Below are positions 1-64,000 of a DNA stretch of 64,000 bases, piece after piece; the stretch's first letter is position 1; each line of letters opens with the position of its first letter. Made by a program: the position numbers and the translations under genes. The notes under the pieces are model-generated. The model saw only the letters and a list, made by a program, of their open reading frames with translations, was not told the DNA's origin and made no database searches. Origin of the DNA: Armatimonadota bacterium (GTDB lineage Bacteria; Armatimonadota; SYMT01); assembly GCA_041690135.1 (NCBI GenBank), contig JAWLHY010000017.1, forward strand, positions 1-64,000. The letters are read 5' to 3'.

Positions 1-558
1 CGAAAAGATAAAGAGTCCATAAGCGGGTTCGGTCCGCACCGGTCCCCGGCTGGGACCGAACTTGGGTCCCGAATCTAAGTACTTTCACAGCCCCCTCGTG
101 CTCGTCGGTTACGGTGCGAGCATGATGTGGGCCTTACGCATACCCTTGGTCACGGTCCGCACCTGTCATGGCCGCAGTGCTTGCGCATGCTGTGTACTGT
201 ATTTCCAATGAGCACGCTCAGCCCCCGCATCGGGATTCATACTAGCGCCGCTCGGTCAACTGTTCCCCCTGTTGGTTATGGCATCCTGTTCTATAAGGCG
301 TATCCAAACCACCGGTGTTTCGCATCGTAGCTACAGTGGCGCAAGGAATCACGGCCGGGGCAGTCAGCATGAGCCCGCCCCGGCACCGTGCTCGCGACGA
401 AGATTGGTTCGCACGGGCCGCGAGTACCGCCTACAAAGCGTGGATGGACGTCATCAGGCGCTGGTTCCATGTCATCCGAGGCTCGGATCGTCACCAACGG
501 GCATCGCCCAAGGGGCACACGCCCTGTGCTACCTTGCGTATTCACCCCGGTGTGCGAC

Positions 559-1494
559 CTACCGGCAGCCGGCTCCTGCCAGCACGGCCGGCGCGTGCAT
601 CGTCTGGCCGGGGGCGTAGCGGCGCACCATCTCCACGCAGAATTCGGCGAACTCTTCCGGCTGCTGCGGTGGGCTGGTGTGGTGCGGTGCTACCCCGCGG
701 TGTTCCGGCGTGAAGCAGAACGTCACCGTCACCTGGAACTCGTCCAGGGCTTCCATCATTCGGTCGAACCATTCCAACGCGTCGGGGCGGTAGCGGTCGG
801 CCCAGCTCAAGCCGGTGCGGACATGCCGGACGCCGAGCTTGCGCAACCACCGGACGGCGTCATCGAGGCGATGATCTTCGAAGTGGAACCACTGGCAGAT
901 GCCCATTTCCGGTGCGTATTCGGAGAAGTGCGAGGCGGCCGGTTTGGGCGTACCGTCTTCCCGCAGCAGGCCCAGGTAAAAGTGGCGATAATAGGAAGAG
1001 CCTTCCGCTTCCCGGTGGCGGGTGGTCGCGGGCCATGCTTTCGGTAAGTCATACAGGCTGTACCAGTGGATGCGGGGAACCCGCCCCAACAGCAACTCCG
1101 CAGTGCGGCGGAGCCCCCAGTCCTGCACTTCTTCTGCGCCGAAGGTTGATACCCCGACCTCCGTAACCCAGATCGGGAGGTGGGTTACGGCGCGGATCTC
1201 ATCCAGCTTGTCCGGCCACTCGTGAATCGTCCAGTGGTTCCAGTCCAGCGGGAAGCCATGGACCGCCACCACGTCGACGTGATCAAGTACGCCGTGTCCC
1301 GCCAGCCGGCGGATAAAGTTCGGGTCGATGGGGGAGATGCCTCCCAGTACCCGGGGGAGCGCGGGGTTCTCACTGGCTACCGCCTGTGCGGCCAATTTCA
1401 CCATTTCGCTGAAGGCTAGCCACTCCGTATCGATCTCAAAATCCCAGTGCGATTTGTTGTTCGGTTCGTTCCAGAACTTGACTGCTTCGATCAT
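559..1494 (-). CDS. Clan GH-A glycoside hydrolase ('beta-xylosidase'-like), apparently circularly permuted
   Basis: WNEPN acid/base motif at the N-terminus and PIWVTEVG nucleophile motif; 4-nt overlap with the upstream methyltransferase. Confidence 0.8.
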   Translation of the reverse strand: MIEAVKFWNEPNNKSHWDFEIDTEWLAFSEMVKLAAQAVASENPALPRVLGGISPIDPNFIRRLAGHGVLDHVDVVAVHGFPLDWNHWTIHEWPDKLDEIRAVTHLPIWVTEVGVSTFGAEEVQDWGLRRTAELLLGRVPRIHWYSLYDLPKAWPATTRHREAEGSSYYRHFYLGLLREDGTPKPAASHFSEYAPEMGICQWFHFEDHRLDDAVRWLRKLGVRHVRTGLSWADRYRPDALEWFDRMMEALDEFQVTVTFCFTPEHRGVAPHHTSPPQQPEEFAEFCVEMVRRYAPGQTMHAPAVLAGAGCR

Positions 1495-2291
1495 TCTCCA
1501 TCCTCATCCTGGCGATCCACGCCCTCAGGCCCGCAGGCCGGGTAAACGGCGCGCGGCTCGCCTCCCATCTCCATCCGACGACACAAGTAGACTTCCGGCT
1601 CCGGGTGTTCCAGAAGCTCGAAGCCCGCGCTGCGCAGCATAGCCTCCGAACATGCCCGGTTCGGAATCCACCAGTTGGTCGGGTCGTGCGAGTAGCGGTG
1701 CTCCACGAAGTGCAGGCGCGGGTAGCCCGGCCGGTCGAAGACTTTCTCTTCCGAGAAGGGGTAGTCTCGTTCGAGAGGCTCTACTTCTTCAGCACCTCGT
1801 TGCAGCGATTGGAAAACCAACAGGTCCCGCGCGACATGGGCATGGATCAGGTCCAGGGCCAGTAGGGGGTGACGCAGGTGGTAGAGCACTCCCATGAAGA
1901 GCACCAGGTCGAACTTCTCGCCCAGTTGCGCCACGTCGTAGACGGTTAACCGGCGGAACTCAATGTCCAGACCACTGACCTCCGCGGCGAACCGGGCCTG
2001 CGCCAGGTAGCGCTCGTCATGGTCCATGCCCAGCACCCGGTCCGCGCCGCGGCGCTTCATCTCCATCGAGTAGAAGCCGGCGTTGCAGCCGATATCGAGC
2101 ACGCTCTTGCCGCGGAGGTCCGCCGGAATCACACGCGAGAAGCGCCGCCACTTGACTGCGGGGTAGTCCCCGAGGAAGTGGTCCGGGGCAGTCTTGACCC
2201 CGCCGAGGTCGAGGTTGTGAAACCAGGTCCCGAGCTCCCGTATGCGCTGTTCAATCTGCGCGCGGGAGAGGGATGTCTCCATCATAGCCAA
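1491..2291 (-). CDS. Class I SAM-dependent methyltransferase (TIGR04290 / CmoB-like)
   Basis: VLDIGCNAGFY motif I, FDLVLFMGVLYHLRHP, DPTNWWIPN; GGAGG RBS before TTG 2291 (ATG 2285 is an alternative start). Confidence 0.9.
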   Translation of the reverse strand: MAMMETSLSRAQIEQRIRELGTWFHNLDLGGVKTAPDHFLGDYPAVKWRRFSRVIPADLRGKSVLDIGCNAGFYSMEMKRRGADRVLGMDHDERYLAQARFAAEVSGLDIEFRRLTVYDVAQLGEKFDLVLFMGVLYHLRHPLLALDLIHAHVARDLLVFQSLQRGAEEVEPLERDYPFSEEKVFDRPGYPRLHFVEHRYSHDPTNWWIPNRACSEAMLRSAGFELLEHPEPEVYLCRRMEMGGEPRAVYPACGPEGVDRQDEDGE

Positions 2292-2304
2292 GGCGGGCCT
2301 CCCT

Positions 2305-3390
2305 CTAGCTCTGCGGACCGCCTTGAATAAACGCTTCCGTCCGCTCGCGTGCCTCTCCGTCCGTGAACTGCTGCGGCGGCGTCTTCATAAAGTAGCTGGA
2401 CGGGCCGGTGAGTGCTCCGCCGATCCCCCGGTCGAGGGCCAGCTTGGCGCAGCGCACCGCATCGATGACCACGCCGGCGGAGTTGGGGGAGTCCCACACC
2501 TCGAGCTTGAGCTCGCAGTGGAGCGGCACGTTCCCGAAGGTGGTGCCTTCCATCCGGATGTAGCAGAACTTCCGGTCTTCCAGCCACGGCACGTAGTCGC
2601 TCGGCCCCACGTGGGCGTCGGCGTCCGACATGTCATAGTCGAGTTGGCTGGTGACGGCGCGTGTCTTGGAGACCTTTTTCGATTCCAGGCGCTCCCGCTC
2701 GAGCATGTTCATGAAGTCCGTGTTGCCGCCGAAGTTAAGCTGGTATGTTCGGTCGAGCCGCACGCCACGGTCGCGGAACAGGTTGGTCAGCACCCGGTGG
2801 GTAATCGTGGCCCCCACCTGGGACTTGATGTCGTCGCCGATGATCGGGAGGCGCCGCTCTTCGAAGTGCCGGCGCCAGTACTCCTGAGAGGCGATGAAGA
2901 CCGGGACGCAGTTAATGAACCCGCATCCCGCCTCAAGAGCCTGCTCGGCATACCAGCGGCTCGCCTGCTCCGACCCGACGGGGAGGTAATTGATGAGCAC
3001 GTCCGTTCCGGAGTCCTTGAGCACCCGCGCTACGTCGACCGGCGCCTCCGACGACTCTTCGACCACCTGGCTGACGTACTTGCCCAGGCCATCCATGGTC
3101 GGTCCCCGGTGCACCCGCACTCCCAGTTGCGGCACCTCCGCAAACCGATAGGTGTTGTTGGGAGACGCGAGGAGTGCCTCGCTCAGGTCTTTGCCGACCT
3201 TGGCCGCGCTCACATCGAAAGCGGCGGAGAACTCGATGTCCCGGATATGATAGCCACCCAGGTTGACGTGCATCAGGCCCGGCACGCTCTCCTGCTCATT
3301 GGCATCCCGGTAGAACTGCACGCCCTGAACCAGAGACGATGCGCAGTTGCCCGCGCCGATGATCGCTACTCGGATTCGCTGCTTACTCAC
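2305..3390 (-). CDS. ino1: myo-inositol-1-phosphate synthase
   Basis: [51 protein letters not shown]; probable GTG start at 3390 (the ORF track extends to 3510). Confidence 0.95.
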
Positions 3391-3541
3391 TTTAGAGGAC
3401 CTTCCTTCATCACCGACTCTACCGGCATCGTCGGCCGCGCCGGATGCACCAGGGGTTCCGCCGCGCGAGCCTCGCATGGGAGAGGGTGGAGAAGACTCAC
3501 GCGACGACAAACCCGCAAGCCGCGGGCGAGCTACAAAGAAG

Positions 3542-3568
3542 CTTCCCGTAGCGGGTTGGGGCTAAACC
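3542..3568 (-). promoter_or_regulatory. Putative SigB/SigF-type promoter of the ino1 operon
   Basis: GGTTT-N16-GGGAAG on the minus strand. Confidence 0.55.
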
Positions 3569-3599
3569 TGGCATGCCCTCTGTCCGAGGGGATGCAGGT

Positions 3600-3755
3600 G
3601 GTCAGGCCCCCCTGTGGGGGGTAAATGTTCGGGTGGTCAGGCCCCCCTGTGGGGGGGGGGAACATTCGGGCATTGGGCATTCGGGCGGTCAGACCCCCCT
3701 GTGGGGGGTAAACATTCGGGCATTGGGGTCCCCTGTGGGGAGGGAACATTCAGGG
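3600..3755. repeat. Cluster of 4 REP-like palindromic units (CCCCCCTGTGGGGGG core plus a CATTCGGG-type tail)
   Basis: Cores near 3607, 3642, 3694 and a degenerate one near 3730; no unique spacers. Confidence 0.8.
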
Positions 3756-3815
3756 CATCGGAAAATGCCAGTGGTCATCCTTCGACAATTTCTACGATCG
3801 TCTTGGCGAGGAGCG

Positions 3816-3890
3816 ATGGACCCGCAGCAACTTCCCAAATCTGATGAGCCTCCCGCCGAAGCACACGACTACCCGATCTCGATCCCGTGA
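3816..3890 (+). CDS. Possible 24-aa peptide MDPQQLPKSDEPPAEAHDYPISIP
   Basis: GAGGAG immediately upstream of ATG; no family recognised. Confidence 0.25.
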   Translation: MDPQQLPKSDEPPAEAHDYPISIP

Positions 3891-4056
3891 GCGACGTGGC
3901 CAGCCCCCTGAGCAGGGAAGCCGTCCTTACGAGGGGTCCTCATCCTAATCGTAATATTAGTCCTAATCTATTCGGACCCCTGGTCAGGGCACCTACCATA
4001 GATTTGCACCCATTGCTTCCTGTTCTGCTACGGGATATCCTTTGAGTCAATTGCCT

Positions 4057-4094
4057 TCATCCCTCATCCCTCATCCTTCATCCTTCATCCTTCA
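4057..4094. repeat. Heptamer tandem repeat (TCATCCY)x5
   Basis: Read directly; it ends just before the ATG at 4097. Confidence 0.9.
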
Positions 4095-4096
4095 AA

Positions 4097-4804
4097 ATGA
4101 TGCCGCGAACGATTGCGATTGGGGACATCCACGGAAACGCTTACCTCCTCGAAGGCTTGCTGCGACAGGTGAAAGAGCGAGCACAGCCAGGGGACACTCT
4201 GGTGTTCATCGGGGACTATATCGACCGGGGCGCCGACAGCCGGGAAGTGGTCGAAATGGTGCTGCGTACTCGGGAGGAGTGGAACGGCCTCGTGGTGTGC
4301 CTGCGCGGCAATCACGAGGATATGCTCCTCGACTCGCTCGGCGAGGCCGCCACACGGACCTACGATTCCGGCTTGTGGGAGTACAACGGCGGCGACGAAG
4401 CAATCCAATCGTATGCCAGTCACTATGGGGGGCCGTGGCCCGACTGCCTTCCCGAGGAACACCGCCGCTTCTTCCGGGAGCTGCGGTTGTGGCACGAGGA
4501 TGAGCACGCCTTCTACGTGCATGCGGGTCTGGAGCCAGGACAGCGGCCCGAGGAGACGGACCCCTCGGAGTTGGTCTGGATCCGCGACCGGTTCATCGAT
4601 TGCGAGTACGACTGGGGGAAGCCGGTAGTGTTCGGCCATACCCCCCAGTTCGAGGGGTCGGAAGAGATCCAGAGCATCGAAGAGATCGAGGTCTGGCGCC
4701 CGCTGAACTGGCCCGAGAAGATCGGTATCGATACCGGCGCGGCTTATGGCGGTCCGCTCTGCGCCGTGATTATGCCCGAGCGAGATTTCTTGGTAGAAGG
4801 GTAA
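4097..4804 (+). CDS. Calcineurin-like metallophosphoesterase (PPP/PphA-like Ser/Thr phosphatase)
   Basis: GDIHG, GDYIDRG, RGNHE, VHAG, FGHTP and IDTG motifs. Confidence 0.92.
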   Translation: MMPRTIAIGDIHGNAYLLEGLLRQVKERAQPGDTLVFIGDYIDRGADSREVVEMVLRTREEWNGLVVCLRGNHEDMLLDSLGEAATRTYDSGLWEYNGGDEAIQSYASHYGGPWPDCLPEEHRRFFRELRLWHEDEHAFYVHAGLEPGQRPEETDPSELVWIRDRFIDCEYDWGKPVVFGHTPQFEGSEEIQSIEEIEVWRPLNWPEKIGIDTGAAYGGPLCAVIMPERDFLVEG

Positions 4805-4816
4805 GGACCAACGGGA

Positions 4817-5377
4817 TTACGCAGCCCGCCGTTCTCGGTGGGTGAGCACCTCTTCCTCAGCCTCGTCACGGCGGCGCAGCCCGAAAAACCCGAGTAGGCC
4901 GAAAAGACCGAGCCAACCCCACTGGAACTCCTGAATGGGCTGTGCTGCCGCGGGTCCGACCGCTCCCCCCGGGTAGGCATCCCGATCGCGGTCGATAATC
5001 AGACCTTCGTTACCGGTAGCTCGCTCTCCGCCGCCGCCCGCTCCGCTATCGGGAATGTCTCCCGCATTTCCACCCATTCCGCCAACCGCACCGCGTCCGT
5101 ATTGGCCCCCACCGATGTCCCGACCCTGGCGGGTTCCGGAGACGCCACCTGTATCCGGAATGTCACCTGCATTTCCGCCGATGCCTCCACGGGTCCCGGC
5201 CCCATACTCCGGACGCACGATCGTCGAAGCGCCGCCGCTACCGGTCGGACCCTCGGTCGTGCCGATCCCCATGCCGCCGGTAGGATCGCCCAGCGAGCCC
5301 TGTCCCAGAGCCGGACCGGCGAAAGCCAGACCCGCGACAGCAGTCACGATTGCGGTTGCGGTCGCCAACGGTTTCAT
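4817..5377 (-). CDS. Secreted Gly-rich protein with a WGxxGxxG-CTERM-type tail
   Basis: Signal peptide MKPLATATAIVTAVAGLAFAGPALG; C-terminal FQWGWLGLFGLLGFFGLRRR; internal duplicated GG(I/M)GGNAGDIPD(T/S)G. Confidence 0.85.
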   Translation of the reverse strand: MKPLATATAIVTAVAGLAFAGPALGQGSLGDPTGGMGIGTTEGPTGSGGASTIVRPEYGAGTRGGIGGNAGDIPDTGGVSGTRQGRDIGGGQYGRGAVGGMGGNAGDIPDSGAGGGGERATGNEGLIIDRDRDAYPGGAVGPAAAQPIQEFQWGWLGLFGLLGFFGLRRRDEAEEEVLTHRERRAA

Positions 5378-5479
5378 CCTCGCTCCACTCCCCATCCTCA
5401 AGTTCCCATCCTCAAATGTCTATTGCCGATGCCCAATTACCCGGGCAAACTCCACCGGCACTTCGGCCGCGGGTGAACT

Positions 5480-5505
5480 TTACCCAGGCGGGATGCGCTT
5501 CAACC
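5480..5505 (-). promoter_or_regulatory. Putative SigB/SigF-type promoter
   Basis: GGTT-N16-GGGTAA upstream of the gene starting at 5377. Confidence 0.55.
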
Positions 5506-5515
5506 CGGCGGCATG

Positions 5516-5542
5516 GGTTTCGTCCTCTCCGCGTCCGGGCAA
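5516..5542 (+). promoter_or_regulatory. Putative SigB/SigF-type promoter
   Basis: GGTTT-N16-GGGCAA, 35 nt upstream of ATG 5578. Confidence 0.55.
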
Positions 5543-5577
5543 GGACCCAGCAGAGTGAGATGACTGGGAGAGCTGCC

Positions 5578-5814
5578 ATGAACCTGAACAAGCCAATCCG
5601 TGAGGAAGAAACGATCCGCCAGAACACGGGAGTATTGGATCGAGATTTGGCTCGAGATGAGGAGAACGAGCCGGAGACGGAAATCATCAACGGCGAAACC
5701 ACCGCTCCGGGAGCCTACGGGAAGACCAGCGGCGGGATGCCGAAAGGAACCCCGCCTGCCGGACAGCAGGCCCGCAATCCGGAAGGAACAACGGTAGAAG
5801 ACACTGGTTCCTGA
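5578..5814 (+). CDS. Small acidic hydrophilic hypothetical protein (78 aa)
   Basis: GGGAGAG RBS; MNLNKPIREEETIRQNTG..., rich in E/G/T; GC hairpin follows at about 5820-5846. Confidence 0.7.
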   Translation: MNLNKPIREEETIRQNTGVLDRDLARDEENEPETEIINGETTAPGAYGKTSGGMPKGTPPAGQQARNPEGTTVEDTGS

Positions 5815-5972
5815 GATATGCGGCGGATATCGGAGATTCGCCGCGCACTGCTGGATGCATGTGGGGAGAGCTTCCGCACCGAAGCTCTCCCCTCCCATTC
5901 CCGGTTCAGGTTTTAGCTGACAGGGTGATGCGGTCTTTTTCCTGCTGGCCCTGGGCGACCTGCCGGTATCCA

Positions 5973-6698
5973 TCAAGTTGCCGGACCGCGCTCGCGGACC
6001 ACTACGGGATGCTCTCGCTCGCGGCGCTTTCGTCCCATCAGTCCGAAGAGGCCCGCCAATCCAAAGATACCGATCCAACTCCAGTCGGTGCCCCGGTCCT
6101 CCACGACGGGGACGGTGACCTGCCCGACTGCGCCTTCCGGAATACCTCTGCCAACAGGTGCTCCGGCACCCCCTGTTGTACCCGTGCCTGTCGCACCGCC
6201 GGTTCCGGTCGTACCTGTCGTGCCGGCCACTCCTGGAGCACCGCCGGTATCGGGGAGCACTTCGGGCTCCGTCCCGATACCCGGCTGCTGTCCCGACTCG
6301 AGGCGATCCGGGGTGACGCCTCCTACTGTACCATCGCCGCCACCGGGTGGTGTCGGCTGCGCCTGACTGCCGGCGCCGCCGGTGGTCCTACCCGTTTCGC
6401 CAATGGCACTACCCGTTTCCCCGGTGGCTTCCGTGCCGCCCTGGGCGCCAACTCCGGCGCCGCCGGTGGCGCCCGGAGCCTGGCCGGTCGAACCCGCAGC
6501 CGATCCAGGACCGCCGGTTGTTCCGCTCCGCTGCGGAGCGGAACCGGTCCCACCCAGGGTGGACCCGCTGCCAGCGCCGATGCCCCCGCCCGTGCCGGTA
6601 CCGGCGCCCGCACCGGTACCCTGGGCCAGGACCGGCGCCGCTGTTGCCAGCCCGATGGCGATACCGGCCGTTGCGGCACCCCTAACAAATCGCTTCAT
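5973..6698 (-). CDS. Second secreted Gly/Thr-rich protein with a WGxxGxxG-CTERM-like tail
   Basis: GGAGG RBS; signal peptide MKRFVRGAATAGIAIGLATAAPVLA; C-terminal DWSWIGIFGLAGLFGLMGRKRR. Confidence 0.85.
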   Translation of the reverse strand: MKRFVRGAATAGIAIGLATAAPVLAQGTGAGAGTGTGGGIGAGSGSTLGGTGSAPQRSGTTGGPGSAAGSTGQAPGATGGAGVGAQGGTEATGETGSAIGETGRTTGGAGSQAQPTPPGGGDGTVGGVTPDRLESGQQPGIGTEPEVLPDTGGAPGVAGTTGTTGTGGATGTGTTGGAGAPVGRGIPEGAVGQVTVPVVEDRGTDWSWIGIFGLAGLFGLMGRKRREREHPVVVRERGPAT

Positions 6699-6741
6699 GT
6701 GTGCTCCTCCCATTGCGTTGCCCTCGCGTTGCGGCCCCTAT

Positions 6742-6767
6742 TTACCCGGTGCTGTCGACGCCTAACC
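6742..6767 (-). promoter_or_regulatory. Putative SigB/SigF-type promoter
   Basis: GGTT-N16-GGGTAA, 43 nt upstream of ATG 6698. Confidence 0.6.
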
Positions 6768-6785
6768 GGTCGTCGCGGAGAGGTT

Positions 6786-6811
6786 GTTTGGCGAAGGCGG
6801 GATGGGGGAAA
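6786..6811 (+). promoter_or_regulatory. Putative SigB/SigF-type promoter of the STAS gene
   Basis: GTTT-N16-GGGAAA. Confidence 0.55.
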
Positions 6812-6891
6812 GCATTGAGGGGTACCCGGAACTGTGCCGATTTTCCACGGATCGCGGAATCCGCCGGGGGCCGCCACCACTTCTAGAACGC

Positions 6892-7314
6892 ATGACTTTA
6901 TCGATTGATTCCTGTACGTTTCCCGCGCATTCCCCGACACAGACGAACGAAGACAACTGCCCATCCGGCGTCTGGGTGCGGGAGGCGGGGCGAATGGTCC
7001 TCGCGGAGATCGCCGGTGCGCTGGACATCGACCAGACTCCATCTCTCTTGAATCAGCTTCTTCCGCTCTGCCGGGCATCGCGCCGGGTCGTTCTCGATCT
7101 GCGCCGGGCTGAGTTCATCGACAGCACGGGGGTGCGCGGCCTGTTGAGTCTCCAGAAGGCCACCGAAGAAGCCGGCGGACAGTTCCGCCTGGTGACGACC
7201 GAAAACAGCCAGGTCCGGCGCATTCTCAAGCTGTTGGCCATCAACGGCCGTTTCGCCATGTTCGAGAGCGCCATCGATGCCTGGATCACCCGCTGGGACG
7301 ACGGTCTTAGTTGA
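6892..7314 (+). CDS. STAS-domain anti-sigma-factor antagonist (RsbV/SpoIIAA-like)
   Basis: IAGALDI...VVLDLRRAEFIDSTGVRGLL with the phosphorylatable Ser; start uncertain (6892 or 6994). Confidence 0.85.
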   Translation: MTLSIDSCTFPAHSPTQTNEDNCPSGVWVREAGRMVLAEIAGALDIDQTPSLLNQLLPLCRASRRVVLDLRRAEFIDSTGVRGLLSLQKATEEAGGQFRLVTTENSQVRRILKLLAINGRFAMFESAIDAWITRWDDGLS

Positions 7315-7395
7315 GAATGAAGGTAGGCTCGCGCCGAAGGGGTAGTTGAGGGACTAGGCCGGGGGCTAACATGCCCCCGGTCGTCCGGCCGCGGA

Positions 7396-7854
7396 CTACC
7401 GTCCCGATTTGCTGATCGGAACTTCGTCCTCCGTATCCTCATAGGAGTCGGAGCCGGGAGCCGCACCGACTCCCGTCGCACCGATCCCGGCGACACCGCC
7501 AATTCCCGAGGAGCCGGGTCCTCCCTCCTCAGGCGAATGGAGCCCGCCAACAACGTCGCCACCGGCAACCTGGTCGCCGAGGATCTCATCGTCCCGGGGC
7601 GGTCCGTCTGTTACCGGCCCACCCGCCGAGCGTCCGGGCGCCGGGCCTCCTTCGACCGCCGTATCGGAGGTGGCACCAAAGAGGCCGGTATCCGTGCGGG
7701 CGCTCCCTTCGGTTTCATCGGCGCCGGCGCGCGTTCCAAAGGTACCAACGTTATCCGGTCCCGGCGGATTGACCCCACCCGTGCCACTCAGGGGCAGACC
7801 ACCCGGCCCTTGTCCGTCCGCAGCGAAGAACCAGGTGAGCCGAACATCAGTCAT
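7396..7854 (-). CDS. Gly/Asp-rich low-complexity hypothetical protein
   Basis: 152-aa ORF whose start overlaps the end of the upstream gene; GGAAGG upstream. Confidence 0.65.
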   Translation of the reverse strand: MTDVRLTWFFAADGQGPGGLPLSGTGGVNPPGPDNVGTFGTRAGADETEGSARTDTGLFGATSDTAVEGGPAPGRSAGGPVTDGPPRDDEILGDQVAGGDVVGGLHSPEEGGPGSSGIGGVAGIGATGVGAAPGSDSYEDTEDEVPISKSGR

Positions 7855-8197
7855 TTGGCGTTCCTACCTTGCGCCCATCGTCGCGGTTCTTGCCCCAATG
7901 GTCGGCGCCAGGATTCGCGGTTGTGGTGCCCCCGGCGGGAGTTCCGGTATGTACGCCCTCGATCGGCACGCCGGTTTTTGTTTCGCCTCGTGGAGCCTCC
8001 AGGCGCTCCATCAGCTCCTCATGCTCGTCCTGGTGCTCTTCGTTATCGGCCACCATCGTGCCGCCCTGGCGCTTGGGGCGCGAACCTTCGTGAGTATCTC
8101 CGGGGATGGGGCCGCTCAGCGGTCGGCCCGGGTGGGGCGTGTCCGTCTTGCTCGCCTTCTCTTCCATCCGTTCGATTAACGGTTTTTCGTCCTTCAT
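7847..8197 (-). CDS. Hydrophilic acidic hypothetical protein (116 aa, MKDEKPLIERMEE...)
   Basis: GAGGGAGAGAGG RBS; corresponds to the C-terminal part of track ORF 7847..8710. Confidence 0.7.
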   Translation of the reverse strand: MKDEKPLIERMEEKASKTDTPHPGRPLSGPIPGDTHEGSRPKRQGGTMVADNEEHQDEHEELMERLEAPRGETKTGVPIEGVHTGTPAGGTTTANPGADHWGKNRDDGRKVGTPND

Positions 8198-8262
8198 GCC
8201 TCTCTCCCTCTGCGGGGAGCGCCAGTGAGCCGCCACCGGCGGTACTGCGCCCCGTAGGCACT

Positions 8263-8288
8263 TTCCCCGGCGGGTTCGGGCTCGAAAC
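8263..8288 (-). promoter_or_regulatory. Putative SigB/SigF-type promoter
   Basis: GTTT-N16-GGGGAA upstream of ATG 8197. Confidence 0.55.
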
Positions 8289-8309
8289 ACTCCGTAGAGG
8301 GTAGGGGAA

Positions 8310-8675
8310 TTACTCCGGAGTCTCTTCCACGGCATCCCGGATGCGGCGTTCGGCCACGTTGAGGTCGAGACTGCTCCGGTCGCGGAGGATGTCACGCACC
8401 GTCTGGTTGACGGTGCCGAGGTCTTCCAGCAGGTCCCGCAGGATTTCCTGCTGCTGGCGAGCGCGCGTGACCTCCCGTGGCTCGCGGACGAGATCGCGTA
8501 CCAGGGAATCCTCGGCACGGGAAGCGACCAGGGGTTCTTCCTGGTTCTCGATGTATACGAAGGTTCGGCGTCCGGGGCCGCGTTCTTCCTCAATCGGCAC
8601 GACCGCGGTGACCCGATCCGATCGTACATACCGGCCGTAGCCCAGGTGCACCAGCACCCCAGTTTGAATGCGCAT
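8310..8675 (-). CDS. Conserved-looking hypothetical protein; N-terminus weakly RemA/DUF370-like
   Basis: GAGGAG RBS; LVHLGYGRYVRSDRVTAV; helical C-terminus. Confidence 0.7.
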   Translation of the reverse strand: MRIQTGVLVHLGYGRYVRSDRVTAVVPIEEERGPGRRTFVYIENQEEPLVASRAEDSLVRDLVREPREVTRARQQQEILRDLLEDLGTVNQTVRDILRDRSSLDLNVAERRIRDAVEETPE

Positions 8676-8846
8676 AGCGGCGCGTCTCCTCTCTGGAAAA
8701 TCGCAGTCATTGCGATTATTCCCAGGGGGCGGGTGGGGCAGTCCTGGGGTGAGAGGACCCTCCTCGACCGTGGGTGTCGGGCGCGTGTTCGCGGTGCTGC
8801 GGGGCTCCGGAGAGACAGTTCGAGCTAGCCTCGTGGGTGGGCGGGA

Positions 8847-9197
8847 TCAGAAGTCACCGGCACCGTCGCAGCCACCCCCATCGTAGCCGCCACAATCCCA
8901 GCCACCGAGAGAGGCATGCCCGGTACTCGCGGCACTCCCATCGCCTCCGTGATCTGTGGAGTGGTCATCGAGAGAGCGTGAAGGAGAATAGAAAGGCTGG
9001 ATGGCCTGCTGGCCGAGCAGGGCCGCCAGCAGACCGGCAATGCGGGGGTTCAGGTTTCCGAATGGGGTATCGTAACCGAGAGCCTTGCGCATGCTGGCTA
9101 ACACCTGCAGCATAACGAAGCCAATGATCCCGGCCCAGATCAGCATGCCGGTGATGCCTAAAATCAGGATGAGCCCTTGGTGCCACATGAGGCCCAT
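8847..9197 (-). CDS. Membrane hypothetical protein with a G/D/C-rich tail
   Basis: AGGAGG RBS; N-terminal hydrophobic helix; GGWDCGGYDGGGCDGAGDF. Confidence 0.7.
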   Translation of the reverse strand: MGLMWHQGLILILGITGMLIWAGIIGFVMLQVLASMRKALGYDTPFGNLNPRIAGLLAALLGQQAIQPFYSPSRSLDDHSTDHGGDGSAASTGHASLGGWDCGGYDGGGCDGAGDF

Positions 9198-9280
9198 GGG
9201 AGTACCTCCTACCTATTTCGACGTTATCCTCGTCTGGATAGGACAACGGGCACGGACCACATTCGGTTGCGGCGGTAGTG

Positions 9281-10723
9281 CTACGCGAGGATGTCGCGGA
9301 TAACGTGGCCGTGGACGTCGGTGAGGCGGCGATCGAGTCCGTTGTAGTAATAGGTCAACTTCTCGTGGTCGAAGCCCAGGAGGTGGAGGACCGTGGCGTA
9401 GAAGTCCCACACGGTGGAGACATTCTCCACGGCCTGCCGGCCGAACTCATCGGTGGCGCCGTAGGACACGCCGCCCTTCACCCCCGCGCCCATCATCCAG
9501 CAGGTGAAGCCGTCCGGGTTGTGGTCCCGGCCGGAAGTACCTTCCTGGTGGGTCGGCATCCGCCCGAACTCGGTGGTCCAGAGCACCAGGGTGTCTTCCA
9601 GCATGCCGCGCTGCTTGAGGTCGGTGAGCAGGGCCGCCGTGGGCTGGTCGAAGATGGGGCAATGGCGCTCGTAATCCGACTTCAGCGTCTTGTGAGCATC
9701 CCAGTTCAGGAGCCCATCCACGCCGGAGGCACGCGAAGCGCAGTAGAGATTCACGTACCGCACGCCGCGCTCGAGGAGCCGCCGAGCCAGGATGCAGTTG
9801 CGAGCGTAGGTCGCCATCAGGCGGTTGGGGCTGTCGGTTCCGTACTGCTTGTGGACGTGCGGCGCCTCCGCGTCGAGATTGGAGACCTCCGGAGCGGAGA
9901 CCTGCATCCGCGCCGCCAGCTCGTAGGCGGCAATCCGGGCGCGGAGAGTCGAGTCGTCGCCGCTGGCTTTGGCGTGGCGTTCGTTCAGCAGCCGGAGCAC
10001 CTCACGGGACGCGCGCTCTTCCTCGGGGGTAATTCCCTTGGGCAGGCTCAAGTTCCGGATGTCCTGCTGGGCGGCCAGCACGATCGCCTGGTACTTGGCG
10101 GGCAGGAAGCCGTTGCTCCAGTTCGCCTTGCCGTTCGGGGGCTCGCCGCGGAGGTCGGGAATCGCCACATACGTCGGCAGGTTGTCGTTCATGCTGCCCA
10201 GGGCGTAGCTCATCCAGGCGCCGGTGCTCGGGAAGCCCTCCTGGGCGTGCCCGGTGTTCATGAAGATGCAGCCGGGGCCATGGGTGTTCGTCTTCGACGT
10301 CATCGAGTGGACGAAGGCGATGTCGTCGATGTGCTGCGCCATGTGGGGGAGCATGCTGGTGATCAGCTTGCCGCTCTTTCCGGCGTGGACGAACGGCCAG
10401 GGGCTCTTCATCAGGTTGCCGTTCTTCCCCTGGAATGAGAAGAAGTTGCCTGCTCCGGGCAGCGGTTGGCCATGACGCTGGTCCAACTCCGGCTTGTGCT
10501 CCCACAGGTCGATGTGGGAGGCCGCGCCGGGGCAGAAGATCTGCAAGACCCGCTTCGCCTTCGCCGGGTGGTGGGTCATGCCTTTCCCCGGCAGCCACCC
10601 CGCCCCCGCGACGCCCGCCGCCTCCGCTTCCCGGCTGAACAGTGTCGCCAGGCCGATCCCCGCAAGCCCGGTATAAACGTCACCAAGAAGCTGGCGTCTA
10701 CTAAATAATTCAGCTTGTATCAT
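9281..10723 (-). CDS. DUF1501 family protein (Tat-like N-terminus)
   Basis: SRRQLL, AKRVLQIFCPGAASHIDLW, WDAH, TEFGRMP, GRDHNP; ATGA overlap with the upstream gene. Confidence 0.92.
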   Translation of the reverse strand: MIQAELFSRRQLLGDVYTGLAGIGLATLFSREAEAAGVAGAGWLPGKGMTHHPAKAKRVLQIFCPGAASHIDLWEHKPELDQRHGQPLPGAGNFFSFQGKNGNLMKSPWPFVHAGKSGKLITSMLPHMAQHIDDIAFVHSMTSKTNTHGPGCIFMNTGHAQEGFPSTGAWMSYALGSMNDNLPTYVAIPDLRGEPPNGKANWSNGFLPAKYQAIVLAAQQDIRNLSLPKGITPEEERASREVLRLLNERHAKASGDDSTLRARIAAYELAARMQVSAPEVSNLDAEAPHVHKQYGTDSPNRLMATYARNCILARRLLERGVRYVNLYCASRASGVDGLLNWDAHKTLKSDYERHCPIFDQPTAALLTDLKQRGMLEDTLVLWTTEFGRMPTHQEGTSGRDHNPDGFTCWMMGAGVKGGVSYGATDEFGRQAVENVSTVWDFYATVLHLLGFDHEKLTYYYNGLDRRLTDVHGHVIRDILA

Positions 10724-13700
10724 TGGAGGTAGACCAGTTCGTTGGAATTGAGCAGCGTGCGGCAGAAGGCGCGCAGGCCATGGCGCTCCACCAGGCGTTT
10801 GCACGCGGCCAGCTCTTCCTGCGCGGGCGGGCGGGCATAGGCGAGGATGAAACCGCGGACCACCTGGCCGAGCGCACCGCTGGGAGCCTCCTGCTGCAGC
10901 CTCTCCGCCAGCGCCTCCGCCATGTCGAGCGAGAAGCTGTGGTTCATCAGGGTCAACGCCTGGAGGGGCGTGGTGGTGGATGCCCGTCGCGCGACGGCAA
11001 AGGCTGGATCCGGGCAGTCGAAGTCCGTGAGGAGATCGACCCGGGCGGCGCGCGCATTCTGATGATAGACGGAGCGGCGGTAGGTCTCCGGCCCAACTTT
11101 GTCCAGCGGGACGTAGGTGGCGACGTTGTCTTCCTGATACTCGTAGAGCCGGAAGCCCGGCCCTCCCATCGCCTTGTCCAGCTTCCCGGCGATGCTCAAC
11201 ACCGTGTCTCGCACTTCTTCCGCCGCAAGCCGCCGGGGTGGGAAACGCCAGAGCAGCCGGCTGTCTCCGTCTACCTTCGCCGCGGCCTCCCGGTGGGCGG
11301 CGGACTGCTGATAGGTCTCAGAGGTCATGATCAGGCGGTGAAGCGCCTTGAGGGTCCAGGGGTGGGGGGCTGGGGGCTGGGGGCTGGGGGCCGGAGTTTT
11401 CCCGCCATTTACCTTTGTGCCTGCGTTCCCGTCACCTGATATCCGCTTGCCACCCGTAGAGTTCAGATTGCCGACTGCTGACCCCTGACCCCTGACCCCT
11501 GTGAGGTACCGTGCCAGGTAATCCAGGAGCTCCGGATGGGTGGGACGGCCGCCCATGTAGCCGAAGTCGCTGGGGGTATCGACGATGCCCGTGCCGAAGT
11601 GGTAGTGCCACACGCGGTTGGCGAGTACGCGGGGGGTGAGCGGGTTGTCCGGGGCCGTGATCCAGCGCGCGAGGGCGACCCTCCGCTCGCCTTCGGGTGT
11701 CTCCGGCGCCAACTGGTAACCCCGGCTCACCTCGCTCAGCGTGGAGAAGCTGGCGGGAACTACGGGGGCGCCCTTCTTCTGCGGATCTCCGCCGACGAAG
11801 ACATTGAAGGGTCCCGGAGCGCCGTTGAAGTGCCCGATCCACCAGCGCGGGGGCTGCGGCAGGCGGGCGATCTCCCCGTCCAGGCGCCCGATCTCCTTCC
11901 GCAGTTCGGCCAGCTTCTGCTGCTCCGCCGGGGTGACCTCGGCTTCGAAGAGGCGCCGGTCGCGCAGGGCATCCGAGAGCGGCTTGCGATCGAGAGAGCT
12001 GGCCACCTCTTTCCAGGTCTTCCCGTCAGCGGATACCTCAATACGATAGTCGCCGACGAACGGGCTGCGCGCTCCTTGCTCCACCGGGTTCCGGTTGTTC
12101 GAGAAGAAGACCCGTTCGATCCGCTCCGGGCGGGCGAAGGTGAGCGTCAGCGTGGGCCCGGCGGCGAACCACCGCGCGCCGAACCGGCCGTCAATGGTGA
12201 GGTTCACGCTGTATGCCTCGGCGAAGTCGGGAGCGATCCGGCTGGCTCCCTCGGCCTTCGTGCCGTTAACCGCCAGGGCCACATTGCGGGGCTTCTCGCC
12301 GCCGGTCCACACCTCGAACTCGTCGATGCGGTACCCGGTATTCTGTTCGGGCTGATCGTCGCGGCGCAGGACCACCAGGCGCAAAGCGCGGGCTTCCACC
12401 GGTGCGAACCGTTCCTCGGTGCCCGCGCGGTCGATGGTTGGACGGGTCCAGCGGGCTGCGAACTGCTCCTTCTTTGCCTTCGTGCGCTCCGCTACGGCGC
12501 GGTTGAGCGCCTCCAATTCGGCGGCCAACTTGTTGCGCGACTCTTCCAACGGCTTGAGCTTCGCCACCCGGACCGCTTCCTGCTCCGGCGTGGTGAGGGT
12601 CCGGTCGCCGTGCGTCACTCCCGCGAAGGTGGCATAGAGGCTGTAGTAATCACGCGCGAGCACGGGATCGAACTTGTGGTCGTGGCACCGGGCGCACCCG
12701 ACGGTGGTGCCCAGGAACGCCTCGCTGGTGGCGCGGATCATGTCGTCCAGGGTGTTCGCCCGGATCTGCGCCGCGGCGGCGGCATCCTGGTTCCCCACGT
12801 TGTCGTAGGGACCGCAGACCAGGAAGGCCGTGCCGATCTCGACCTTGGGATCGCCCTTGCCGACCACGTCCCCCGCCAGTTGTTCCAGCACGAAACGGTC
12901 GAACGGTTTGTCCTCGTTGAAGGAACGGATCACGTAGTCGCGGTACGGCCACACGTTGTTGATGAGGACGTTCCGCTCGAAACCGTTGCTCTCCCCGAAC
13001 CGGACCACGTCCAACCAGTGCCGACCCCATCGTTCGCCGTAGTGGGGCGAGGCCAGCAATCGGTCGACGAGCCGCGCCACGGCTCCCTGGCGGTCCGTCC
13101 GGCACTCCTTCACGAAGGCTTCCACTTCGGAGGGAGTGGACGGCAGGCCGTGGAGATCGTAGGTGGCCCGGCGGATCAGGGCCCGCGGGTCGGCCGGCGG
13201 GTTGGGAGTGAGCCCCTTCTCCCGGAGTTTCGCGAAGACAAAGCGGTCGACCGGATTGCGGCTCCAGGCGGCGGGGATCCCCTTGACCTGGGGTGGGGCG
13301 GACGTGGAGAGGGCGCGATACGCCCACCAGGAACGGTCCGCCTTGGTGCGCTCTTGTAGAACCAACTGCTCGGGCCAGGGCGCGCCCGCCGCAATCCAGC
13401 GCCGCAGAAGGATGGCCTCTTCCGGGGTAAGGGGCTCGCCTTTTTCCGGCATCTCCGGCTTCTGCCCCTTCGGCGCGATCGTCCGCGTGTAAAGTGGGCT
13501 TTGGTCCGGCTTTCCGGGGACCAGCGCGGTGCCCAGGTCCCCGCCTTTGAGCATTGCGGCGCGAGAAGTCAGATCGAAGCTGCCCTTGGCGTTGTCCGGC
13601 CGGTGACAGCTCACGCACTTCTGCTCCAGGACCGAAGCGATCTTCGATCGGAAGAAGGCGGCATCCACCGGGGCCGCCGGCGCGGGGGCCGGTTTGGGCG

Positions 13701-13791
13701 GCGCACTGTAGGCAAGCGTGGCGCTTAGGCCGGGCAACGCGAGGGCCAGGGGTGCAAGGACGTGAGGCGGGAGGGTTCGTATCGGGCGCAT
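10720..13791 (-). CDS. Planctomycete cytochrome c + DUF1549 + discoidin-like + DUF1553 (PSD1) protein
   Basis: CVSCH, YGERWGRHWLDVVRFGES, CARCHDHKFDP, RVLANRVWHYHFG, PTHPELLDYLA, TTPLQAL. Confidence 0.92.
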   Translation of the reverse strand: MRPIRTLPPHVLAPLALALPGLSATLAYSAPPKPAPAPAAPVDAAFFRSKIASVLEQKCVSCHRPDNAKGSFDLTSRAAMLKGGDLGTALVPGKPDQSPLYTRTIAPKGQKPEMPEKGEPLTPEEAILLRRWIAAGAPWPEQLVLQERTKADRSWWAYRALSTSAPPQVKGIPAAWSRNPVDRFVFAKLREKGLTPNPPADPRALIRRATYDLHGLPSTPSEVEAFVKECRTDRQGAVARLVDRLLASPHYGERWGRHWLDVVRFGESNGFERNVLINNVWPYRDYVIRSFNEDKPFDRFVLEQLAGDVVGKGDPKVEIGTAFLVCGPYDNVGNQDAAAAAQIRANTLDDMIRATSEAFLGTTVGCARCHDHKFDPVLARDYYSLYATFAGVTHGDRTLTTPEQEAVRVAKLKPLEESRNKLAAELEALNRAVAERTKAKKEQFAARWTRPTIDRAGTEERFAPVEARALRLVVLRRDDQPEQNTGYRIDEFEVWTGGEKPRNVALAVNGTKAEGASRIAPDFAEAYSVNLTIDGRFGARWFAAGPTLTLTFARPERIERVFFSNNRNPVEQGARSPFVGDYRIEVSADGKTWKEVASSLDRKPLSDALRDRRLFEAEVTPAEQQKLAELRKEIGRLDGEIARLPQPPRWWIGHFNGAPGPFNVFVGGDPQKKGAPVVPASFSTLSEVSRGYQLAPETPEGERRVALARWITAPDNPLTPRVLANRVWHYHFGTGIVDTPSDFGYMGGRPTHPELLDYLARYLTGVRGQGSAVGNLNSTGGKRISGDGNAGTKVNGGKTPAPSPQPPAPHPWTLKALHRLIMTSETYQQSAAHREAAAKVDGDSRLLWRFPPRRLAAEEVRDTVLSIAGKLDKAMGGPGFRLYEYQEDNVATYVPLDKVGPETYRRSVYHQNARAARVDLLTDFDCPDPAFAVARRASTTTPLQALTLMNHSFSLDMAEALAERLQQEAPSGALGQVVRGFILAYARPPAQEELAACKRLVERHGLRAFCRTLLNSNELVYLQ
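11359..11501. repeat. In-frame insertion bounded by heptamer arrays (CAGGGGT)x3 and (CCCCCAG)x3-4
   Basis: Lies between LLDYLARYL and WTLKALHRL. Confidence 0.8.
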
Positions 13792-13955
13792 CAATCTCTC
13801 CGGGGTTCCATCCCCATTATCCATGGGAGAGCCGAACCCCTCCGAACGTTGCAAGGGAATCGCTGGTGAGAGGTGATCCGCGAATTGGGCGAATGGGACG
13901 AGTGGATATGGGCGTCGAGTGGTGAGGGATGAGTAGTGGATGGTGAGTGGCGGCT

Positions 13956-14216
13956 TGGTGCGGAGTGAGTGGGGCAGGTGATGCTACGATCAGCACCCGT
14001 TTGGGAGAACCGATCCGTACCCATCAGGGTGAATGGATCTGTAGGGGCATCGGCTCTGGTTGCCCTGTCCTGCATGAGATGAGTGCTCGCAAGAACGTAG
14101 CCACCGAGGAAATTGGAGTGGACCAATTGCGGCCCCTCTGCCTTTTCCGCTCGCTCGGCGTCTCGCACCAGGGTGTTGAGTGGTGCGGAGTGAGTGGGGC
14201 GGGCGTCTCGCCCGCC
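13956..14216. repeat. 20-bp direct repeat TGGTGCGGAGTGAGTGGGGC (13956-13975 and 14181-14200); the second copy runs into the REP-like palindrome GGCGGGCGTCTCGCCCGCC
   Basis: Read directly. Confidence 0.75.
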
Positions 14217-14357
14217 AGAGATCGATCACGATAAGGATCACGAATGGGGGCAGGGGTGGGGAGGGCGGGGGGGCTAGGGGCCGCGGATGAAGCGAATGCG
14301 AGGGGAGCAATTTTTGGGGAGTCAGGGGCTTGGAGCCGGCGCATTCCGATGCGGGAA

Positions 14358-14951
14358 TCAACGTGCTCTGCGAATAGCTTTGAACCGTCCTCCGCGCCAG
14401 ATCCAGTCAAAATGCTTCCGCCCCGCTTGATCGATCACGTGAATAGTTGTCCCGTGGCGGGGCAACACAAAGCCGAAGTAGGCTTCCGACCGCATGGGCA
14501 CCGTTTTGCGGGTCACGTCAACCAGGTGACCCTTCTCGTACCTGTAGAAGTCCAGCCTCGGCTCCCAAACACCGTCGCTGGCGTAGTTCCAGCCGGCTGC
14601 GAGCAAGTCGGTGCGGTCCGGGTGTTTGAAGAGGCACACGGTAAGCTCCTCTTGTGCCCCGTCGGACCTGGTTTTAAGGTAGCCATTACGGATGTCGGTG
14701 ATCCCACCGAATGCCGGGTTGATGAGGTCGAGACGGTTCTGCCGTGTGCCGACCGCGAAGTATCGAGTACGCGGAAGCAGGAGGTAGTAATCGAGCACGT
14801 TACGCGGAGGTGCCTTCTGTTGCGAACCGTCGATCTTGGGCGAAGGTGCCGGAAGAGCACTCCCTGGCTCTAGAGAAATCCCGAGGACCCATACGAACGT
14901 GGGCACCTACTTGATCATCGCTTTTGGGGTAAGCACCGCCTTCGCTCTCAT
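14358..14951 (-). pseudogene. Secreted hypothetical protein with an in-frame TAG in the signal region (or a gene starting at GTG 14906)
   Basis: ATG 14951 gives MRAKAVLTPKAMIK*VPTFVWVLGISL...; the stop is at 14907-14909. Confidence 0.5.
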
Positions 14952-14979
14952 CCTGGTTGATGTCGGCAGTGGACTCGCG

Positions 14980-15105
14980 TCATTCGGGGGTCCTGGCGCC
15001 TTCGAGGACGGGTATGACGCGCTGCTTCTCCAGGCGCCTTGCCAAATCCAGTGCCGTTTGTCCCTGGTGGTCGCGTGCGTCCGCGTTGGCGCCGCGCTTC
15101 AGCTC
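14980..15105 (-). pseudogene. Orphan C-terminal ankyrin-repeat remnant
   Basis: Manual translation ELKRGANADARDHQGQTALDLARRLEKQRVIPVLEGARTPE*; no start codon. Confidence 0.6.
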
Positions 15106-15112
15106 GCAACCT

Positions 15113-15149
15113 CCGCCGTATCCCTGGCTCTCGTCCAGGGATACGGCGG
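15113..15149 (-). terminator. 15-bp stem hairpin downstream of the prepilin gene
   Basis: CCGCCGTATCCCTGG-N7-CCAGGGATACGGCGG. Confidence 0.6.
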
Positions 15150-15168
15150 TGAGCTCAACCAGAACCTC

Positions 15169-15891
15169 TTACAGTCGGTTCCAGAAGACGAAGCGCAACT
15201 CGCCGGACAGGGCGAAACCATCCTCGTTATTCGCCTGGCGGTTCACGTCTCCGCGTTTCGCTACCTTGACGTGCCCGTCGACGAATGCCACGTTGGTGTT
15301 GTCGTTGTGCCGATACGCCACGCGACTCTGGCCGACCGCCCAGGTTCCCCACGGCGCTCCCGCCCAGGAGTTGGTCCCCGTTTGCACGTCGGGCCGCGCG
15401 CGGTAGCGGTTGGAGGTGCCTCCCCCGGGCGTCTCCAGTATAAGGTAGGTTTCAGCCGGCTTGCCGATGGCGGCGAGTGCCTGGTTGTTCAGGTAACGTG
15501 CGTTGTAGCCGTAAGTCCCGGCGTTGCCATAGTTATTCGGACCGCTCCAGAACAGGTTCCGTGGAGCACTGGGGCAGTCGAACAGCTTGGCGTTCTTGAT
15601 GTAGGGGTAAGTCTGGTGCATCCACCGCGCACCGACGTTGCTCCCGTTCACAACCCAGGTCCTACTAGCGGCGGGCATCGTCTCATCATAGTCCTGGGTG
15701 TACATCATGACTCCCATTCCCATCTGCTTCATATGACTGAGACAGGCGCTGGACCGTGCAGCTTCCCGTGCTTTGGCAAAGACCGGGAAGAGGATAGCCG
15801 CCAGGATGGCGATTATCGCGATGACTACTAACAGCTCGATCAGGGTGAAGGCGCGCCGGTGTGATCTGCGGCGGGCGATTGGTTTGCTCAT
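15169..15891 (-). CDS. Prepilin-type N-terminal cleavage/methylation protein, DUF1559 / H-X9-DG type
   Basis: AFTLIELLVVIAIIAILAAILFPVFAKARE; RHNDNTNVAFVDGH. Confidence 0.93.
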   Translation of the reverse strand: MSKPIARRRSHRRAFTLIELLVVIAIIAILAAILFPVFAKAREAARSSACLSHMKQMGMGVMMYTQDYDETMPAASRTWVVNGSNVGARWMHQTYPYIKNAKLFDCPSAPRNLFWSGPNNYGNAGTYGYNARYLNNQALAAIGKPAETYLILETPGGGTSNRYRARPDVQTGTNSWAGAPWGTWAVGQSRVAYRHNDNTNVAFVDGHVKVAKRGDVNRQANNEDGFALSGELRFVFWNRL

Positions 15892-16351
15892 GGCAATTCC
15901 TTGACGAATCTGCTGCCTGCGGATGGATTCCGCGGGCCGACCTTATGCGTCGTGGGTTTGCCTGCCGGATTTCATTCTCGACGTCCGGCGAGCATTGCGG
16001 ATTCTTTGACTTGCTGCAACAGCTTTACCAGATCTCGCCCTCCGCGTCCATTCTGTTTTCAAAAGCTAGCTGACGGAGGTTCGGCTCATCAGCCGTCACG
16101 GCGAGCAAAGGCGCCAGCTCCGGATAGCTCTCGTCCATTGCGGCAAGGTATTCCCGCCGGCGGTACTCCACTTCTTCGCCCGCTCCAAGCTTTCGGCGGC
16201 CGGCTCTGCTGCGCGGATCCAGCCGAACTCCCGCTCCAGATCCCCGCTCTGTCTCTGGCCTTCCTGATCCTCGTCATAGTCCCAATCGGCCGCAGCGACG
16301 GGAGGAGAATCCCCTACTTCCGCACGACATGCCCCCGAGGAGTTTCCCGCA

Positions 16352-17791
16352 ATGAACCGGCTTTTCCCGCGAGCTTGTCCCTGTTTGCGTTCGCCGCTGG
16401 CAGCGTTGGCGCTGCTTCTGCTGGCGTGCCTGACCACCCTGGCCGGAGGCGCGACGGCGAAAACGGCGGAGCGCCCAAATTTTGTGATCATCATCGCGGA
16501 CGACATGGCCTGGGATGATTGCGGCGCGTACGGGAACTCTAAAATCCGGACTCCGAACCTCGACCGTCTCGCCCGGGAAGGGATGCGCTTCGACCGCGCC
16601 TTCCTGATGACGAGCTCTTGCAGTCCCAGCCGGGCGAGCATTCTTACCGGTCGCTACCCGCACGCGACCGGCGCGCCGGAGCTGCACCAGCCGCTGCCTG
16701 CCTCGCAGGTGATGCTCTCGGAACCGCTCCGGGAAGCGGGCTACTACACTGCCTCTGCGGGGAAGTGGCACCTGGGCGGGCCCGCCAAGAGCAAGTGGGA
16801 TCTCGTGCGCGAGGGAGGCGGTCCCAGCGGCTGCGAGCACTGGCTGCCGGTGTTGCGGGAGCGGCCCAAGGAGAAGCCGTTCTTCCTCTGGCTGGCGGCC
16901 GTCGACCCACACCGCCAGTATCAGCCGGGCGCCATTTCACGGCCCCACTCGCCGGAAGAGGTGGTAGTCCCTCCGTACCTGCCGGACACCGAATCAGTTC
17001 GCAGGGACCTGGCGCTCTACTACGACGAGATCGCGCGGATGGACGGCTTCATCGGGCAGGTGCTGGATGAGCTGGAGAAGCAGGATCTTGCGAAGAACAC
17101 CTTCGTCCTGTTCCTCACCGACAATGGGCGCCCGTTCCCGCGCTGCAAGACGACCCTGTACGACGACGGCATCCGCACTCCGTTCCTGGTCCGCTTCCCG
17201 GGCCGGGTGAAGCCGGGCAGCCAGAGCGATAGCCTGGTGAGTGCGGTCGATATTGCGCCGACCGTGCTGGACCTGGCCGGCATCAAAGCCGCGCCGACGT
17301 TCCATGGCCGCAGCTTCGCCCGGCTGCTGGAGAACCCGAAGGCCACGGTTCGCGAGTATGCGTTCGCGGAGCACAACTGGCACGACTACCGGGCCTTCGA
17401 GCGGGGTGCGCGTTCGCGACGGTTTACCTATATCCGCAACTGGCTGCCCGAACTGCCGGGCACCCCGCCCGCCGACGCCGTGACGTCGCCGACGTATGCC
17501 GTCCTCCGTGAGTTGCGGGACCAGGGCAACCTCCCGCCCCAGCAGCGCAGCATCTTCGTTACTCCGCGCCCGGCGGAGGAGTTGTACGACCTCGAGGCCG
17601 ACCCGCACTCCTTCAAGAACCTCGCCGGCGATCCGAAGTACTCCGGCGTACTGGATAAGCACCGGAAGGCGCTGGACCACTGGCGCGAGGAGACGGGCGA
17701 CACCTTCGACCGGGAGCGCCTCACTCCCGACGGTTTCGATCGCGAAACGGGGGCGCGTAAGCTTCCTCGTGGAAAGGCCCGACCGGAGTAA
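16352..17791 (+). CDS. FGly sulfatase (sulfamidase-like)
   Basis: Signal peptide, IADD, CSPSRASILTG, GKWH, DPHR, EELYDL. Confidence 0.93.
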   Translation: MNRLFPRACPCLRSPLAALALLLLACLTTLAGGATAKTAERPNFVIIIADDMAWDDCGAYGNSKIRTPNLDRLAREGMRFDRAFLMTSSCSPSRASILTGRYPHATGAPELHQPLPASQVMLSEPLREAGYYTASAGKWHLGGPAKSKWDLVREGGGPSGCEHWLPVLRERPKEKPFFLWLAAVDPHRQYQPGAISRPHSPEEVVVPPYLPDTESVRRDLALYYDEIARMDGFIGQVLDELEKQDLAKNTFVLFLTDNGRPFPRCKTTLYDDGIRTPFLVRFPGRVKPGSQSDSLVSAVDIAPTVLDLAGIKAAPTFHGRSFARLLENPKATVREYAFAEHNWHDYRAFERGARSRRFTYIRNWLPELPGTPPADAVTSPTYAVLRELRDQGNLPPQQRSIFVTPRPAEELYDLEADPHSFKNLAGDPKYSGVLDKHRKALDHWREETGDTFDRERLTPDGFDRETGARKLPRGKARPE

Positions 17792-17792
17792 G

Positions 17793-19409
17793 ATGAAGAC
17801 TTTCACCACTCTTCAACGCTGGATCGGATCGGGCGCGCTGCGCAAGCACCATCCGCTCCCAACCGACCTCCATCCTTCCACACTCCCATACTCCCGCTCG
17901 CAGAGCGCCTCTGGACGCGGGTGGAAGGTCGCCGTAGCGGTCCTGCTTTCCCTCGGCGTGGGCGCGACCACCTCCGCCCACCGGGTGGAAGCGCAGGCCC
18001 CGAAACGCCTGAATGTCCTGATGATTGCCGTCGATGACCTGAAGCCGACCCTCGGCTGCTACGACAACTCGCTGGCGATCACGCCCAGCATCGACCGGCT
18101 CGCCGCCCGGGGGATGGTCTTCAACCGGGCCTACTGCCAGCAGGCGGTCTGCTCTCCCTCGCGCAACTCGCTGCTCACGGGCCGGCGTCCCGACACGATC
18201 AAGATCTACGACCTCGCGACGCACTTCCGGACCACCCTGCCGGACGTGGTCACGCTGCCCCAGCACTTCAAGCAGCAGGGCTACCACAGCGAGGGAATGG
18301 GCAAGATCTACCACGTGGGGCACGGCAACTACGACGACGTCCATTCCTGGAGCATCCCCTCCTGGCCCCCGAACCGCCGGGGACCGCTGCCGAAGAAGCC
18401 GGCTGTTTCGGAGTGCCAGGCGCGGCAGCCGAAGCCCCAGCCGCGGCGGCCCACGCGCGAGGAGCGGGGCCCGGCCTACGCCGCGCCGGACGTGCCGGAT
18501 AACGGTTTGTTCGACGGCAAGCTGGCGGACCACGCCGTCGAGCGTCTCCGGATGCTGAAAGGCCAGGAGAAACCGTTCTTCATGGCGGTCGGCTTCCAAA
18601 AGCCGCACCTGCCGTTCATCGCCCCGAAGAGGTACTGGGACCTTTACGACCCGGCGAAAATCCGGCTTTCATCCACCCGGGAGATTCCCGCGGAGGCGCC
18701 TGGATTTGCGGGGAACGGGTCCGGCGAGCTCCGGACCTACGACGGTACGCCGCTGAAGGGACCCGTTCCGGACGAGATGGCACGGACCCTGATTCACGGC
18801 TACTATGCTTGCGTCAGCTATATGGATGCGCAGGTCGGTAGGATCCTGGAAGAGCTGGACCGATTGGGTTTGCGGGAGACCACCGTGGTGGCGCTATGGG
18901 GCGACCACGGCTGGCACCTGGGCGATCACGGCCTCTGGGCCAAGCACACGAACTTCGAGCAGGCGACGCGCGCCCCACTGATCGTGAGTGCGCCCGGAAT
19001 GCGGGCCGCAGGGAAGAAGACGGACGCCCTGGTGGAGTTCGTGGACCTCTACCCATCCCTGTGCGAACTCGCGGGAGTGCCGGCATCGGACGGTCTCGAA
19101 GGGACGAGCTTTAAGCCACTGCTGGATCGGCCGCAGCAGCGCTGGAAGACGGCGGCCTTCAGTCAGTACCCGCGCGGGATTCCGATGCAGGGGTCCGGCA
19201 TGGGGCACTCCATTCGCACGGACCGCTACCGGTTGACGGAATGGACCGTCCCCGGCAAAGGTTTCAGTGCGGTGGAGCTGTACGACTACCAGGCGGATCC
19301 GGAGGAGACGGCGAACCTCGCTGGACGGGCGGAGCACGCGGCGCTCGTAGCGGAGTTGAAACGGAAGCTGCGCCAGCCCTGGCAGACCTTCTTACCAAAG
19401 CCCAATTGA
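17793..19409 (+). CDS. FGly sulfatase (iduronate-2-sulfatase-like)
   Basis: VDDL, CSPSRNSLLTG, GKIYH, GFQKPHLPF, GDHGWHLG; ATG directly after the upstream stop. Confidence 0.93.
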   Translation: MKTFTTLQRWIGSGALRKHHPLPTDLHPSTLPYSRSQSASGRGWKVAVAVLLSLGVGATTSAHRVEAQAPKRLNVLMIAVDDLKPTLGCYDNSLAITPSIDRLAARGMVFNRAYCQQAVCSPSRNSLLTGRRPDTIKIYDLATHFRTTLPDVVTLPQHFKQQGYHSEGMGKIYHVGHGNYDDVHSWSIPSWPPNRRGPLPKKPAVSECQARQPKPQPRRPTREERGPAYAAPDVPDNGLFDGKLADHAVERLRMLKGQEKPFFMAVGFQKPHLPFIAPKRYWDLYDPAKIRLSSTREIPAEAPGFAGNGSGELRTYDGTPLKGPVPDEMARTLIHGYYACVSYMDAQVGRILEELDRLGLRETTVVALWGDHGWHLGDHGLWAKHTNFEQATRAPLIVSAPGMRAAGKKTDALVEFVDLYPSLCELAGVPASDGLEGTSFKPLLDRPQQRWKTAAFSQYPRGIPMQGSGMGHSIRTDRYRLTEWTVPGKGFSAVELYDYQADPEETANLAGRAEHAALVAELKRKLRQPWQTFLPKPN

Positions 19410-19517
19410 CGCGGGTCTGCGCGTGGGGAAGTCCACCCTGCATCTTCCCGATCAACCCGCCATAAATCCGTAGAAGTAACAGGTATGGGGATGCTTCCCC
19501 GCCTGAGGAGCTGCACG

Positions 19518-20588
19518 ATGGACTGGATTCTGCCTATTCTCGGCGTGCTTGGCGCCGTCTTTCTCGTGATCCTGTTGTTGATCGCCGTCGCCATATTCGC
19601 CTTCCGCCGGAAGCTGAAGAACGCAATGGCGGGCTTGTCGGACCTCAAGTACTCCGTCGTGCCCCGGCGCCTCCACCTGGTTCCCGTGGATCATATCGAG
19701 TGGAAGGACCCGGAGCGCGCCCGCGCGGAGACGTCCCAGTTGACGGCTCTTGGATTCCAGCCCGCCGGCTCCTACAACGTGGAGGAGATGGACTTCCTGC
19801 GGATCGAGGCCTTCGCCCGCCCCGGTGACTATCTGTACGCGGCCGTCTACGAACACGACAAGGCGGGGATCTGGACGGACCTCGTCTGCCGCTACCAGGA
19901 CGACACCAGCCTGACCGTTACCAACAACCGGGAAGGCAGCGAGATGGACCAGCGCCCCGGCCACGGCAACATCTACGATCCGGGCGCCAGCGTGGAGAAA
20001 ATCTATCAACGGATCCTGCAGGAGCGGCCGAACCGGGCGATGCTGCCCGTGTCGGCGGCGGAGTTCAAGCCGGTCTTCGAGAAAGCTTACGCCGATAGTA
20101 TGGACTGGCGGAATAGCCGCGGGGGCGCCACGGAAGACGAGATCCGGGCGATCATGGCCGCGACGGGTCAGGAAGTCGACGAAGAGACGGTCGCGGAGAT
20201 CCGCAAGGCCAAGGAGAACGAGGCCTTCAGCAACATGCAGGAGACCCTGCGGGAGAAGTTCGAAGAGGAGACCTCTCTCTCAGTCCCCGAATGGGAGCGT
20301 GTCCGCGATCGCCTGCTGTTTATTTACGACGGCCCGTCTCCGGAGTTGATAGCGGAGATGTTCTTGTCCAGCCGGGTGGATGCGGATGAGGAGTTCGACT
20401 ACGACGCTGAACTGGAGCGCGCCCGTGCCACGGTGGAACAGGCCGGGTCGGCCCGGGCGGGGTTTGCCGCCCTGGTGGCGCCGCTGACCGGAGACCGCGC
20501 CTACGAACGGCTCGGCACGGTCTCCGGTGCGGTGGTCGCCGACGTTTGGGTCCAGCCGGATCCGGAGTTCGACGTAGAAGACGAGTAG
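19518..20588 (+). CDS. Membrane-anchored hypothetical protein
   Basis: N-terminal TM helix followed by RRK, then an acidic soluble domain; start 19485 or 19518. Confidence 0.75.
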   Translation: MDWILPILGVLGAVFLVILLLIAVAIFAFRRKLKNAMAGLSDLKYSVVPRRLHLVPVDHIEWKDPERARAETSQLTALGFQPAGSYNVEEMDFLRIEAFARPGDYLYAAVYEHDKAGIWTDLVCRYQDDTSLTVTNNREGSEMDQRPGHGNIYDPGASVEKIYQRILQERPNRAMLPVSAAEFKPVFEKAYADSMDWRNSRGGATEDEIRAIMAATGQEVDEETVAEIRKAKENEAFSNMQETLREKFEEETSLSVPEWERVRDRLLFIYDGPSPELIAEMFLSSRVDADEEFDYDAELERARATVEQAGSARAGFAALVAPLTGDRAYERLGTVSGAVVADVWVQPDPEFDVEDE

Positions 20589-20620
20589 AAGACGAGCAGA
20601 AGACGAAGGATAGCCCGGTT

Positions 20621-21565
20621 CTACTCCAGCACCAGCGAGTTGGACAGGGCGTTTCCGAAGTTCTGGAAGTCCTTGAAGCTCCACACGACTTTCTTGTCGC
20701 GGGTGACTTCCACGATCTGCGGGTTCTCCGGCCCGGCGTGGCAGTTGCCCAGCACGATGTTGCCGTTTTTCAGGACCTGCAGCGTGGTCACCCAGGCGAG
20801 GGTGACTCCGGGCAGGTCCTTCTGGTGCAGGCTCCAGACGATCTCTTTCCCCGGGGTCACCTCAATCACGCTGTGGCCGTTCCCGGTGGTGATCAGCGTG
20901 TTCCCGTTGGGAAGGCGGAGCGCGGCGAAGCATTGGTTCCCCCAGGCCTCGGGTCCGTGACCGCCCCGCGGCGCCCGGTCGAACAGGGGCACCGCGTATT
21001 CCCACACCACTTTCCCGCTGCCGTCATACTCGCGCACGGCGCCGTCGCGCTCGTGGCACACCAGGTAATGGCCGTTGTCCAGCTTGCGGGCGAGCCGGGT
21101 ATCGGAGTGGGCATCCGGGTGGTTCACCTTCAGCTTGATCTCTTTTCGCACCTTCCCTTCCCGATCCACTTCCAGGATGCGCGCCGGCCCGGACTCGACG
21201 ACCATCGTGGAGCCTTCGTTGAGACGCTGGAATGCGTGCACTTCGACACGCTTCCCATCGTTGCCGTTCATCCGGCCCGCGTCGTAGTTCCACACCACCT
21301 GGTCCGTGCGGGGATCGACTTCCACCAGTTGGGTGAAGGAACGCTGGAATAGAATATTCCCGTTCGGCAGCCGGTGCAGGTCGTGGATATTGTCGATCCG
21401 GTGCTGCCACTCGATTTTGCCGTCCGGCCCCAGGATCGCGATCCGCTTGGTGCTGTAGTCCGCCGCCAGCACCCGCCGCCTGGGGCTCTCCTGCGCTTCC
21501 GCACGAGCTATCATACCTGCGGAACCCGCCATCGCTAGCAGGCCCAGAAAACTTCGTCGTTGCAT
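20621..21565 (-). CDS. Tat-exported beta-propeller protein (arylsulfotransferase/PQQ-like repeats)
   Basis: MQRRSFLG Tat motif; repeated RLxNGNxL and GKVVWEY blades. Confidence 0.85.
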   Translation of the reverse strand: MQRRSFLGLLAMAGSAGMIARAEAQESPRRRVLAADYSTKRIAILGPDGKIEWQHRIDNIHDLHRLPNGNILFQRSFTQLVEVDPRTDQVVWNYDAGRMNGNDGKRVEVHAFQRLNEGSTMVVESGPARILEVDREGKVRKEIKLKVNHPDAHSDTRLARKLDNGHYLVCHERDGAVREYDGSGKVVWEYAVPLFDRAPRGGHGPEAWGNQCFAALRLPNGNTLITTGNGHSVIEVTPGKEIVWSLHQKDLPGVTLAWVTTLQVLKNGNIVLGNCHAGPENPQIVEVTRDKKVVWSFKDFQNFGNALSNSLVLE

Positions 21566-21709
21566 GGTCACTCCCGTCTGCCGCTCCTTCAGGAGCATCT
21601 CGAGCTCACTCTGATCAAAGGGGCAGGCCAGGGCGAGTGCATACCGCCATAACCTGCCCCCCTTTGCTCTTCTTTGCGGTTTCGCGTATCAGCGCGAGAC
21701 TGCGCGGAT

Positions 21710-23263
21710 TTACTCGTCCGCCTCGCCTCCCGCTTTCGGCTCGGTCAGCCAGAAGCTGGCGACGAAGCCGGCCAGGTAAACGACGAGGGCCACGAGTGCC
21801 GCCGACACCGCCAGGCGGGCGGGAGCGCTGTCGCCAGGAACCATCGTTTCCAACCGGGTGGTGACGAGTGCCGCTGAAGTCCCGATCAGGCGCCCGCCGA
21901 TGTTGGCCGCGAAGCTCTCACCGGTGCCCCGGAGGTGGACCGGGTAGACCCGGGGCAGGTAGTTCCCCCAGAAGCTGAACTGCGCCACCGTAAACAGGCC
22001 GGCCAGGAATACGCCCCACTGGAACAACTCGAGATCGTTCCGACCGGGGAAGTAGAACACCAGCGGAATGATAAGCAGGCCGGGGATCTGGAAGACCCGC
22101 AGGAGGGTGCGCCGGCTGACGATGATCACGGCCAGGAAGGCCAGGATGATGCGCCCAACCAGGCCCCCCATCTCCTGGCGGAACTGCACTTCGCTGACCA
22201 TGGTCTGGGTGGAGCCGCGCACCTTGGCGGCGGCCGCCGGGAGCTTCTCGATGATGGCATCGACCTGGGCAGGCTCCAGGGCGGCTAGTTGGGGGATAGC
22301 GCGTACTGCATCGGCTCGCTGGGCGGGCGGCTTCCGGGCCGCCTCGGCCAGCTGGCGCATGGCGGGGCCGGCCTGCTCGCGCGGCAGTGCGGCAACTTCA
22401 GGGATCGATTCCCGCATGATGCTGCGGGATTGGGCGACGACTTCCGGAAGGCCCGGCACGATGCGCGGGATCTGCTGGATGGCGCCGAAGGCCGCCGCAT
22501 AGCCGCACGCCATGATGATCGTGGAGACGATCGTGGTGCGGCGCAGGGCCGGCTGGAAGATCTCGCCCAGGCTGGGGCGGCGCAGGGTGCCGGCGGCCTT
22601 CTTCTGCTGCCAGACCGGGGATTCCGGCAGGAAGGGGCGGATGATGATCAGCGGAATGGCGGGGATAACGCCCGAGATCAGGGTGTACCGCCAGGCGTCG
22701 TGCGCGCCGTGAATGGGGGGGAGGGCCTCCGCGTAGCGCACGCTGAGGTAGTAGGCCGTGGTAACCAGGACGCCTCCCAACGAGGAGAAGGCCTGGGTCC
22801 AGCCGAGGATGGCTTCCTTCTGCTTGGGATCGTGGAACAGTTCGGCCAGCCAGGCCACCGCGGCTACGAACTCCACACACACCCCGATGAACGTCGTGGT
22901 GCGGAAGAAAAGGAGCATTTCCAGTGACTGCGCGAAGCCCGCCGCAAAGGCCGAGCCGGCGTAGAGGAGAATACTCCAGGTAAGGACGCGGCGGCGACCG
23001 AACCAGTCGGTGAGGTAGCCCCCAAGGAGGCCGAAGATCCCGCCGAATAAAGCGGGAACGTAGAAGAAGGCGGCCACCCAATCGAGGAACGCCTGCGAGC
23101 CCGGTTGAAGGCCGCCCATCTGGGTGAGAGCGGGCGGCACTACCAGCGGAGCCATCAGCAACTCGTAGATGTCAAAGGCGAATCCGATGGAGGCGATGGT
23201 GCAGATCAGCCACTGGGTCGGGGTCAGGCGGAGGCGGCCCGGGTTGCCGGATTGTTCACTCAT
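21710..23263 (-). CDS. MFS transporter
   Basis: GYLTDWFGRRRVL motif A; YPVHLRGTG; multiple TM helices. Confidence 0.92.
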   Translation of the reverse strand: MSEQSGNPGRLRLTPTQWLICTIASIGFAFDIYELLMAPLVVPPALTQMGGLQPGSQAFLDWVAAFFYVPALFGGIFGLLGGYLTDWFGRRRVLTWSILLYAGSAFAAGFAQSLEMLLFFRTTTFIGVCVEFVAAVAWLAELFHDPKQKEAILGWTQAFSSLGGVLVTTAYYLSVRYAEALPPIHGAHDAWRYTLISGVIPAIPLIIIRPFLPESPVWQQKKAAGTLRRPSLGEIFQPALRRTTIVSTIIMACGYAAAFGAIQQIPRIVPGLPEVVAQSRSIMRESIPEVAALPREQAGPAMRQLAEAARKPPAQRADAVRAIPQLAALEPAQVDAIIEKLPAAAAKVRGSTQTMVSEVQFRQEMGGLVGRIILAFLAVIIVSRRTLLRVFQIPGLLIIPLVFYFPGRNDLELFQWGVFLAGLFTVAQFSFWGNYLPRVYPVHLRGTGESFAANIGGRLIGTSAALVTTRLETMVPGDSAPARLAVSAALVALVVYLAGFVASFWLTEPKAGGEADE

Positions 23264-23607
23264 GTCCGTTTCGTGCTTTCTTCCTCGCTGGGAGCGGCCC
23301 CGCCAGGGCGACGGTCTCCGCCCGCCGGAAGCGTGGGTGCTCGCTTCCGGTGCGGCCCTCTCCGAACATCGCCGCCCCTGCGGCGGCGGAAATCTGGATC
23401 AAAACTGTAAAGCGGTAAAGAGGGCTCGCAATAGAGAATGTCCTAGGCGCACCCCCGACTCTCCTGCATGCCGGGCCGCCCCTGTTGACGGAATAGCAGA
23501 AATGCTACATCTGCTGCCCGCCCGGGCAGCAGCCGGGGCGCAGGGGGGCCGGGGGTGGTCTGTCCAATCTAATGACAGCATTGCCGATTCGAGAAAGGTG
23601 GGATGGG

Positions 23608-24324
23608 ATGAGAACGTGGCTCCTGCGCCTGGGCACCGGCGGTGCCGCCGTGGCGGCAGCACTGACCCTGGCGTCCGCATCGGGCACCCCTTCGGCCGCC
23701 CAGGATGGCCGGCTGGAGGTGTTGTTCAACGGTAAGAACCTCGACGGCTGGTACACCTACATTCCCGACCACGGGAAGAACAGTGATCCGCTCGGCATCT
23801 TCAAGGTCGAAGATGGCGTGATCCATGTCAGCGGTCAGAAGTTCGGCTACATCTCCACCGAAAAGGAATACAGCAACTACCGTATGAGCCTGGAGTTCAA
23901 GTGGGGGCAGAAGAAGTGGCCGCCACGTGAGAACGCCGTCCGGGACGCCGGGCTGCTGTATCACTGCAACGGAGACGATATGGTGTGGGCCAACTGCCTG
24001 GAGTTACAGATCCAGGAGAAGGACACGGGCGATATGTGGTTGATTCCCGGCAAGGAAAAGAGCCCCTCGGTCCAGGTGCTGGGGCAATCTTACGGCGGGG
24101 ATGAGAAATACAACCGGGTGGTGAAGTGGGCCGACCACGAGAAACCACACGGGGAATGGAATAAGGTCACGGTGGTCGCCCGGGGCAACCGCTTCGAACA
24201 CTGGGTGAACGGCAAGTGCAACCTGCGCGGTGTCAATGCCAGCCTTACGAAAGGTCGCATCCAGCTCCAGTCGGAAGGGGCCGAGCTCTACTATCGCAAC
24301 ATCGTGCTGGAGCACCTTGATTGA
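23608..24324 (+). CDS. DUF1080 (3-keto-disaccharide hydrolase-like) protein
   Basis: LFNGKNLDGW, ELQIQE, GEWNKV, GRIQLQSEG; signal peptide. Confidence 0.9.
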   Translation: MRTWLLRLGTGGAAVAAALTLASASGTPSAAQDGRLEVLFNGKNLDGWYTYIPDHGKNSDPLGIFKVEDGVIHVSGQKFGYISTEKEYSNYRMSLEFKWGQKKWPPRENAVRDAGLLYHCNGDDMVWANCLELQIQEKDTGDMWLIPGKEKSPSVQVLGQSYGGDEKYNRVVKWADHEKPHGEWNKVTVVARGNRFEHWVNGKCNLRGVNASLTKGRIQLQSEGAELYYRNIVLEHLD

Positions 24325-24432
24325 GGCGACCGGCTGAGAATTCGTGACGGAGAGAAGCTCCCGGCAACCTCGGCTTGTCGGGAACGTCCTAACGGATAAA
24401 CCGGAGTCCAGCTAACATCCAGAAGTTGCTAC

Positions 24433-26115
24433 ATGCGAGTGCCACGTAATCGACCTAGTCTGAACCTACTTCGACGTGACCGGTGGCCGATCTATACCGC
24501 AATCATCGCGGCGGGATTGATACCGGTTGCCGTCGCGGTATCGGACCGCCCCGTCGCCGCTGCCCAGGCCGCGCAGTCCCAGCCGTCGACCCTGATCAAT
24601 CAGTGGGTCGAGCGCCGGTGGTCGGCAAAACAGGTGAGCCCCGCTCCGGGGGTGGATGACCGCGCCTTCGCGCGGCGGGTTTACCTGGATCTCGCCGGGC
24701 GCATTCCGACTCCCAGTGAGGTCGATTCGTTTGTTGCCGATCCGGGTGATGACCGCCGGCCAAAGCTGGTGGACCGTCTGCTCGCCTCCCCGGAATACGC
24801 GCAGCGGATGCGGGACGTCTTCGACGTGGTCTTTATCGGACGGAAGCCGGAGGGTCAGCGCCGGCGCCGCGCTCCTAACCCCGAAGGTCTGCGGGGGGAG
24901 TGGCTGGCATATCTGGAGCGCTCCTTTGCCGAAAACCGGCCCTGGGACCGGATGCTTCAGGACATGCTGCTCTCCCGGCCGGAAACCCCTGCCGAAAAGG
25001 GTGCCGTCTGGTTCCTGTTCTCCCGCCAGGACAAGTATCAGGATATCGCGGAGGCGGTTTCGCCCTCGGTGTTCGGTGTCCAGATCCAGTGCGCCCAGTG
25101 CCACGACCACCCGCTGGCGGAGGAGATCAAGCAGAGCCACTACTGGGGCCTGGTCGCCTTCTTCAACCGCGGTAAGAACCGGATGACGAAGCAGGGACCG
25201 CGAGTGGCGGAGTCGGCTATCGGCGGCTTTGCCAACTTCGCGAACCTGTCCGGAGAGAGTCAGCCGGCACAACTGGTCTTCCTGGGTGCCCCCAAGATCG
25301 ACGAGACCCGGCCGCCGGATGGGGCCAAGGAACAGGACTCTCCAGACCTGTATGAGCCCAGGTCCGAGGGCGCTCCCTCCGATGAGCCGCCCGTGCCGAA
25401 ATTCTCCCGCCGGGCTCGGTTTGTGGAGCAGGTGGTCAATGGCAACCGCCTGGTGGCGCGGGCGGCGGTGAACCGCTTCTGGGCACTGCTGATGGGCCGG
25501 GGGCTGGTCCACCCGGTCGACAAGATGGACTCCCAGCACCCGGCGTCGCACCCGGAGTTACTCGATGATCTGGCTCGAGACTTCGAGGCAAGCGGGTTCG
25601 ATGTGAAGCGCCTGGTGCGTGCCATCGTACTATCCCGCCCCTACCAACTCGACTCCCACCCGGTCGCGGGAGCACAACCGGAACTGTTCGCCAACGGGCT
25701 GGAGAAGCCGCTCACTGCGGAAGTGCTGCACCGCTCTCTGCTAGTTGCCGCCACCGGAAAGGTGGACGCAGCCAACCCGGAACTACGCGCGGAGTTGATC
25801 GAGGCTTTCCCGGACGTCTTCCCGGAGGAGAACCTCTCCTCGCTGCCGCAGACGATGTTCATGACCAACAGCCCGCTCATCCAACAGTTGGTGCGCCCCG
25901 GCGGAGGCAACACCGCGGAGCGATTGGCGGCGATTGCCGATCCCGCGCAGCGCGTGCGGGAGGCGTTCCGTATCGCTTACCACCGAGAACCCGCTCCCGA
26001 TGAGCTGAAGGAGACGATCGCCTACCTCACCGCCCGCAAAGACCGGCCTCAACAGGCCACTACCCAACTCTGGTGGGCGCTTCTGGCGGGCGCGGAATTC
26101 CGCTTCAACCATTAA
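24433..26115 (+). CDS. DUF1549/DUF1553 domain protein
   Basis: RRVYLDLAGRIPT, CAQCHDHP, AVNRFWALLMGRGLV, SHPELLDDLA. Confidence 0.92.
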   Translation: MRVPRNRPSLNLLRRDRWPIYTAIIAAGLIPVAVAVSDRPVAAAQAAQSQPSTLINQWVERRWSAKQVSPAPGVDDRAFARRVYLDLAGRIPTPSEVDSFVADPGDDRRPKLVDRLLASPEYAQRMRDVFDVVFIGRKPEGQRRRRAPNPEGLRGEWLAYLERSFAENRPWDRMLQDMLLSRPETPAEKGAVWFLFSRQDKYQDIAEAVSPSVFGVQIQCAQCHDHPLAEEIKQSHYWGLVAFFNRGKNRMTKQGPRVAESAIGGFANFANLSGESQPAQLVFLGAPKIDETRPPDGAKEQDSPDLYEPRSEGAPSDEPPVPKFSRRARFVEQVVNGNRLVARAAVNRFWALLMGRGLVHPVDKMDSQHPASHPELLDDLARDFEASGFDVKRLVRAIVLSRPYQLDSHPVAGAQPELFANGLEKPLTAEVLHRSLLVAATGKVDAANPELRAELIEAFPDVFPEENLSSLPQTMFMTNSPLIQQLVRPGGGNTAERLAAIADPAQRVREAFRIAYHREPAPDELKETIAYLTARKDRPQQATTQLWWALLAGAEFRFNH

Positions 26116-26131
26116 CCCGAGGCTTTAGTCC

Positions 26132-27451
26132 ATGACTGATGTAAAGAGGCAGGATTGCGGTAGCGTGGACCATAGGGTCCACCGGCGGCAGTTTTTGGAG
26201 GGGATGGTGGCCGGGGGGCTGAGTGTCGCCAGCTTTAGCGGGCTCTTCTCCATTCCAGCTTTCGCCGAACAGGCCCGTAAGGAACAGAAGCACTGTATCC
26301 TGCTCTGGCTCTGCGGCGCTCCCAGCCAGTTCGAGACCTGGGACCCCAAGCCCGGCACGCCCACCGGCGGCCCGTTCCGGAGCATCCCCACCAAGCTGCC
26401 CGGCGTTCAGGTCAGCGAGTTGATGCCGCGCACGGCGACGATCCTGGACAAGCTCTCGGTGATCCGCTCGATGAAGACGGCCCAGAACGAGCACTTCCAG
26501 GCGATCGACCTCCTGACCCGGGGGGATGCGCCACGACCGCCGTTCATCCGACCCACGCTGGGAAGTGTCCTGGGTCAACAACTCGCGCAGCTCGACAGTC
26601 CCATCCCCTCTTTCGTGCTGCTCGATCCCTGCCCGGAAGGCAATGAGTTCAAGGCCTTCAAAGCCGGCAACTGGGCGGGCTGGCTTGGCGCGGAATATGG
26701 ACCGGTCCGGGTCGGCGGTGAGTACAGGATCGAGAACATCGCCCGCGCGGAGGACCTTTCCGAGGCGGACCACGAGCAGCGAGAGGCGCTGCGGCGGTTC
26801 CTTAGCCGGAAGTACGAGAACGACCGCAAGAGTGCGGCGGCCGCCTCTCTCAATGCCGCCTACGAGCGGGTGAAGGGGTTGATGAGCTGCGCCCACCTGT
26901 TCGACCTCGAAAAGATCCCGCAGAAGGACCGGGAACGGTACGGACCTGGAACGTTCGCGCAGCACACCGTATTGGCCCGGCATCTGGTGGAGAACGGCGC
27001 GCCGTTCGTCATGGTGGCCAACGGCATGCCGTGGGATTGCCACGTGCTCAACCACGAGATCCACCAGATGCTGGTTCCGGAGCTGGACCAGGTGATCTAT
27101 CAGCTCATCACGGACCTGGAAGAGCGGGGCCTGCTGGACAAGACGCTGGTGCTGATCATGGGGGAGTTCGGGCGAACCCCGACGCTGAATGACGCTCGCG
27201 GTCGGGACCATTACCCTAACGCCTGGAGTATGGCGATGGCCGGCTGCGGTATCCGGAAGGGGGTCGTATACGGAGCTACCGACACCAACGGCGTGGACGT
27301 GAAGGAGAACCCGGTCGATCAACGGCGGCTCTTCGCCACGGTCTTTTCAGCGCTCGGTCTCGATCCGTACCAGCAATACGACCTTCCCGGTCTACCCTCA
27401 TTCTTCCGGGTCGAGGGGAATGCCGAACCGGTTCGGGAGGTCCTGGCATGA
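26132..27451 (+). CDS. DUF1501 family protein
   Basis: RRQFL, ILLWLCGAPSQFETWDPKP, WDCH, GEFGRTP, GRDHYP. Confidence 0.92.
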   Translation: MTDVKRQDCGSVDHRVHRRQFLEGMVAGGLSVASFSGLFSIPAFAEQARKEQKHCILLWLCGAPSQFETWDPKPGTPTGGPFRSIPTKLPGVQVSELMPRTATILDKLSVIRSMKTAQNEHFQAIDLLTRGDAPRPPFIRPTLGSVLGQQLAQLDSPIPSFVLLDPCPEGNEFKAFKAGNWAGWLGAEYGPVRVGGEYRIENIARAEDLSEADHEQREALRRFLSRKYENDRKSAAAASLNAAYERVKGLMSCAHLFDLEKIPQKDRERYGPGTFAQHTVLARHLVENGAPFVMVANGMPWDCHVLNHEIHQMLVPELDQVIYQLITDLEERGLLDKTLVLIMGEFGRTPTLNDARGRDHYPNAWSMAMAGCGIRKGVVYGATDTNGVDVKENPVDQRRLFATVFSALGLDPYQQYDLPGLPSFFRVEGNAEPVREVLA

Positions 27452-28518
27452 TGAAACCGGAAGTCAAGCGCCTGCACCGCCATATGCTACCGACGGCCGT
27501 CCTGGGCGTAGATGTCCGGGCGGACGGTCGCACCCTCTATGCCGCCTGCATGGATGGTATGTATGAAGTGAGCGCGGAGTCCGGCGAGCCCAAGAAGCTG
27601 TACGCTCACGAGAGCTACGCCTCCGGTGTGGTGTTGTTCGAGGAGACGAATACGCTGGTCTCGGCGGGGTACGACGGCGTGTTGAACTGGTTCGATCTGA
27701 GCGCCGGCAAGCAGGTGCGGAGCGTCAAAGCGCACGAGTTCTGGTCGTGGCAGCTGGCCCGCTCCCCCAGCGGGAAATACGTCGCCTCCGTTACCGGGCA
27801 GTATCTCAGCGGCGGCGAAAAGTACGAGCCGGCGCCGGAGCGGGAGCCTTCAGTGAAGGTTTTCGATGTCGCCTCCGGTGCGCTGGTGCACGCCTTGAGC
27901 CACGTGCCCTCGGTTCAGTCCGTCGTATTCAGCCCGGACAACCGCTATGTGGCCGCGGGGAACCTGATGGGGGAGGTCCGGGTATGGGACCTGTCCTCGG
28001 GCAAGCTGGCCGCGCAGTGGACCACGGACGCCTTCACCAGTTGGGGCATCATCAAAAGCCACTGTTACATCGGCGGCATCTTCTCGCTGGCGTTCACGCC
28101 CGATGGCGAGCATCTGCTGCTGGCGGGAATGGGGCCAATGCGCGATCCGATGGCGGGCAACGGTCGCCAACTCTGGCAGCGTTTCGCGTGGAAGGAGAAC
28201 CCGCCCCGGAAGGTGGATGAGACCCATGCGGGGGAGAGCGGCGAAGGTCTCATGGAAACCCTGGCGGTGCATCCCGGTGGCGGCTGCTTTGTGATGTCGG
28301 GACGCCTCCGCGGCGGGGCGTGGAACACGGCCCTGTTCGGCCTGTCGAATGGCGCGTTGCTCCACTCGTTGAAAACCGATACCCGCGTCACCCGCGCCCT
28401 CTTCTCGCCGGACGGCAAGCGTCTCGTTCTGGGGGGAACCCGCCGGCAGCCCAACTTCGACAAGAACGGCGCCATTCCGGCCTTCGGGCACGTAGATATC
28501 TACGAGATCACCGTTTAG
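27448..28518 (+). CDS. WD40-repeat protein
   Basis: [25 protein letters not shown] repeats. Confidence 0.88.
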
Positions 28519-28531
28519 GGAGTAGACACGC

Positions 28532-29830
28532 ATGAGTTTTTCGAGACGCGCCTTCCTCGGCGCGACCTTTTCTCTGACCGTTGGCGGTGCCGTGACCGCT
28601 GTTGCGCAGAACTCCGGCGCCAAGCCGGGCGATTGGCCGCAGTGGCGCGGCCCACTACGCGATGGGGTGTCGCGCGAGACCGGCCTTCTCAAGCAGTGGC
28701 CGGCCGCGGGGCCCAACCTGGCCTGGAAAGTGGAAGGGCTGGGGTACGGCTACAGTTCTCCTTCGATCGCCGGAGGCCGGGTCTACGGAATGGGCTTGCG
28801 TGACGGGCAGGAGTTCGTCTGGGCGCTCGATGCCGGCACCGGGAAAGTCGTCTGGACGAGTGCGATTTCCCGGCCGCAGAACCCGGATCCGGATAACCGC
28901 GGCGCGGGACCGCGCTGTACGCCGACCATCGACGGCAACCGTGTCTTCGTGGAAGGGGTGAATGGTGACCTGACCTGCCTCGACGCTTCCAATGGGAAGA
29001 TCGTCTGGCAGAAGAGCCTGGTCCGCGATTTTGGCGGCCGGGTGCCGGTATGGGGCTACAGCGAGTCTCCCCTGGTGGATGGCGACCGGGTGATCTTTAC
29101 GCCCGGCGGGCGCACGGCCACGATGGCCGCCGTGAACAAGAACACCGGCGCCACGCTCTGGCAATCCGCCATCCCGGGAGGCGATGGGGCCGAGTACTCC
29201 TCACCGATCGTCGCCGTGCAGGACGGCCAGCGCCAGTACATCCAGTTCCTCAAGGGCGGCATCGTCGGCGTCTCCGCCGCGGATGGCCAGTTCCTCTGGC
29301 GGTTCGAGCATGCGGCCAAAAATGTGGCCAACTGCCCGACCCCCATCTACCACAACGGGCACGTTTTCGCGGCAGCCGGCTACGGTCGCGGCGCTGCCCT
29401 GGGCAAGATCACTAAGAATGGCGATGCCTGGTCGGTCGAGCAGGTCTACCACTCCTCCCGCCTGGCGAACCATCACGGGGGTGTCGTGCTCGTGGGCAAC
29501 CATCTCTACGGCATGCACGACGCCGCCGGCCTGAGCTGTCTGGAGTTCAACACGGGAGAGGTCAAGTGGTCGGAGCGCGGCGTGCCGAAGGGCTCCGTGG
29601 TTTGCGCGGATGGCCACCTGTATGCGCGCAACGAGCGAACCGGGGAAATGACCCTGGTGGAAGTGAACCCTAACAGTTTCGTGCAAAAGGGCCGGTTCAC
29701 CCCGCCGCGGGCGGAAGACCAACCGCCCGCCCGGCCGCAGGGCATGGCCTGGGCGCACCCGGTGGTCGCCGGCGGAAAGCTCTACCTCCGCGACCAGGGC
29801 TCCTTGCTCTGCTATGACGTGAAGGGCTGA
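28532..29830 (+). CDS. PQQ-like (BamB-type) beta-propeller with a Tat signal
   Basis: SRRAFLG; DWPQWRGP; GYSSP; [14 protein letters not shown]. Confidence 0.9.
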
Positions 29831-29858
29831 TCGTACCGCAACGATTGGACATACGGCA

Positions 29859-29891
29859 CGAAGGGGAAGGACCAAACGTCCTTCCCCTTCG
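29859..29891 (+). terminator. 14-bp stem hairpin after the PSD1/DUF1501/WD40/PQQ operon
   Basis: CGAAGGGGAAGGAC-CAAAC-GTCCTTCCCCTTCG. Confidence 0.65.
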
Positions 29892-30061
29892 CGGGTCTGC
29901 CGGCATCGAAGAGTACATGCTTGGCTTCTTCTTGATAATCGAGGTTGCTTTTGGCAACGGTCTACTGTTGACGGATGGACGTCTTTCCAGTGTGGGAGAA
30001 TAGGCGCGTGAGGGTCGTTTGTTTCCTGTCATCTATCCACCGTTCCGGCCTTTAATAGCCT

Positions 30062-31429
30062 ATGGAAGTCCATGCCAGGCCAGAGACGGGTAGTCAACCT
30101 GGAGAAAGGCGCCGGCGACGGAGCGTACTTGGATCGCTTTTGGTACTGGCACTGATTTGTGCGGCACTTTGTTTCCTGAGCCTGCAGGAGCCAGTAGGTC
30201 AGGTGAGGCGCCTCCCGGACGGCTCGACGCTTGAGTTACGGGGTTGGACCTTGGCCGGGAACCACACCTTCGTGGATGGGAAGCTTTGGCAGCAGGTGTT
30301 GCTGCGGCTACCGTGGACGCTGCCGCAAGTTGGCGGCTTCCGGGGAACACATCCCAGTTTTGCTGAAGAAAACCATTTTGACGTGCCGCCCTGGAACCGA
30401 AGGGGAGCAATACGGCATCTGGGTAGGTCTCCTGACGACGCACTCGTTCTCTGATTCCGGCTGCGGGGAAGCGACGATAATCTCCACGGTTGCTATCCCG
30501 TCTGGCTTGATGAGCATGGCTGTCGCGTTCGCGTGGTTCGGGAACGGACCAACCCTCTGGTGAAGGTGAGCTCCGAAACTGGTCACTGGCGCCGCTGGAA
30601 ACTAACACCGACTGTCTTCATTCAGTCCGGGGAAAACCCTGCGTCACTGCTCATGACTGAGGCAAGTGGACGTGGGCTCGCTTCCTTTCCTGTTCCCCGC
30701 TTGTCAAGCACTCCCATCACGCGCTTGCCGGAGGGGCAACTGTGTCCAGTCTAACGCGTAAGCGGCAACTCGGTAGCCGTCCTGGACGAATTGGAGTGTA
30801 ATCCCCGGCTGCCCGGCCGGCCGTACGATCATAGCGACGCAATTCTGCGTTACATCGCCAAGAGCGATCCAGGACAGGCCTGGCGCCCTCACAAGGTCAC
30901 GGTAATCGATGCGGTGGGTAACCGGCTTTCCAGCGAGCCAGAGCCGCTCGAGAATGGTCGTTACCGTTTTGCGGCACTGTGCCGTCGTGAACCCGCCTGG
31001 AAACTTGAGGTGCTCTTTGTTCCTTCGGAACCATTACGGATCCCTCCGGATGCGGTGCAGACCTTTCGAGATCTGCGAGTTCCTCAAGCTGGCGAAACCG
31101 TCGAACCGGGCCACATTTGGGGAGTGGGAACGACTCAGCTCCGACTAGATGCATTGGGTGGCGCTTATCCCGGATGTCTGAACCCACCCTGGTGTGGCGT
31201 CATGGGTCCGGCAATTCATCTGTCCGGCCATACTACCTCCGGTTGCCTGGTGACGCTATTGGGTGATAATGACCTTCACGAGCGCTCCGTCTCCCAACTA
31301 GCAGAGCCAGGAAACGTGGATCTCCACTTCGAACTTCCGGCGGCTCCCACCAGCCGCCTGAATCTCACCTTCGAAATTCGCAAAACTCCTCTGGTCGAAT
31401 TCCAGGTGCGTCCTCCAGCGAAGCGATGA
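30062..31429 (+). pseudogene. Single 456-codon frame broken by two nonsense codons (membrane-anchored hypothetical protein)
   Basis: Track ORFs 30062, 30533 and 30791 share one frame; the only internal stops are TGA 30452 and TAA 30752. Confidence 0.75.
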
Positions 31430-31467
31430 AGGCGCGCACGGCCGCCTGTCATTCGAAACCTACCTCT

Positions 31468-34400
31468 TCATGCGCGATCCGTCCGGTCCAGCAGTTCCCG
31501 CACGCGGCGCGTGAGCTCCGCCGGGGTGAACGGCTTCTGGATGAACTCCACTTCTGCGGCCATGATACCGTGTCGAACCACGGCATCGTCGGTGTAGCCC
31601 GACATGTAGAGCACGCGGATGCCGGGTCGCAAGGCTCCCAACCGCTCCGCCAGTTCCCTGCCGCTCATCTGGGGCATTACAATATCGGTCAGCACGAGGT
31701 CCGGGCTTTTGTCACGTTCCTGCAGGATCCGGAGGGCTTCCACGGGATTCGGCGCGTCGAGGACCGTGTAACCGGCACTTCCCAGGATCTCCCGCGTGAG
31801 ACGGCGCACCAGGCGGTCGTCCTCCACGAGCAGGATGGTCTCCGAGCCGGGAACCAGCGCAGGCGGGAGAGCGCGTGCGGAGTTCTCAGCTTCTCCCTCC
31901 GCAAGCGGGAAGTAAATGCGGAACGTGGTTCCCCGACCGGGCTCACTGTTCAGGCGCAAATGCCCACCCCACTGTTTCACGATCCCGTAGACGGTGGATA
32001 GGCCCAACCCCGTACCAGTGCCTGCCGGCTTGGTAGTGAAAAAGGGCTCGAACACCCGCTGTTGGGTAGCGTGATCCATCCCGTGGCCGGTGTCGCTGAC
32101 CGCCAGGAGCGCGTATCGACCCGGAGTCACGCCGGAGTGTGACTCCATTTGCGTGGGATCAACCTCCACCACTTCCGTCTCGATCACCAGGGTTCCGCCA
32201 CGCGGCATAGCATCCCGGGCGTTCACGACCAGGTTCAATAATACCTGCTCGATCTGGCCGGGATCCGCCACCATGGCTACGGGCTCACCCTTGGGTGAAG
32301 TCACCAATTGGACGTCCTCGCCGATCAGGCGCCGCAGCATGCCGCCCATGTTGCTGAGCACGGCCCGCAGGTCGAGCCGTCGAGGGGCGACTACCTGCTT
32401 CCGACTGAAAGCGAGCAATTGACCGGTGAGACTCGCGGCACGCTCGCCTGCCTGTTGGATCTCCCGGAGTTGCAGTTTTGCTGCGCTGTCCAGATCCGGT
32501 CGAGAGAGCAGGAGCTGCGAGTATCCGTTCACCACGGCGAGCATGTTGTTGAAGTCGTGCGCGACCCCGCCCGCCAGACGTCCCACGGCTTCCATCTTCT
32601 GCGATTGGCGGAGCTGTTCTTCCAGTTCACGACCGGCGGTGATGTCGTGGAAAGTAGAAACTACCCCGTATTGCTCGCCATCCACATTCCGCATCGGATG
32701 CGCGCTCACCAGCAGATGGCGCTTTTCGCCGGTGGGCAGTTGGGCCACCACCTCGACATCGCGCAGGGACTGTCCCCGTGTCGCGTAGGTAAGCGGCATA
32801 TCTTCCGGCGCCATGGGCGTCGTGCCGTCGGAATGGAAGATCCGGAAACGGTCTGTCCATTCCGAAAACGGCAGGGGCAATGCGCCGACCCCGTATCGCT
32901 CGCGAGCCGCCCGGTTGCAGTAGGTGAGCGTACCCGAGAGGTCGAAGGCCAGCACTCCCTCGGTGACGTTTTCCAGCACCGCGTCCAGCAGCCCTTGCTG
33001 CTCGCGGAGCGCCAATTCCAGACGCTTACGTTCGGTGATGTCTTCCCCAATACCAATCAGGCGCAGGGGTTGTCCCTCGGGATCCCGGAGTACATGCCCG
33101 CGGGAGGCGACCCACCGCTCTCCCAGGCCGGGTACCATCATTCGGAACTCGATAGCGAGGCCGGTGTTCTCCTGGATCGCACGATCCGAAGCCTGGATGA
33201 GCAGTTCTCGGTCTTCCGGTACAATCGCTTCCATGGACTCCGCAAGCGTTTGCGTCCAAGAATGCGGCTCACCGTCTTCCCGAATCTGGGAGTAGGCGGT
33301 CCAGGTGACCAGCCCATTGTGGAGGTCTCGGTCCCACACCCCCAGGCGAGCTGCAGTCATGGCAAAACGCAGCGTCTCTTCGCTTTCACGTTTGGCCCGC
33401 TCGGCTTGCAGGCGTTCCTCTACCAGACGCGCATGCTCCGCTTCCGCCTGGCACCGCTTGAGAGCACCGGCGCAGTGCTCTACGATCGTCTGGAGGGTCT
33501 TCAGATCCGCTTCGGTATAGCTGCCAGGTTCATAGCTCTGGATGGAGAGCGCGCCGATTTGGGCCTCTCCATCCCAGATCGGCACACAGAGAATGGACGC
33601 AGAGCGCCGGGACTCGTTCCCAAAGGTCGGTGGGTAGGAAGTGACGATTTCCAATTCCTCTGGAGAGCGGTTGATCAGAAAGGGACCCTCCTGAAGGCTC
33701 CGCCAGATCATGCCACCCGGCGTCATCTTGTGAATCCTGGAAGTAACTTCCACCCGCTCACCTGCAATCCGGTCCATCAGCAGTACCGGCTCGATGCGGG
33801 ACTGATCGGGAATACAGAGGTTGAGCCATGCGGCGTCCCATCCCAGTAGCCGATCGGCTGTCTCCAGAATCGCTTGCGCCGCATCTTTAGGAGTGGTGAC
33901 TCGGTTAAGTTGTTGGATGAGGCCGCGGAGTTCGGAGTCCCGGTGGCGAGCTTGTTCTTCACTTTCGGCCTGTTCCCAACGGGCGGCGATCATGTCGCCG
34001 AGCATCCGCAAGGCCCGCGTGTCTTCCGCCTTCCAGGCACGCGTTCCCCGGACGTCATCGAATCCCATGAAGCCCACCAACCGACCATCGGAGAAGAAGA
34101 TGGGAACAACGAGCAGGGAATGGACGGACTGTGCCTCCAGGCACCGCCGCTCGCCGTTGGCGGCATCGGGCAACTTCGACACATCGGGGATCGTGAGGTT
34201 GGCGCCCGCGTGTAACTGTTCCATCCACCAGGGGAAATGGGCCGCTTCCAGTCCCTGAAGTGTCTCAATCGGGCGTTCCGCGCCCCGGTTGCACCACTCG
34301 TGGGTGTTGTCGAGGATGCGTCCATCCTCCCGAATGCGGAAAAGGTAGGCCCGATCCGCGGCGACCGCTTCACCCAGCAGGCGCAGCACCCCGGTCAGGT

Positions 34401-34569
34401 CAGGGGTCGCGGAGTGGACCAGGAGCCGGAAGGCAGCAGCAATTGCCTCCTCCACTGCCAGGCGGTAGCGCAGCCGATCTGTGGAGGCTTCCAGCAGTTG
34501 GTGCAGATACTGGCGCTCAGCCGGCTGATCTTCCGGTTCACAGTTTGGAGTTCGTGTCCTTCGCGTCAC
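31468..34569 (-). CDS. Hybrid sensor histidine kinase (GAF-GAF-PAS-PAS-HisKA-HATPase-REC)
   Basis: GGVAHDFNNML, NLVVNARDAM, DTGHGM, FEPFFTTK, GTGLGL, TDIVMP. Confidence 0.95.
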   Translation of the reverse strand: MTRRTRTPNCEPEDQPAERQYLHQLLEASTDRLRYRLAVEEAIAAAFRLLVHSATPDLTGVLRLLGEAVAADRAYLFRIREDGRILDNTHEWCNRGAERPIETLQGLEAAHFPWWMEQLHAGANLTIPDVSKLPDAANGERRCLEAQSVHSLLVVPIFFSDGRLVGFMGFDDVRGTRAWKAEDTRALRMLGDMIAARWEQAESEEQARHRDSELRGLIQQLNRVTTPKDAAQAILETADRLLGWDAAWLNLCIPDQSRIEPVLLMDRIAGERVEVTSRIHKMTPGGMIWRSLQEGPFLINRSPEELEIVTSYPPTFGNESRRSASILCVPIWDGEAQIGALSIQSYEPGSYTEADLKTLQTIVEHCAGALKRCQAEAEHARLVEERLQAERAKRESEETLRFAMTAARLGVWDRDLHNGLVTWTAYSQIREDGEPHSWTQTLAESMEAIVPEDRELLIQASDRAIQENTGLAIEFRMMVPGLGERWVASRGHVLRDPEGQPLRLIGIGEDITERKRLELALREQQGLLDAVLENVTEGVLAFDLSGTLTYCNRAARERYGVGALPLPFSEWTDRFRIFHSDGTTPMAPEDMPLTYATRGQSLRDVEVVAQLPTGEKRHLLVSAHPMRNVDGEQYGVVSTFHDITAGRELEEQLRQSQKMEAVGRLAGGVAHDFNNMLAVVNGYSQLLLSRPDLDSAAKLQLREIQQAGERAASLTGQLLAFSRKQVVAPRRLDLRAVLSNMGGMLRRLIGEDVQLVTSPKGEPVAMVADPGQIEQVLLNLVVNARDAMPRGGTLVIETEVVEVDPTQMESHSGVTPGRYALLAVSDTGHGMDHATQQRVFEPFFTTKPAGTGTGLGLSTVYGIVKQWGGHLRLNSEPGRGTTFRIYFPLAEGEAENSARALPPALVPGSETILLVEDDRLVRRLTREILGSAGYTVLDAPNPVEALRILQERDKSPDLVLTDIVMPQMSGRELAERLGALRPGIRVLYMSGYTDDAVVRHGIMAAEVEFIQKPFTPAELTRRVRELLDRTDRA

Positions 34570-34857
34570 CCTGTATTCTCCCCCAACACCGCACTCAGGC
34601 GAGGTTGGTTTGTTGTGCCGAATGCATTACTATCGAATCGGGGTGTAATGTTCCGCCGCGGGTAATGCGTTCCGGGTTTCTCATTCGTCGCCCTGGCACC
34701 TTAACTCAACCGCCAATCGCGGACGGGGACGAAAACCCTCAGCGACAGGAACTCGCAGGTCTCGCGTGGAACGGAACAGAAACGCCTTCCGGCAATGCCG
34801 CCGGAACACCAGGGCAAGGATGACCACCGACCGGAAGTTGCAGCGGAGCAGCATCGA

Positions 34858-35676
34858 ATGAAGTTTACGGCGAAGCAGGAGTTCCTGGCAGAGTTGCTCG
34901 GAACGATGGTACTGATCCTGTTCGGGTGCGGCGTGGTCGCCATGGTGACCCTTTTCCCGAGCCAACCCGCGGTTCCGGGAGAGGTGGTCCGGGGCGGCTA
35001 CACCAACGTCACCTTTGCGTGGGGTCTGGCGGTCACGATGGGGATCTATATCTCCGGCACCGTCTCCGGAGCGCATCTCAATCCCGCGGTTACTTTGGCG
35101 CTGGCCGCGACCGGCCGGTTTCCATGGAGTAAGATAGGGCACTACCTGGCCGGACAGTTCCTGGGAGCTTTTGCCGGCGCCGCCCTGGTCTTCGCCGTCT
35201 ATCACGGGCAATGGGTGCAGATCGATCCCGGCCTCGAGCGCACCGCGGGCGTGTTTTCCACGTTCCCGGCAGTCCCCGGCTTCTGGCCCGGCTTTCTCGA
35301 TCAGGTGATTGGGACCGCCCTGCTGATGGGCCTGATCCTGGCGATCGCCGACAAGCTGAACAATCCGCTTGGAGCGCCGTTCGCGCCGGCACTGGTGGGT
35401 CTTCTGGTGGTCGCCATCGGGATGTCATTCGGCGGCATGCACGGCTATGCGATCAACCCGGCCCGCGACCTCGGGCCGCGGCTCTTCAGCGTGGTCGCCG
35501 GTTTCAAGAATAACGGCCTGGTTGGCTCCACCGTTTGGTTAGTGCCGGTCATCGGACCCCTCGTCGGGGCGCTGGTCGGCGCGTGGACCTATGACGCCAC
35601 CATCGGTCGTGCGCTGACCCAGGCTCATGCCACTCAAGGGACCGTGCATGGCATGGATCCCAGCCATCAAGAGTAA
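34858..35676 (+). CDS. glpF: Aquaglyceroporin / glycerol uptake facilitator
   Basis: [10 protein letters not shown] and [11 protein letters not shown]; adjacent to glpK. Confidence 0.93.
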
Positions 35677-35687
35677 AGGAGCTCTCG

Positions 35688-37175
35688 ATGTACGTTCTCG
35701 CCCTCGACCAGGGAACCACGTCTTCACGCGCCATCCTGTTCGACCGGGATGGCGCAACGGTAGCGGTCGCGCAGAAGGAGTTCCGTCAGATCTTCCCACA
35801 GCCCGGCTGGGTGGAGCATGACGCCGAAGAGATCTGGAGCACGCAGATCGGCGTGGTCCACGAAGTGCTGGCCCGCGCTGGCGCTCGGGCCGCCGACATC
35901 GCGGCCCTGGGGATCACCAACCAGCGGGAAACGACCGTCATCTGGGACCGCGCTACCGGCCGCCCAATCCATCATGCCATCGTCTGGCAGGACCGCCGTA
36001 CCGCGGGCCTCTGCGACCAACTCCGCGCCGATGGCCTGGTGGAGACCTTCCAGCAGAAGACGGGACTGCTGCTCGACGCCTACTTCTCCGGGACGAAGGT
36101 CCGGTGGCTCCTCGATCACGTGCCCGGCGCCCGGGAGCGAGCCCAACGCGGGGAACTGGCGTTCGGGACTATCGACTCGTGGCTCATGTGGAACCTTACG
36201 GGCGGCGCGCTCCATCTCACCGACGCCACCAACGCCTCCCGTACGCTGTTGTACAACATCCACACCGGAGACTGGGATGAGGAGCTGCTCTCGATCCTCG
36301 ACGTGCCGCGCTCGCTGCTTCCGGAAGTTCGCCCCTCCAGTGAGATCTATGGCGAGACCGCGGCAGGCCTCTTCGGAGACCGGATCCGGCTGGCCGGGAT
36401 CGCGGGCGATCAGCAGGCCGCGCTCTTTGGGCAGGCGTGCCTCGGCTCCGGAATGGCGAAGAACACTTACGGCACCGGCTGCTTCATGCTGTTGAACACC
36501 GGCGAGCGGGCGGTTCCTTCGACTAACCAGCTTCTCACCACTGTCGCCTGGAAGCGGGGAGACCGTACCGACTACGCCCTCGAAGGGAGCATTTTTGTGG
36601 CGGGCGCTGTCGTCCAATGGTTGCGGGACGGCCTCGGCCTCATCCGCACCTCCGCGGAAGTCGAAAGCCTGGCTCAGAGCGTGGAAGACAACGGCGGGGT
36701 CTACCTTGTCCCGGCCTTTGTCGGCCTGGGTGCACCGCATTGGGACAGCTACGCCCGCGGCGCCGTGATGGGGCTCACCCGCGGCTCCACTCGCGGCCAC
36801 CTGGCCCGCGCCGCCCTGGAGAGCATCGCCTACCAGACGGCGGATGTTCTGCACGCCATGGAGCAGGACGCGGGCCTCCGGCTCTCCGAACTGCGCGTGG
36901 ATGGCGGCGCCTCCACCAACAACCTGCTGATGCAGTTCCAGGCCGACGTGCTCGGCGTGCCGGTAGTCCGCCCGAAGACCACGGAGACGACCGCTCTCGG
37001 CGCAGCCTATCTGGCAGGACTGGCCGTTGACTTCTGGAAAGGTACGGACGAGATCACTACCCAGTGGGCCGTGGACCGCCGCTTCGAGCCGCAGATGGAC
37101 CCCGGCCGCCGGGAATCGCTGTTGGCCGGTTGGCGCAAGGCCGTCGAACGCTCCAGGAATTGGGAAGAATCCTGA
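35688..37175 (+). CDS. glpK: Glycerol kinase
   Basis: [43 protein letters not shown]. Confidence 0.97.
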
Positions 37176-37276
37176 ATGGATAGGGGTAAGGATAAAGAGG
37201 GTTACCTCAAGGACCCCTTGATGTCTCCTTTTTGAGGGCTCCCGCTTGGGACTTCGCATCCTGTAGAAGGCACGCG

Positions 37277-38206
37277 TTGACCAATGAACCGGAAATTCGC
37301 ATCGAGCTGATGGAGGCCGCTACGCTTCGGCGCGTGTGGTGGGTTTCCGGCGCCATCGAGGGAATGCTCGAATGGACGCTCGACCACGCGGGTTGGGGGC
37401 GCGTCTTCGGCACCGAGCAAGCCAGGTTCAATGGCGAAACGGCCTGGAAGGATCTCGCATTCGGTCACGGCCTTGTTTCCTGGTTGGACTTTACGCTGGA
37501 GACGCCAGACGGTCCGTTGCCGGTGCGGATCGAGCGGTATTTACGGAGCCGTCAAGTGGTGGCCTTGCGCGTTTCCGTGGAGGGCATACCGGTCTATGTG
37601 GAAGGGGACCGGGCCTTCCTCTCACCGGACCCTCCGGGTCTCCCCATCCCGGCCGGCCCCCCGACCGTGTCAGCGGCCGAGTTGCCGGTGCCCACCGACG
37701 GTGTATTGGACGCACCCTCCAGCCGCGACTTGCGTCCGCCGTCCCCTTCACTTGCCGACAAGCTGCGTCTGGTTGGTGCATTGGGGGCGCTGGTGCTCGC
37801 TGCCGCACCATTCGTGGGGTTCTATATGGATTGCCAACGAGCCTATGGCGACACCGAGTTGGTTCGCATGGCGGCTATGGGAAATGTTGCCGAGGTGCGA
37901 GCTCGCCTGGAGCGGGGATCTCCAGCCAACGCTTGCCACCTCGAAGGAAGCTCCGCATTCTGGTGGGCGGTGAACGGCGGGAGTCTGGAGACGGTATTGC
38001 TTCTTCTCGAGCACGGTGCAGACGTGAACTCTCGCGGCCAGTTCAACACCGTGATCGAAGAGGCACTGGTCAACATCGATCACAAAGATGGGAGGCCGGG
38101 AAAGGCCATCGCAATGGCACTCCTCGACCGCGCGTCCCAAATCCGGGATCCGAAGCAGCTGGCCATCTTGAGGGAAGCCGTCACCGGCGTGTACTTTTGC
38201 CAGTGA
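37277..38206 (+). CDS. Membrane protein with C-terminal ankyrin repeats
   Basis: One TM helix, then AAMGNVAEVRARLERG and LLLEHGADVN; start uncertain. Confidence 0.7.
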   Translation: MTNEPEIRIELMEAATLRRVWWVSGAIEGMLEWTLDHAGWGRVFGTEQARFNGETAWKDLAFGHGLVSWLDFTLETPDGPLPVRIERYLRSRQVVALRVSVEGIPVYVEGDRAFLSPDPPGLPIPAGPPTVSAAELPVPTDGVLDAPSSRDLRPPSPSLADKLRLVGALGALVLAAAPFVGFYMDCQRAYGDTELVRMAAMGNVAEVRARLERGSPANACHLEGSSAFWWAVNGGSLETVLLLLEHGADVNSRGQFNTVIEEALVNIDHKDGRPGKAIAMALLDRASQIRDPKQLAILREAVTGVYFCQ

Positions 38207-38446
38207 CCGTCTGCACAACGAACCTCTGTACGAAACCAAAAGCGAGTCCGGCACCAGGGAGCAGTTCCCGGCGTGCATCATGGACTGCTGCCCCATCGCT
38301 TGGGCCGAGGCGCTTCATGGTTGGTCGACGGGTGCGTCGCCGCGATTTGGGGAAGGCACTGCGACCATTCCCCTACATCCTTCCCGCTGCCCGATGCCGG
38401 GTGGACGGGCGCGAGCCAAATCGGTCACCTGATTCCGCGGTGCTGG

Positions 38447-38965
38447 CTAACGCGAAATGCTGATTTGCCCGTACATCAGGCCGCATACGAAAAAGGCGGT
38501 GTTGGAGATGACGAACTGAAGTGCTAGGGAAACCAGCGCGGCGAAGAGCCCGGGCACCAGGAGCTTGCCTCGCGGCATGCGGGTCATGCGGAACTCGCGC
38601 CACCGGGCGTGCTGGCTTGCGGCGATGGCGGCGACGAGGACCACGGAGGCGATCTTGCCCGCCAAGAATAGCGCGCGGTGAGCGCCGGCGTCCTGCGGAT
38701 CAATCAGGCCGCTGGCGCTCACCCAGTGGATCCCGAAAGCCAGAACCACCGCGGCGAAGAGCACTCCCAGCAGCGTCCAGCCGGTGCGGCCGCGCAGCCC
38801 GAGGTAGCGATAGTTGAAGGCCAGCAGCCCGCCTCCACCGAGGACGCCGAAGAGCAGAGTGAAGGCGACGAGGGTCCAGGGGTTCCAGGGCCGGTCGAAG
38901 GAAGGGACATCCGCCGGCGCGGAGCGGGCCGGGGTTAACAGTGATTCGTCGGCGGAGAGGCTCAT
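38447..38965 (-). CDS. Multi-pass membrane hypothetical protein
   Basis: About 4 hydrophobic segments; starts 3 nt after the DUF1501 stop. Confidence 0.65.
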   Translation of the reverse strand: MSLSADESLLTPARSAPADVPSFDRPWNPWTLVAFTLLFGVLGGGGLLAFNYRYLGLRGRTGWTLLGVLFAAVVLAFGIHWVSASGLIDPQDAGAHRALFLAGKIASVVLVAAIAASQHARWREFRMTRMPRGKLLVPGLFAALVSLALQFVISNTAFFVCGLMYGQISISR

Positions 38966-38968
38966 GGT

Positions 38969-40465
38969 CTATGCGATGATTTCCTGGATGGGGTGGCCGT
39001 GGTCCATCTCCAGCCGCTTGCGCCCGGGGATTTCCAACCGGCGCGAATCGAGTCCCAGTTGGTGCAGCACGGTGGCATGGATATCCGTAACGTAGTGTCG
39101 GTTCTCCACCGCGTGGAAGCCCAACTCATCGGTCGCCCCGTGTGTGATGCCGCCTTTGACGCCGCCGCCCGCCAGCCAGGCACAGAAGCCCTGAGGGTGA
39201 TGGTCGCGACCGGTGCCTTCGGCTCCTGGTGTGCGGCCGAACTCGGTGCCCCACACCACCAGGGTGTCCTTCAGCATACCCCGGCGTTTGAGGTCCTTCA
39301 AGAGCCCGGCGATGGGAAGGTCCACCTGTTCCGCCAGCCGCGTGTGGTTGGCCTTGATGCCGGAGTGCGCGTCCCACGCGCCGCCGCCTCCGCCGCCGTG
39401 GAATAGCTGGACGAAGCGCACGCCCCGCTCAACCAGCCGCCGCGCCACCAGGCACTGCTCCCCGAAGCTGCGAGTGGTGGGGTTCTCCAGGCCGTAAAGC
39501 TGTTTCGTCTCTTTTGACTCGCGATCCAGGTCCACGGTCTCGGGCACCGCCCGCTGCATCATGAACGCCAACTCGTACGCCTTGATGCGGGCGCGCAGTT
39601 GAGCATCGTCCGGGTAGTCGATCCCCGAAAGGCGGTTGAGACGCCCCAGCAGACTGAACGCCTCCGCCTGCTCGTCCTCGGCCACGCTGTTGGCATGGGG
39701 ACTGATGAAGGGGAGCGGGTTCTTGGGGTCGGTATTCAGCCGGACCCCTGCGTATTCGGGGCCGAGGTAGCCGGAGCCGAAGGTCCACGTCCCCCCGCAG
39801 CAGTCACCGGTCGGCTGACCCAGCACCACGTATTCCGGCAGGTTCTCATTTAGGGTTCCCAGCCCGTAACTCACCCACGACCCCAGGGTGGGCACCCCGC
39901 CCTCACGGGGATGGCGGCCGGTCTGCCAGGTGAGCTGCGCGCCATGGTCATTGTGGATGGTCCAGAGCGAGCGCACCACCGCCAAGTCATCCGCGCATTC
40001 CCCTACGTGGCGGAACCAGTCGCCGACCACCAGGCCGCATTGTCCATAGGGCTTGTAGCCGGTTTGCAACGGCATGAGAGTCTTGCGGTCGCCGTGCCGT
40101 GGGTTCGCGCCGATCAGGATACCATCCACTCGCTTCGGGTCCAGCACGTCCTTATAGGGCGTCTCCTCGATCGACTTGCCCGCGTACTTGTTGAGCTCCG
40201 GCTTGACGTCGAACGACTCCAGGTGGCTCACCCCGCCGCACAGGAAGATCCAGATAACGGACTTTGCCCGTGGAGTGGAGTGGGGCGAGGGACCCTTTGC
40301 GAAGGGTGAAGTGCGAGGTGCGAGGGACGAAGTGTCGGTACCTGCATCCGCGCGCGCGACCCCATCACGGAATAGCATGGAACCGAGCACCAGGCCCGTG
40401 AAGCCCATGCCCGTATCGGCCAGGAAAGAGCGTCGTGTCACGCCCGGACAACGCAATTCCGCCAT
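38969..40465 (-). CDS. DUF1501 family protein
   Basis: TRRSFL, AKSVIWIFLCGGVSHLESFD, WDAH, TEFGRTP, GRDHHP; AGGAGAGG RBS. Confidence 0.92.
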   Translation of the reverse strand: MAELRCPGVTRRSFLADTGMGFTGLVLGSMLFRDGVARADAGTDTSSLAPRTSPFAKGPSPHSTPRAKSVIWIFLCGGVSHLESFDVKPELNKYAGKSIEETPYKDVLDPKRVDGILIGANPRHGDRKTLMPLQTGYKPYGQCGLVVGDWFRHVGECADDLAVVRSLWTIHNDHGAQLTWQTGRHPREGGVPTLGSWVSYGLGTLNENLPEYVVLGQPTGDCCGGTWTFGSGYLGPEYAGVRLNTDPKNPLPFISPHANSVAEDEQAEAFSLLGRLNRLSGIDYPDDAQLRARIKAYELAFMMQRAVPETVDLDRESKETKQLYGLENPTTRSFGEQCLVARRLVERGVRFVQLFHGGGGGGAWDAHSGIKANHTRLAEQVDLPIAGLLKDLKRRGMLKDTLVVWGTEFGRTPGAEGTGRDHHPQGFCAWLAGGGVKGGITHGATDELGFHAVENRHYVTDIHATVLHQLGLDSRRLEIPGRKRLEMDHGHPIQEIIA

Positions 40466-40496
40466 GTCGTGCACCTCTCCTACGTCGCTGTCCTGT

Positions 40497-43325
40497 CTAG
40501 CGGATAGTGATGAAGTCATTATGGTTCAGAAGCACCAGTACAAGCATCTCCCGGGCTCGCTGCGCCGGGTCGGCGGAAGGCTTGCTGCCGTCCGCTGGCG
40601 CGGTGGCCGCGGTGGTGACGGTTTTTCCCGCTCCGGAGCGGCGCGCGGTGAGGTACTGGAGGCACTCCGAACGCTCGGCGGGGGAGGGGAGCCGAGAGAG
40701 GATCCGCTCGAAAGCCGTATGGATGAACCGTTGTTGATCGGCGCCTATCTGCTTTGTCAGGTCGCGGGCAAGAAGGCGAGATTGCACCAGCGCCAGCTCG
40801 CTGTTGGCCAGTGCCAGCGCCTGTTGGGGGACGATGGTCTCCTTCCGCATGTAGCACTCCAGTGGGTTTGGTCCGTCGAAGGTGCTAAGGAAGACCATCT
40901 CCTTTTCGGGAGCGTGGCGGAAGTAGAGACTTCGTCGCTTGACGGAAAGCCCCTGGTGTTGATCGATCTCCGGACCGCCCATCATCCGATCGAGTTGGCC
41001 CGCCACGTGAAGCACGTTATCCCGGACGATCTCCGCGTCCATTCGGAGGGAGTTCATTCGCCACAGGTACCGGTTATCCGGATCTTTCGCGAGGTTTGCG
41101 GTCTCCGGCGTCGAGGCCATCCGGTAGGTGTTGCTGGTGACGATCAGGCGGTGGAGGCGCTTCATGCTCCAGCCGAGGCCGCCGGTAGGAAAGTGGCCGG
41201 AAGTATTGACAATTGACAATTGCAAATTGGAAATTGCAAATTGTTCTCGCTCCCCAGCCCTCTGCCCCCTGCCCCCTTGAGAGGGGGGGATCGTAGCTGG
41301 CGTGGAGAACAAGGACGCCAAATAGTCCAACAACTCTGGGTGCGTGGGCGGGAGGCTGGCGCGGCCGAGGTCGGCGGGGTTGGGGGCCAGGCCTTTGCCG
41401 AAGTGGCGCAGCCAGATGTGATTGACGGCCGCGCGGGCGGTGAGGGGGTTCTGCGGGTTCACCAGCCACCGGGCAAAGGCGAGGCGGCGGCCTGTGCTCG
41501 TGGCGGGAAAGTTGGAGGTCACCCGGGGCTTGAAGGCCGTGGTGCCGGGGTCCTTCAGTTGTTTTTCGGCTGCCACCAGCGCCTTTTCCGCGACAGCGAG
41601 CGCGTCTTTCGCTTTCTTGAGCGCGTCCGGTTTCGCGGGCGGATTGGCCTTCTCCAGCTTGGCGAGGGCTTCCGTCGCCACCGCTTTGTTCAGGGCTGCT
41701 TCGGCGTGAGCCTGGCGCCGCTGTTGGACGACGGCGTCCTGCGCGGCTTGCTGCCACTCTTCGCTCACCCGCTGCCCCGCATCCTCCAGCGACTCCACCC
41801 GCAATACCGCATCGAGGGCGGCCTGGGCGGCTTCGGCGGCTTCCAGGCGCAGCCGGGCCATGGCGACCTTCTCCGGTGGTCCGCCATCTTCCACTTCCTT
41901 CAGCGCGGCCAGGACCCGTTCCGTGGAAGCGGCGCGGAGATCCCGGATCACGTGCGGCTGCTTCTCGGGTACGTGGGCCCAGAGGGGAAGCTCGACCGGC
42001 TCAACCTGCAGGCGGTCGCCCAGCGCTTCCGGCACTCCCGGCTGCAGGGGCGTGTCCTTCAATGGCTGGCGTTCGTCCCCCCGCACGTACAAGTAGGTGG
42101 GGGCGTCCAGCTTGGCATCGTAGGCGCGTGGCAGGCCGTCCTTCTTCGTGTCCGTCTCTCCGGGGACCCAGTCGGTGCGGACCTGGTGCGGCTCGAAGAT
42201 AGCGCGGAGCTGGTAGTACTCCTTTTGCGAGAGAGGATCGTACATGTGGTCGTGGCACCGAGCGCACCCCACCGTCAAGCCGAGGAACGCTTGCCCCGTG
42301 TGGTCCACCACGTCCTGCATCCACTTTTCCCGGCTCAGCAGCTTGTAATTGCGCACCAGGTAGCCGGTGCCCCGCAGGGCGTCCGCATCGGTCGGGTAGG
42401 CTTCGTCGGCGGCCAGCATCTCCACGACCATCCGGTCGTAGCCCTTGTCCCGGTTCAACGACTCGACGATCCAGTCGCGCCAGCGCCAGATGTGCGGCAG
42501 GCTGTCCCGAACCTGTTCTCCATAGCCGGTCCAGTCGCTGTAACGCCACACGTCCATCCAGTGCCGTCCCCAGCGCTCGCCGTATGCGGGGGAGGCCAGA
42601 AGGCGGTCCACGACCTTCTCATACGCGCTCGGTGAGGAGTCGGCCAGGAAAGCGCGCTGTTCTTCGGGCGTGGGTGAAAGGCCGATCAGGTCCAGGTAGA
42701 CCCGGCGCAGGAGTACGGCCTTGGGGGCTGGCGGACGCGGCTTCAGCCCCCGGCGCTCGTGCTCCGCGGCCACAAAGGCGTCGATTGGGCTGCGCACCCA
42801 GGAAGCGTTCTTGACCTTGGGGACTGCCGGTCGCCGGACGGGCTGGAAGGGCCGCCAGCGATAGGTGCTCGCATAGGCGGCGAACCGCGTCATGGTCTTG
42901 CCGTACCCGGCCAGTTCCTTGGGGCTCGGGCGGTCGGTCGGATCGCCAGGGCGGTGGCCGGTGAGGATCTCGGTCCGGTTCGGGACCCCGTCGCCGTCGC
43001 TGTCTTGTCCACCCACCGCGCGCAGCCGGGTGCTGAAGTCGGTCGCCTTGCCCGCCTGACGCAGTTCCTCCAGCACGGCGGCGAGCCGCTTGCCGAACGG
43101 GTTGTGGGGGAGATCGGCGAGGGACTCGGGAGCCTTGCCGGTGGTCGAGGGAAGATGGCAGGTTCCGCACTGGTTAAGGCGGCCCGCCAGAAAGGTCCCG
43201 TAGTGCTCGCCCAGCGACTTCAGATGCATCGGCTTGGCGTCGGCCCGTTCGGCGGGTGCCAGCGTCAGGAGGGCACCCGCGGCAACCAGGGCAAGATGCA
43301 GGGATGGACGGAACTTTGTGACCAT
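40497..43325 (-). CDS. DUF1549/DUF1553 protein with an N-terminal CxxCH + DSDGDG module
   Basis: CGTCH, DSDGDGVPN, YGERWGRHWMDVWRYSD, CARCHDHMYDP, PTHPELLDYLA, VPQQAL. Confidence 0.92.
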   Translation of the reverse strand: MVTKFRPSLHLALVAAGALLTLAPAERADAKPMHLKSLGEHYGTFLAGRLNQCGTCHLPSTTGKAPESLADLPHNPFGKRLAAVLEELRQAGKATDFSTRLRAVGGQDSDGDGVPNRTEILTGHRPGDPTDRPSPKELAGYGKTMTRFAAYASTYRWRPFQPVRRPAVPKVKNASWVRSPIDAFVAAEHERRGLKPRPPAPKAVLLRRVYLDLIGLSPTPEEQRAFLADSSPSAYEKVVDRLLASPAYGERWGRHWMDVWRYSDWTGYGEQVRDSLPHIWRWRDWIVESLNRDKGYDRMVVEMLAADEAYPTDADALRGTGYLVRNYKLLSREKWMQDVVDHTGQAFLGLTVGCARCHDHMYDPLSQKEYYQLRAIFEPHQVRTDWVPGETDTKKDGLPRAYDAKLDAPTYLYVRGDERQPLKDTPLQPGVPEALGDRLQVEPVELPLWAHVPEKQPHVIRDLRAASTERVLAALKEVEDGGPPEKVAMARLRLEAAEAAQAALDAVLRVESLEDAGQRVSEEWQQAAQDAVVQQRRQAHAEAALNKAVATEALAKLEKANPPAKPDALKKAKDALAVAEKALVAAEKQLKDPGTTAFKPRVTSNFPATSTGRRLAFARWLVNPQNPLTARAAVNHIWLRHFGKGLAPNPADLGRASLPPTHPELLDYLASLFSTPATIPPSQGGRGQRAGEREQFAISNLQLSIVNTSGHFPTGGLGWSMKRLHRLIVTSNTYRMASTPETANLAKDPDNRYLWRMNSLRMDAEIVRDNVLHVAGQLDRMMGGPEIDQHQGLSVKRRSLYFRHAPEKEMVFLSTFDGPNPLECYMRKETIVPQQALALANSELALVQSRLLARDLTKQIGADQQRFIHTAFERILSRLPSPAERSECLQYLTARRSGAGKTVTTAATAPADGSKPSADPAQRAREMLVLVLLNHNDFITIR
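41175..41305. repeat. In-frame insertion containing a C-rich/G-rich hairpin and an (ATTGNNA)x5 heptamer array
   Basis: Lies between LLDYLASLF and GWSMKRLHRL; array at 41205-41243. Confidence 0.8.
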
Positions 43326-43461
43326 GAACTCTCCGCGGTAGCTATTGGATCCAGACAGTTGTGAGGTCCGAGGTTCAGGGATGTTGCGCCAAAGGACAGC
43401 GGCAACCGCGGCAGGTGCGCAGAGATCGGTGGGACCGCATCACAGCGGAGCGGACCCACTC

Positions 43462-44922
43462 TCAGTTGCGTCGTACGAGCAGGGAGAGCCAGCCGGGAAG
43501 GTCCTGTTCTTCTGCGGGCGCGGCGGGGAGTGGGAGCGCCTTGGGGTCCATTGTCGCGGGTCCGGACGGCCGGGGCAAGTTCATGCTGTCCGGAGTAGGA
43601 GCGCTTGCCGGAATTGGAACGTTCCACAGCCCGGCGGAAGCCTCTTCCAGAAAGCGGAGGGCCTCCGTCATTTCCCGCCGCAACTCCGGATCGCGTTCGC
43701 GCCGGATAGCCTGCTCGAGGTCGCCGACAAGGGTGCCGACAGCGGGATGAGGAGACGTTTCGGCGATTCTGGACGCTGTGCGCACTGTCGCGAGACGGGT
43801 TTCCGAGTTCCTGCTGCGAAGTGCGCTTGCGAGAACTGGAAGTGCCGCAATGCCTGCTGCCGCGAGTGTGAATGCTGTTTCCTCGCGCAGTTCTCTCCTC
43901 TCCATCGCCCGTGCGATCGCCGCCGCGACTCGCTGGTTGGTAAGGAAAGCTGCGAGAATCCGAACGGCGAGATGGGCGACTTCGGGTTCGTCGTCCAGGG
44001 CTCGGACGAGAGCTGTGAGGGCGGGTTCGGCTTTTCGACCCATCTCCAGTAGGGCTCCGGCCGCATTCCGCCGTACCACCGAATCGGAATCCGAGAGGGC
44101 TTTTGCGAGAGCACGAACGGCGGACGCCGCTTCCGGCCCGATCCTTCCCAGTGCGTGGGCTGCTGCCCTCCGCAGTTCCGTGTCACGGTCCCGAAGCGCG
44201 CGCGCCAGAAGCGGCGCTGCCGGTGCGGCCGCGGGGCCGATTCCTCCCAGAGCGAAGACTGCCTCGCGCTGCATCCGTGGGTCCGGGTCGCGCACCGCTC
44301 GGCGCAGGGCGTCTACTGAGGAACTGGCGGCGGGACCGATCATGCCCAGGGCGCGCGCTGCTTCTCGTCGTACGTTCTCGTCGGGATCCGCGAGTAGGCT
44401 TGCAAGTTGCGGAGCGGCCGGAGCAGCTACGGGGCCGATGCCTGCCAGAGCCTTGGCCGCACTTTCTCGCAGGCGTTCAGCCGGACTGGTGAGCGCCAGG
44501 ATGAGAGCCGGAATGGCTGGCGCCGCTTCCGGTCCGATGCCGCCAAGCGCTTCCGCGGCAGTCGCGGCCATTCGCCATTGAGCGTCATCCAGCACGCCGG
44601 CAAGTGCTCCTACCGCCGGCGCGGCCGCTGGCCCCAGTTGCAACAGCGCTTCGGCGGTTGACCAGCGCACCTGGAGGTCGGGATCGCTGAGACTTCGCGC
44701 CAGCGCGTGGACCGCGGGTGCAGCCGCTGGGCCGAGATGGCGTAGGGCCATGGCGGCGGCACAGCGCACGCTGGCGTGGGGATGCGAGAGTGCGCCGGCG
44801 AGCGCCTGAGCCGCCGGCGCTGCATCGCTTCCCATTCGGCCGAGGGCCTGCGCAGCCTGGGTGCGTTCATCCGGATTTCCGGTTTGTAGACGGTGAACGT
44901 GATCGGCGAGGGTGAGTCTCAA
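43462..44922 (-). CDS. HEAT/PBS-lyase repeat protein
   Basis: Many DxDxxVRxxAAxALGxIGPxAAPAV repeats. Confidence 0.9.
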   Translation of the reverse strand: MRLTLADHVHRLQTGNPDERTQAAQALGRMGSDAAPAAQALAGALSHPHASVRCAAAMALRHLGPAAAPAVHALARSLSDPDLQVRWSTAEALLQLGPAAAPAVGALAGVLDDAQWRMAATAAEALGGIGPEAAPAIPALILALTSPAERLRESAAKALAGIGPVAAPAAPQLASLLADPDENVRREAARALGMIGPAASSSVDALRRAVRDPDPRMQREAVFALGGIGPAAAPAAPLLARALRDRDTELRRAAAHALGRIGPEAASAVRALAKALSDSDSVVRRNAAGALLEMGRKAEPALTALVRALDDEPEVAHLAVRILAAFLTNQRVAAAIARAMERRELREETAFTLAAAGIAALPVLASALRSRNSETRLATVRTASRIAETSPHPAVGTLVGDLEQAIRRERDPELRREMTEALRFLEEASAGLWNVPIPASAPTPDSMNLPRPSGPATMDPKALPLPAAPAEEQDLPGWLSLLVRRN

Positions 44923-45013
44923 CTCGCGGTCTCAGTGAATGGAAGTGCCGCGCGCACTTCCCAGGGAACCGGGCTCGTCTCTTGCGCGCGAGAATGCTCT
45001 TCTATACCCACGA

Positions 45014-45566
45014 CTAAGACCGTGCGCCAGCGGATTTCAGCAGTTTTTCCATGGCGCTATCACGGTTCGTGCGCGCAATCGCCAGCGGCGTCTTGCCTTC
45101 GGGACCGCTCACGTTCGGGTTCGCTTTCCGTTGCAGCAGCATCCGCGCGACGGAATGGTCCCCTTGTTCCACGGCGATGAGGAGCGGCGTATATCCCTCT
45201 TCGTCTCGGGCGTCCGCCGGCGCGCCGCTCCGGAGCAAGAGGCGGACCAATTCCGGGTCCCCCTCGGCCGAGTAGGCGGCTCCGTGGAGTGGGGTCCACC
45301 CTCCTTTCGCGCGTGCGTCAACGCCCACCCGGCACCAATGGTTCGAACTCCGGCGCCGGGAGGAGGGCCGCAAGCATCAACGGGGTGAGCCCGTCACGGC
45401 CCGGAGCCTGGAGATCTGCGCCTTTCTCCACCAGCAGCAAGATCAATTCGGGACTCACGTACTCGTTCAGCCCCATCCCGGCTATGGCGAGGTGGAGCGG
45501 GCTCATTCCACTTCGTGGTCGCACCCGCACGTCCGCGCCCTTCTGAACGAGCAGCGTCCGACCCAT
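45014..45566 (-). pseudogene. Frameshifted, probably 5'-truncated ankyrin-repeat gene
   Basis: GMSPLHLA and GLTPLMLA in one frame (45318..45566); GWTPLHGA, GYTPLLIA and GKTPLAIA in another (45014..45373). Confidence 0.75.
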
Positions 45567-45632
45567 GAGTGTTACCCTCCCACTGCTTTCGAGGGCTGTG
45601 GGTCGGAAACGTTGCGCGTTATTGAATGAGTT

Positions 45633-47261
45633 TCAGTCGAGGAAACGGTTGAGCACGTTGGCGGTGATGCGGGAGACGTTCTCGTCCACCCAAATCGTGG
45701 CGGTGTACGTGATTGAGCCGACGGAGAAAGCGGCCCCGCCACTCGCGGTTTCGTGATAGACGATCTCGGCGCCGCCTTCGTCCCGGTTGATCCCCTTGGC
45801 CAGGCGCACCGTTCCCGGGGGGCTGCTGGGGCTCATCTTGTCGGTCTCGTGACCGGAGGCGCCGCCGCTGATCCGCTCCTGGAGGGAGGCTTCCCCGAAG
45901 AGGTCCCCGTTCCGAAGCCCGGTGCCTTCAAAGATCCAGTGGGAGGCATCTTCCACCCGGTAGGGGGCGGCGGTCATGATACCGGTCTCGGTGCAGACCA
46001 CTCCGAGCAGGCAGGCCTCGGATTCCACCCGGCGGGCGAACCGGCTTTCATACTGGATGCTGGGATCTTCCGGGTCCATCGGGCCGAGCGCTCCGCCTTT
46101 ACTGAGGAGTTGGGTGTTGCAGCGCATCTTCAGGTCGTCGCCATCCTCGTACAACTCGACCTCGCAATTGATTCCGTTGCCGCCCAGGTACATCAGCTTG
46201 CCGCCGCGGTTGAAGACCCAGTCCTTCACCTGCTCGTACATTTTCCGGGTCCAGTACTCGGGGTGGACCTGGATGATGAGCACCTGGTAGGCGTCGAGAT
46301 CGATCTCCCCGAAGTGGAGGTGGGCCTCCGAGTAGAGGTCGTAGGCATAGCCTTCCCGCTCCATCCACCCCAGCAGGCGCCACTCCGCGGGGGCGAGGTG
46401 GCACTCCTGACGGCCCCGGATCGGATCGGTGATCCGGGCGTTCGGCGGCACCTGGTTGTTCGGCTCCGGCCGCTCGAAGGAGATAGGTTGATACGCCGCA
46501 TCCCGCTCGCGCCATTCGCCGAAGGAGCCGCCCCGGTAGCGGGCGAGATCCTGGCGACCGTTCACCGTGGGCTGCGGTGGGAGATAGGGACCGTTGATGT
46601 AGTTGCTCCGGCCGCCGAAGTTATTGTAGGCGTTCCAGTTGTTGGTGGAGGCGAGGACGGCGATCTTGGCCGAGGGCCGGGCGGGCGCGACGACCCAGGG
46701 GAAACTGAAGAACTCGCCGGTATCGGTTTCGGCGTGGAAGTAGTACAGGCCGGAACGCTCCGGGGCAATGGCCATCTGTGTGTGATGCGGACTGCCGTAG
46801 CCGACCTTGTTCCAACGCACGCCCGTCTGCGTGTAGTCGCCGTCCGGAGTGATCTGCATCGCTGCGAGGGGACCGTGCTCGTCGAACCAGCCGTAGAGTT
46901 TCACGAATTCCACGTCCTGGCCGTAGCGCCAGAGGCTGAGGCGGTAGGGCTCGACGGAATGGACCCGGAACTCGCCGCGCTCGCCCGTTCGGGCCCACTT
47001 GGGCCAGACGTAGCCCAGCAGCCGGTTGGCGAGGAGGCGGAACTGGTAAGGTTCGCCGCTCCCGACCGTGAGATCCACGCTCTTCGGCCCGTAGCCTTCC
47101 TTGAAGAGGGTAACGCGGTAGTCGCCGGGTTCCAGGTCGGCGTATACCCCGCCCCGAGGAGAGGAATGTACCACGGTCACCATCTCGCCGTCCCGCTGGA
47201 ACTCCAGCGCCACGTCCGCCAGCGCCACATAGCGCTCATCGCTCACAAATCCTACCAGCAT
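45633..47261 (-). CDS. N,N-dimethylformamidase beta-subunit-like protein with an N-terminal beta-sandwich
   Basis: TNNWNAYNNFGG, ISFERP, HPEYWT, LGGNG, FSVGSI; AAGGAG RBS before MLVGFV. Confidence 0.8.
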   Translation of the reverse strand: MLVGFVSDERYVALADVALEFQRDGEMVTVVHSSPRGGVYADLEPGDYRVTLFKEGYGPKSVDLTVGSGEPYQFRLLANRLLGYVWPKWARTGERGEFRVHSVEPYRLSLWRYGQDVEFVKLYGWFDEHGPLAAMQITPDGDYTQTGVRWNKVGYGSPHHTQMAIAPERSGLYYFHAETDTGEFFSFPWVVAPARPSAKIAVLASTNNWNAYNNFGGRSNYINGPYLPPQPTVNGRQDLARYRGGSFGEWRERDAAYQPISFERPEPNNQVPPNARITDPIRGRQECHLAPAEWRLLGWMEREGYAYDLYSEAHLHFGEIDLDAYQVLIIQVHPEYWTRKMYEQVKDWVFNRGGKLMYLGGNGINCEVELYEDGDDLKMRCNTQLLSKGGALGPMDPEDPSIQYESRFARRVESEACLLGVVCTETGIMTAAPYRVEDASHWIFEGTGLRNGDLFGEASLQERISGGASGHETDKMSPSSPPGTVRLAKGINRDEGGAEIVYHETASGGAAFSVGSITYTATIWVDENVSRITANVLNRFLD

Positions 47262-47518
47262 GCCCCTGACTCCTTTCCGGTATCCAGTTCGCCGCGTGGA
47301 TCGCATTTCCTCATCAGACCTCGCGAAAGCCGATAGGAGTATCACGACCAGGCGCCATGGGTTAAAGGCCGCAGCCCGTGACCGGTCCCCCTCGGACTCA
47401 CATCCGTGGCTGACGGACCGAAGTCCCACCCAAGGGGTGCCCGGCGTGGACTCGGAACCGGCCATACGCAGAGGAAAGGTGCGTTTCACCGATCCATTTC
47501 CGTAACACCGACCGTAAC

Positions 47519-47556
47519 ACTGAAGCCCCTGCACCGGTGGGTGCAGGGGCTTCAGT
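47519..47556 (-). terminator. 17-bp perfect hairpin downstream of the flotillin gene
   Basis: ACTGAAGCCCCTGCACC-GGTG-GGTGCAGGGGCTTCAGT. Confidence 0.7.
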
Positions 47557-47594
47557 TCCGGGTTTACGCCCGACCTTCTGGAGACGCTGGGGTG

Positions 47595-49493
47595 TTACGC
47601 GCCGGCGGAGGCGGCGGGCCCGTCGCCGGACGGGTCGCTGTCGACCTGGGGCCGCGTCGCCGGGACGACCGCCGCGGTTACCGTTGCCTCGGTCTTCGGC
47701 GGGGCCGCATGCCCGTTGCCGGAGCGAGCCCGCAGGAACTCTTCGAGAACGTCCGTTGCCTGGGGGCCCAGCGTGGACAGCAGTTCCTGAATCGGGGCCG
47801 GCAGCGACTTCAGCAAGCCATCCAGCTTGTTGCTGAAGCCCATGCCCTGCGTGTACTGGCTGAACATCGTCGACATCGTGGTCGGATCGCCGTAGATGTT
47901 GTAGTTGCCCTTCGACATGAACTGTCCGAGGGCCGCCGCCAGGGCCATCTGCACTTCCTTGTCCGCTTCGATGCGGAGCTTGGCCGTTTCGAATTCGATG
48001 GCGGCACGGTCGAAGGTCTGGCGGTTCTCCAGCGCCTTGCGCTCGACTTCCACGCGGGCCTGCTCGACGTTGACTCGCTCGCGCTCGACGTTGACTTCCA
48101 CCAGGCGCTGCGCCTGCTCGCCCTGCGCGACCATCTCCTTGGCGCGGGCTTCCGCTTCCGCGAGCTTCAGCCGCGCCTGGGCTTCCAGGTCGGCCGACTT
48201 CTGCGAGGCTTCCGCCTTTTTGATCTCGGCGAAAGCGGCGACCTGCGCCTCTGTCTCGCGCTTGATCCGCTCTTGCTCGATGACCTGCTTGGCCCCAATG
48301 AGCTTGGTTTGCGCTTCGCGCTCCGCCTGGGCAGTGGCCTGGACGGTCACGATCTCCTGGTTGGCGCGTTCCCGCTCGGCCTGGGCCGCGAGAGCCTCCC
48401 GCTCCGCCCGCGCTCGCGCGGCCTCGGCTTCGGCCACGGCAATCTGCTTTTGGCGTTCAGCGAGTTCGACGGCCTTCATGCGCTCGATATCGGTCTGCTC
48501 GCGTTCCTGTTGGCGCCGGATGAGCGTTTGCTCTCGTTCGATGTTCGCCGATTCGATCGCGAGGTCTCGGGCGATCTCCGCCTGGCGTACCGCTTGCTCC
48601 TGGGAGACGGAGAACGCCTGTTTCTCCCGGGCACGTTCGGACTGGATATTGGCAACGTCGCGCTCCTGGTTGGCGACCGCCTCGGCGCGCTGCCGCTCCA
48701 ACTCCAAGACCTGCTGGCGCGTGACCACATCCTGCTGCGTGATCTGCTGCTCCGCCATCCGCTCCAGGCGGTTCCGCTCGACGCGGGCCGCGGCAGTGAT
48801 CTCGGTGATCTTCTTCTTGCCCTGGGCGTCGAAGATGTTCTCATCCGAGAGGCCGCGGGGGTCCGTCTGGTCGAGGCGGGAGATCGTCACGGTCTCCAGC
48901 AGCAGGCCATTCTGCTGGAGTTCCTCGGAGACGAGTTCCTGAACGCCGCTGGCGAAATTCTTCCGATCGGAGTGGATCTCCGCCAGGTCCTTCTGGGCCG
49001 CCACGGAGCGCAGGGCCGACACCAGCTTTTCGAATACCAGGGTGCCGACCGCTTTCGCGTCCACGGACTTGTGTCCCAGGGAGCGGGCGGCCTGCAGGAC
49101 GTCTTCTTCCGTGGGGTTCACGCGAATGTAGAATTCCGCCTTGACATCGACCCGCAGGTTGTCCTGGGTAATCAAGGCGTCCTGATCCATTCGCTCCACT
49201 TCGAGCTTCATCGTTTCCAGGGACACCGGCGCCACCTGGTGCATGACGGGCCAGACAAACAGGCCGCCGTTCAGTGCCACCTGGGCATTGCCCCAGCCTG
49301 TCCGAACGAGAGCCTCACTGGCCGAGGCCCGCCGGAATACGCAAAACAATGAGGTGACGAGACCGACTACGGCTACCACACTCCCAATGCCGGATGCGGC
49401 AAGACCGGGCACTCCCATGGTCGCCGCCACACCGGTGAAACCCGCTATGATCATCACCACGCCGACGATGATCAGCGCAAACCCAAACAACAT
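47595..49493 (-). CDS. Flotillin-like SPFH protein (YqiK-like)
   Basis: EALVRTG, LITQDNLRVDVKAEFY, LDQTD, NIFDAQG; long EA-rich coiled coil. Confidence 0.92.
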   Translation of the reverse strand: MLFGFALIIVGVVMIIAGFTGVAATMGVPGLAASGIGSVVAVVGLVTSLFCVFRRASASEALVRTGWGNAQVALNGGLFVWPVMHQVAPVSLETMKLEVERMDQDALITQDNLRVDVKAEFYIRVNPTEEDVLQAARSLGHKSVDAKAVGTLVFEKLVSALRSVAAQKDLAEIHSDRKNFASGVQELVSEELQQNGLLLETVTISRLDQTDPRGLSDENIFDAQGKKKITEITAAARVERNRLERMAEQQITQQDVVTRQQVLELERQRAEAVANQERDVANIQSERAREKQAFSVSQEQAVRQAEIARDLAIESANIEREQTLIRRQQEREQTDIERMKAVELAERQKQIAVAEAEAARARAEREALAAQAERERANQEIVTVQATAQAEREAQTKLIGAKQVIEQERIKRETEAQVAAFAEIKKAEASQKSADLEAQARLKLAEAEARAKEMVAQGEQAQRLVEVNVERERVNVEQARVEVERKALENRQTFDRAAIEFETAKLRIEADKEVQMALAAALGQFMSKGNYNIYGDPTTMSTMFSQYTQGMGFSNKLDGLLKSLPAPIQELLSTLGPQATDVLEEFLRARSGNGHAAPPKTEATVTAAVVPATRPQVDSDPSGDGPAASAGA

Positions 49494-49561
49494 CTCCGTT
49501 CTCCTCTCCGGATCGCAGGATCCGGGTCTACGAACGCTTACTCGCCCACTAAGGATACGAT

Positions 49562-50269
49562 TTAAATCCGATCAACAAAGGTGCGGGAATCGTCGACCTG
49601 GTACACACTGCGCTCCGAGTCGTAACCCAGCACGATAATCTCCTGCCCGCTCTCCAGCCGTCCGCTCTCCGTCCGGGCCCGTACCCGGTGCAGGGTGCCG
49701 TGCTGATCCCGGATGTGGACCGTGCCCTCCGAGTCGGTGACCGGGTAAACTACCTGTCCGGTGGAGCCCACGAGTTGTCTTCGCTTTAGCGAAGCCGTCT
49801 CCACCGGACGGTAGACCTTGCCGACGAGGGTCGCGACACCCCGGGTGAACACCAGGCTCAAGAAGAGCGTGACGGGGACGGACCCGAGCAATGCTGAAGG
49901 CCCCGTCGCCTGTACCACCTGGTGGAAGGTCAGGCCGATCGTTCCCCAGAAGAGGAACAGCACTTGCAGCACCAGGCTAAGCGGCGCCTTGCCGGCCCCG
50001 ATAAACAGCAGCGGTCCCATCCAGGGGGCTGCGTGTCCACTATGCCCCGCATCCCCCTCCAGGGAGGCTTCTCCGCCGGCATCCGCATCGACCTCCAGGT
50101 CGAGGTCTACATCGACGTCGGTGTTGACTCCCTCCGCGCCCGCATGTCCGGCTTCCACCATCCCGCCGGCCAACCCGAAAACGGAGGTCATGGTGAGCAG
50201 GATCAGGACCACCGCCAGTGGAATCGAGTAAACTGCATTCCACCACGTGAATAGCCAGCTCAGTTGCAT
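49562..50269 (-). CDS. YqiJ/DUF1449-like membrane protein with a C-terminal OB fold (NfeD-like)
   Basis: TM helices, DVDVDLD linker, GKAPLS, LVGSTGQV, RDQHGTLH; lies upstream of flotillin. Confidence 0.85.
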   Translation of the reverse strand: MQLSWLFTWWNAVYSIPLAVVLILLTMTSVFGLAGGMVEAGHAGAEGVNTDVDVDLDLEVDADAGGEASLEGDAGHSGHAAPWMGPLLFIGAGKAPLSLVLQVLFLFWGTIGLTFHQVVQATGPSALLGSVPVTLFLSLVFTRGVATLVGKVYRPVETASLKRRQLVGSTGQVVYPVTDSEGTVHIRDQHGTLHRVRARTESGRLESGQEIIVLGYDSERSVYQVDDSRTFVDRI

Positions 50270-50523
50270 GGCGCGTCTCCCGAACCGCCTCGCATCGTCA
50301 ACCCGGGCGTTCCTATCACTTAACGGGCCGGCTCGCGGATCGGATGCGGTTAGACCGTTCTCGTCACAGCATTCCCCGCCGCAACCATTCGAGCCTTCTT
50401 TGGACCCTAAATTCCTCCCGCAGAGCGTTGACGGAGGACTAGACCGCCCCGCGGAACAACAGATTCTCCGGTGTGCCCGTCGATCCTGGACGGGTGTCCC
50501 TCTTAGGTTTCAGTAAGAAGACT

Positions 50524-51483
50524 ATGCGATTACTCACTTTTGAGACGGCCGGCGAACAGCGCCTGGGGGCGGAATGGCAGGGTCGGATCGTCGACCTGCA
50601 AAACGTGGCGGCACTCGTCCAGCTCGTGAAGTACGGCGCCACCGCCGCCGCGGATGTGCGAGAGCGCTTCCCGTCCGACATGCTCGCTTACCTGCAGGGC
50701 GGCAGCGTTACTCGCTCCATCGCCCGCGAGGCGATGAGCTTCCTGGGCGATCTCCCGGAAGACGTGATTCAGAACCTGGCAGGCCAGAGCGCTCTCCTCT
50801 ATCGGGAGGACCAGATCCGGCGACGTGCTCCCATCGCCCGGCCTCCTAAAATCGTTTGCGTGGGCCTCAACTATCGCGACCACGCCGCCGAGAGCAACAT
50901 GGCGATCCCCACCGAGCCGGTGCTGTTCCCCAAGTACGGCAACACGGTTGTCGGCCCCGGCGACTCGATCGTCCTGCCGCCGGACAGCACCGAGCCCGAC
51001 TACGAGGCGGAGCTCGTCTTCGTGATCGGCAAGAAGGGCCGCAACATCTCTAAGGCAGACGCGATGAGCCACGTTGCCGGCTACACCTGCGGTCACGACG
51101 TGAGTGCTCGCGACTACCAGCTCAAGCGCGGCAGCGGCCAGTGGATGGTCGGCAAGACGTGGGACACCTTCGCTCCCATGGGACCGGTGCTCGTTACGGC
51201 GGATGAGGACCTCGATCCGCACAACCTGCCCATCCGCTGCGTGCTCAACGGTGAGACACTCCAGAACTCCAATACGAACCAATTCATCTTCACAATTCCG
51301 GAAGTGATTGCGTATCTTTCGCGGATCATGACTCTGGAAGTGGGAGACTGCATCTTCACCGGGACGCCTCCCGGGGTCGGGTTCGCGCGCAAGCCGCCCG
51401 TGTTCCTGAAGGACGGCGACGTGGCGGAGATCCAGATCGACGGGATCGGCGTGCTGCGGAATCCGGTGAAGGCCGCCCCGTAA
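50524..51483 (+). CDS. Fumarylacetoacetate hydrolase family protein
   Basis: KIVCVGLNYRDH, DYEAEL, DVSARD, GKTWDTFAPMGP, TGTPPGVG. Confidence 0.93.
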   Translation: MRLLTFETAGEQRLGAEWQGRIVDLQNVAALVQLVKYGATAAADVRERFPSDMLAYLQGGSVTRSIAREAMSFLGDLPEDVIQNLAGQSALLYREDQIRRRAPIARPPKIVCVGLNYRDHAAESNMAIPTEPVLFPKYGNTVVGPGDSIVLPPDSTEPDYEAELVFVIGKKGRNISKADAMSHVAGYTCGHDVSARDYQLKRGSGQWMVGKTWDTFAPMGPVLVTADEDLDPHNLPIRCVLNGETLQNSNTNQFIFTIPEVIAYLSRIMTLEVGDCIFTGTPPGVGFARKPPVFLKDGDVAEIQIDGIGVLRNPVKAAP

Positions 51484-51491
51484 TCGCGGGG

Positions 51492-51531
51492 ATTGCAAAT
51501 TGCAAATTGCGGATTGTAAATTGCAAATTGA
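51492..51531. repeat. Intergenic heptamer array (ATTGCAA)x5, imperfect
   Basis: Read directly; same unit as the insert at 41205-41243. Confidence 0.9.
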
Positions 51532-51567
51532 CGGGGAGTAGAACTGCTTCCCTGGTGGAGAGAGGAA

Positions 51568-51804
51568 ATGCCGGAAACAGCGCAGATGGAGATCGTGAAC
51601 GTTGAGGGGCGCGAGATCAAGCTTCGCTGGAAGTCGCCCCGGTTTGGAGAGTGGCTGGCCTGGTGTTACGTGCCGGCCCAGACCCAGCTTCATAACGAGG
51701 GCGCCGGATTCGAAGCGCGCGCCGCCACGCCGGACGAGGCGAAGGAAGCCTGCCTCGCCAAGGCGCGTAACTACCTCAACCAGCGGAGCCCCGCTTCTGC
51801 CTGA
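51568..51804 (+). CDS. Small hypothetical protein (78 aa)
   Basis: GGAGAGAGG RBS; typical codon usage. Confidence 0.65.
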   Translation: MPETAQMEIVNVEGREIKLRWKSPRFGEWLAWCYVPAQTQLHNEGAGFEARAATPDEAKEACLAKARNYLNQRSPASA

Positions 51805-52561
51805 GCCAGCGCAGATCGATGCCCTGGTGATGGCCGGAGGCCGCATCTCCGGGCTCTTCGCCCGAGCGACGGGTACCACCGTGAAAGGATTGGTGCCCGT
51901 CGCCGGTGAGCCCCTGGTGCGGCGCGTGGTCGGCTCCCTTCAGGCCACGCCCGCTATCCGGAGGGTCTGCGTCGTGGGACCCGAGGAGGTGCGAGAAACG
52001 CTGCCGGAAGGCGTCCTCTGGTGCCGGGGAACCGGGCGCGTGGTGCAGAACCTCCGGTCCGGCATCGAGGAGTTGGGGATCTCAAACCGTCGCCTGCTGC
52101 TGTGCGGTACCGACGTGCCTGCCCTCACTCCCGAGGCGCTCTCCGACTTCATCGCGCGAACGCCGGAAGAAGCGGAGATCTCCATGCCCGTGGTGCGCAA
52201 GGAGCGATTCACCGCCACGTTTCCCGGTAATCTGGGGATCTATGTCCGGCTGGTGGAAGGGTCGTTCACGGGGGGCGGCCAGTACCTGGTCGATCCGCGT
52301 AAGCTCCTGGAAGTACTGCCCCTGTTGCAGCGCCTGTTCGACAGCCGGAAGTCCCAACTGGCGATGGCCGCCGTGATGGGGCGGGCGGTGGTGTGGAAGC
52401 TGATCCGGCACCGTCTTACTGTTACGGAGCTCGAGACTCGCCTTTCCGAGTTGACGCATTGCCGGTGCCGCGCCGTAATGGACTGCGCCCCGGAACTGGC
52501 CTTCGACCTGGATGCTTGGATGGACCTGCGCTACTTCGAGGGATGGCTCCAGCGGCCATGA
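51797..52561 (+). CDS. MobA-like NTP transferase
   Basis: DALVMAGGR, KGLVPVAG, TDVP, FTGG, ELAFDLD; start uncertain (51797 or 51830). Confidence 0.82.
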   Translation: MPEPAQIDALVMAGGRISGLFARATGTTVKGLVPVAGEPLVRRVVGSLQATPAIRRVCVVGPEEVRETLPEGVLWCRGTGRVVQNLRSGIEELGISNRRLLLCGTDVPALTPEALSDFIARTPEEAEISMPVVRKERFTATFPGNLGIYVRLVEGSFTGGGQYLVDPRKLLEVLPLLQRLFDSRKSQLAMAAVMGRAVVWKLIRHRLTVTELETRLSELTHCRCRAVMDCAPELAFDLDAWMDLRYFEGWLQRP

Positions 52562-53343
52562 ACCCGCGACCCCCACTGCGCCTGACGCTCGGCGGTAACG
52601 CTACCGTGTGGCTGGAGTCGGCGGGCTTCCAGGCGGTGACAGACCCCTGGCTTAGCGAGCGGATCGGTCCCTGGAAGCGCCTGCGTCCGGCGGGAATTGC
52701 TTCCGCCTCCCTTTCCGCGGCGCAGGTGGTGCTGATTTCGCATGCCCACCCCGACCACCTCGATCTCGCCACGCTGGAAGGCGTGGCGCGCGACACCCCG
52801 ATACTGTCCCCGCACGGCGCGCCGCAGCGCAAATTGGAGCGTGCTGGCTTCCGCCGGGTGATCGGCCTGGCGGACTGGGAAGAGTGGGAAGGGGAGGATG
52901 GGCGGGTGGTCGCGACCCCCTGTGTCCACACCCGATGGTCGCTCGGCTTCGTGCTCTATCTGGCGGGAGGGACCGTTTACTTCGCGGGGGACGCCGCTCC
53001 GCGGACTCCGTTTCGCGAGATTCGCGAGCGCTGCGGTCCCCTCGACGTGGCGCTCATGCCGGTTGGTGGGTCCGTTCTCGCGCCCGCGCCGCTCCAGCGG
53101 CATCTCACTCCGGAACTCGCCGCGCGCGCAACGGCGGAACTCGGGCCAAAGGTGGTGGTGCCCATGCACTGGGGACACGTTCCCTGTGTACCGTCCTTCA
53201 TCGACGGCTTTCGCGGAACGGCCGCCGGTTTCGCGGCAGCGCTACGGGAGCTTGCCCCGAACGTGCGCATGCTGATGCCTGGTGATGGTGCGGTTACCAT
53301 TCTCGATTTCTCCGAACCGCAAGGCAGCCGGCCTGGCGGATGA
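52558..53343 (+). CDS. MBL-fold metallo-hydrolase (UlaG/NAPE-PLD-like)
   Basis: TDPW, SHAHPDHLD, YFAGD, MPVGG, PMHWG; ATGA overlap. Confidence 0.9.
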   Translation: MNPRPPLRLTLGGNATVWLESAGFQAVTDPWLSERIGPWKRLRPAGIASASLSAAQVVLISHAHPDHLDLATLEGVARDTPILSPHGAPQRKLERAGFRRVIGLADWEEWEGEDGRVVATPCVHTRWSLGFVLYLAGGTVYFAGDAAPRTPFREIRERCGPLDVALMPVGGSVLAPAPLQRHLTPELAARATAELGPKVVVPMHWGHVPCVPSFIDGFRGTAAGFAAALRELAPNVRMLMPGDGAVTILDFSEPQGSRPGG

Positions 53344-53713
53344 GGGTGATCCGCCGGAAGGGGTATCCGTCACTAATCCCTTCGACGGCCCTTCTGCCGT
53401 CAACCCGCTCGACTACGCACTCCCCAGGAAGCCGGACTGTCTGGAGTTCGCCACTCGTGCGGCTCACATCCCTCCCAGCCTCACTACCCGTCGTCCAATC
53501 TGTTGTTCCTGGCAATCTGCGACCGTCATGGCCGCGCCGGAATTCCCAGGAATCTCATCCTTTGGTTGCAGTCGGCACATCGGCCGGAAGGCGGAGAAGT
53601 AGCCGGTCTGGGGGGTGGATTATAGCCGAGGTAGCGATACTACACTCCCGGATGATGGCGAATACTTCGAGTGGCAGGGACAAGCGGACCCGCTGCCGGA
53701 AGAAAGAGTCGCC

Positions 53714-54709
53714 ATGCAGGGAATTGCCCATCCACAGTGGACCGGAAGTCGCGGTACGGATCGATGCGGGAAGAATGCCCGGACGACCGAATGGCGCGGC
53801 GTTCATGGCAACGTGGAACCACTCCGTGGCGACTGGGTTGTGGTTCCCGCGGAAGCGGCGTCCTCCGAGGCGCCGAGCCGTTGCTGGCACCGGGCGGAGT
53901 TGGCCGGAGAGTGGTTGTGCGGGGAAGTATTCCGCGGTGCGGACCTGCGCGAGGCAAACCTGCGCGGCGCCGACCTCACGGATGCGGATTTGCGCGGGGC
54001 GGACCTGCGGGGAGCCAACCTGTGCCGCGCCAACCTGGCCTGTGCGGACCTGCGGGGTGCGGACCTGCGGCACGCGCACCTTCGCGATCTGCAGTTGGAC
54101 GGCGCAGTCTACGATCGGCGGACGCGCTGGCCCGAGGGGTTTGATCCGAAGTCCCGGACCGAATTACGCAGGGTGGGGGAGAAGAAAGTCCATCGCTCCG
54201 GTTGGCCGGTGGGGTTCTGGGTTCTGGCCGGGTTGACAACCCTTGTCGACCAGGGCACGAAGGGGTTAGTTCGAGAGCTAGTCCCCGAGGGAAATGTCGC
54301 GGGATCGCTCCTGAACGGCACCGTCTTGCTCCAGCACATCGAGAACCGGGGCCTGACCTTCCACCTGCTGGAAGGTCAGGCATCCCTGCTGATTGCGGTG
54401 GGAGCGATCCTACTGCTCGGGGTCCTGGTGGCCTACGCACATCTGCTCAAAAGAGGAAACCTTGCGGAACCCGCGCATCTCGCGGGCCTGGCGCTTCTTT
54501 TCGGCGGGGGTCTTGGAAATCTCCTTGACCGGGTGCTCCACGGTGCCGTATTGGACTTCATCGGGCTTTACGCCGGCCCGACTTTCAACCTCGCGGATGT
54601 TGCCATTCTTGCCGGCGTAGCCTGCTTCGGTCTCACGCTGAACTCGAACTCGCGACACACACTACCGCGCTTTCAGCCTGCCGGCTGCCTGGACGTTTAC
54701 AGAGGGTAA
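53714..54709 (+). CDS. lspA: Pentapeptide-repeat domain fused to lipoprotein signal peptidase II
   Basis: A(D/N)LxG repeats and TRWPEGF, then [25 protein letters not shown] in one frame; start uncertain (53615 or 53714). Confidence 0.8.
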
Positions 54710-54714
54710 AAGAG

Positions 54715-55407
54715 ATGATCATCAGACACATCGAGAGCAAGGAAGTGCTGCTCCGCAACGAAGAAAACACCCTCGACGGCGCGATGCTCCGGGCCGAGGA
54801 CCTGGCGGGCGCCGATCTGCGTTACGCCTCGCTGAAAGGTACCAATCTGGTGGTGGCCGACCTCCAGCGCTGCAGCCTGAAAGGTGCGGACCTTCGCGGG
54901 GCAGACCTTCGGGGTGCCGACCTCCGCGGCGCCGACCTCACGCGAGCGGATCTTCGGGACGCCGACCTGACGGACGCCAACCTGGAAGAGGCCGTCCTGG
55001 TGGGAGCCAACTTCCACAGTACGGAACTTCAGGAAGCCAACCTGGCGCGCGCCAATCTGCGAGGCGCAAACCTGGTGCTGGCGAACCTGGTCCGGACCGA
55101 TTTGCGGGAGGCCAATCTGACGCGAACCAACCTCTACAATGCGAACGTGTGCAGTGCCAACCTGGAAGGCGCCGTTCTCGATGAATGTGAGCTGGACGGC
55201 ACCCGTTACGACAACTTCACGCGCTGGCCGGCGGGCTTCGACGTGGAACGGAGTCGCGCGGTGTTCTCACTCCAGCGGCGACGGGAGGACCGCACTCGCG
55301 CAGGGGCTTCCGATACCCCCGAGACGCGCGCGCGGAATGGGCGGGGCGAAGGTAACCCGCCGCTCCGGAGCCTGGTAGCCGCCGGTGGGAGGCGGTCCAC
55401 CGACTGA
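54715..55407 (+). CDS. Pentapeptide-repeat protein
   Basis: More than 25 A(D/N)Lxx repeats ending YDNFTRWPAGFD. Confidence 0.9.
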   Translation: MIIRHIESKEVLLRNEENTLDGAMLRAEDLAGADLRYASLKGTNLVVADLQRCSLKGADLRGADLRGADLRGADLTRADLRDADLTDANLEEAVLVGANFHSTELQEANLARANLRGANLVLANLVRTDLREANLTRTNLYNANVCSANLEGAVLDECELDGTRYDNFTRWPAGFDVERSRAVFSLQRRREDRTRAGASDTPETRARNGRGEGNPPLRSLVAAGGRRSTD

Positions 55408-56447
55408 GTTCCGGGGTCGGAGCGAACGATAATCGCCGCCCGCGCCGAAAGCGGGCGGCCCCCGGGCAGTTGTAAGATGCCCTCGACGAGGACTCGACTA
55501 CCGTCGAGGGCGGGTGAGGCGCCGAGCAGACAGGAGAAGACGTTGTCTGCCTGGCGGTGCTGCTCGACACCCAGGCCGGTTGTGATCAGGCGGAAGCGGG
55601 CCTCCGGCCAGTGGGTGACGCTGAACCATTCCTGGTAGTCCAGTTCCACCTGCAGATCGTAATCCTCGCTCATTCCGGCCATGAGTTCGCGCAGTTCGGG
55701 TACCAGGCGGATGGCGGTGATGCGGCGCTCGCGCGGTGGAACGCCTCCGGCCCGACCAGACCCACTTCCCGTATCCCTGCCGGCGCCACTCCCGCCTGCC
55801 GTCGGTAGGTTTCGCGATCCCACCACCTCCTGGGACTCAAGATTGGGATACTCATGGCGCGCACCGATGATAGGCGATCGCTGCATCCCCGCGGCGCCCA
55901 GTCCACGCTCGCTGCCGCCGGTGATGGTGCGGCCTCCGGTGGCGAACGCGAGAGGAGCCGCTGTGCTGTCCGGTCGCGCGCGTCGGAAGGCGCGTTCCAG
56001 CAGGGGTGGAGCCACTTCGTTGGGAATCCGCGGGAGGGCCGGCACATCCCGGCTCAAGGGCTCGGCGGCCGCTTCCGTGGCGGGCGTCGGCAGGACGCGG
56101 ATCGGGAGGGAGCCTTCCGCGGGAAATACCAGCCTCGCGCCCTCCTCACGGAATAGCGGCACGGCCGGTGCGGCCGTCGCCGTCGGCTGGAAGCGGGAGA
56201 ATTCTACCTGGGTCATCTCGAGCGGCACGGATGCCCGCTGTTGGATGCGATCCCGGAGGTGGAACTGCTCGATCGGCCAGGTGCGAACCTCCGGAACCAG
56301 GGCCCGGAACGCGGCGCCCATCAGTCCCCCCGCGACCAGGAGTGCCCCCAGCGTGCGGTACCACTCCGGATGGTATGGCAGAAGACCGTAGAGCCAGATG
56401 ACCGGTCGTTCGGGATCCGGCTGGGGTGGGTTCAGAGGGTCCTGCAT
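55206..56447 (-). CDS. Hypothetical single-TM, Pro-rich protein at the end of the EPS operon
   Basis: GGAG RBS, 6 nt after the ligase stop; its 3' end overlaps the convergent gene. Confidence 0.6.
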   Translation of the reverse strand: MQDPLNPPQPDPERPVIWLYGLLPYHPEWYRTLGALLVAGGLMGAAFRALVPEVRTWPIEQFHLRDRIQQRASVPLEMTQVEFSRFQPTATAAPAVPLFREEGARLVFPAEGSLPIRVLPTPATEAAAEPLSRDVPALPRIPNEVAPPLLERAFRRARPDSTAAPLAFATGGRTITGGSERGLGAAGMQRSPIIGARHEYPNLESQEVVGSRNLPTAGGSGAGRDTGSGSGRAGGVPPRERRITAIRLVPELRELMAGMSEDYDLQVELDYQEWFSVTHWPEARFRLITTGLGVEQHRQADNVFSCLLGASPALDGSRVLVEGILQLPGGRPLSARAAIIVRSDPGTQSVDRLPPAATRLRSGGLPSPRPFRARVSGVSEAPARVRSSRRRWSENTARLRSTSKPAGQRVKLS

Positions 56448-56453
56448 CGCGTA

Positions 56454-57923
56454 TTACTCCTGGTCTTCGCCGGGAATCCGTGCGCGGGAACGCCGCCGCC
56501 GGCGCACGGGATTCCGGCCTTCCGTCTCCACCAGAGTACCCCGTTCGCCGACTCCCGCGGCGAGCATTCCCAGGGCGAGTACCGTCCAGAAAAGTACGGA
56601 ACACTCCGGGTACTCCCAGGCGGGGCTGCCGAGCGCGGAGACCATCTGGCCGGCAACCGCGGCCACGGCGCCCATCACGAGAAACCGGCGAGTGCCGTGT
56701 CGCAGCCGCCGCAACGCCGTCAGGGTGGTGGAGAAGAAGGCGCCGTAGATCGCGAGATAAAGCCCCAGGCCTACGAAGCCCGTTTCGCCCGCGAGTTGCA
56801 CGTAGGCATTATGCGCGCTCTCCCAGAGAGTGGGCCCGCGGTCGGCTACGATCCGCTGCTCCGATACCCCCGTCACATAAAGGGGTTGGTGGAGAGCGAA
56901 AGTTCCGACTCCCCGCCCCGTCACCGGGTATTCCCGGGCCATCCGCAGCGCGGCCTTCCAGGTCTCCAGCCGCCACTCCCAACTGCTGTCGGCCTTCAGC
57001 ACCGAAAACGAAGATAACCGCCGTGATACGGTGTCGCCGTAGCTGGAGAACCCGAGGAAGATGCCCAGGGCCAGGGTCGCCGTCGTGCCGATCAATAAGC
57101 CATCCTGCCATCGGATCTGATAGGACCGGCGCGAGCGGCCGTACCGCATAAACAGTACCAGCAGCACCGTAAGCGCTACCAGCGTTCCCGCCCAGGCGCT
57201 CCGGTTCCGCGTCGCGAGGAGGGCGATGGCACTGAGGGTGGCCGCGCCCAGGCAAAACAGTCGCCGCGCAGCCGAGCTCTCCGCCCGTGCCGCGGCGAGA
57301 GTGACCGGAAAGAGCACGCAGGCAAAGGCCGCAAACAACTGCTCGTCGAGAAAGGCGCCGGAGATCCGTCCGGAGCCCCGGTTCCCCGTCAGGATGAATG
57401 CCTCCATGCAACCAGCCACCGCCAACCACGCCAGGATCAAAGCCAGTTGATGGGCTTGCTTCGACCGGAAGGCGTACACGATCCCCAGGTAGGTCAGTAT
57501 TCCTCCGAGGTAACGCATCACCTCATAATGGCTGTGGTAGGGGAAAGGCGAGAGCACCGCTGAAACGGCGATCCAGGCGACGAAGGCCACGATGGCCTGG
57601 TTCATTCCGCACCGCACAGCCCCGAGCACCCGGCTCCGGGGCCAGGTGGCGCCCGCCAGGGTCCAGCCGGCCAGGGCGATCCCCAAGCACTGCACGAGGA
57701 AACCGCGCGCCCGGAGCCAATGTCCTGTATCCGGAAATGGAACGGTGACCAGCGCCAGCAGCACCAGGACCAGCAACCACCAGAGTAACGCGGGAGCCGG
57801 ACGTGGGGCAGGTACCAGCAGCCATTCCGGTACGGGATGAGGCCGCCGGGATTCCGCAGGGATAGCTGCGACCGTCTCTTGCATGGGGTTCAATGGGGTG
57901 GCGGGCACGGGGATCGGTCGCAA
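56454..57923 (-). CDS. O-antigen ligase / Wzy-like polymerase
   Basis: Multiple TM helices, TRNRSAW, PVTGRGVGTF, AHNAYVQLAGETGFVG. Confidence 0.9.
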   Translation of the reverse strand: MRPIPVPATPLNPMQETVAAIPAESRRPHPVPEWLLVPAPRPAPALLWWLLVLVLLALVTVPFPDTGHWLRARGFLVQCLGIALAGWTLAGATWPRSRVLGAVRCGMNQAIVAFVAWIAVSAVLSPFPYHSHYEVMRYLGGILTYLGIVYAFRSKQAHQLALILAWLAVAGCMEAFILTGNRGSGRISGAFLDEQLFAAFACVLFPVTLAAARAESSAARRLFCLGAATLSAIALLATRNRSAWAGTLVALTVLLVLFMRYGRSRRSYQIRWQDGLLIGTTATLALGIFLGFSSYGDTVSRRLSSFSVLKADSSWEWRLETWKAALRMAREYPVTGRGVGTFALHQPLYVTGVSEQRIVADRGPTLWESAHNAYVQLAGETGFVGLGLYLAIYGAFFSTTLTALRRLRHGTRRFLVMGAVAAVAGQMVSALGSPAWEYPECSVLFWTVLALGMLAAGVGERGTLVETEGRNPVRRRRRSRARIPGEDQE

Positions 57924-57933
57924 AGGACGGGTA

Positions 57934-60162
57934 CTATTCGCTGGCTTCGAAGCGTCTTTCCAGCGCGCCCGCTAACGGGTCCACGTCTTCATGTTCCGCA
58001 CGGCGACCTTTTCCGCCTCCGGTAAGGGAGCCACCGCGGCCGAAGCGGCCGAAGGGTCCGCCGCCGTCCGTGTCGTCCTCGTGATAGCTGGAGTAGTAAC
58101 CGTAATCGTAGTAGTAGCCGCCACCCTTGGATCGCAGCCGGTTCAGCACCACTCCCAGGATCCGTCCGCGGGCACGCAGGATCATTTCCTCCGCCTGCCG
58201 GACGGCCCCCTTGCGGGACTGGCCCACGTGCATCACCAGCAGCACCCCGTCGACTCGCGAAGCAATCAGGAGTGGGTCCGTCACTGGGATACATGGCGGG
58301 CTGTCAAAGATGACCACATCCGCCAGTTGCTCCAGCCGGTCCATCACTTCTTCGAACGCGCGTGAGCCGAGCAGTTCCGGTGGATTGGGGGGAATCGGAC
58401 CTGCGGTGATGACGTGCAGGTTATCCAGATCCGTCTCCTGGAGCGCTTCCTGAAGCGAGAGTTGCCCCACCAGGACCTGCGACAATCCCCGGTTGTTGGG
58501 AAGGTCGAGCACGTCATGGACCTTGGGCCGGCGGAGATCGGCGTCCACCAGGATCACGCGCTTGCCGTCCATCGCCATCACGCTGGCCAGGTTCACGGAA
58601 ATGACGGACTTGCCTTCCCCCTTGGCCGCACTGGTGACCAGAATGCGCCGGATCGGGGCGTCGATCGCCGCAAAACCAATGCTGGAGCGGAGACGCCGGA
58701 ACGCCTCGACCAGGTGCGAGTTGCCCGCGGCGGCGGTGACCAGTCGAGAATTGCGATGGTCCATCAAGGGAATCGCGGAGAGGCAGGGGAGTGCCGTAAT
58801 GCGAGGAACATCCGCCGGGGTATGGACCCGGTCGTCCAGGAGTTCCCAGGCAATCGTCAGCATCGCTGCGCCGACCAATGCCAGGGCCAAAGCCATGACG
58901 AAGTTGGTCGTCTTGCGCGGCTGGATCGGACCCCCGGGCGGCTGCGCTGGCTGAATGATCTTGAAGCTGTCGACCAGGGCGATCTCCCGCATGCGGAGAT
59001 CCCTTTGCCACTCGTCGAAGCGGTCGAACCGCTGCTGGGCTTCATTCAGTTGCTGCGCCAGCTCGTTCTTCCGTACTTCCAGGTAGCTGCGGTTGAGCGT
59101 CGGTCGCGGACGGGAGGCCGCCTGGCTCTCGGCAGTGTGAAACTCCGTGCGGTAGCCCTGGAGGAGGGAGTACTGCTCGCGCAGCCGCTGCTGAATATAG
59201 TCCCGATAGGTATTGGCGACCTTGGTTTCGCGCTCCAGTTCCTCGGGCTCGCCTGCAATTCTGGCCTTAAGCAGCCGGATGCGCTCCTCCAGGTTGAGGA
59301 TCTTCTGGTTCTTGGGTCCGTAAAGCAGTCGATCATCGTCGAGTTGGATTTCGAGGGCAGCCAGCCGGTTCTCCAACTCATCGCGGCGCCCGTTTCGCAC
59401 CAACTGCTTGTGGGGGAGCTCTAATGGCGCCTGCGCCAGTTCCTCCTTGAGGCGTCGGATCTCCGTCTCCGTGGCACGGATGTTTGCCTTCGCGGCGCGA
59501 ACGCGAGCCTCCAGGTCGGTGTGCTCGCGCATGAGAGCCGCTTGTTCGATGGCTTCCAGGCCGGTCTCAAACTTCTGGCTGAACTGGATCAGCCGGTTCT
59601 GGGCGGCATCGCGCGCGCGCCTGGCGGTTTCGCGCTGTTTCCGGATGAACTCCAGGGCTTCCTTGATGCCCTTCTTTGCTTCCGCGTCGGTGGTCTCTTT
59701 GTGCGTCAAGACTACCGCATTCGCAACTTTTGCTACGTCCTCGGGATGGCCCCCCATGGCCGTGACGGAGATGATGTTGGTCCCATCCACGACGCGGACC
59801 GCCACCTGGGGTGCGGCTATGCCGGGGCGATCCTGGTATCCCGCCTTCTCAAACGCCTGCGCCAGGAAGTCGGGCGTTTGCATCGTCTGCAACTGCGTCT
59901 CCGGACTGTCCGGCTGATGGGCTAGCAGAATGTTGGCGATCGGGTTATTCGAGTCGTAGATATTGAGGGAGATGGCGGGAGTGGGGACCTTAAAGCGAGC
60001 TTCCGACTGATAGACCGGTGGCTGAATAGCCGTCGCGGCTACCCCCGCCGCTAGTAGAGGGATGAAGAGCGCGAGATACAACAGCTTGCGCCGACGCAGA
60101 ATCTCGAGATACTGCCGGATATTAAACTCTGGCTGGCTTAGCTGAAGCTGGTCTTGCGACAT
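57934..60162 (-). CDS. wzc: Polysaccharide co-polymerase / BY-kinase (Wzc-like)
   Basis: Wzz-type N-terminus, coiled coil, GEGKS Walker A, LVDADLRRP, FDSPP, YYYDYGYY cluster. Confidence 0.92.
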   Translation of the reverse strand: MSQDQLQLSQPEFNIRQYLEILRRRKLLYLALFIPLLAAGVAATAIQPPVYQSEARFKVPTPAISLNIYDSNNPIANILLAHQPDSPETQLQTMQTPDFLAQAFEKAGYQDRPGIAAPQVAVRVVDGTNIISVTAMGGHPEDVAKVANAVVLTHKETTDAEAKKGIKEALEFIRKQRETARRARDAAQNRLIQFSQKFETGLEAIEQAALMREHTDLEARVRAAKANIRATETEIRRLKEELAQAPLELPHKQLVRNGRRDELENRLAALEIQLDDDRLLYGPKNQKILNLEERIRLLKARIAGEPEELERETKVANTYRDYIQQRLREQYSLLQGYRTEFHTAESQAASRPRPTLNRSYLEVRKNELAQQLNEAQQRFDRFDEWQRDLRMREIALVDSFKIIQPAQPPGGPIQPRKTTNFVMALALALVGAAMLTIAWELLDDRVHTPADVPRITALPCLSAIPLMDHRNSRLVTAAAGNSHLVEAFRRLRSSIGFAAIDAPIRRILVTSAAKGEGKSVISVNLASVMAMDGKRVILVDADLRRPKVHDVLDLPNNRGLSQVLVGQLSLQEALQETDLDNLHVITAGPIPPNPPELLGSRAFEEVMDRLEQLADVVIFDSPPCIPVTDPLLIASRVDGVLLVMHVGQSRKGAVRQAEEMILRARGRILGVVLNRLRSKGGGYYYDYGYYSSYHEDDTDGGGPFGRFGRGGSLTGGGKGRRAEHEDVDPLAGALERRFEASE

Positions 60163-60485
60163 GAAGATCGGCTCGGGTCCAGTCGGAAAGGCTCGGCGCT
60201 GGTCCTCCGGCAGGATGCAAGAATGCTCCGTGGGAGGGAAAACGCGGCCCGCATTCAACCTTCGCGGGTAGTTCGCATCAATGCTTATGACGAATCTAAA
60301 CGGATTTTCGCGAGCAGGCAATAGCCTGCTCCTAATTTGAGTTGTACGATTAAACGCTTAAGATCGGTAAATAAATCGTCGGGGACCTTTGTCCCGCCGC
60401 CCTTCTTCTTGAGGGGGTACCTTTGTCCGCACCCGCCCAACACCGTTCTCCGGAACGCCGCTCTTTGTTCCGGTCAAAGCACTCC

Positions 60486-61244
60486 TTACCAGAAGCGAAA
60501 CCGCATTCGCGGTCGTGCTTCCGGGCGGATTAGCGGCAATTCCTCGTCTCCGAGCACTCGCGCGGGGTGTTCTTCCACCAGGGCCTGGGCAGCCTTTTCC
60601 CCGAGCCATCCGGCGCAGCGCCGGATGGCGGGGCTCAACCGGGGAACACGTATATCCGGACCGTGGGCATCGGTGGCCAGAAGGGACACCCATCCGGACC
60701 GCACCAGCCACTCTGCCTGCCGGCGCGCTTCGGGACCGAACTCTCCCAGCAATGAGCCCGCGTTTACCTGTAACCGGCAGCCCCGCTGGACGAGTTCTCC
60801 CAAGTCCATACGGCGTGCGTGCCACGCACGCACGCGCTCGGGATGTGCCAGGATGAGCCGGTAGCCGTGACTCTGTAGCTGAAAGAGCGCCCGGTCCACG
60901 TAGGCTCCCATCTCCAACTGCGCCGTCTCCAGCAGGAGATACGAAGTTCCTGCCACAGTTAACGCCCGGCCGGTTCGCAAGGCTTCCAGAAGCTGTGGAA
61001 CGAGCACTACCTCGTTGCCCAACCGCACCTCCAGCGCCAATCCCGCGGCCGCAATCCGCTCTCGCAATTCGCGGAGACGGTCTTGCATACATTCCAGTTC
61101 CCCCGGCGCGCCTGTCCAGTGCGGAGTGGCGACACACTGTCGAATTCCGTCCGCCGCCGCCATGCGGCACATCGCCATTGTTGCATCCCAATCCGCCGCC
61201 CCATCGTCGATGGCCGGAAGCAGGTGACAGTGCAGGTCGATCAC
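60486..61244 (-). CDS. PHP-family protein-tyrosine phosphatase (CpsB/CapC/YwqE-like)
   Basis: MIDLHCHLLPAIDDG, ATPH, AHPER, TDAH. Confidence 0.93.
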   Translation of the reverse strand: MIDLHCHLLPAIDDGAADWDATMAMCRMAAADGIRQCVATPHWTGAPGELECMQDRLRELRERIAAAGLALEVRLGNEVVLVPQLLEALRTGRALTVAGTSYLLLETAQLEMGAYVDRALFQLQSHGYRLILAHPERVRAWHARRMDLGELVQRGCRLQVNAGSLLGEFGPEARRQAEWLVRSGWVSLLATDAHGPDIRVPRLSPAIRRCAGWLGEKAAQALVEEHPARVLGDEELPLIRPEARPRMRFRFW

Positions 61245-61274
61245 GCGGGTGCAGTCATGGGCGGAAGGGAGCTT

Positions 61275-63083
61275 TCAGGGTAGGGTAGGCGCGTGACTCG
61301 CCGAGCGAGTGGGACTTCCGTGCCGGCTCTCCGAAGTGAATGGAAGCGCGTCAAAACTATCGTACACATCGATCTCGTGGCGGGCACAGAAGTCGAGGAT
61401 GTGGCGCCCGGCATCGGTGGTACTCCCCACACCCAGCATACACACCAGGTTTTCTTCGTCTCCCAGCAGTTCCGGAAGGCGGTCGAGGGAACCCAGCACC
61501 CGTATTCCGTTCAGAGAGCGGCCTTCCCAGCCGGTGCGTTCATCCAGTAGTCCCAGCACCTTTCCACGTTGGGGCGCCAGGGGGTCTTGAAGGGCCTGGG
61601 CGCGGGCGAACGCCTCCGGTCCCACTCCGAGGAAAACGACCTTCAAACCGGAGCGGGCCGGCACGAGACTGAACAGGTGACGGAATAACCCGAACCAGGT
61701 ACGCGCGCCTACCACCAGCAGCGTGAACAAGAGCCAGTCGAGGAAGAGCGCCGCGCGGGAAACGCCGCGGAGACCCGTCGTCATACTCAAAACTGTGACG
61801 GCCAGCGCAGTGCCGGCGGTGCTCCCGAGAATGCCGGCAAAGGCGTCCGTCAGGCCCGCGTAGCGCCAATCACCGCGGTAGGCCTTGCAGAAGGCGAGGC
61901 CCAGGAGTTTGGCGACCCACAGCAGCGGGAGCGCCCGCAGGACGGCCTCCTTGATCTCCAGCGGCACAGCGCCTTCGAAACGGAGCAGGTGCGCCCCGCC
62001 GAATGCCAACGGCACCAACAGCGCGTCGAGGAGCACCTGGAGAAAATTTGACTTGTACAGGTAGCTCCAGACGAGGGGACGCGCCTCCTTCGGCACCCGG
62101 GTCTCGTCCTCATAAACTTTGAGAACGCCCAGGTACACCCCCAGACCCAACAGCACGACAAACAGCAGGCCGGCCAGCATCAGGGTCGCGGTGATCGGCA
62201 GATGCCCGGCGCTAAGCGCTACGGCGCCGGAAACCCCCGTCAGCGCGTAAAGCAGCAGCACCGTGGCCCTTTCCGACAGGCCCAGGGCAAAGAGGCGGTG
62301 CGACGAATGGTCCCTACCTCCCTGGGAGATTCTCCGGCCGTGAAAGAGCCTCGCCACTGTCACCAGCGTCGTGTCGAAGATGGGGATCGCCAGTACGAGT
62401 ACGGGAAGCACCAGGGAAAGCAATACGTTAGGTGCGCTTCTCGGCAAGCCCTGAATCGAGAGCGTTGCGAGGGAGAACCCCAGGAACATGCTCCCGCAGT
62501 CTCCCATGAACACCTTTGCGGGCTTGAAGTTGAACACCAGAAAGGCGACGCAGGCTCCCACTACCCCCAGCGCGGCGCCTGCGGTGGCTGTGTCCCCGTT
62601 TCCGGCGGAGTGGAGCGCCAGTGTCAGCGAACCAATAGCGGTGACCCCGGCCGCCAACCCATCCATATTGTCGAGCAGGTTGAGCGCGTTGGTGATTCCC
62701 ACGATCCAGAACAGGGTGACCACGCCCGCGACCGCATAGGGGAGCCCGCCGAACACGACGCCGTTCTGGACCGCCCACGCAGCCGCGGCGATCTGGCCGA
62801 TCAACTTCAGGTGAGGGCGGAGCAGCAAACGGTCGTCCACCCATCCGAGGAGGAAGATCGCCACAGACGGGCCGAGCAGAGGGGTGACCGCACTGCTACC
62901 ATCACCCGCGAACCAGGCAGCCAGCACGCCGCCAAAGATCGCGATTCCACCCATCAGGGCCGTGGGAGTCGAGTGCCACCGGTCGTCGCGGGGACGCGCA
63001 ACCCAGCCCAACTTCCGCGCCGTGGCGATCACGAGCGGAGTGAGGCCGAGTGTAACTCCAAAGCTGAAAAGGAGTGCGATCAT
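61275..63083 (-). CDS. MraY/WecA-family polyprenyl-phosphate sugar-1-P transferase with a C-terminal CapD-N/CoA-binding-like extension
   Basis: MGGIAI, GWVDD, NALNLLDNMDGL, FMGDCGS, DHSSHRL; tail YRGDWRY...GLLDE...GIRVLG. Confidence 0.9.
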   Translation of the reverse strand: MIALLFSFGVTLGLTPLVIATARKLGWVARPRDDRWHSTPTALMGGIAIFGGVLAAWFAGDGSSAVTPLLGPSVAIFLLGWVDDRLLLRPHLKLIGQIAAAAWAVQNGVVFGGLPYAVAGVVTLFWIVGITNALNLLDNMDGLAAGVTAIGSLTLALHSAGNGDTATAGAALGVVGACVAFLVFNFKPAKVFMGDCGSMFLGFSLATLSIQGLPRSAPNVLLSLVLPVLVLAIPIFDTTLVTVARLFHGRRISQGGRDHSSHRLFALGLSERATVLLLYALTGVSGAVALSAGHLPITATLMLAGLLFVVLLGLGVYLGVLKVYEDETRVPKEARPLVWSYLYKSNFLQVLLDALLVPLAFGGAHLLRFEGAVPLEIKEAVLRALPLLWVAKLLGLAFCKAYRGDWRYAGLTDAFAGILGSTAGTALAVTVLSMTTGLRGVSRAALFLDWLLFTLLVVGARTWFGLFRHLFSLVPARSGLKVVFLGVGPEAFARAQALQDPLAPQRGKVLGLLDERTGWEGRSLNGIRVLGSLDRLPELLGDEENLVCMLGVGSTTDAGRHILDFCARHEIDVYDSFDALPFTSESRHGSPTRSASHAPTLP

Positions 63084-63177
63084 TGGTATTTGGGGCGGAT
63101 CATCCCCAGTGGCGCCGTGGGAGGGTTGGCTGCACCCTTGTTGGGAATATCGACCGGCGTGGGCCGCGATACAAGAA

Positions 63178-64000
63178 TCATCCTATCAAGCGCCCGGAGG
63201 CCGGGCAAGTTTCTCCAGTGATCGTGAGCCCAACCGGGGACAGGCCGGTCTGAAATACCTTTCCTTCCGGTTGCCAGAGGGGGAGCAGGTCGCAAAGCCG
63301 CCGTGCATCGTCGCCGGAGCGCGCGAGCAGGAGCAGAAAGCCCCCGCCGCCGGCCCCGGCCAGCTTCCAGCCCAGGCAGTAGGGCGCCGCCTTTCGCAGG
63401 ATACCCTCGATTTCCCCGTGAGTTGCCGTCGGCTCGAGCAGACATTTCAATTCCCAGGATTCCCGGAGTCCGGCGCCCAGTCGTACAAAATCTCCCGCGC
63501 GGAGTGCCCCCGTCACTTCGTGGGCCAGGTCCTTCATCCGCCGCAACGCGGGACGAACATCCGGCTCCCGGGCCAGGTAGCGACTCACGACGCGTTGCAG
63601 CACGTTCCGGGCCAATCGCGGCACTCCCGTGTAAAAGAGGACCAGGCGTTCTTCCAGCTCCCGCTCTACCGACTGGGTACAGTCGACATGAGTCACCCGC
63701 GGCACCTGTGCGAGCCCGGGATCCGTCACCGTCAATTTGATCTTCGGCAGCATGCCGCCGATCTGGTCCTGCCAGCCGCCCCCGGTTGTCATCCGCTGCT
63801 CCAGGGCCAATACGGCCTGGAAGAGACTTTCCCAGGAAGTGACCTGTCCGGAGAGATGCCGGAGCGAGGCGAGGACCACCGCGCCCAGGATGCTGCTGGT
63901 GCCTAATCCGCTTCCCTTGGGGACACCGGACGTCGTTTCGAGCCGGAGCCCACCGCCGGCCGCGAGGAGCCGGCGCGCCAGGTCGGCCCCATCCGTGCCG
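63178..64000 (-). CDS. GHMP sugar kinase, L-fucokinase-like C-terminal part (5' end outside the window)
   Basis: PKGSGLGTSS read at about 63893-63922; EQRMTTGGGWQDQIGG; KLAGAGGGGF. Confidence 0.85.
   Translation of the reverse strand, partial: GTDGADLARRLLAAGGGLRLETTSGVPKGSGLGTSSILGAVVLASLRHLSGQVTSWESLFQAVLALEQRMTTGGGWQDQIGGMLPKIKLTVTDPGLAQVPRVTHVDCTQSVERELEERLVLFYTGVPRLARNVLQRVVSRYLAREPDVRPALRRMKDLAHEVTGALRAGDFVRLGAGLRESWELKCLLEPTATHGEIEGILRKAAPYCLGWKLAGAGGGGFLLLLARSGDDARRLCDLLPLWQPEGKVFQTGLSPVGLTITGETCPASGRLIG

What the first reader, a model, noticed from the sequence alone, without database searches (positions are those of the whole stretch)
3542..8743. Putative SigB/SigF-type stress regulon island built around WGxxGxxG-tailed and small disordered proteins
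Seen: six transcription units share G(G/T)TT-N16-GGGNA(A/G) about 35-150 nt upstream of their starts. The sites are 3542-3568(-) for the ino1 operon; 5480-5505(-) and 5516-5542(+), back to back; 6742-6767(-) and 6786-6811(+), back to back; and 8263-8288(-). A weaker GACT-N16-GGGAAT lies at 8718-8743(-). I did not see the motif upstream of the several other genes I checked (e.g. glpF, wzc). Known: this resembles Bacillus SigB and actinobacterial SigF promoters, and those sigmas are controlled by STAS anti-anti-sigma factors; a STAS gene is itself one of the motif-bearing genes. The rest of the cargo is two WGxxGxxG-CTERM surface proteins, three hydrophilin-like acidic proteins and an inositol/methyltransferase/glycosidase operon. 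Inference: a co-regulated desiccation, dormancy or general-stress module in a poorly studied lineage, made mostly of unannotated genes.
Basis: partly seen in the sequence, partly recalled or inferred. Interest (0 to 1): 0.8.

Follow-up and report, generated by a model that had tools for sequence, protein, structure and literature searches.

The report
SigB-type stress promoter cluster, Armatimonadota genome
Six genes or operons packed into under 5 kb carry the classic promoter signature of the SigB/SigF stress sigma factors, and this is the densest cluster of a large general stress regulon in a barely studied soil bacterial phylum.

Summary
Six of the seven reported sites match at the stated coordinates, within 1 nt. 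The seventh, GACT-N16-GGGAAT at 8718-8743, is not supported (score 3.3).

The motif is real genome-wide. In upstream non-coding DNA, GTTT-N16-GGGNAA occurs 48 times against 4.75 at control spacings, and every core base is specific. A genome-trained matrix finds 146 upstream regions at about 10% false discovery, and 319 against 78 at a looser cut. The consensus GTTT-N16(15-17)-GGG(T/A)A(A) is that of Bacillus SigB and mycobacterial SigF.

Targets include catalase, CsbD, KGG/GsiB-like, DUF892, YtxH, YflT, Usp and BON proteins, plus four SigB-like sigma genes. The genome has nine SigB/F/G-family sigma genes over the curated cut-off, a STAS-RsbW-sigma operon, 27 STAS genes and 13 PP2C phosphatase genes.

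The window holds the densest cluster in 9.1 Mb. The motif recurs upstream of three orthologues in the closest relative, and upstream of 10 of 10 testable DUF892 genes in seven related genomes.

By the best hits of one protein, the organism is Abditibacteria-like (Armatimonadota).

This is a new member of a known kind. No transcript data were available, so sigma dependence and stress induction are inferred.

The parts
3542..3567 (-). SigB-type promoter-like site for the ino1 operon: GTTTAGCCCCAACCCGCTACGGGAAG
   Evidence: Regex match. Matrix score 14.5, or 14.8 with this contig left out, which is below the 10% false-discovery threshold of 16. The closest relative G005 has identical boxes, GTTTAG...GGGAAG with N16, 100 nt before its ino1 start, although that site scores only 8.7.
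559..3390 (-). Operon of ino1 (2305-3390), a TIGR04290-family methyltransferase (1491-2285) and a glycosidase-like protein (559-1494)
   Evidence: Pfam Inos-1-P_synth, E 2e-36. TIGR03450 scores 548 bits, below its cut-off of 638. TIGR04290 scores 396 bits, above its cut-off of 300. Glyco_hydro_cc is weak, E 0.0026. The same three genes are syntenic in G005 at 82, 78 and 79% identity.
5480..5505 (-). SigB-type promoter-like site for WG1: GGTTGAAGCGCATCCCGCCTGGGTAA. The -35 box is weak and the -10 box is strong.
   Evidence: Score 15.9, borderline. It lies back to back with the site at 5517-5542, 11 nt apart.
4817..5377 (-). WG1: a glycine-rich protein (26% Gly) with a signal-peptide-like N-terminus and a WGWLGLFGLLGFFGLRRR C-terminal tail
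   Evidence: NF041742 WGxxGxxG_fam scores 36.2 bits, above its cut-off of 35. Composition. It is one of only two such genes in the genome. Only one other homologue, 81% identical, was found in the protein collection.
5517..5542 (+). SigB-type promoter-like site for sp78: GTTTCGTCCTCTCCGCGTCCGGGCAA
   Evidence: Score 22.0. The G005 orthologue has GTTTCGCCGGTCTTCCGCCCGGGAAG at the equivalent place; both boxes are kept and the spacer differs.
5578..5814 (+). sp78: a 78-aa acidic, very hydrophilic protein (pI 4.4, GRAVY -1.19, 13% Gly)
   Evidence: No Pfam or NCBIfam family. A homologue was found only in G005 among 30 relatives.
6742..6767 (-). SigB-type promoter-like site for WG2: GGTTAGGCGTCGACAGCACCGGGTAA
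   Evidence: Score 17.2 read with N15 and 16.5 with N16, or 16.6 with this contig left out. It lies back to back with the site at 6786-6811 (gap 19 nt in its N15 reading, 6742-6766).
5973..6698 (-). WG2: a Gly/Thr-rich protein (29% Gly) with a signal-peptide-like N-terminus and a WSWIGIFGLAGLFGLMGRKRR tail
   Evidence: NF041742 scores 31.1 bits (cut-off 35) and NF038039 WGxxGxxG-CTERM scores 20.1 bits (cut-off 24). Both are below cut-off, but the architecture matches WG1.
6786..6811 (+). SigB-type promoter-like site for the STAS gene: GTTTGGCGAAGGCGGGATGGGGGAAA
   Evidence: Score 16.9, or 16.7 with this contig left out.
6892..7314 (+). Single-domain STAS protein of the anti-sigma-factor-antagonist (RsbV/SpoIIAA) type
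   Evidence: Pfam STAS_2, E 4e-13, and STAS, E 8e-12. TIGR00377 scores 44 bits, below its cut-off of 53. The D-S-T-G motif aligns with three other STAS proteins of the genome, including the one in the STAS-RsbW-sigma operon.
8263..8288 (-). SigB-type promoter-like site for the sp116-acid152 pair: GTTTCGAGCCCGAACCCGCCGGGGAA
   Evidence: Score 21.9. The G005 orthologue of sp116 has GTTTCACCGCCCTCCGGATCGGGCAA about 76 nt upstream.
7396..8197 (-). sp116 (7847-8197; 116 aa, GRAVY -1.39, 14% Gly) and the overlapping acid152 (7396-7854; 152 aa, pI 4.1, 24% Gly)
   Evidence: The two ORFs overlap by 8 nt, so they are probably one transcription unit. acid152 has weak codon support (log-likelihood 2.2, GC3 0.65) and is only a probable gene. 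No family was found for either.
4097..4804 (+). Calcineurin-like metallophosphoesterase, similar to Ser/Thr phosphatases. It lies inside the cluster but has no motif upstream.
   Evidence: Pfam Metallophos, E 6e-16, and NF008516, E 3e-14. No site scoring 7 or more lies upstream.
8718..8743 (-). It is not part of the regulon.
   Evidence: Matrix score 3.3. Neither the A at position 2 nor the C at position 3 of the -35 box is enriched.

Best explanation
The six sites are promoters read by one or more of the genome's SigB/SigF-family (group 3) sigma factors. They form the densest cluster of a genome-wide general stress regulon of roughly 150-300 promoters.

Proposed mechanism, inferred by analogy with Bacillus and Mycobacterium:
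1. In unstressed cells, RsbW-type anti-sigma kinases hold the sigma factor.
2. Stress-activated PP2C phosphatases dephosphorylate STAS antagonists.
3. The antagonists capture the kinase and free the sigma factor.
4. RNA polymerase carrying that sigma factor starts transcription a few bases downstream of the GGG(T/A)A box.

In this window that would switch on two WGxxGxxG-tailed, glycine-rich envelope proteins, two or three small hydrophilic acidic proteins, a further STAS antagonist (a feedback or branching element), and an inositol-phosphate synthase / methyltransferase / glycosidase-like operon. That operon plausibly makes an inositol-derived protective solute or envelope component.

Shown here: the motif, its spacing and orientation specificity, its genome-wide enrichment, the nature of its target genes, its conservation in relatives, and the presence of the sigma and partner-switching genes.

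Inferred: which sigma factor reads it, that it is stress-induced, and what the cargo proteins do.
For: Spacing test. Reader-pattern hits that are non-coding and within 250 nt upstream of a gene number 103 at N16 and 83 at N17, against 23-43 at spacers 9-14 and 18-24 and 53 at N15.

Base specificity. GTTT-N16-GGGNAA occurs 48 times against 4.75 at control spacers, and every core base is specific. GTTT-Nx-GGGNAN counts are 53, 112 and 76 at N15, N16 and N17, against about 21 elsewhere.

Unbiased dyad scan. GTTT-N17-GGTA is the second-best non-repeat dyad in upstream DNA (68 against 12.6), alongside a sigma-70-like TTGA-N19-TATA.

Matrix scan. 146 of 5383 upstream regions score 16 or more, against 14 in reversed controls.

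Targets. For the 80 of 88 best targets that I fetched, Pfam finds long catalase, 2 DUF892, CsbD, 3 KGG/LEA_5, YtxH, YflT, Usp, 2 BON, 2 PRC, hemerythrin, 3 SigB-like sigma factors, 2 STAS and an RsbW-like kinase. All 3 DUF892 genes and the single CsbD gene of the genome carry a site.

Regulatory genes. Nine TIGR02980 sigma genes are over the cut-off. A STAS-RsbW-sigma operon lies at C8:324453-326106. Four sigma paralogues have a site upstream, scoring 20.1, 21.2, 14.9 and 13.0, while only 5.9% of random genes reach 12.

Conservation. The motif lies upstream of the 3 of 3 orthologues found in G005. GTTT-N16-GGGTAA against its reversed control gives 15/0, 18/1, 15/3, 15/1, 24/1, 15/4 and 30/5 in G004, G005, G006, G007, G008, G016 and G023. 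In those genomes 10 of 10 testable DUF892 genes score 14.8 or more upstream, and the reversed controls reach at most 4.8.

Published consensus. Bacillus SigB is GTTTAA-N14-GGGTAT, and the Bacillales consensus is KTTTW-N12-17-GGGWAW (PMC9847131, passages). M. smegmatis SigF is GTTT-N(14-19)-GGGTA (PMC4694148, Table 1 passages).

No sigma-70-type consensus promoter is found in 3300-9000.
Against: There are no transcript data, so no transcription start, induction or sigma dependence is shown (one search listed no RNA run).

Two of the six window sites fall below the 10% false-discovery threshold (3542: 14.5; 5480: 15.9). The conserved G005 ino1 site scores only 8.7.

Only 3 of 27 STAS genes and 4-5 of 10 sigma genes have a site. 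The canonical C8 operon has only a weak GGTT...GGGTAG match.

A SigB/F/G sigma factor over the cut-off is present in 23 of 31 genomes of the phylum sample, but clear motif enrichment appears in only about 8 of them, G000 included. Sigma presence therefore does not predict the motif.

Across the whole genome, coding DNA included, sites scoring 16 or more number 273 against 105 in the reversed control, so many hits outside upstream regions are chance.

The sigma genes fall short of the Bacillus SigB equivalog cut-off (202-217 bits against 315).

Gene calls and start codons come from my own simple caller. It missed WG2 and acid152.
Confidence: 0.8

Rival explanations
1. The promoters belong to the same sigma family, but the window's genes form a specialised programme, such as desiccation, dormancy or cyst formation, or envelope remodelling. 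One dedicated paralogue among the ten would run it, as SigF does in sporulation or SigJ in cyanobacterial desiccation, and it would not be part of a single general stress response.
For: There are ten SigB-like paralogues, and three near-identical orphan paralogues have consensus sites upstream. The window cargo differs from the hallmark stress genes: it consists of lineage-specific glycine-rich envelope proteins and hydrophilic proteins. In G005 a SigB-like sigma gene sits directly upstream of the ino1 operon, with the motif between them. A group 3 sigma factor, SigJ, governs desiccation tolerance in Anabaena/Nostoc (PMC2779892, abstract only).
Against: The window sites share the consensus and spacing of the sites upstream of catalase, CsbD, KGG and DUF892 genes. 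No sub-motif separates them in the matrix, and the flanking positions carry little information.
Confidence: 0.15
2. A sigma factor outside the SigB/F/G family, such as an ECF or another alternative sigma factor, reads the motif. The likeness to SigB/SigF promoters would then be convergent.
For: Sigma dependence was not tested. The genome has many other sigma-70-family genes: 38 matches to the TIGR02980 model at E of 0.001 or less, most of them weak. Many relatives with a SigB/F/G gene show no motif enrichment.
Against: The consensus and spacing match two experimentally defined regulons of this family. SigB-like sigma genes, STAS genes and an RsbW-like gene themselves carry the motif, as expected for autoregulation. 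The target families overlap those regulons: a KGG/GsiB-like protein (gsiB is named in PMC9847131), and hemerythrin and an anti-sigma antagonist (both in PMC4694148 Table 1).
Confidence: 0.05
3. The local cluster is a chance or compositional effect, or a dispersed repeat, and has no regulatory meaning.
For: The genome does contain repeat families that produce false hits; for example, an identical 27-mer, GTTTACGCCCCGAGGGGGTGCGGGGAC, lies upstream of four genes.
Against: The spacers of the six sites are unrelated in sequence. A matrix trained without this contig still scores four of the six at 16 or more. Every site is oriented towards a downstream gene. The cluster is the densest in the genome by two definitions. 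Three sites are conserved in G005.
Confidence: 0.02

Closest known systems
Bacillus subtilis SigB general stress regulon, with the RsbV-RsbW-SigB partner switch
   Same: The promoter geometry and boxes match: GTTT-N16-GGG(T/A)A here, and GTTTAA-N14-GGGTAT there, which is also GTTT-N16-GGG (PMC9847131, passages). Shared features are a STAS-RsbW-sigma operon, PP2C phosphatases, and sigma and STAS genes that carry the motif. Target families overlap: KGG/GsiB-like in that paper's text, and by my recollection of the B. subtilis regulon also catalase KatE, CsbD, YtxH, YflT and an SDR of the YhdF type. The best solved-structure match of an autoregulated paralogue is the 256-aa sigma chain 8x6g_H, E 1.6e-52, aligned end to end. 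I recall this entry as a staphylococcal SigB holoenzyme; the record says only 'RNA polymerase sigma factor'.
   Different: The phylum differs (Armatimonadota/Abditibacteria). There are about ten paralogues where Bacillus has one SigB. The sigma genes score 202-217 bits against the Bacillus SigB equivalog model, whose cut-off is 315. No A/T preference follows GTTT; here C or G is preferred. Much of the cargo is lineage-specific.
Mycobacterial SigF regulon (M. smegmatis, M. tuberculosis)
   Same: The consensus GTTT-N(14-19)-GGGTA, mostly N15-16, was defined from a sigF mutant. Its targets include hemerythrin, an anti-sigma antagonist, trehalose and glycogen genes and sigF itself (PMC4694148, Table 1 passages). 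The high-G+C context and the multiple RsbW and STAS partners are also alike (PMC7693655, abstract only).
   Different: No orthology is shown. NF005514 SigF scores 173-230 bits against a cut-off of 372.
Streptomyces multi-paralogue SigB network (recalled; not checked in a paper here)
   Same: Both have many SigB-like paralogues with similar promoter specificity and large sets of STAS, RsbW and PP2C partners in a large, high-G+C soil genome.
   Different: The comparison is recalled only. The phylum differs, and no link to development is known here.
WGxxGxxG-CTERM orphan sorting signal (NCBIfam NF038039 and NF041742)
   Same: Both window proteins end in a W-G-x-x-G-x-x-G motif, a hydrophobic helix and a basic cluster. 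A bioRxiv preprint (10.1101/2023.06.07.544157, passages) describes this domain as a possible orphan sorting signal with no known sorting enzyme.
   Different: Only WG1 passes a curated cut-off. A regulatory context, a SigB-type promoter in front of both genes, is not mentioned in that preprint.

Membership tests
SigB/SigF-type (group 3 sigma) promoter | A -35 GTTT box and a -10 GGG(T/A)A box separated so that the pattern reads GTTT-N16(+/-1)-GGG | tested here: met
   Per-base enrichment, spacer profile and matrix, compared with published consensus sequences.
SigB/SigF-type (group 3 sigma) promoter | Sites lie upstream of genes, point towards them, and are enriched in non-coding DNA | tested here: met
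   163 of 353 reader-pattern hits lie in the 17.5% of the genome that is non-coding, and 103 lie within 250 nt of a same-strand start. 183 of the 273 sites scoring 16 or more are non-coding.
SigB/SigF-type (group 3 sigma) promoter | Transcription starts about 5-10 nt downstream of the -10 box and depends on the sigma factor | not testable with these tools
   No RNA run was listed for this DNA.
SigB/SigF/SigG sigma factor subfamily (TIGR02980) | Score over the curated cut-off of 234.35 bits | tested here: met
   Nine genes are over the cut-off, the best at 284.7 bits. This was confirmed on four translated proteins; one of them scores 234.2 on its own, at the cut-off.
Bacillus SigB equivalog (TIGR02941) and SigF (NF005514) | Score over the equivalog cut-off (315 and 372 bits) | tested here: not met
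   Scores are 184-217 bits for TIGR02941 and 173-230 bits for NF005514. The genes are members of the subfamily, but not orthologues by NCBI's criteria.
Partner-switching module (RsbV-RsbW-sigma plus PP2C) | Adjacent STAS, HATPase_c_2 anti-sigma kinase and sigma genes, with PP2C phosphatases elsewhere in the genome | tested here: met
   C8: STAS 324453-324794, kinase 324817-325302, sigma 325315-326106. There are 13 SpoIIE-type PP2C genes.
Anti-sigma-factor antagonist (RsbV/SpoIIAA-type STAS), for the window gene 6892-7314 | A single STAS domain with the conserved phosphorylatable Ser in a D-S-x-G motif (motif recalled) | tested here: met
   Pfam STAS and STAS_2. D77-S78-x-G80 is invariant across four STAS proteins. 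TIGR00377 scores 44.3 bits, below its cut-off of 53.45. Binding to a kinase was not tested.
General stress regulon of the Bacillus type | Targets include hallmark stress proteins and the regulator's own genes | tested here: met
   (80 of 88 top targets scanned; 22 of the 80 have no Pfam family).
WGxxGxxG family / WGxxGxxG-CTERM | Score over the curated cut-off (NF041742: 35 bits; NF038039: 24 bits), and a tripartite tail | tested here: inconclusive
   WG1 scores 36.2 bits on NF041742 and passes. WG2 scores 31.1 and 20.1 bits, both below cut-off. Both tails show the motif, a hydrophobic stretch and a basic cluster in the sequence.
Hydrophilins (criteria recalled: more than 6% Gly and high hydrophilicity) | Glycine content and strongly negative hydropathy | tested here: met
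   sp78: 13% Gly, GRAVY -1.19. sp116: 14% Gly, GRAVY -1.39. acid152 has 24% Gly but GRAVY of only -0.40, so it does not fit.
Horizontally acquired genomic island | Atypical composition, absence from relatives, and flanking mobility genes or tRNA | tested here: inconclusive
   GC3 is 0.63-0.66 for WG1, WG2, sp78 and acid152, against 0.79-0.84 for neighbouring genes, though the amino-acid bias contributes. The WG family was not found in 30 relatives. The orthologues of sp78, sp116 and ino1 lie on three different contigs in G005. Mobility genes were not looked for. The cluster lies 3.5 kb from a contig end.

The most novel reading that the evidence does not exclude
Abditibacteria-like Armatimonadota run a large general stress and desiccation network through many SigB paralogues, about ten in this genome. 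Its promoter code and core targets (DUF892, KGG/GsiB-like, CsbD, catalase) are shared with Firmicutes and Actinobacteria, which would argue for an ancient regulon common to Terrabacteria.

The densest node of that network would be a lineage-specific protective-coat module. It combines the genome's only two WGxxGxxG-tailed glycine-rich envelope proteins, which would be the first regulatory and functional context for that orphan sorting signal. It also holds new hydrophilin-like proteins, its own STAS feedback element, and an ino1-methyltransferase-glycosidase pathway for an inositol-derived protectant.
Probability: 0.3. Interest if true: 0.7.

Novelty: new member of a known kind. Interest (0 to 1): 0.55.

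Why it matters
SigB/SigF-type general stress regulons have been defined by experiment mainly in Firmicutes and Actinobacteria. I found no paper describing one in Armatimonadota or Abditibacteriota; three full-text searches returned none.

This work gives a promoter model that can be tested directly, and a target list of about 150 genes for a phylum with very few cultured members. It shows the code is conserved in at least four families of that phylum.

It points to unannotated proteins as likely stress effectors: sp78, sp116, acid152 and the two WGxxGxxG-tailed proteins. It also points to an ino1-methyltransferase operon as a likely stress pathway.

It supplies the first regulatory clue for the orphan WGxxGxxG-CTERM signal.

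The mechanism itself is textbook, so the gain is in range and in cargo. It is not a new principle.

Tried and rejected
- RNA evidence: no RNA holder was listed for window:3300-9000.
- DNA-level synteny: among 30 relatives, only the RemA-like gene matched over its length, plus a short match in G005 to the sp78 region; the other hits were short. The cluster is not found next to the RemA-like gene in the seven named relatives I inspected, out of 27 loci returned.
- Pairwise MAFFT alignments of the sp116 and ino1 upstream regions misplaced the boxes. I located them by pattern search.
- A broad-spacer pattern search in relatives was too noisy. The fixed N16 search replaced it.
- A look at the one locus per genome returned used naive ORF picking and was not informative, apart from a KGG-repeat gene downstream of a site in G023. 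I draw no count from it.
- The protein atlas search for sp116 gave only hits of 0.87 or lower to unnamed clusters.
- The genome-wide search with the short KGG model found only 1 gene, although Pfam finds KGG in three motif-bearing proteins. No 'k of n' is claimed for KGG.
- A literature search for TIGR04290 / Rta_06860 found nothing.
- My first assumption, a planctomycete, was wrong. I had based it on the DUF1501/DUF1553-like neighbours, a family guess from reading the translations, not a Pfam result. The best hits of the RemA-like protein are Armatimonadota/Abditibacteriaceae genomes. That placement rests on one protein.
- Rejected: the site at 8718-8743 (score 3.3) and the in-gene match at 12991-13016 (score 9.3).

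Full report
**1. What is in the sequence**

The pattern G(G/T)TT-N16-GGGNA(A/G) has 7 matches in the 64-kb window. The mean in 100 shuffles is 1.75, and 1 shuffle reached 7. Each lies in non-coding DNA and points at a downstream ORF.

The genes are as follows:
- ino1 (2305-3390, minus strand), followed by a TIGR04290-family methyltransferase and a weakly glycosidase-like protein
- WG1 (4817-5377, minus strand)
- sp78 (5578-5814, plus strand)
- WG2 (5973-6698, minus strand)
- a single-domain STAS protein (6892-7314, plus strand)
- sp116 (7847-8197, minus strand), overlapping acid152 (7396-7854, minus strand)

Box-to-start distances run from 36 to 152 nt. Two pairs of sites lie back to back on opposite strands, with 11 and 18-19 nt between them. 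No sigma-70-type consensus promoter is found anywhere in 3300-9000.

**2. Is it more than chance?**

By my own Poisson arithmetic, six or more has a probability of about 5e-8 per window, or about 1e-4 after allowing for roughly 1,900 such windows. It is the densest cluster in the genome; the next best has 3.

The pattern was drawn from these very sites, so I looked for independent tests.

- *Spacing.* I called 7,039 genes with a simple codon-usage caller and varied the spacer from 9 to 24. Hits that are non-coding and within 250 nt upstream of a same-strand gene number 103 at N16 and 83 at N17. They number 23-43 at the other spacers, apart from 53 at N15.
- *Base specificity.* In the set of 5,383 upstream regions, GTTT-N16-GGGNAA occurs 48 times against 4.75 at control spacers, and each of the nine fixed bases is specific.
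- *Unbiased enumeration.* I counted all 4-mer pairs at spacers 13-21. GTTT-N17-GGTA is the second-best non-repeat dyad (68 against 12.6). It ranks near a sigma-70-like TTGA-N19-TATA and an unexplained AGGA-N17-CGAA.
- *Matrix.* An iterated position matrix finds 146 upstream regions at a threshold where reversed sequences give 14. At a looser threshold the counts are 319 against 78.
- *Leave-contig-out.* A matrix trained on the 142 sites from other contigs scores the six window sites 14.8, 15.9, 21.7, 16.6, 16.7 and 21.6.

With this matrix the window still holds the densest cluster in the genome, 6 against a next best of 5. Two of the genome's eight back-to-back divergent pairs are here.

**3. 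What the motif is**

The refined consensus is (C/G)(C/G)GTTT(C/G)-N-(C)(C)GGG(T>A)A(A)(A/G), with the spacer peaking at N16. This is the geometry and sequence of two published consensus promoters:
- Bacillus SigB, GTTTAA-N14-GGGTAT, and the Bacillales consensus KTTTW-N12-17-GGGWAW (PMC9847131, passages)
- M. smegmatis SigF, GTTT-N(14-19)-GGGTA (PMC4694148, Table 1 passages)

The genome encodes nine sigma factors over the curated cut-off of the SigB/SigF/SigG subfamily model, and a tenth just below it. One sits in a canonical STAS-RsbW-sigma operon. There are also 27 STAS domains, about 25 HATPase_c_2 matches over the cut-off and 13 SpoIIE-type PP2C phosphatases.

These sigma genes do not reach the equivalog cut-offs for Bacillus SigB or SigF. 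They are members of the subfamily, not demonstrated orthologues. One paralogue that carries the motif upstream aligns end to end with the 256-aa sigma chain of PDB 8x6g (E 1.6e-52) and with sigma F of 1l0o.

**4. What the motif controls genome-wide**

88 genes have GTTT-N16/17-GGG(T/A)A(A/C/T) 5-200 nt upstream. I fetched 80 of them. The eight left out are three genes on the window's own contig and five very short ORFs.

Pfam finds among the 80:
- a long catalase, 2 DUF892, CsbD, 3 KGG/LEA_5, YtxH, YflT, Usp, 2 BON, 2 PRC-barrel, hemerythrin and Transgly_assoc
- an SDR, 2 SRPBCC and a glycogen-branching-like enzyme
- three SigB-like sigma factors, two STAS proteins and an RsbW-like kinase
- 22 proteins with no family

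All three DUF892 genes and the single CsbD gene of the genome carry a site. Four sigma paralogues have a credible site upstream, scoring 20.1, 21.2, 14.9 and 13.0. A fifth hit lies inside coding DNA. Among 1,498 random genes, 88 reach a score of 12.

This is the content expected of a SigB-type general stress regulon. That katE, csbD, ytxH, yflT and yhdF belong to the B. subtilis regulon is my recollection; only gsiB is named in the text I read.

**5. Conservation**

The best relatives of the conserved RemA-like protein at 8310-8675 are Armatimonadota and Abditibacteriaceae genomes, at 82-88% identity. The organism is therefore Abditibacteria-like and not a planctomycete as I first assumed. This rests on one protein.

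The cluster as such is not conserved. Among 30 relatives, sp78 and sp116 have a homologue only in the closest one, G005. Among five relatives searched (G004-G008), the ino1-methyltransferase-glycosidase-like operon was likewise found only in G005. The three G005 loci lie on three different contigs.

All three G005 orthologues have GTTT-N16-GGGNAN upstream, with the boxes kept and the spacers diverged. The G005 ino1 site scores only 8.7 on the matrix, but it has the same GGTTTAG...GGGAAG boxes as the window. In G005 a SigB-like sigma gene lies directly upstream of it.

A count that needs no annotation compares GTTT-N16-GGGTAA with the same pattern read backwards:

| Genome | Forward + reverse | Backwards control |
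|---|---|---|
| G000 | 33 | 7 |
| G004 | 15 | 0 |
| G005 | 18 | 1 |
| G006 | 15 | 3 |
| G007 | 15 | 1 |
| G008 | 24 | 1 |
| G016 | 15 | 4 |
| G023 | 30 | 5 |

Most of the other 23 genomes show no enrichment. In the seven enriched relatives, 10 of 10 testable DUF892 genes have a site scoring 14.8 or more within 300 nt upstream. In G010 and G025, 0 of 5 do. The reversed controls never exceed 4.8.

A SigB/F/G sigma factor over the cut-off is present in 23 of 31 genomes. The sigma factor is therefore necessary for the motif but does not predict it.

**6. The cargo in the window**

WG1 and WG2 are the only matches to the WGxxGxxG family model in the genome. None was found in 30 relatives. WG1 has one other homologue in the large protein collection.

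Both have a signal-peptide-like N-terminus, a region of 26-29% glycine and a W-G-x-x-G-x-x-G tail followed by a hydrophobic stretch and a basic cluster. A preprint describes this tail as a possible orphan sorting signal with no known enzyme (10.1101/2023.06.07.544157, passages).

sp78 and sp116 are strongly hydrophilic and acidic. acid152 is glycine-rich and acidic but has weak coding support. The STAS protein keeps the D-S-x-G motif shared with the STAS of the canonical operon. WG1, WG2, sp78 and acid152 have a low GC3 of 0.63-0.66, against 0.79-0.84 in neighbouring genes. This fits either recent acquisition or amino-acid bias.

**7. Mechanism and limits**

The best reading is a partner-switch-controlled group 3 sigma regulon. 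Stress frees one or more SigB-like sigma factors, which start transcription at these boxes. The window would then deliver envelope and hydrophilic protectants, an inositol-derived product and one more STAS antagonist as feedback.

What is shown is the motif, its statistics, its targets, its conservation and the presence of the regulatory genes. What is inferred is the identity of the sigma factor, induction by stress, the transcription starts and every cargo function.

Results that cut against the reading:
- Two window sites fall below the 10% false-discovery threshold.
- Only 3 of 27 STAS genes carry a site.
- The canonical sigma operon has only a weak match.
- Many genomes with a SigB-like sigma factor lack the motif.
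- Gene calls are my own, and the caller missed WG2 and acid152.

No RNA data could be obtained.

**8. Novelty**

Three full-text searches found no description of a SigB-type regulon in Armatimonadota or Abditibacteriota. It adds to the picture of an elaborate sigma network, and I did not test it.

The finding is a new member of a known kind. The principle is ordinary. The phylum, the size of the paralogue family and much of the cargo are new.

Noticed in passing
genome-wide upstream regions (e.g. G000:C15 upstream of 19453; C4 upstream of 69714): A second spaced dyad, (R)AGGA-N17-CGAAc, occurs 112-113 times in upstream regions against about 27 at control spacers. The spacers are all different, and sites lie 0-300 nt before start codons. 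It looks like the promoter of another alternative sigma factor.
   Followed up: partly
window 3597-3727: Tandem copies of a 35-50-nt unit contain the palindrome CCCCCCTGTGGGGGG, just upstream of the ino1 promoter site. Related units (CCTGACCACCCGAACA...) dominate the repeat-derived dyads in upstream regions genome-wide, so this is a dispersed intergenic repeat family.
   Followed up: partly
window 4054-4094: A heptamer repeat, CCTTCAT, in 5.9 copies, lies immediately before the start codon of the metallophosphoesterase gene (ATG at 4097).
   Followed up: no
window 8310-8675 (-): This 121-aa protein has a weak RemA-like N-terminus (Pfam E 0.009). It is 82-88% identical in Abditibacteriaceae and Armatimonadota genomes and still 68-74% identical in many cyanobacteria (Tolypothrix, Chroococcidiopsidaceae, Myxacorys). 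That is unusually strong conservation across phyla for an uncharacterised small protein.
   Followed up: partly
L168 (G005:C22:11346-15410), sigma gene at about 351-1019, ino1 from 1492: In the closest relative, a SigB/F/G-family sigma gene (237 bits) lies directly upstream of the ino1-methyltransferase-glycosidase-like operon, with the GTTT-N16-GGGAAG site between them.
   Followed up: partly
G000:C3:659707-664183, G000:C12:267316-268907 and G000:C4:150993-155739: These are further dense clusters of the same promoter motif, with 4-5 sites per 5 kb. The C3 cluster includes a GH1-like gene and small unannotated ORFs. They may be similar stress gene clusters.
   Followed up: no
G000 upstream of C1:833906, C3:530877, C14:166917, C11:209599: An identical 27-mer, GTTTACGCCCCGAGGGGGTGCGGGGAC, recurs four times. 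It is a repeat element that mimics the promoter pattern, so these are false positives in the regulon list.
   Followed up: no
window 5863-5892: A perfect 12-bp stem (GGGGAGAGCTTC...GAAGCTCTCCCC) lies between the convergent sp78 and WG2 genes, with no T-run. It is a possible bidirectional terminator.
   Followed up: no
L021 (G000:C16:30958-33363) and L024 (G000:C3:660741-662048): Two motif-bearing genes encode GH1-like domains, one fused to an RmlD-type reductase. Together with the glycosidase-like gene of the ino1 operon, this suggests a set of stress-induced sugar-modifying enzymes.
   Followed up: no
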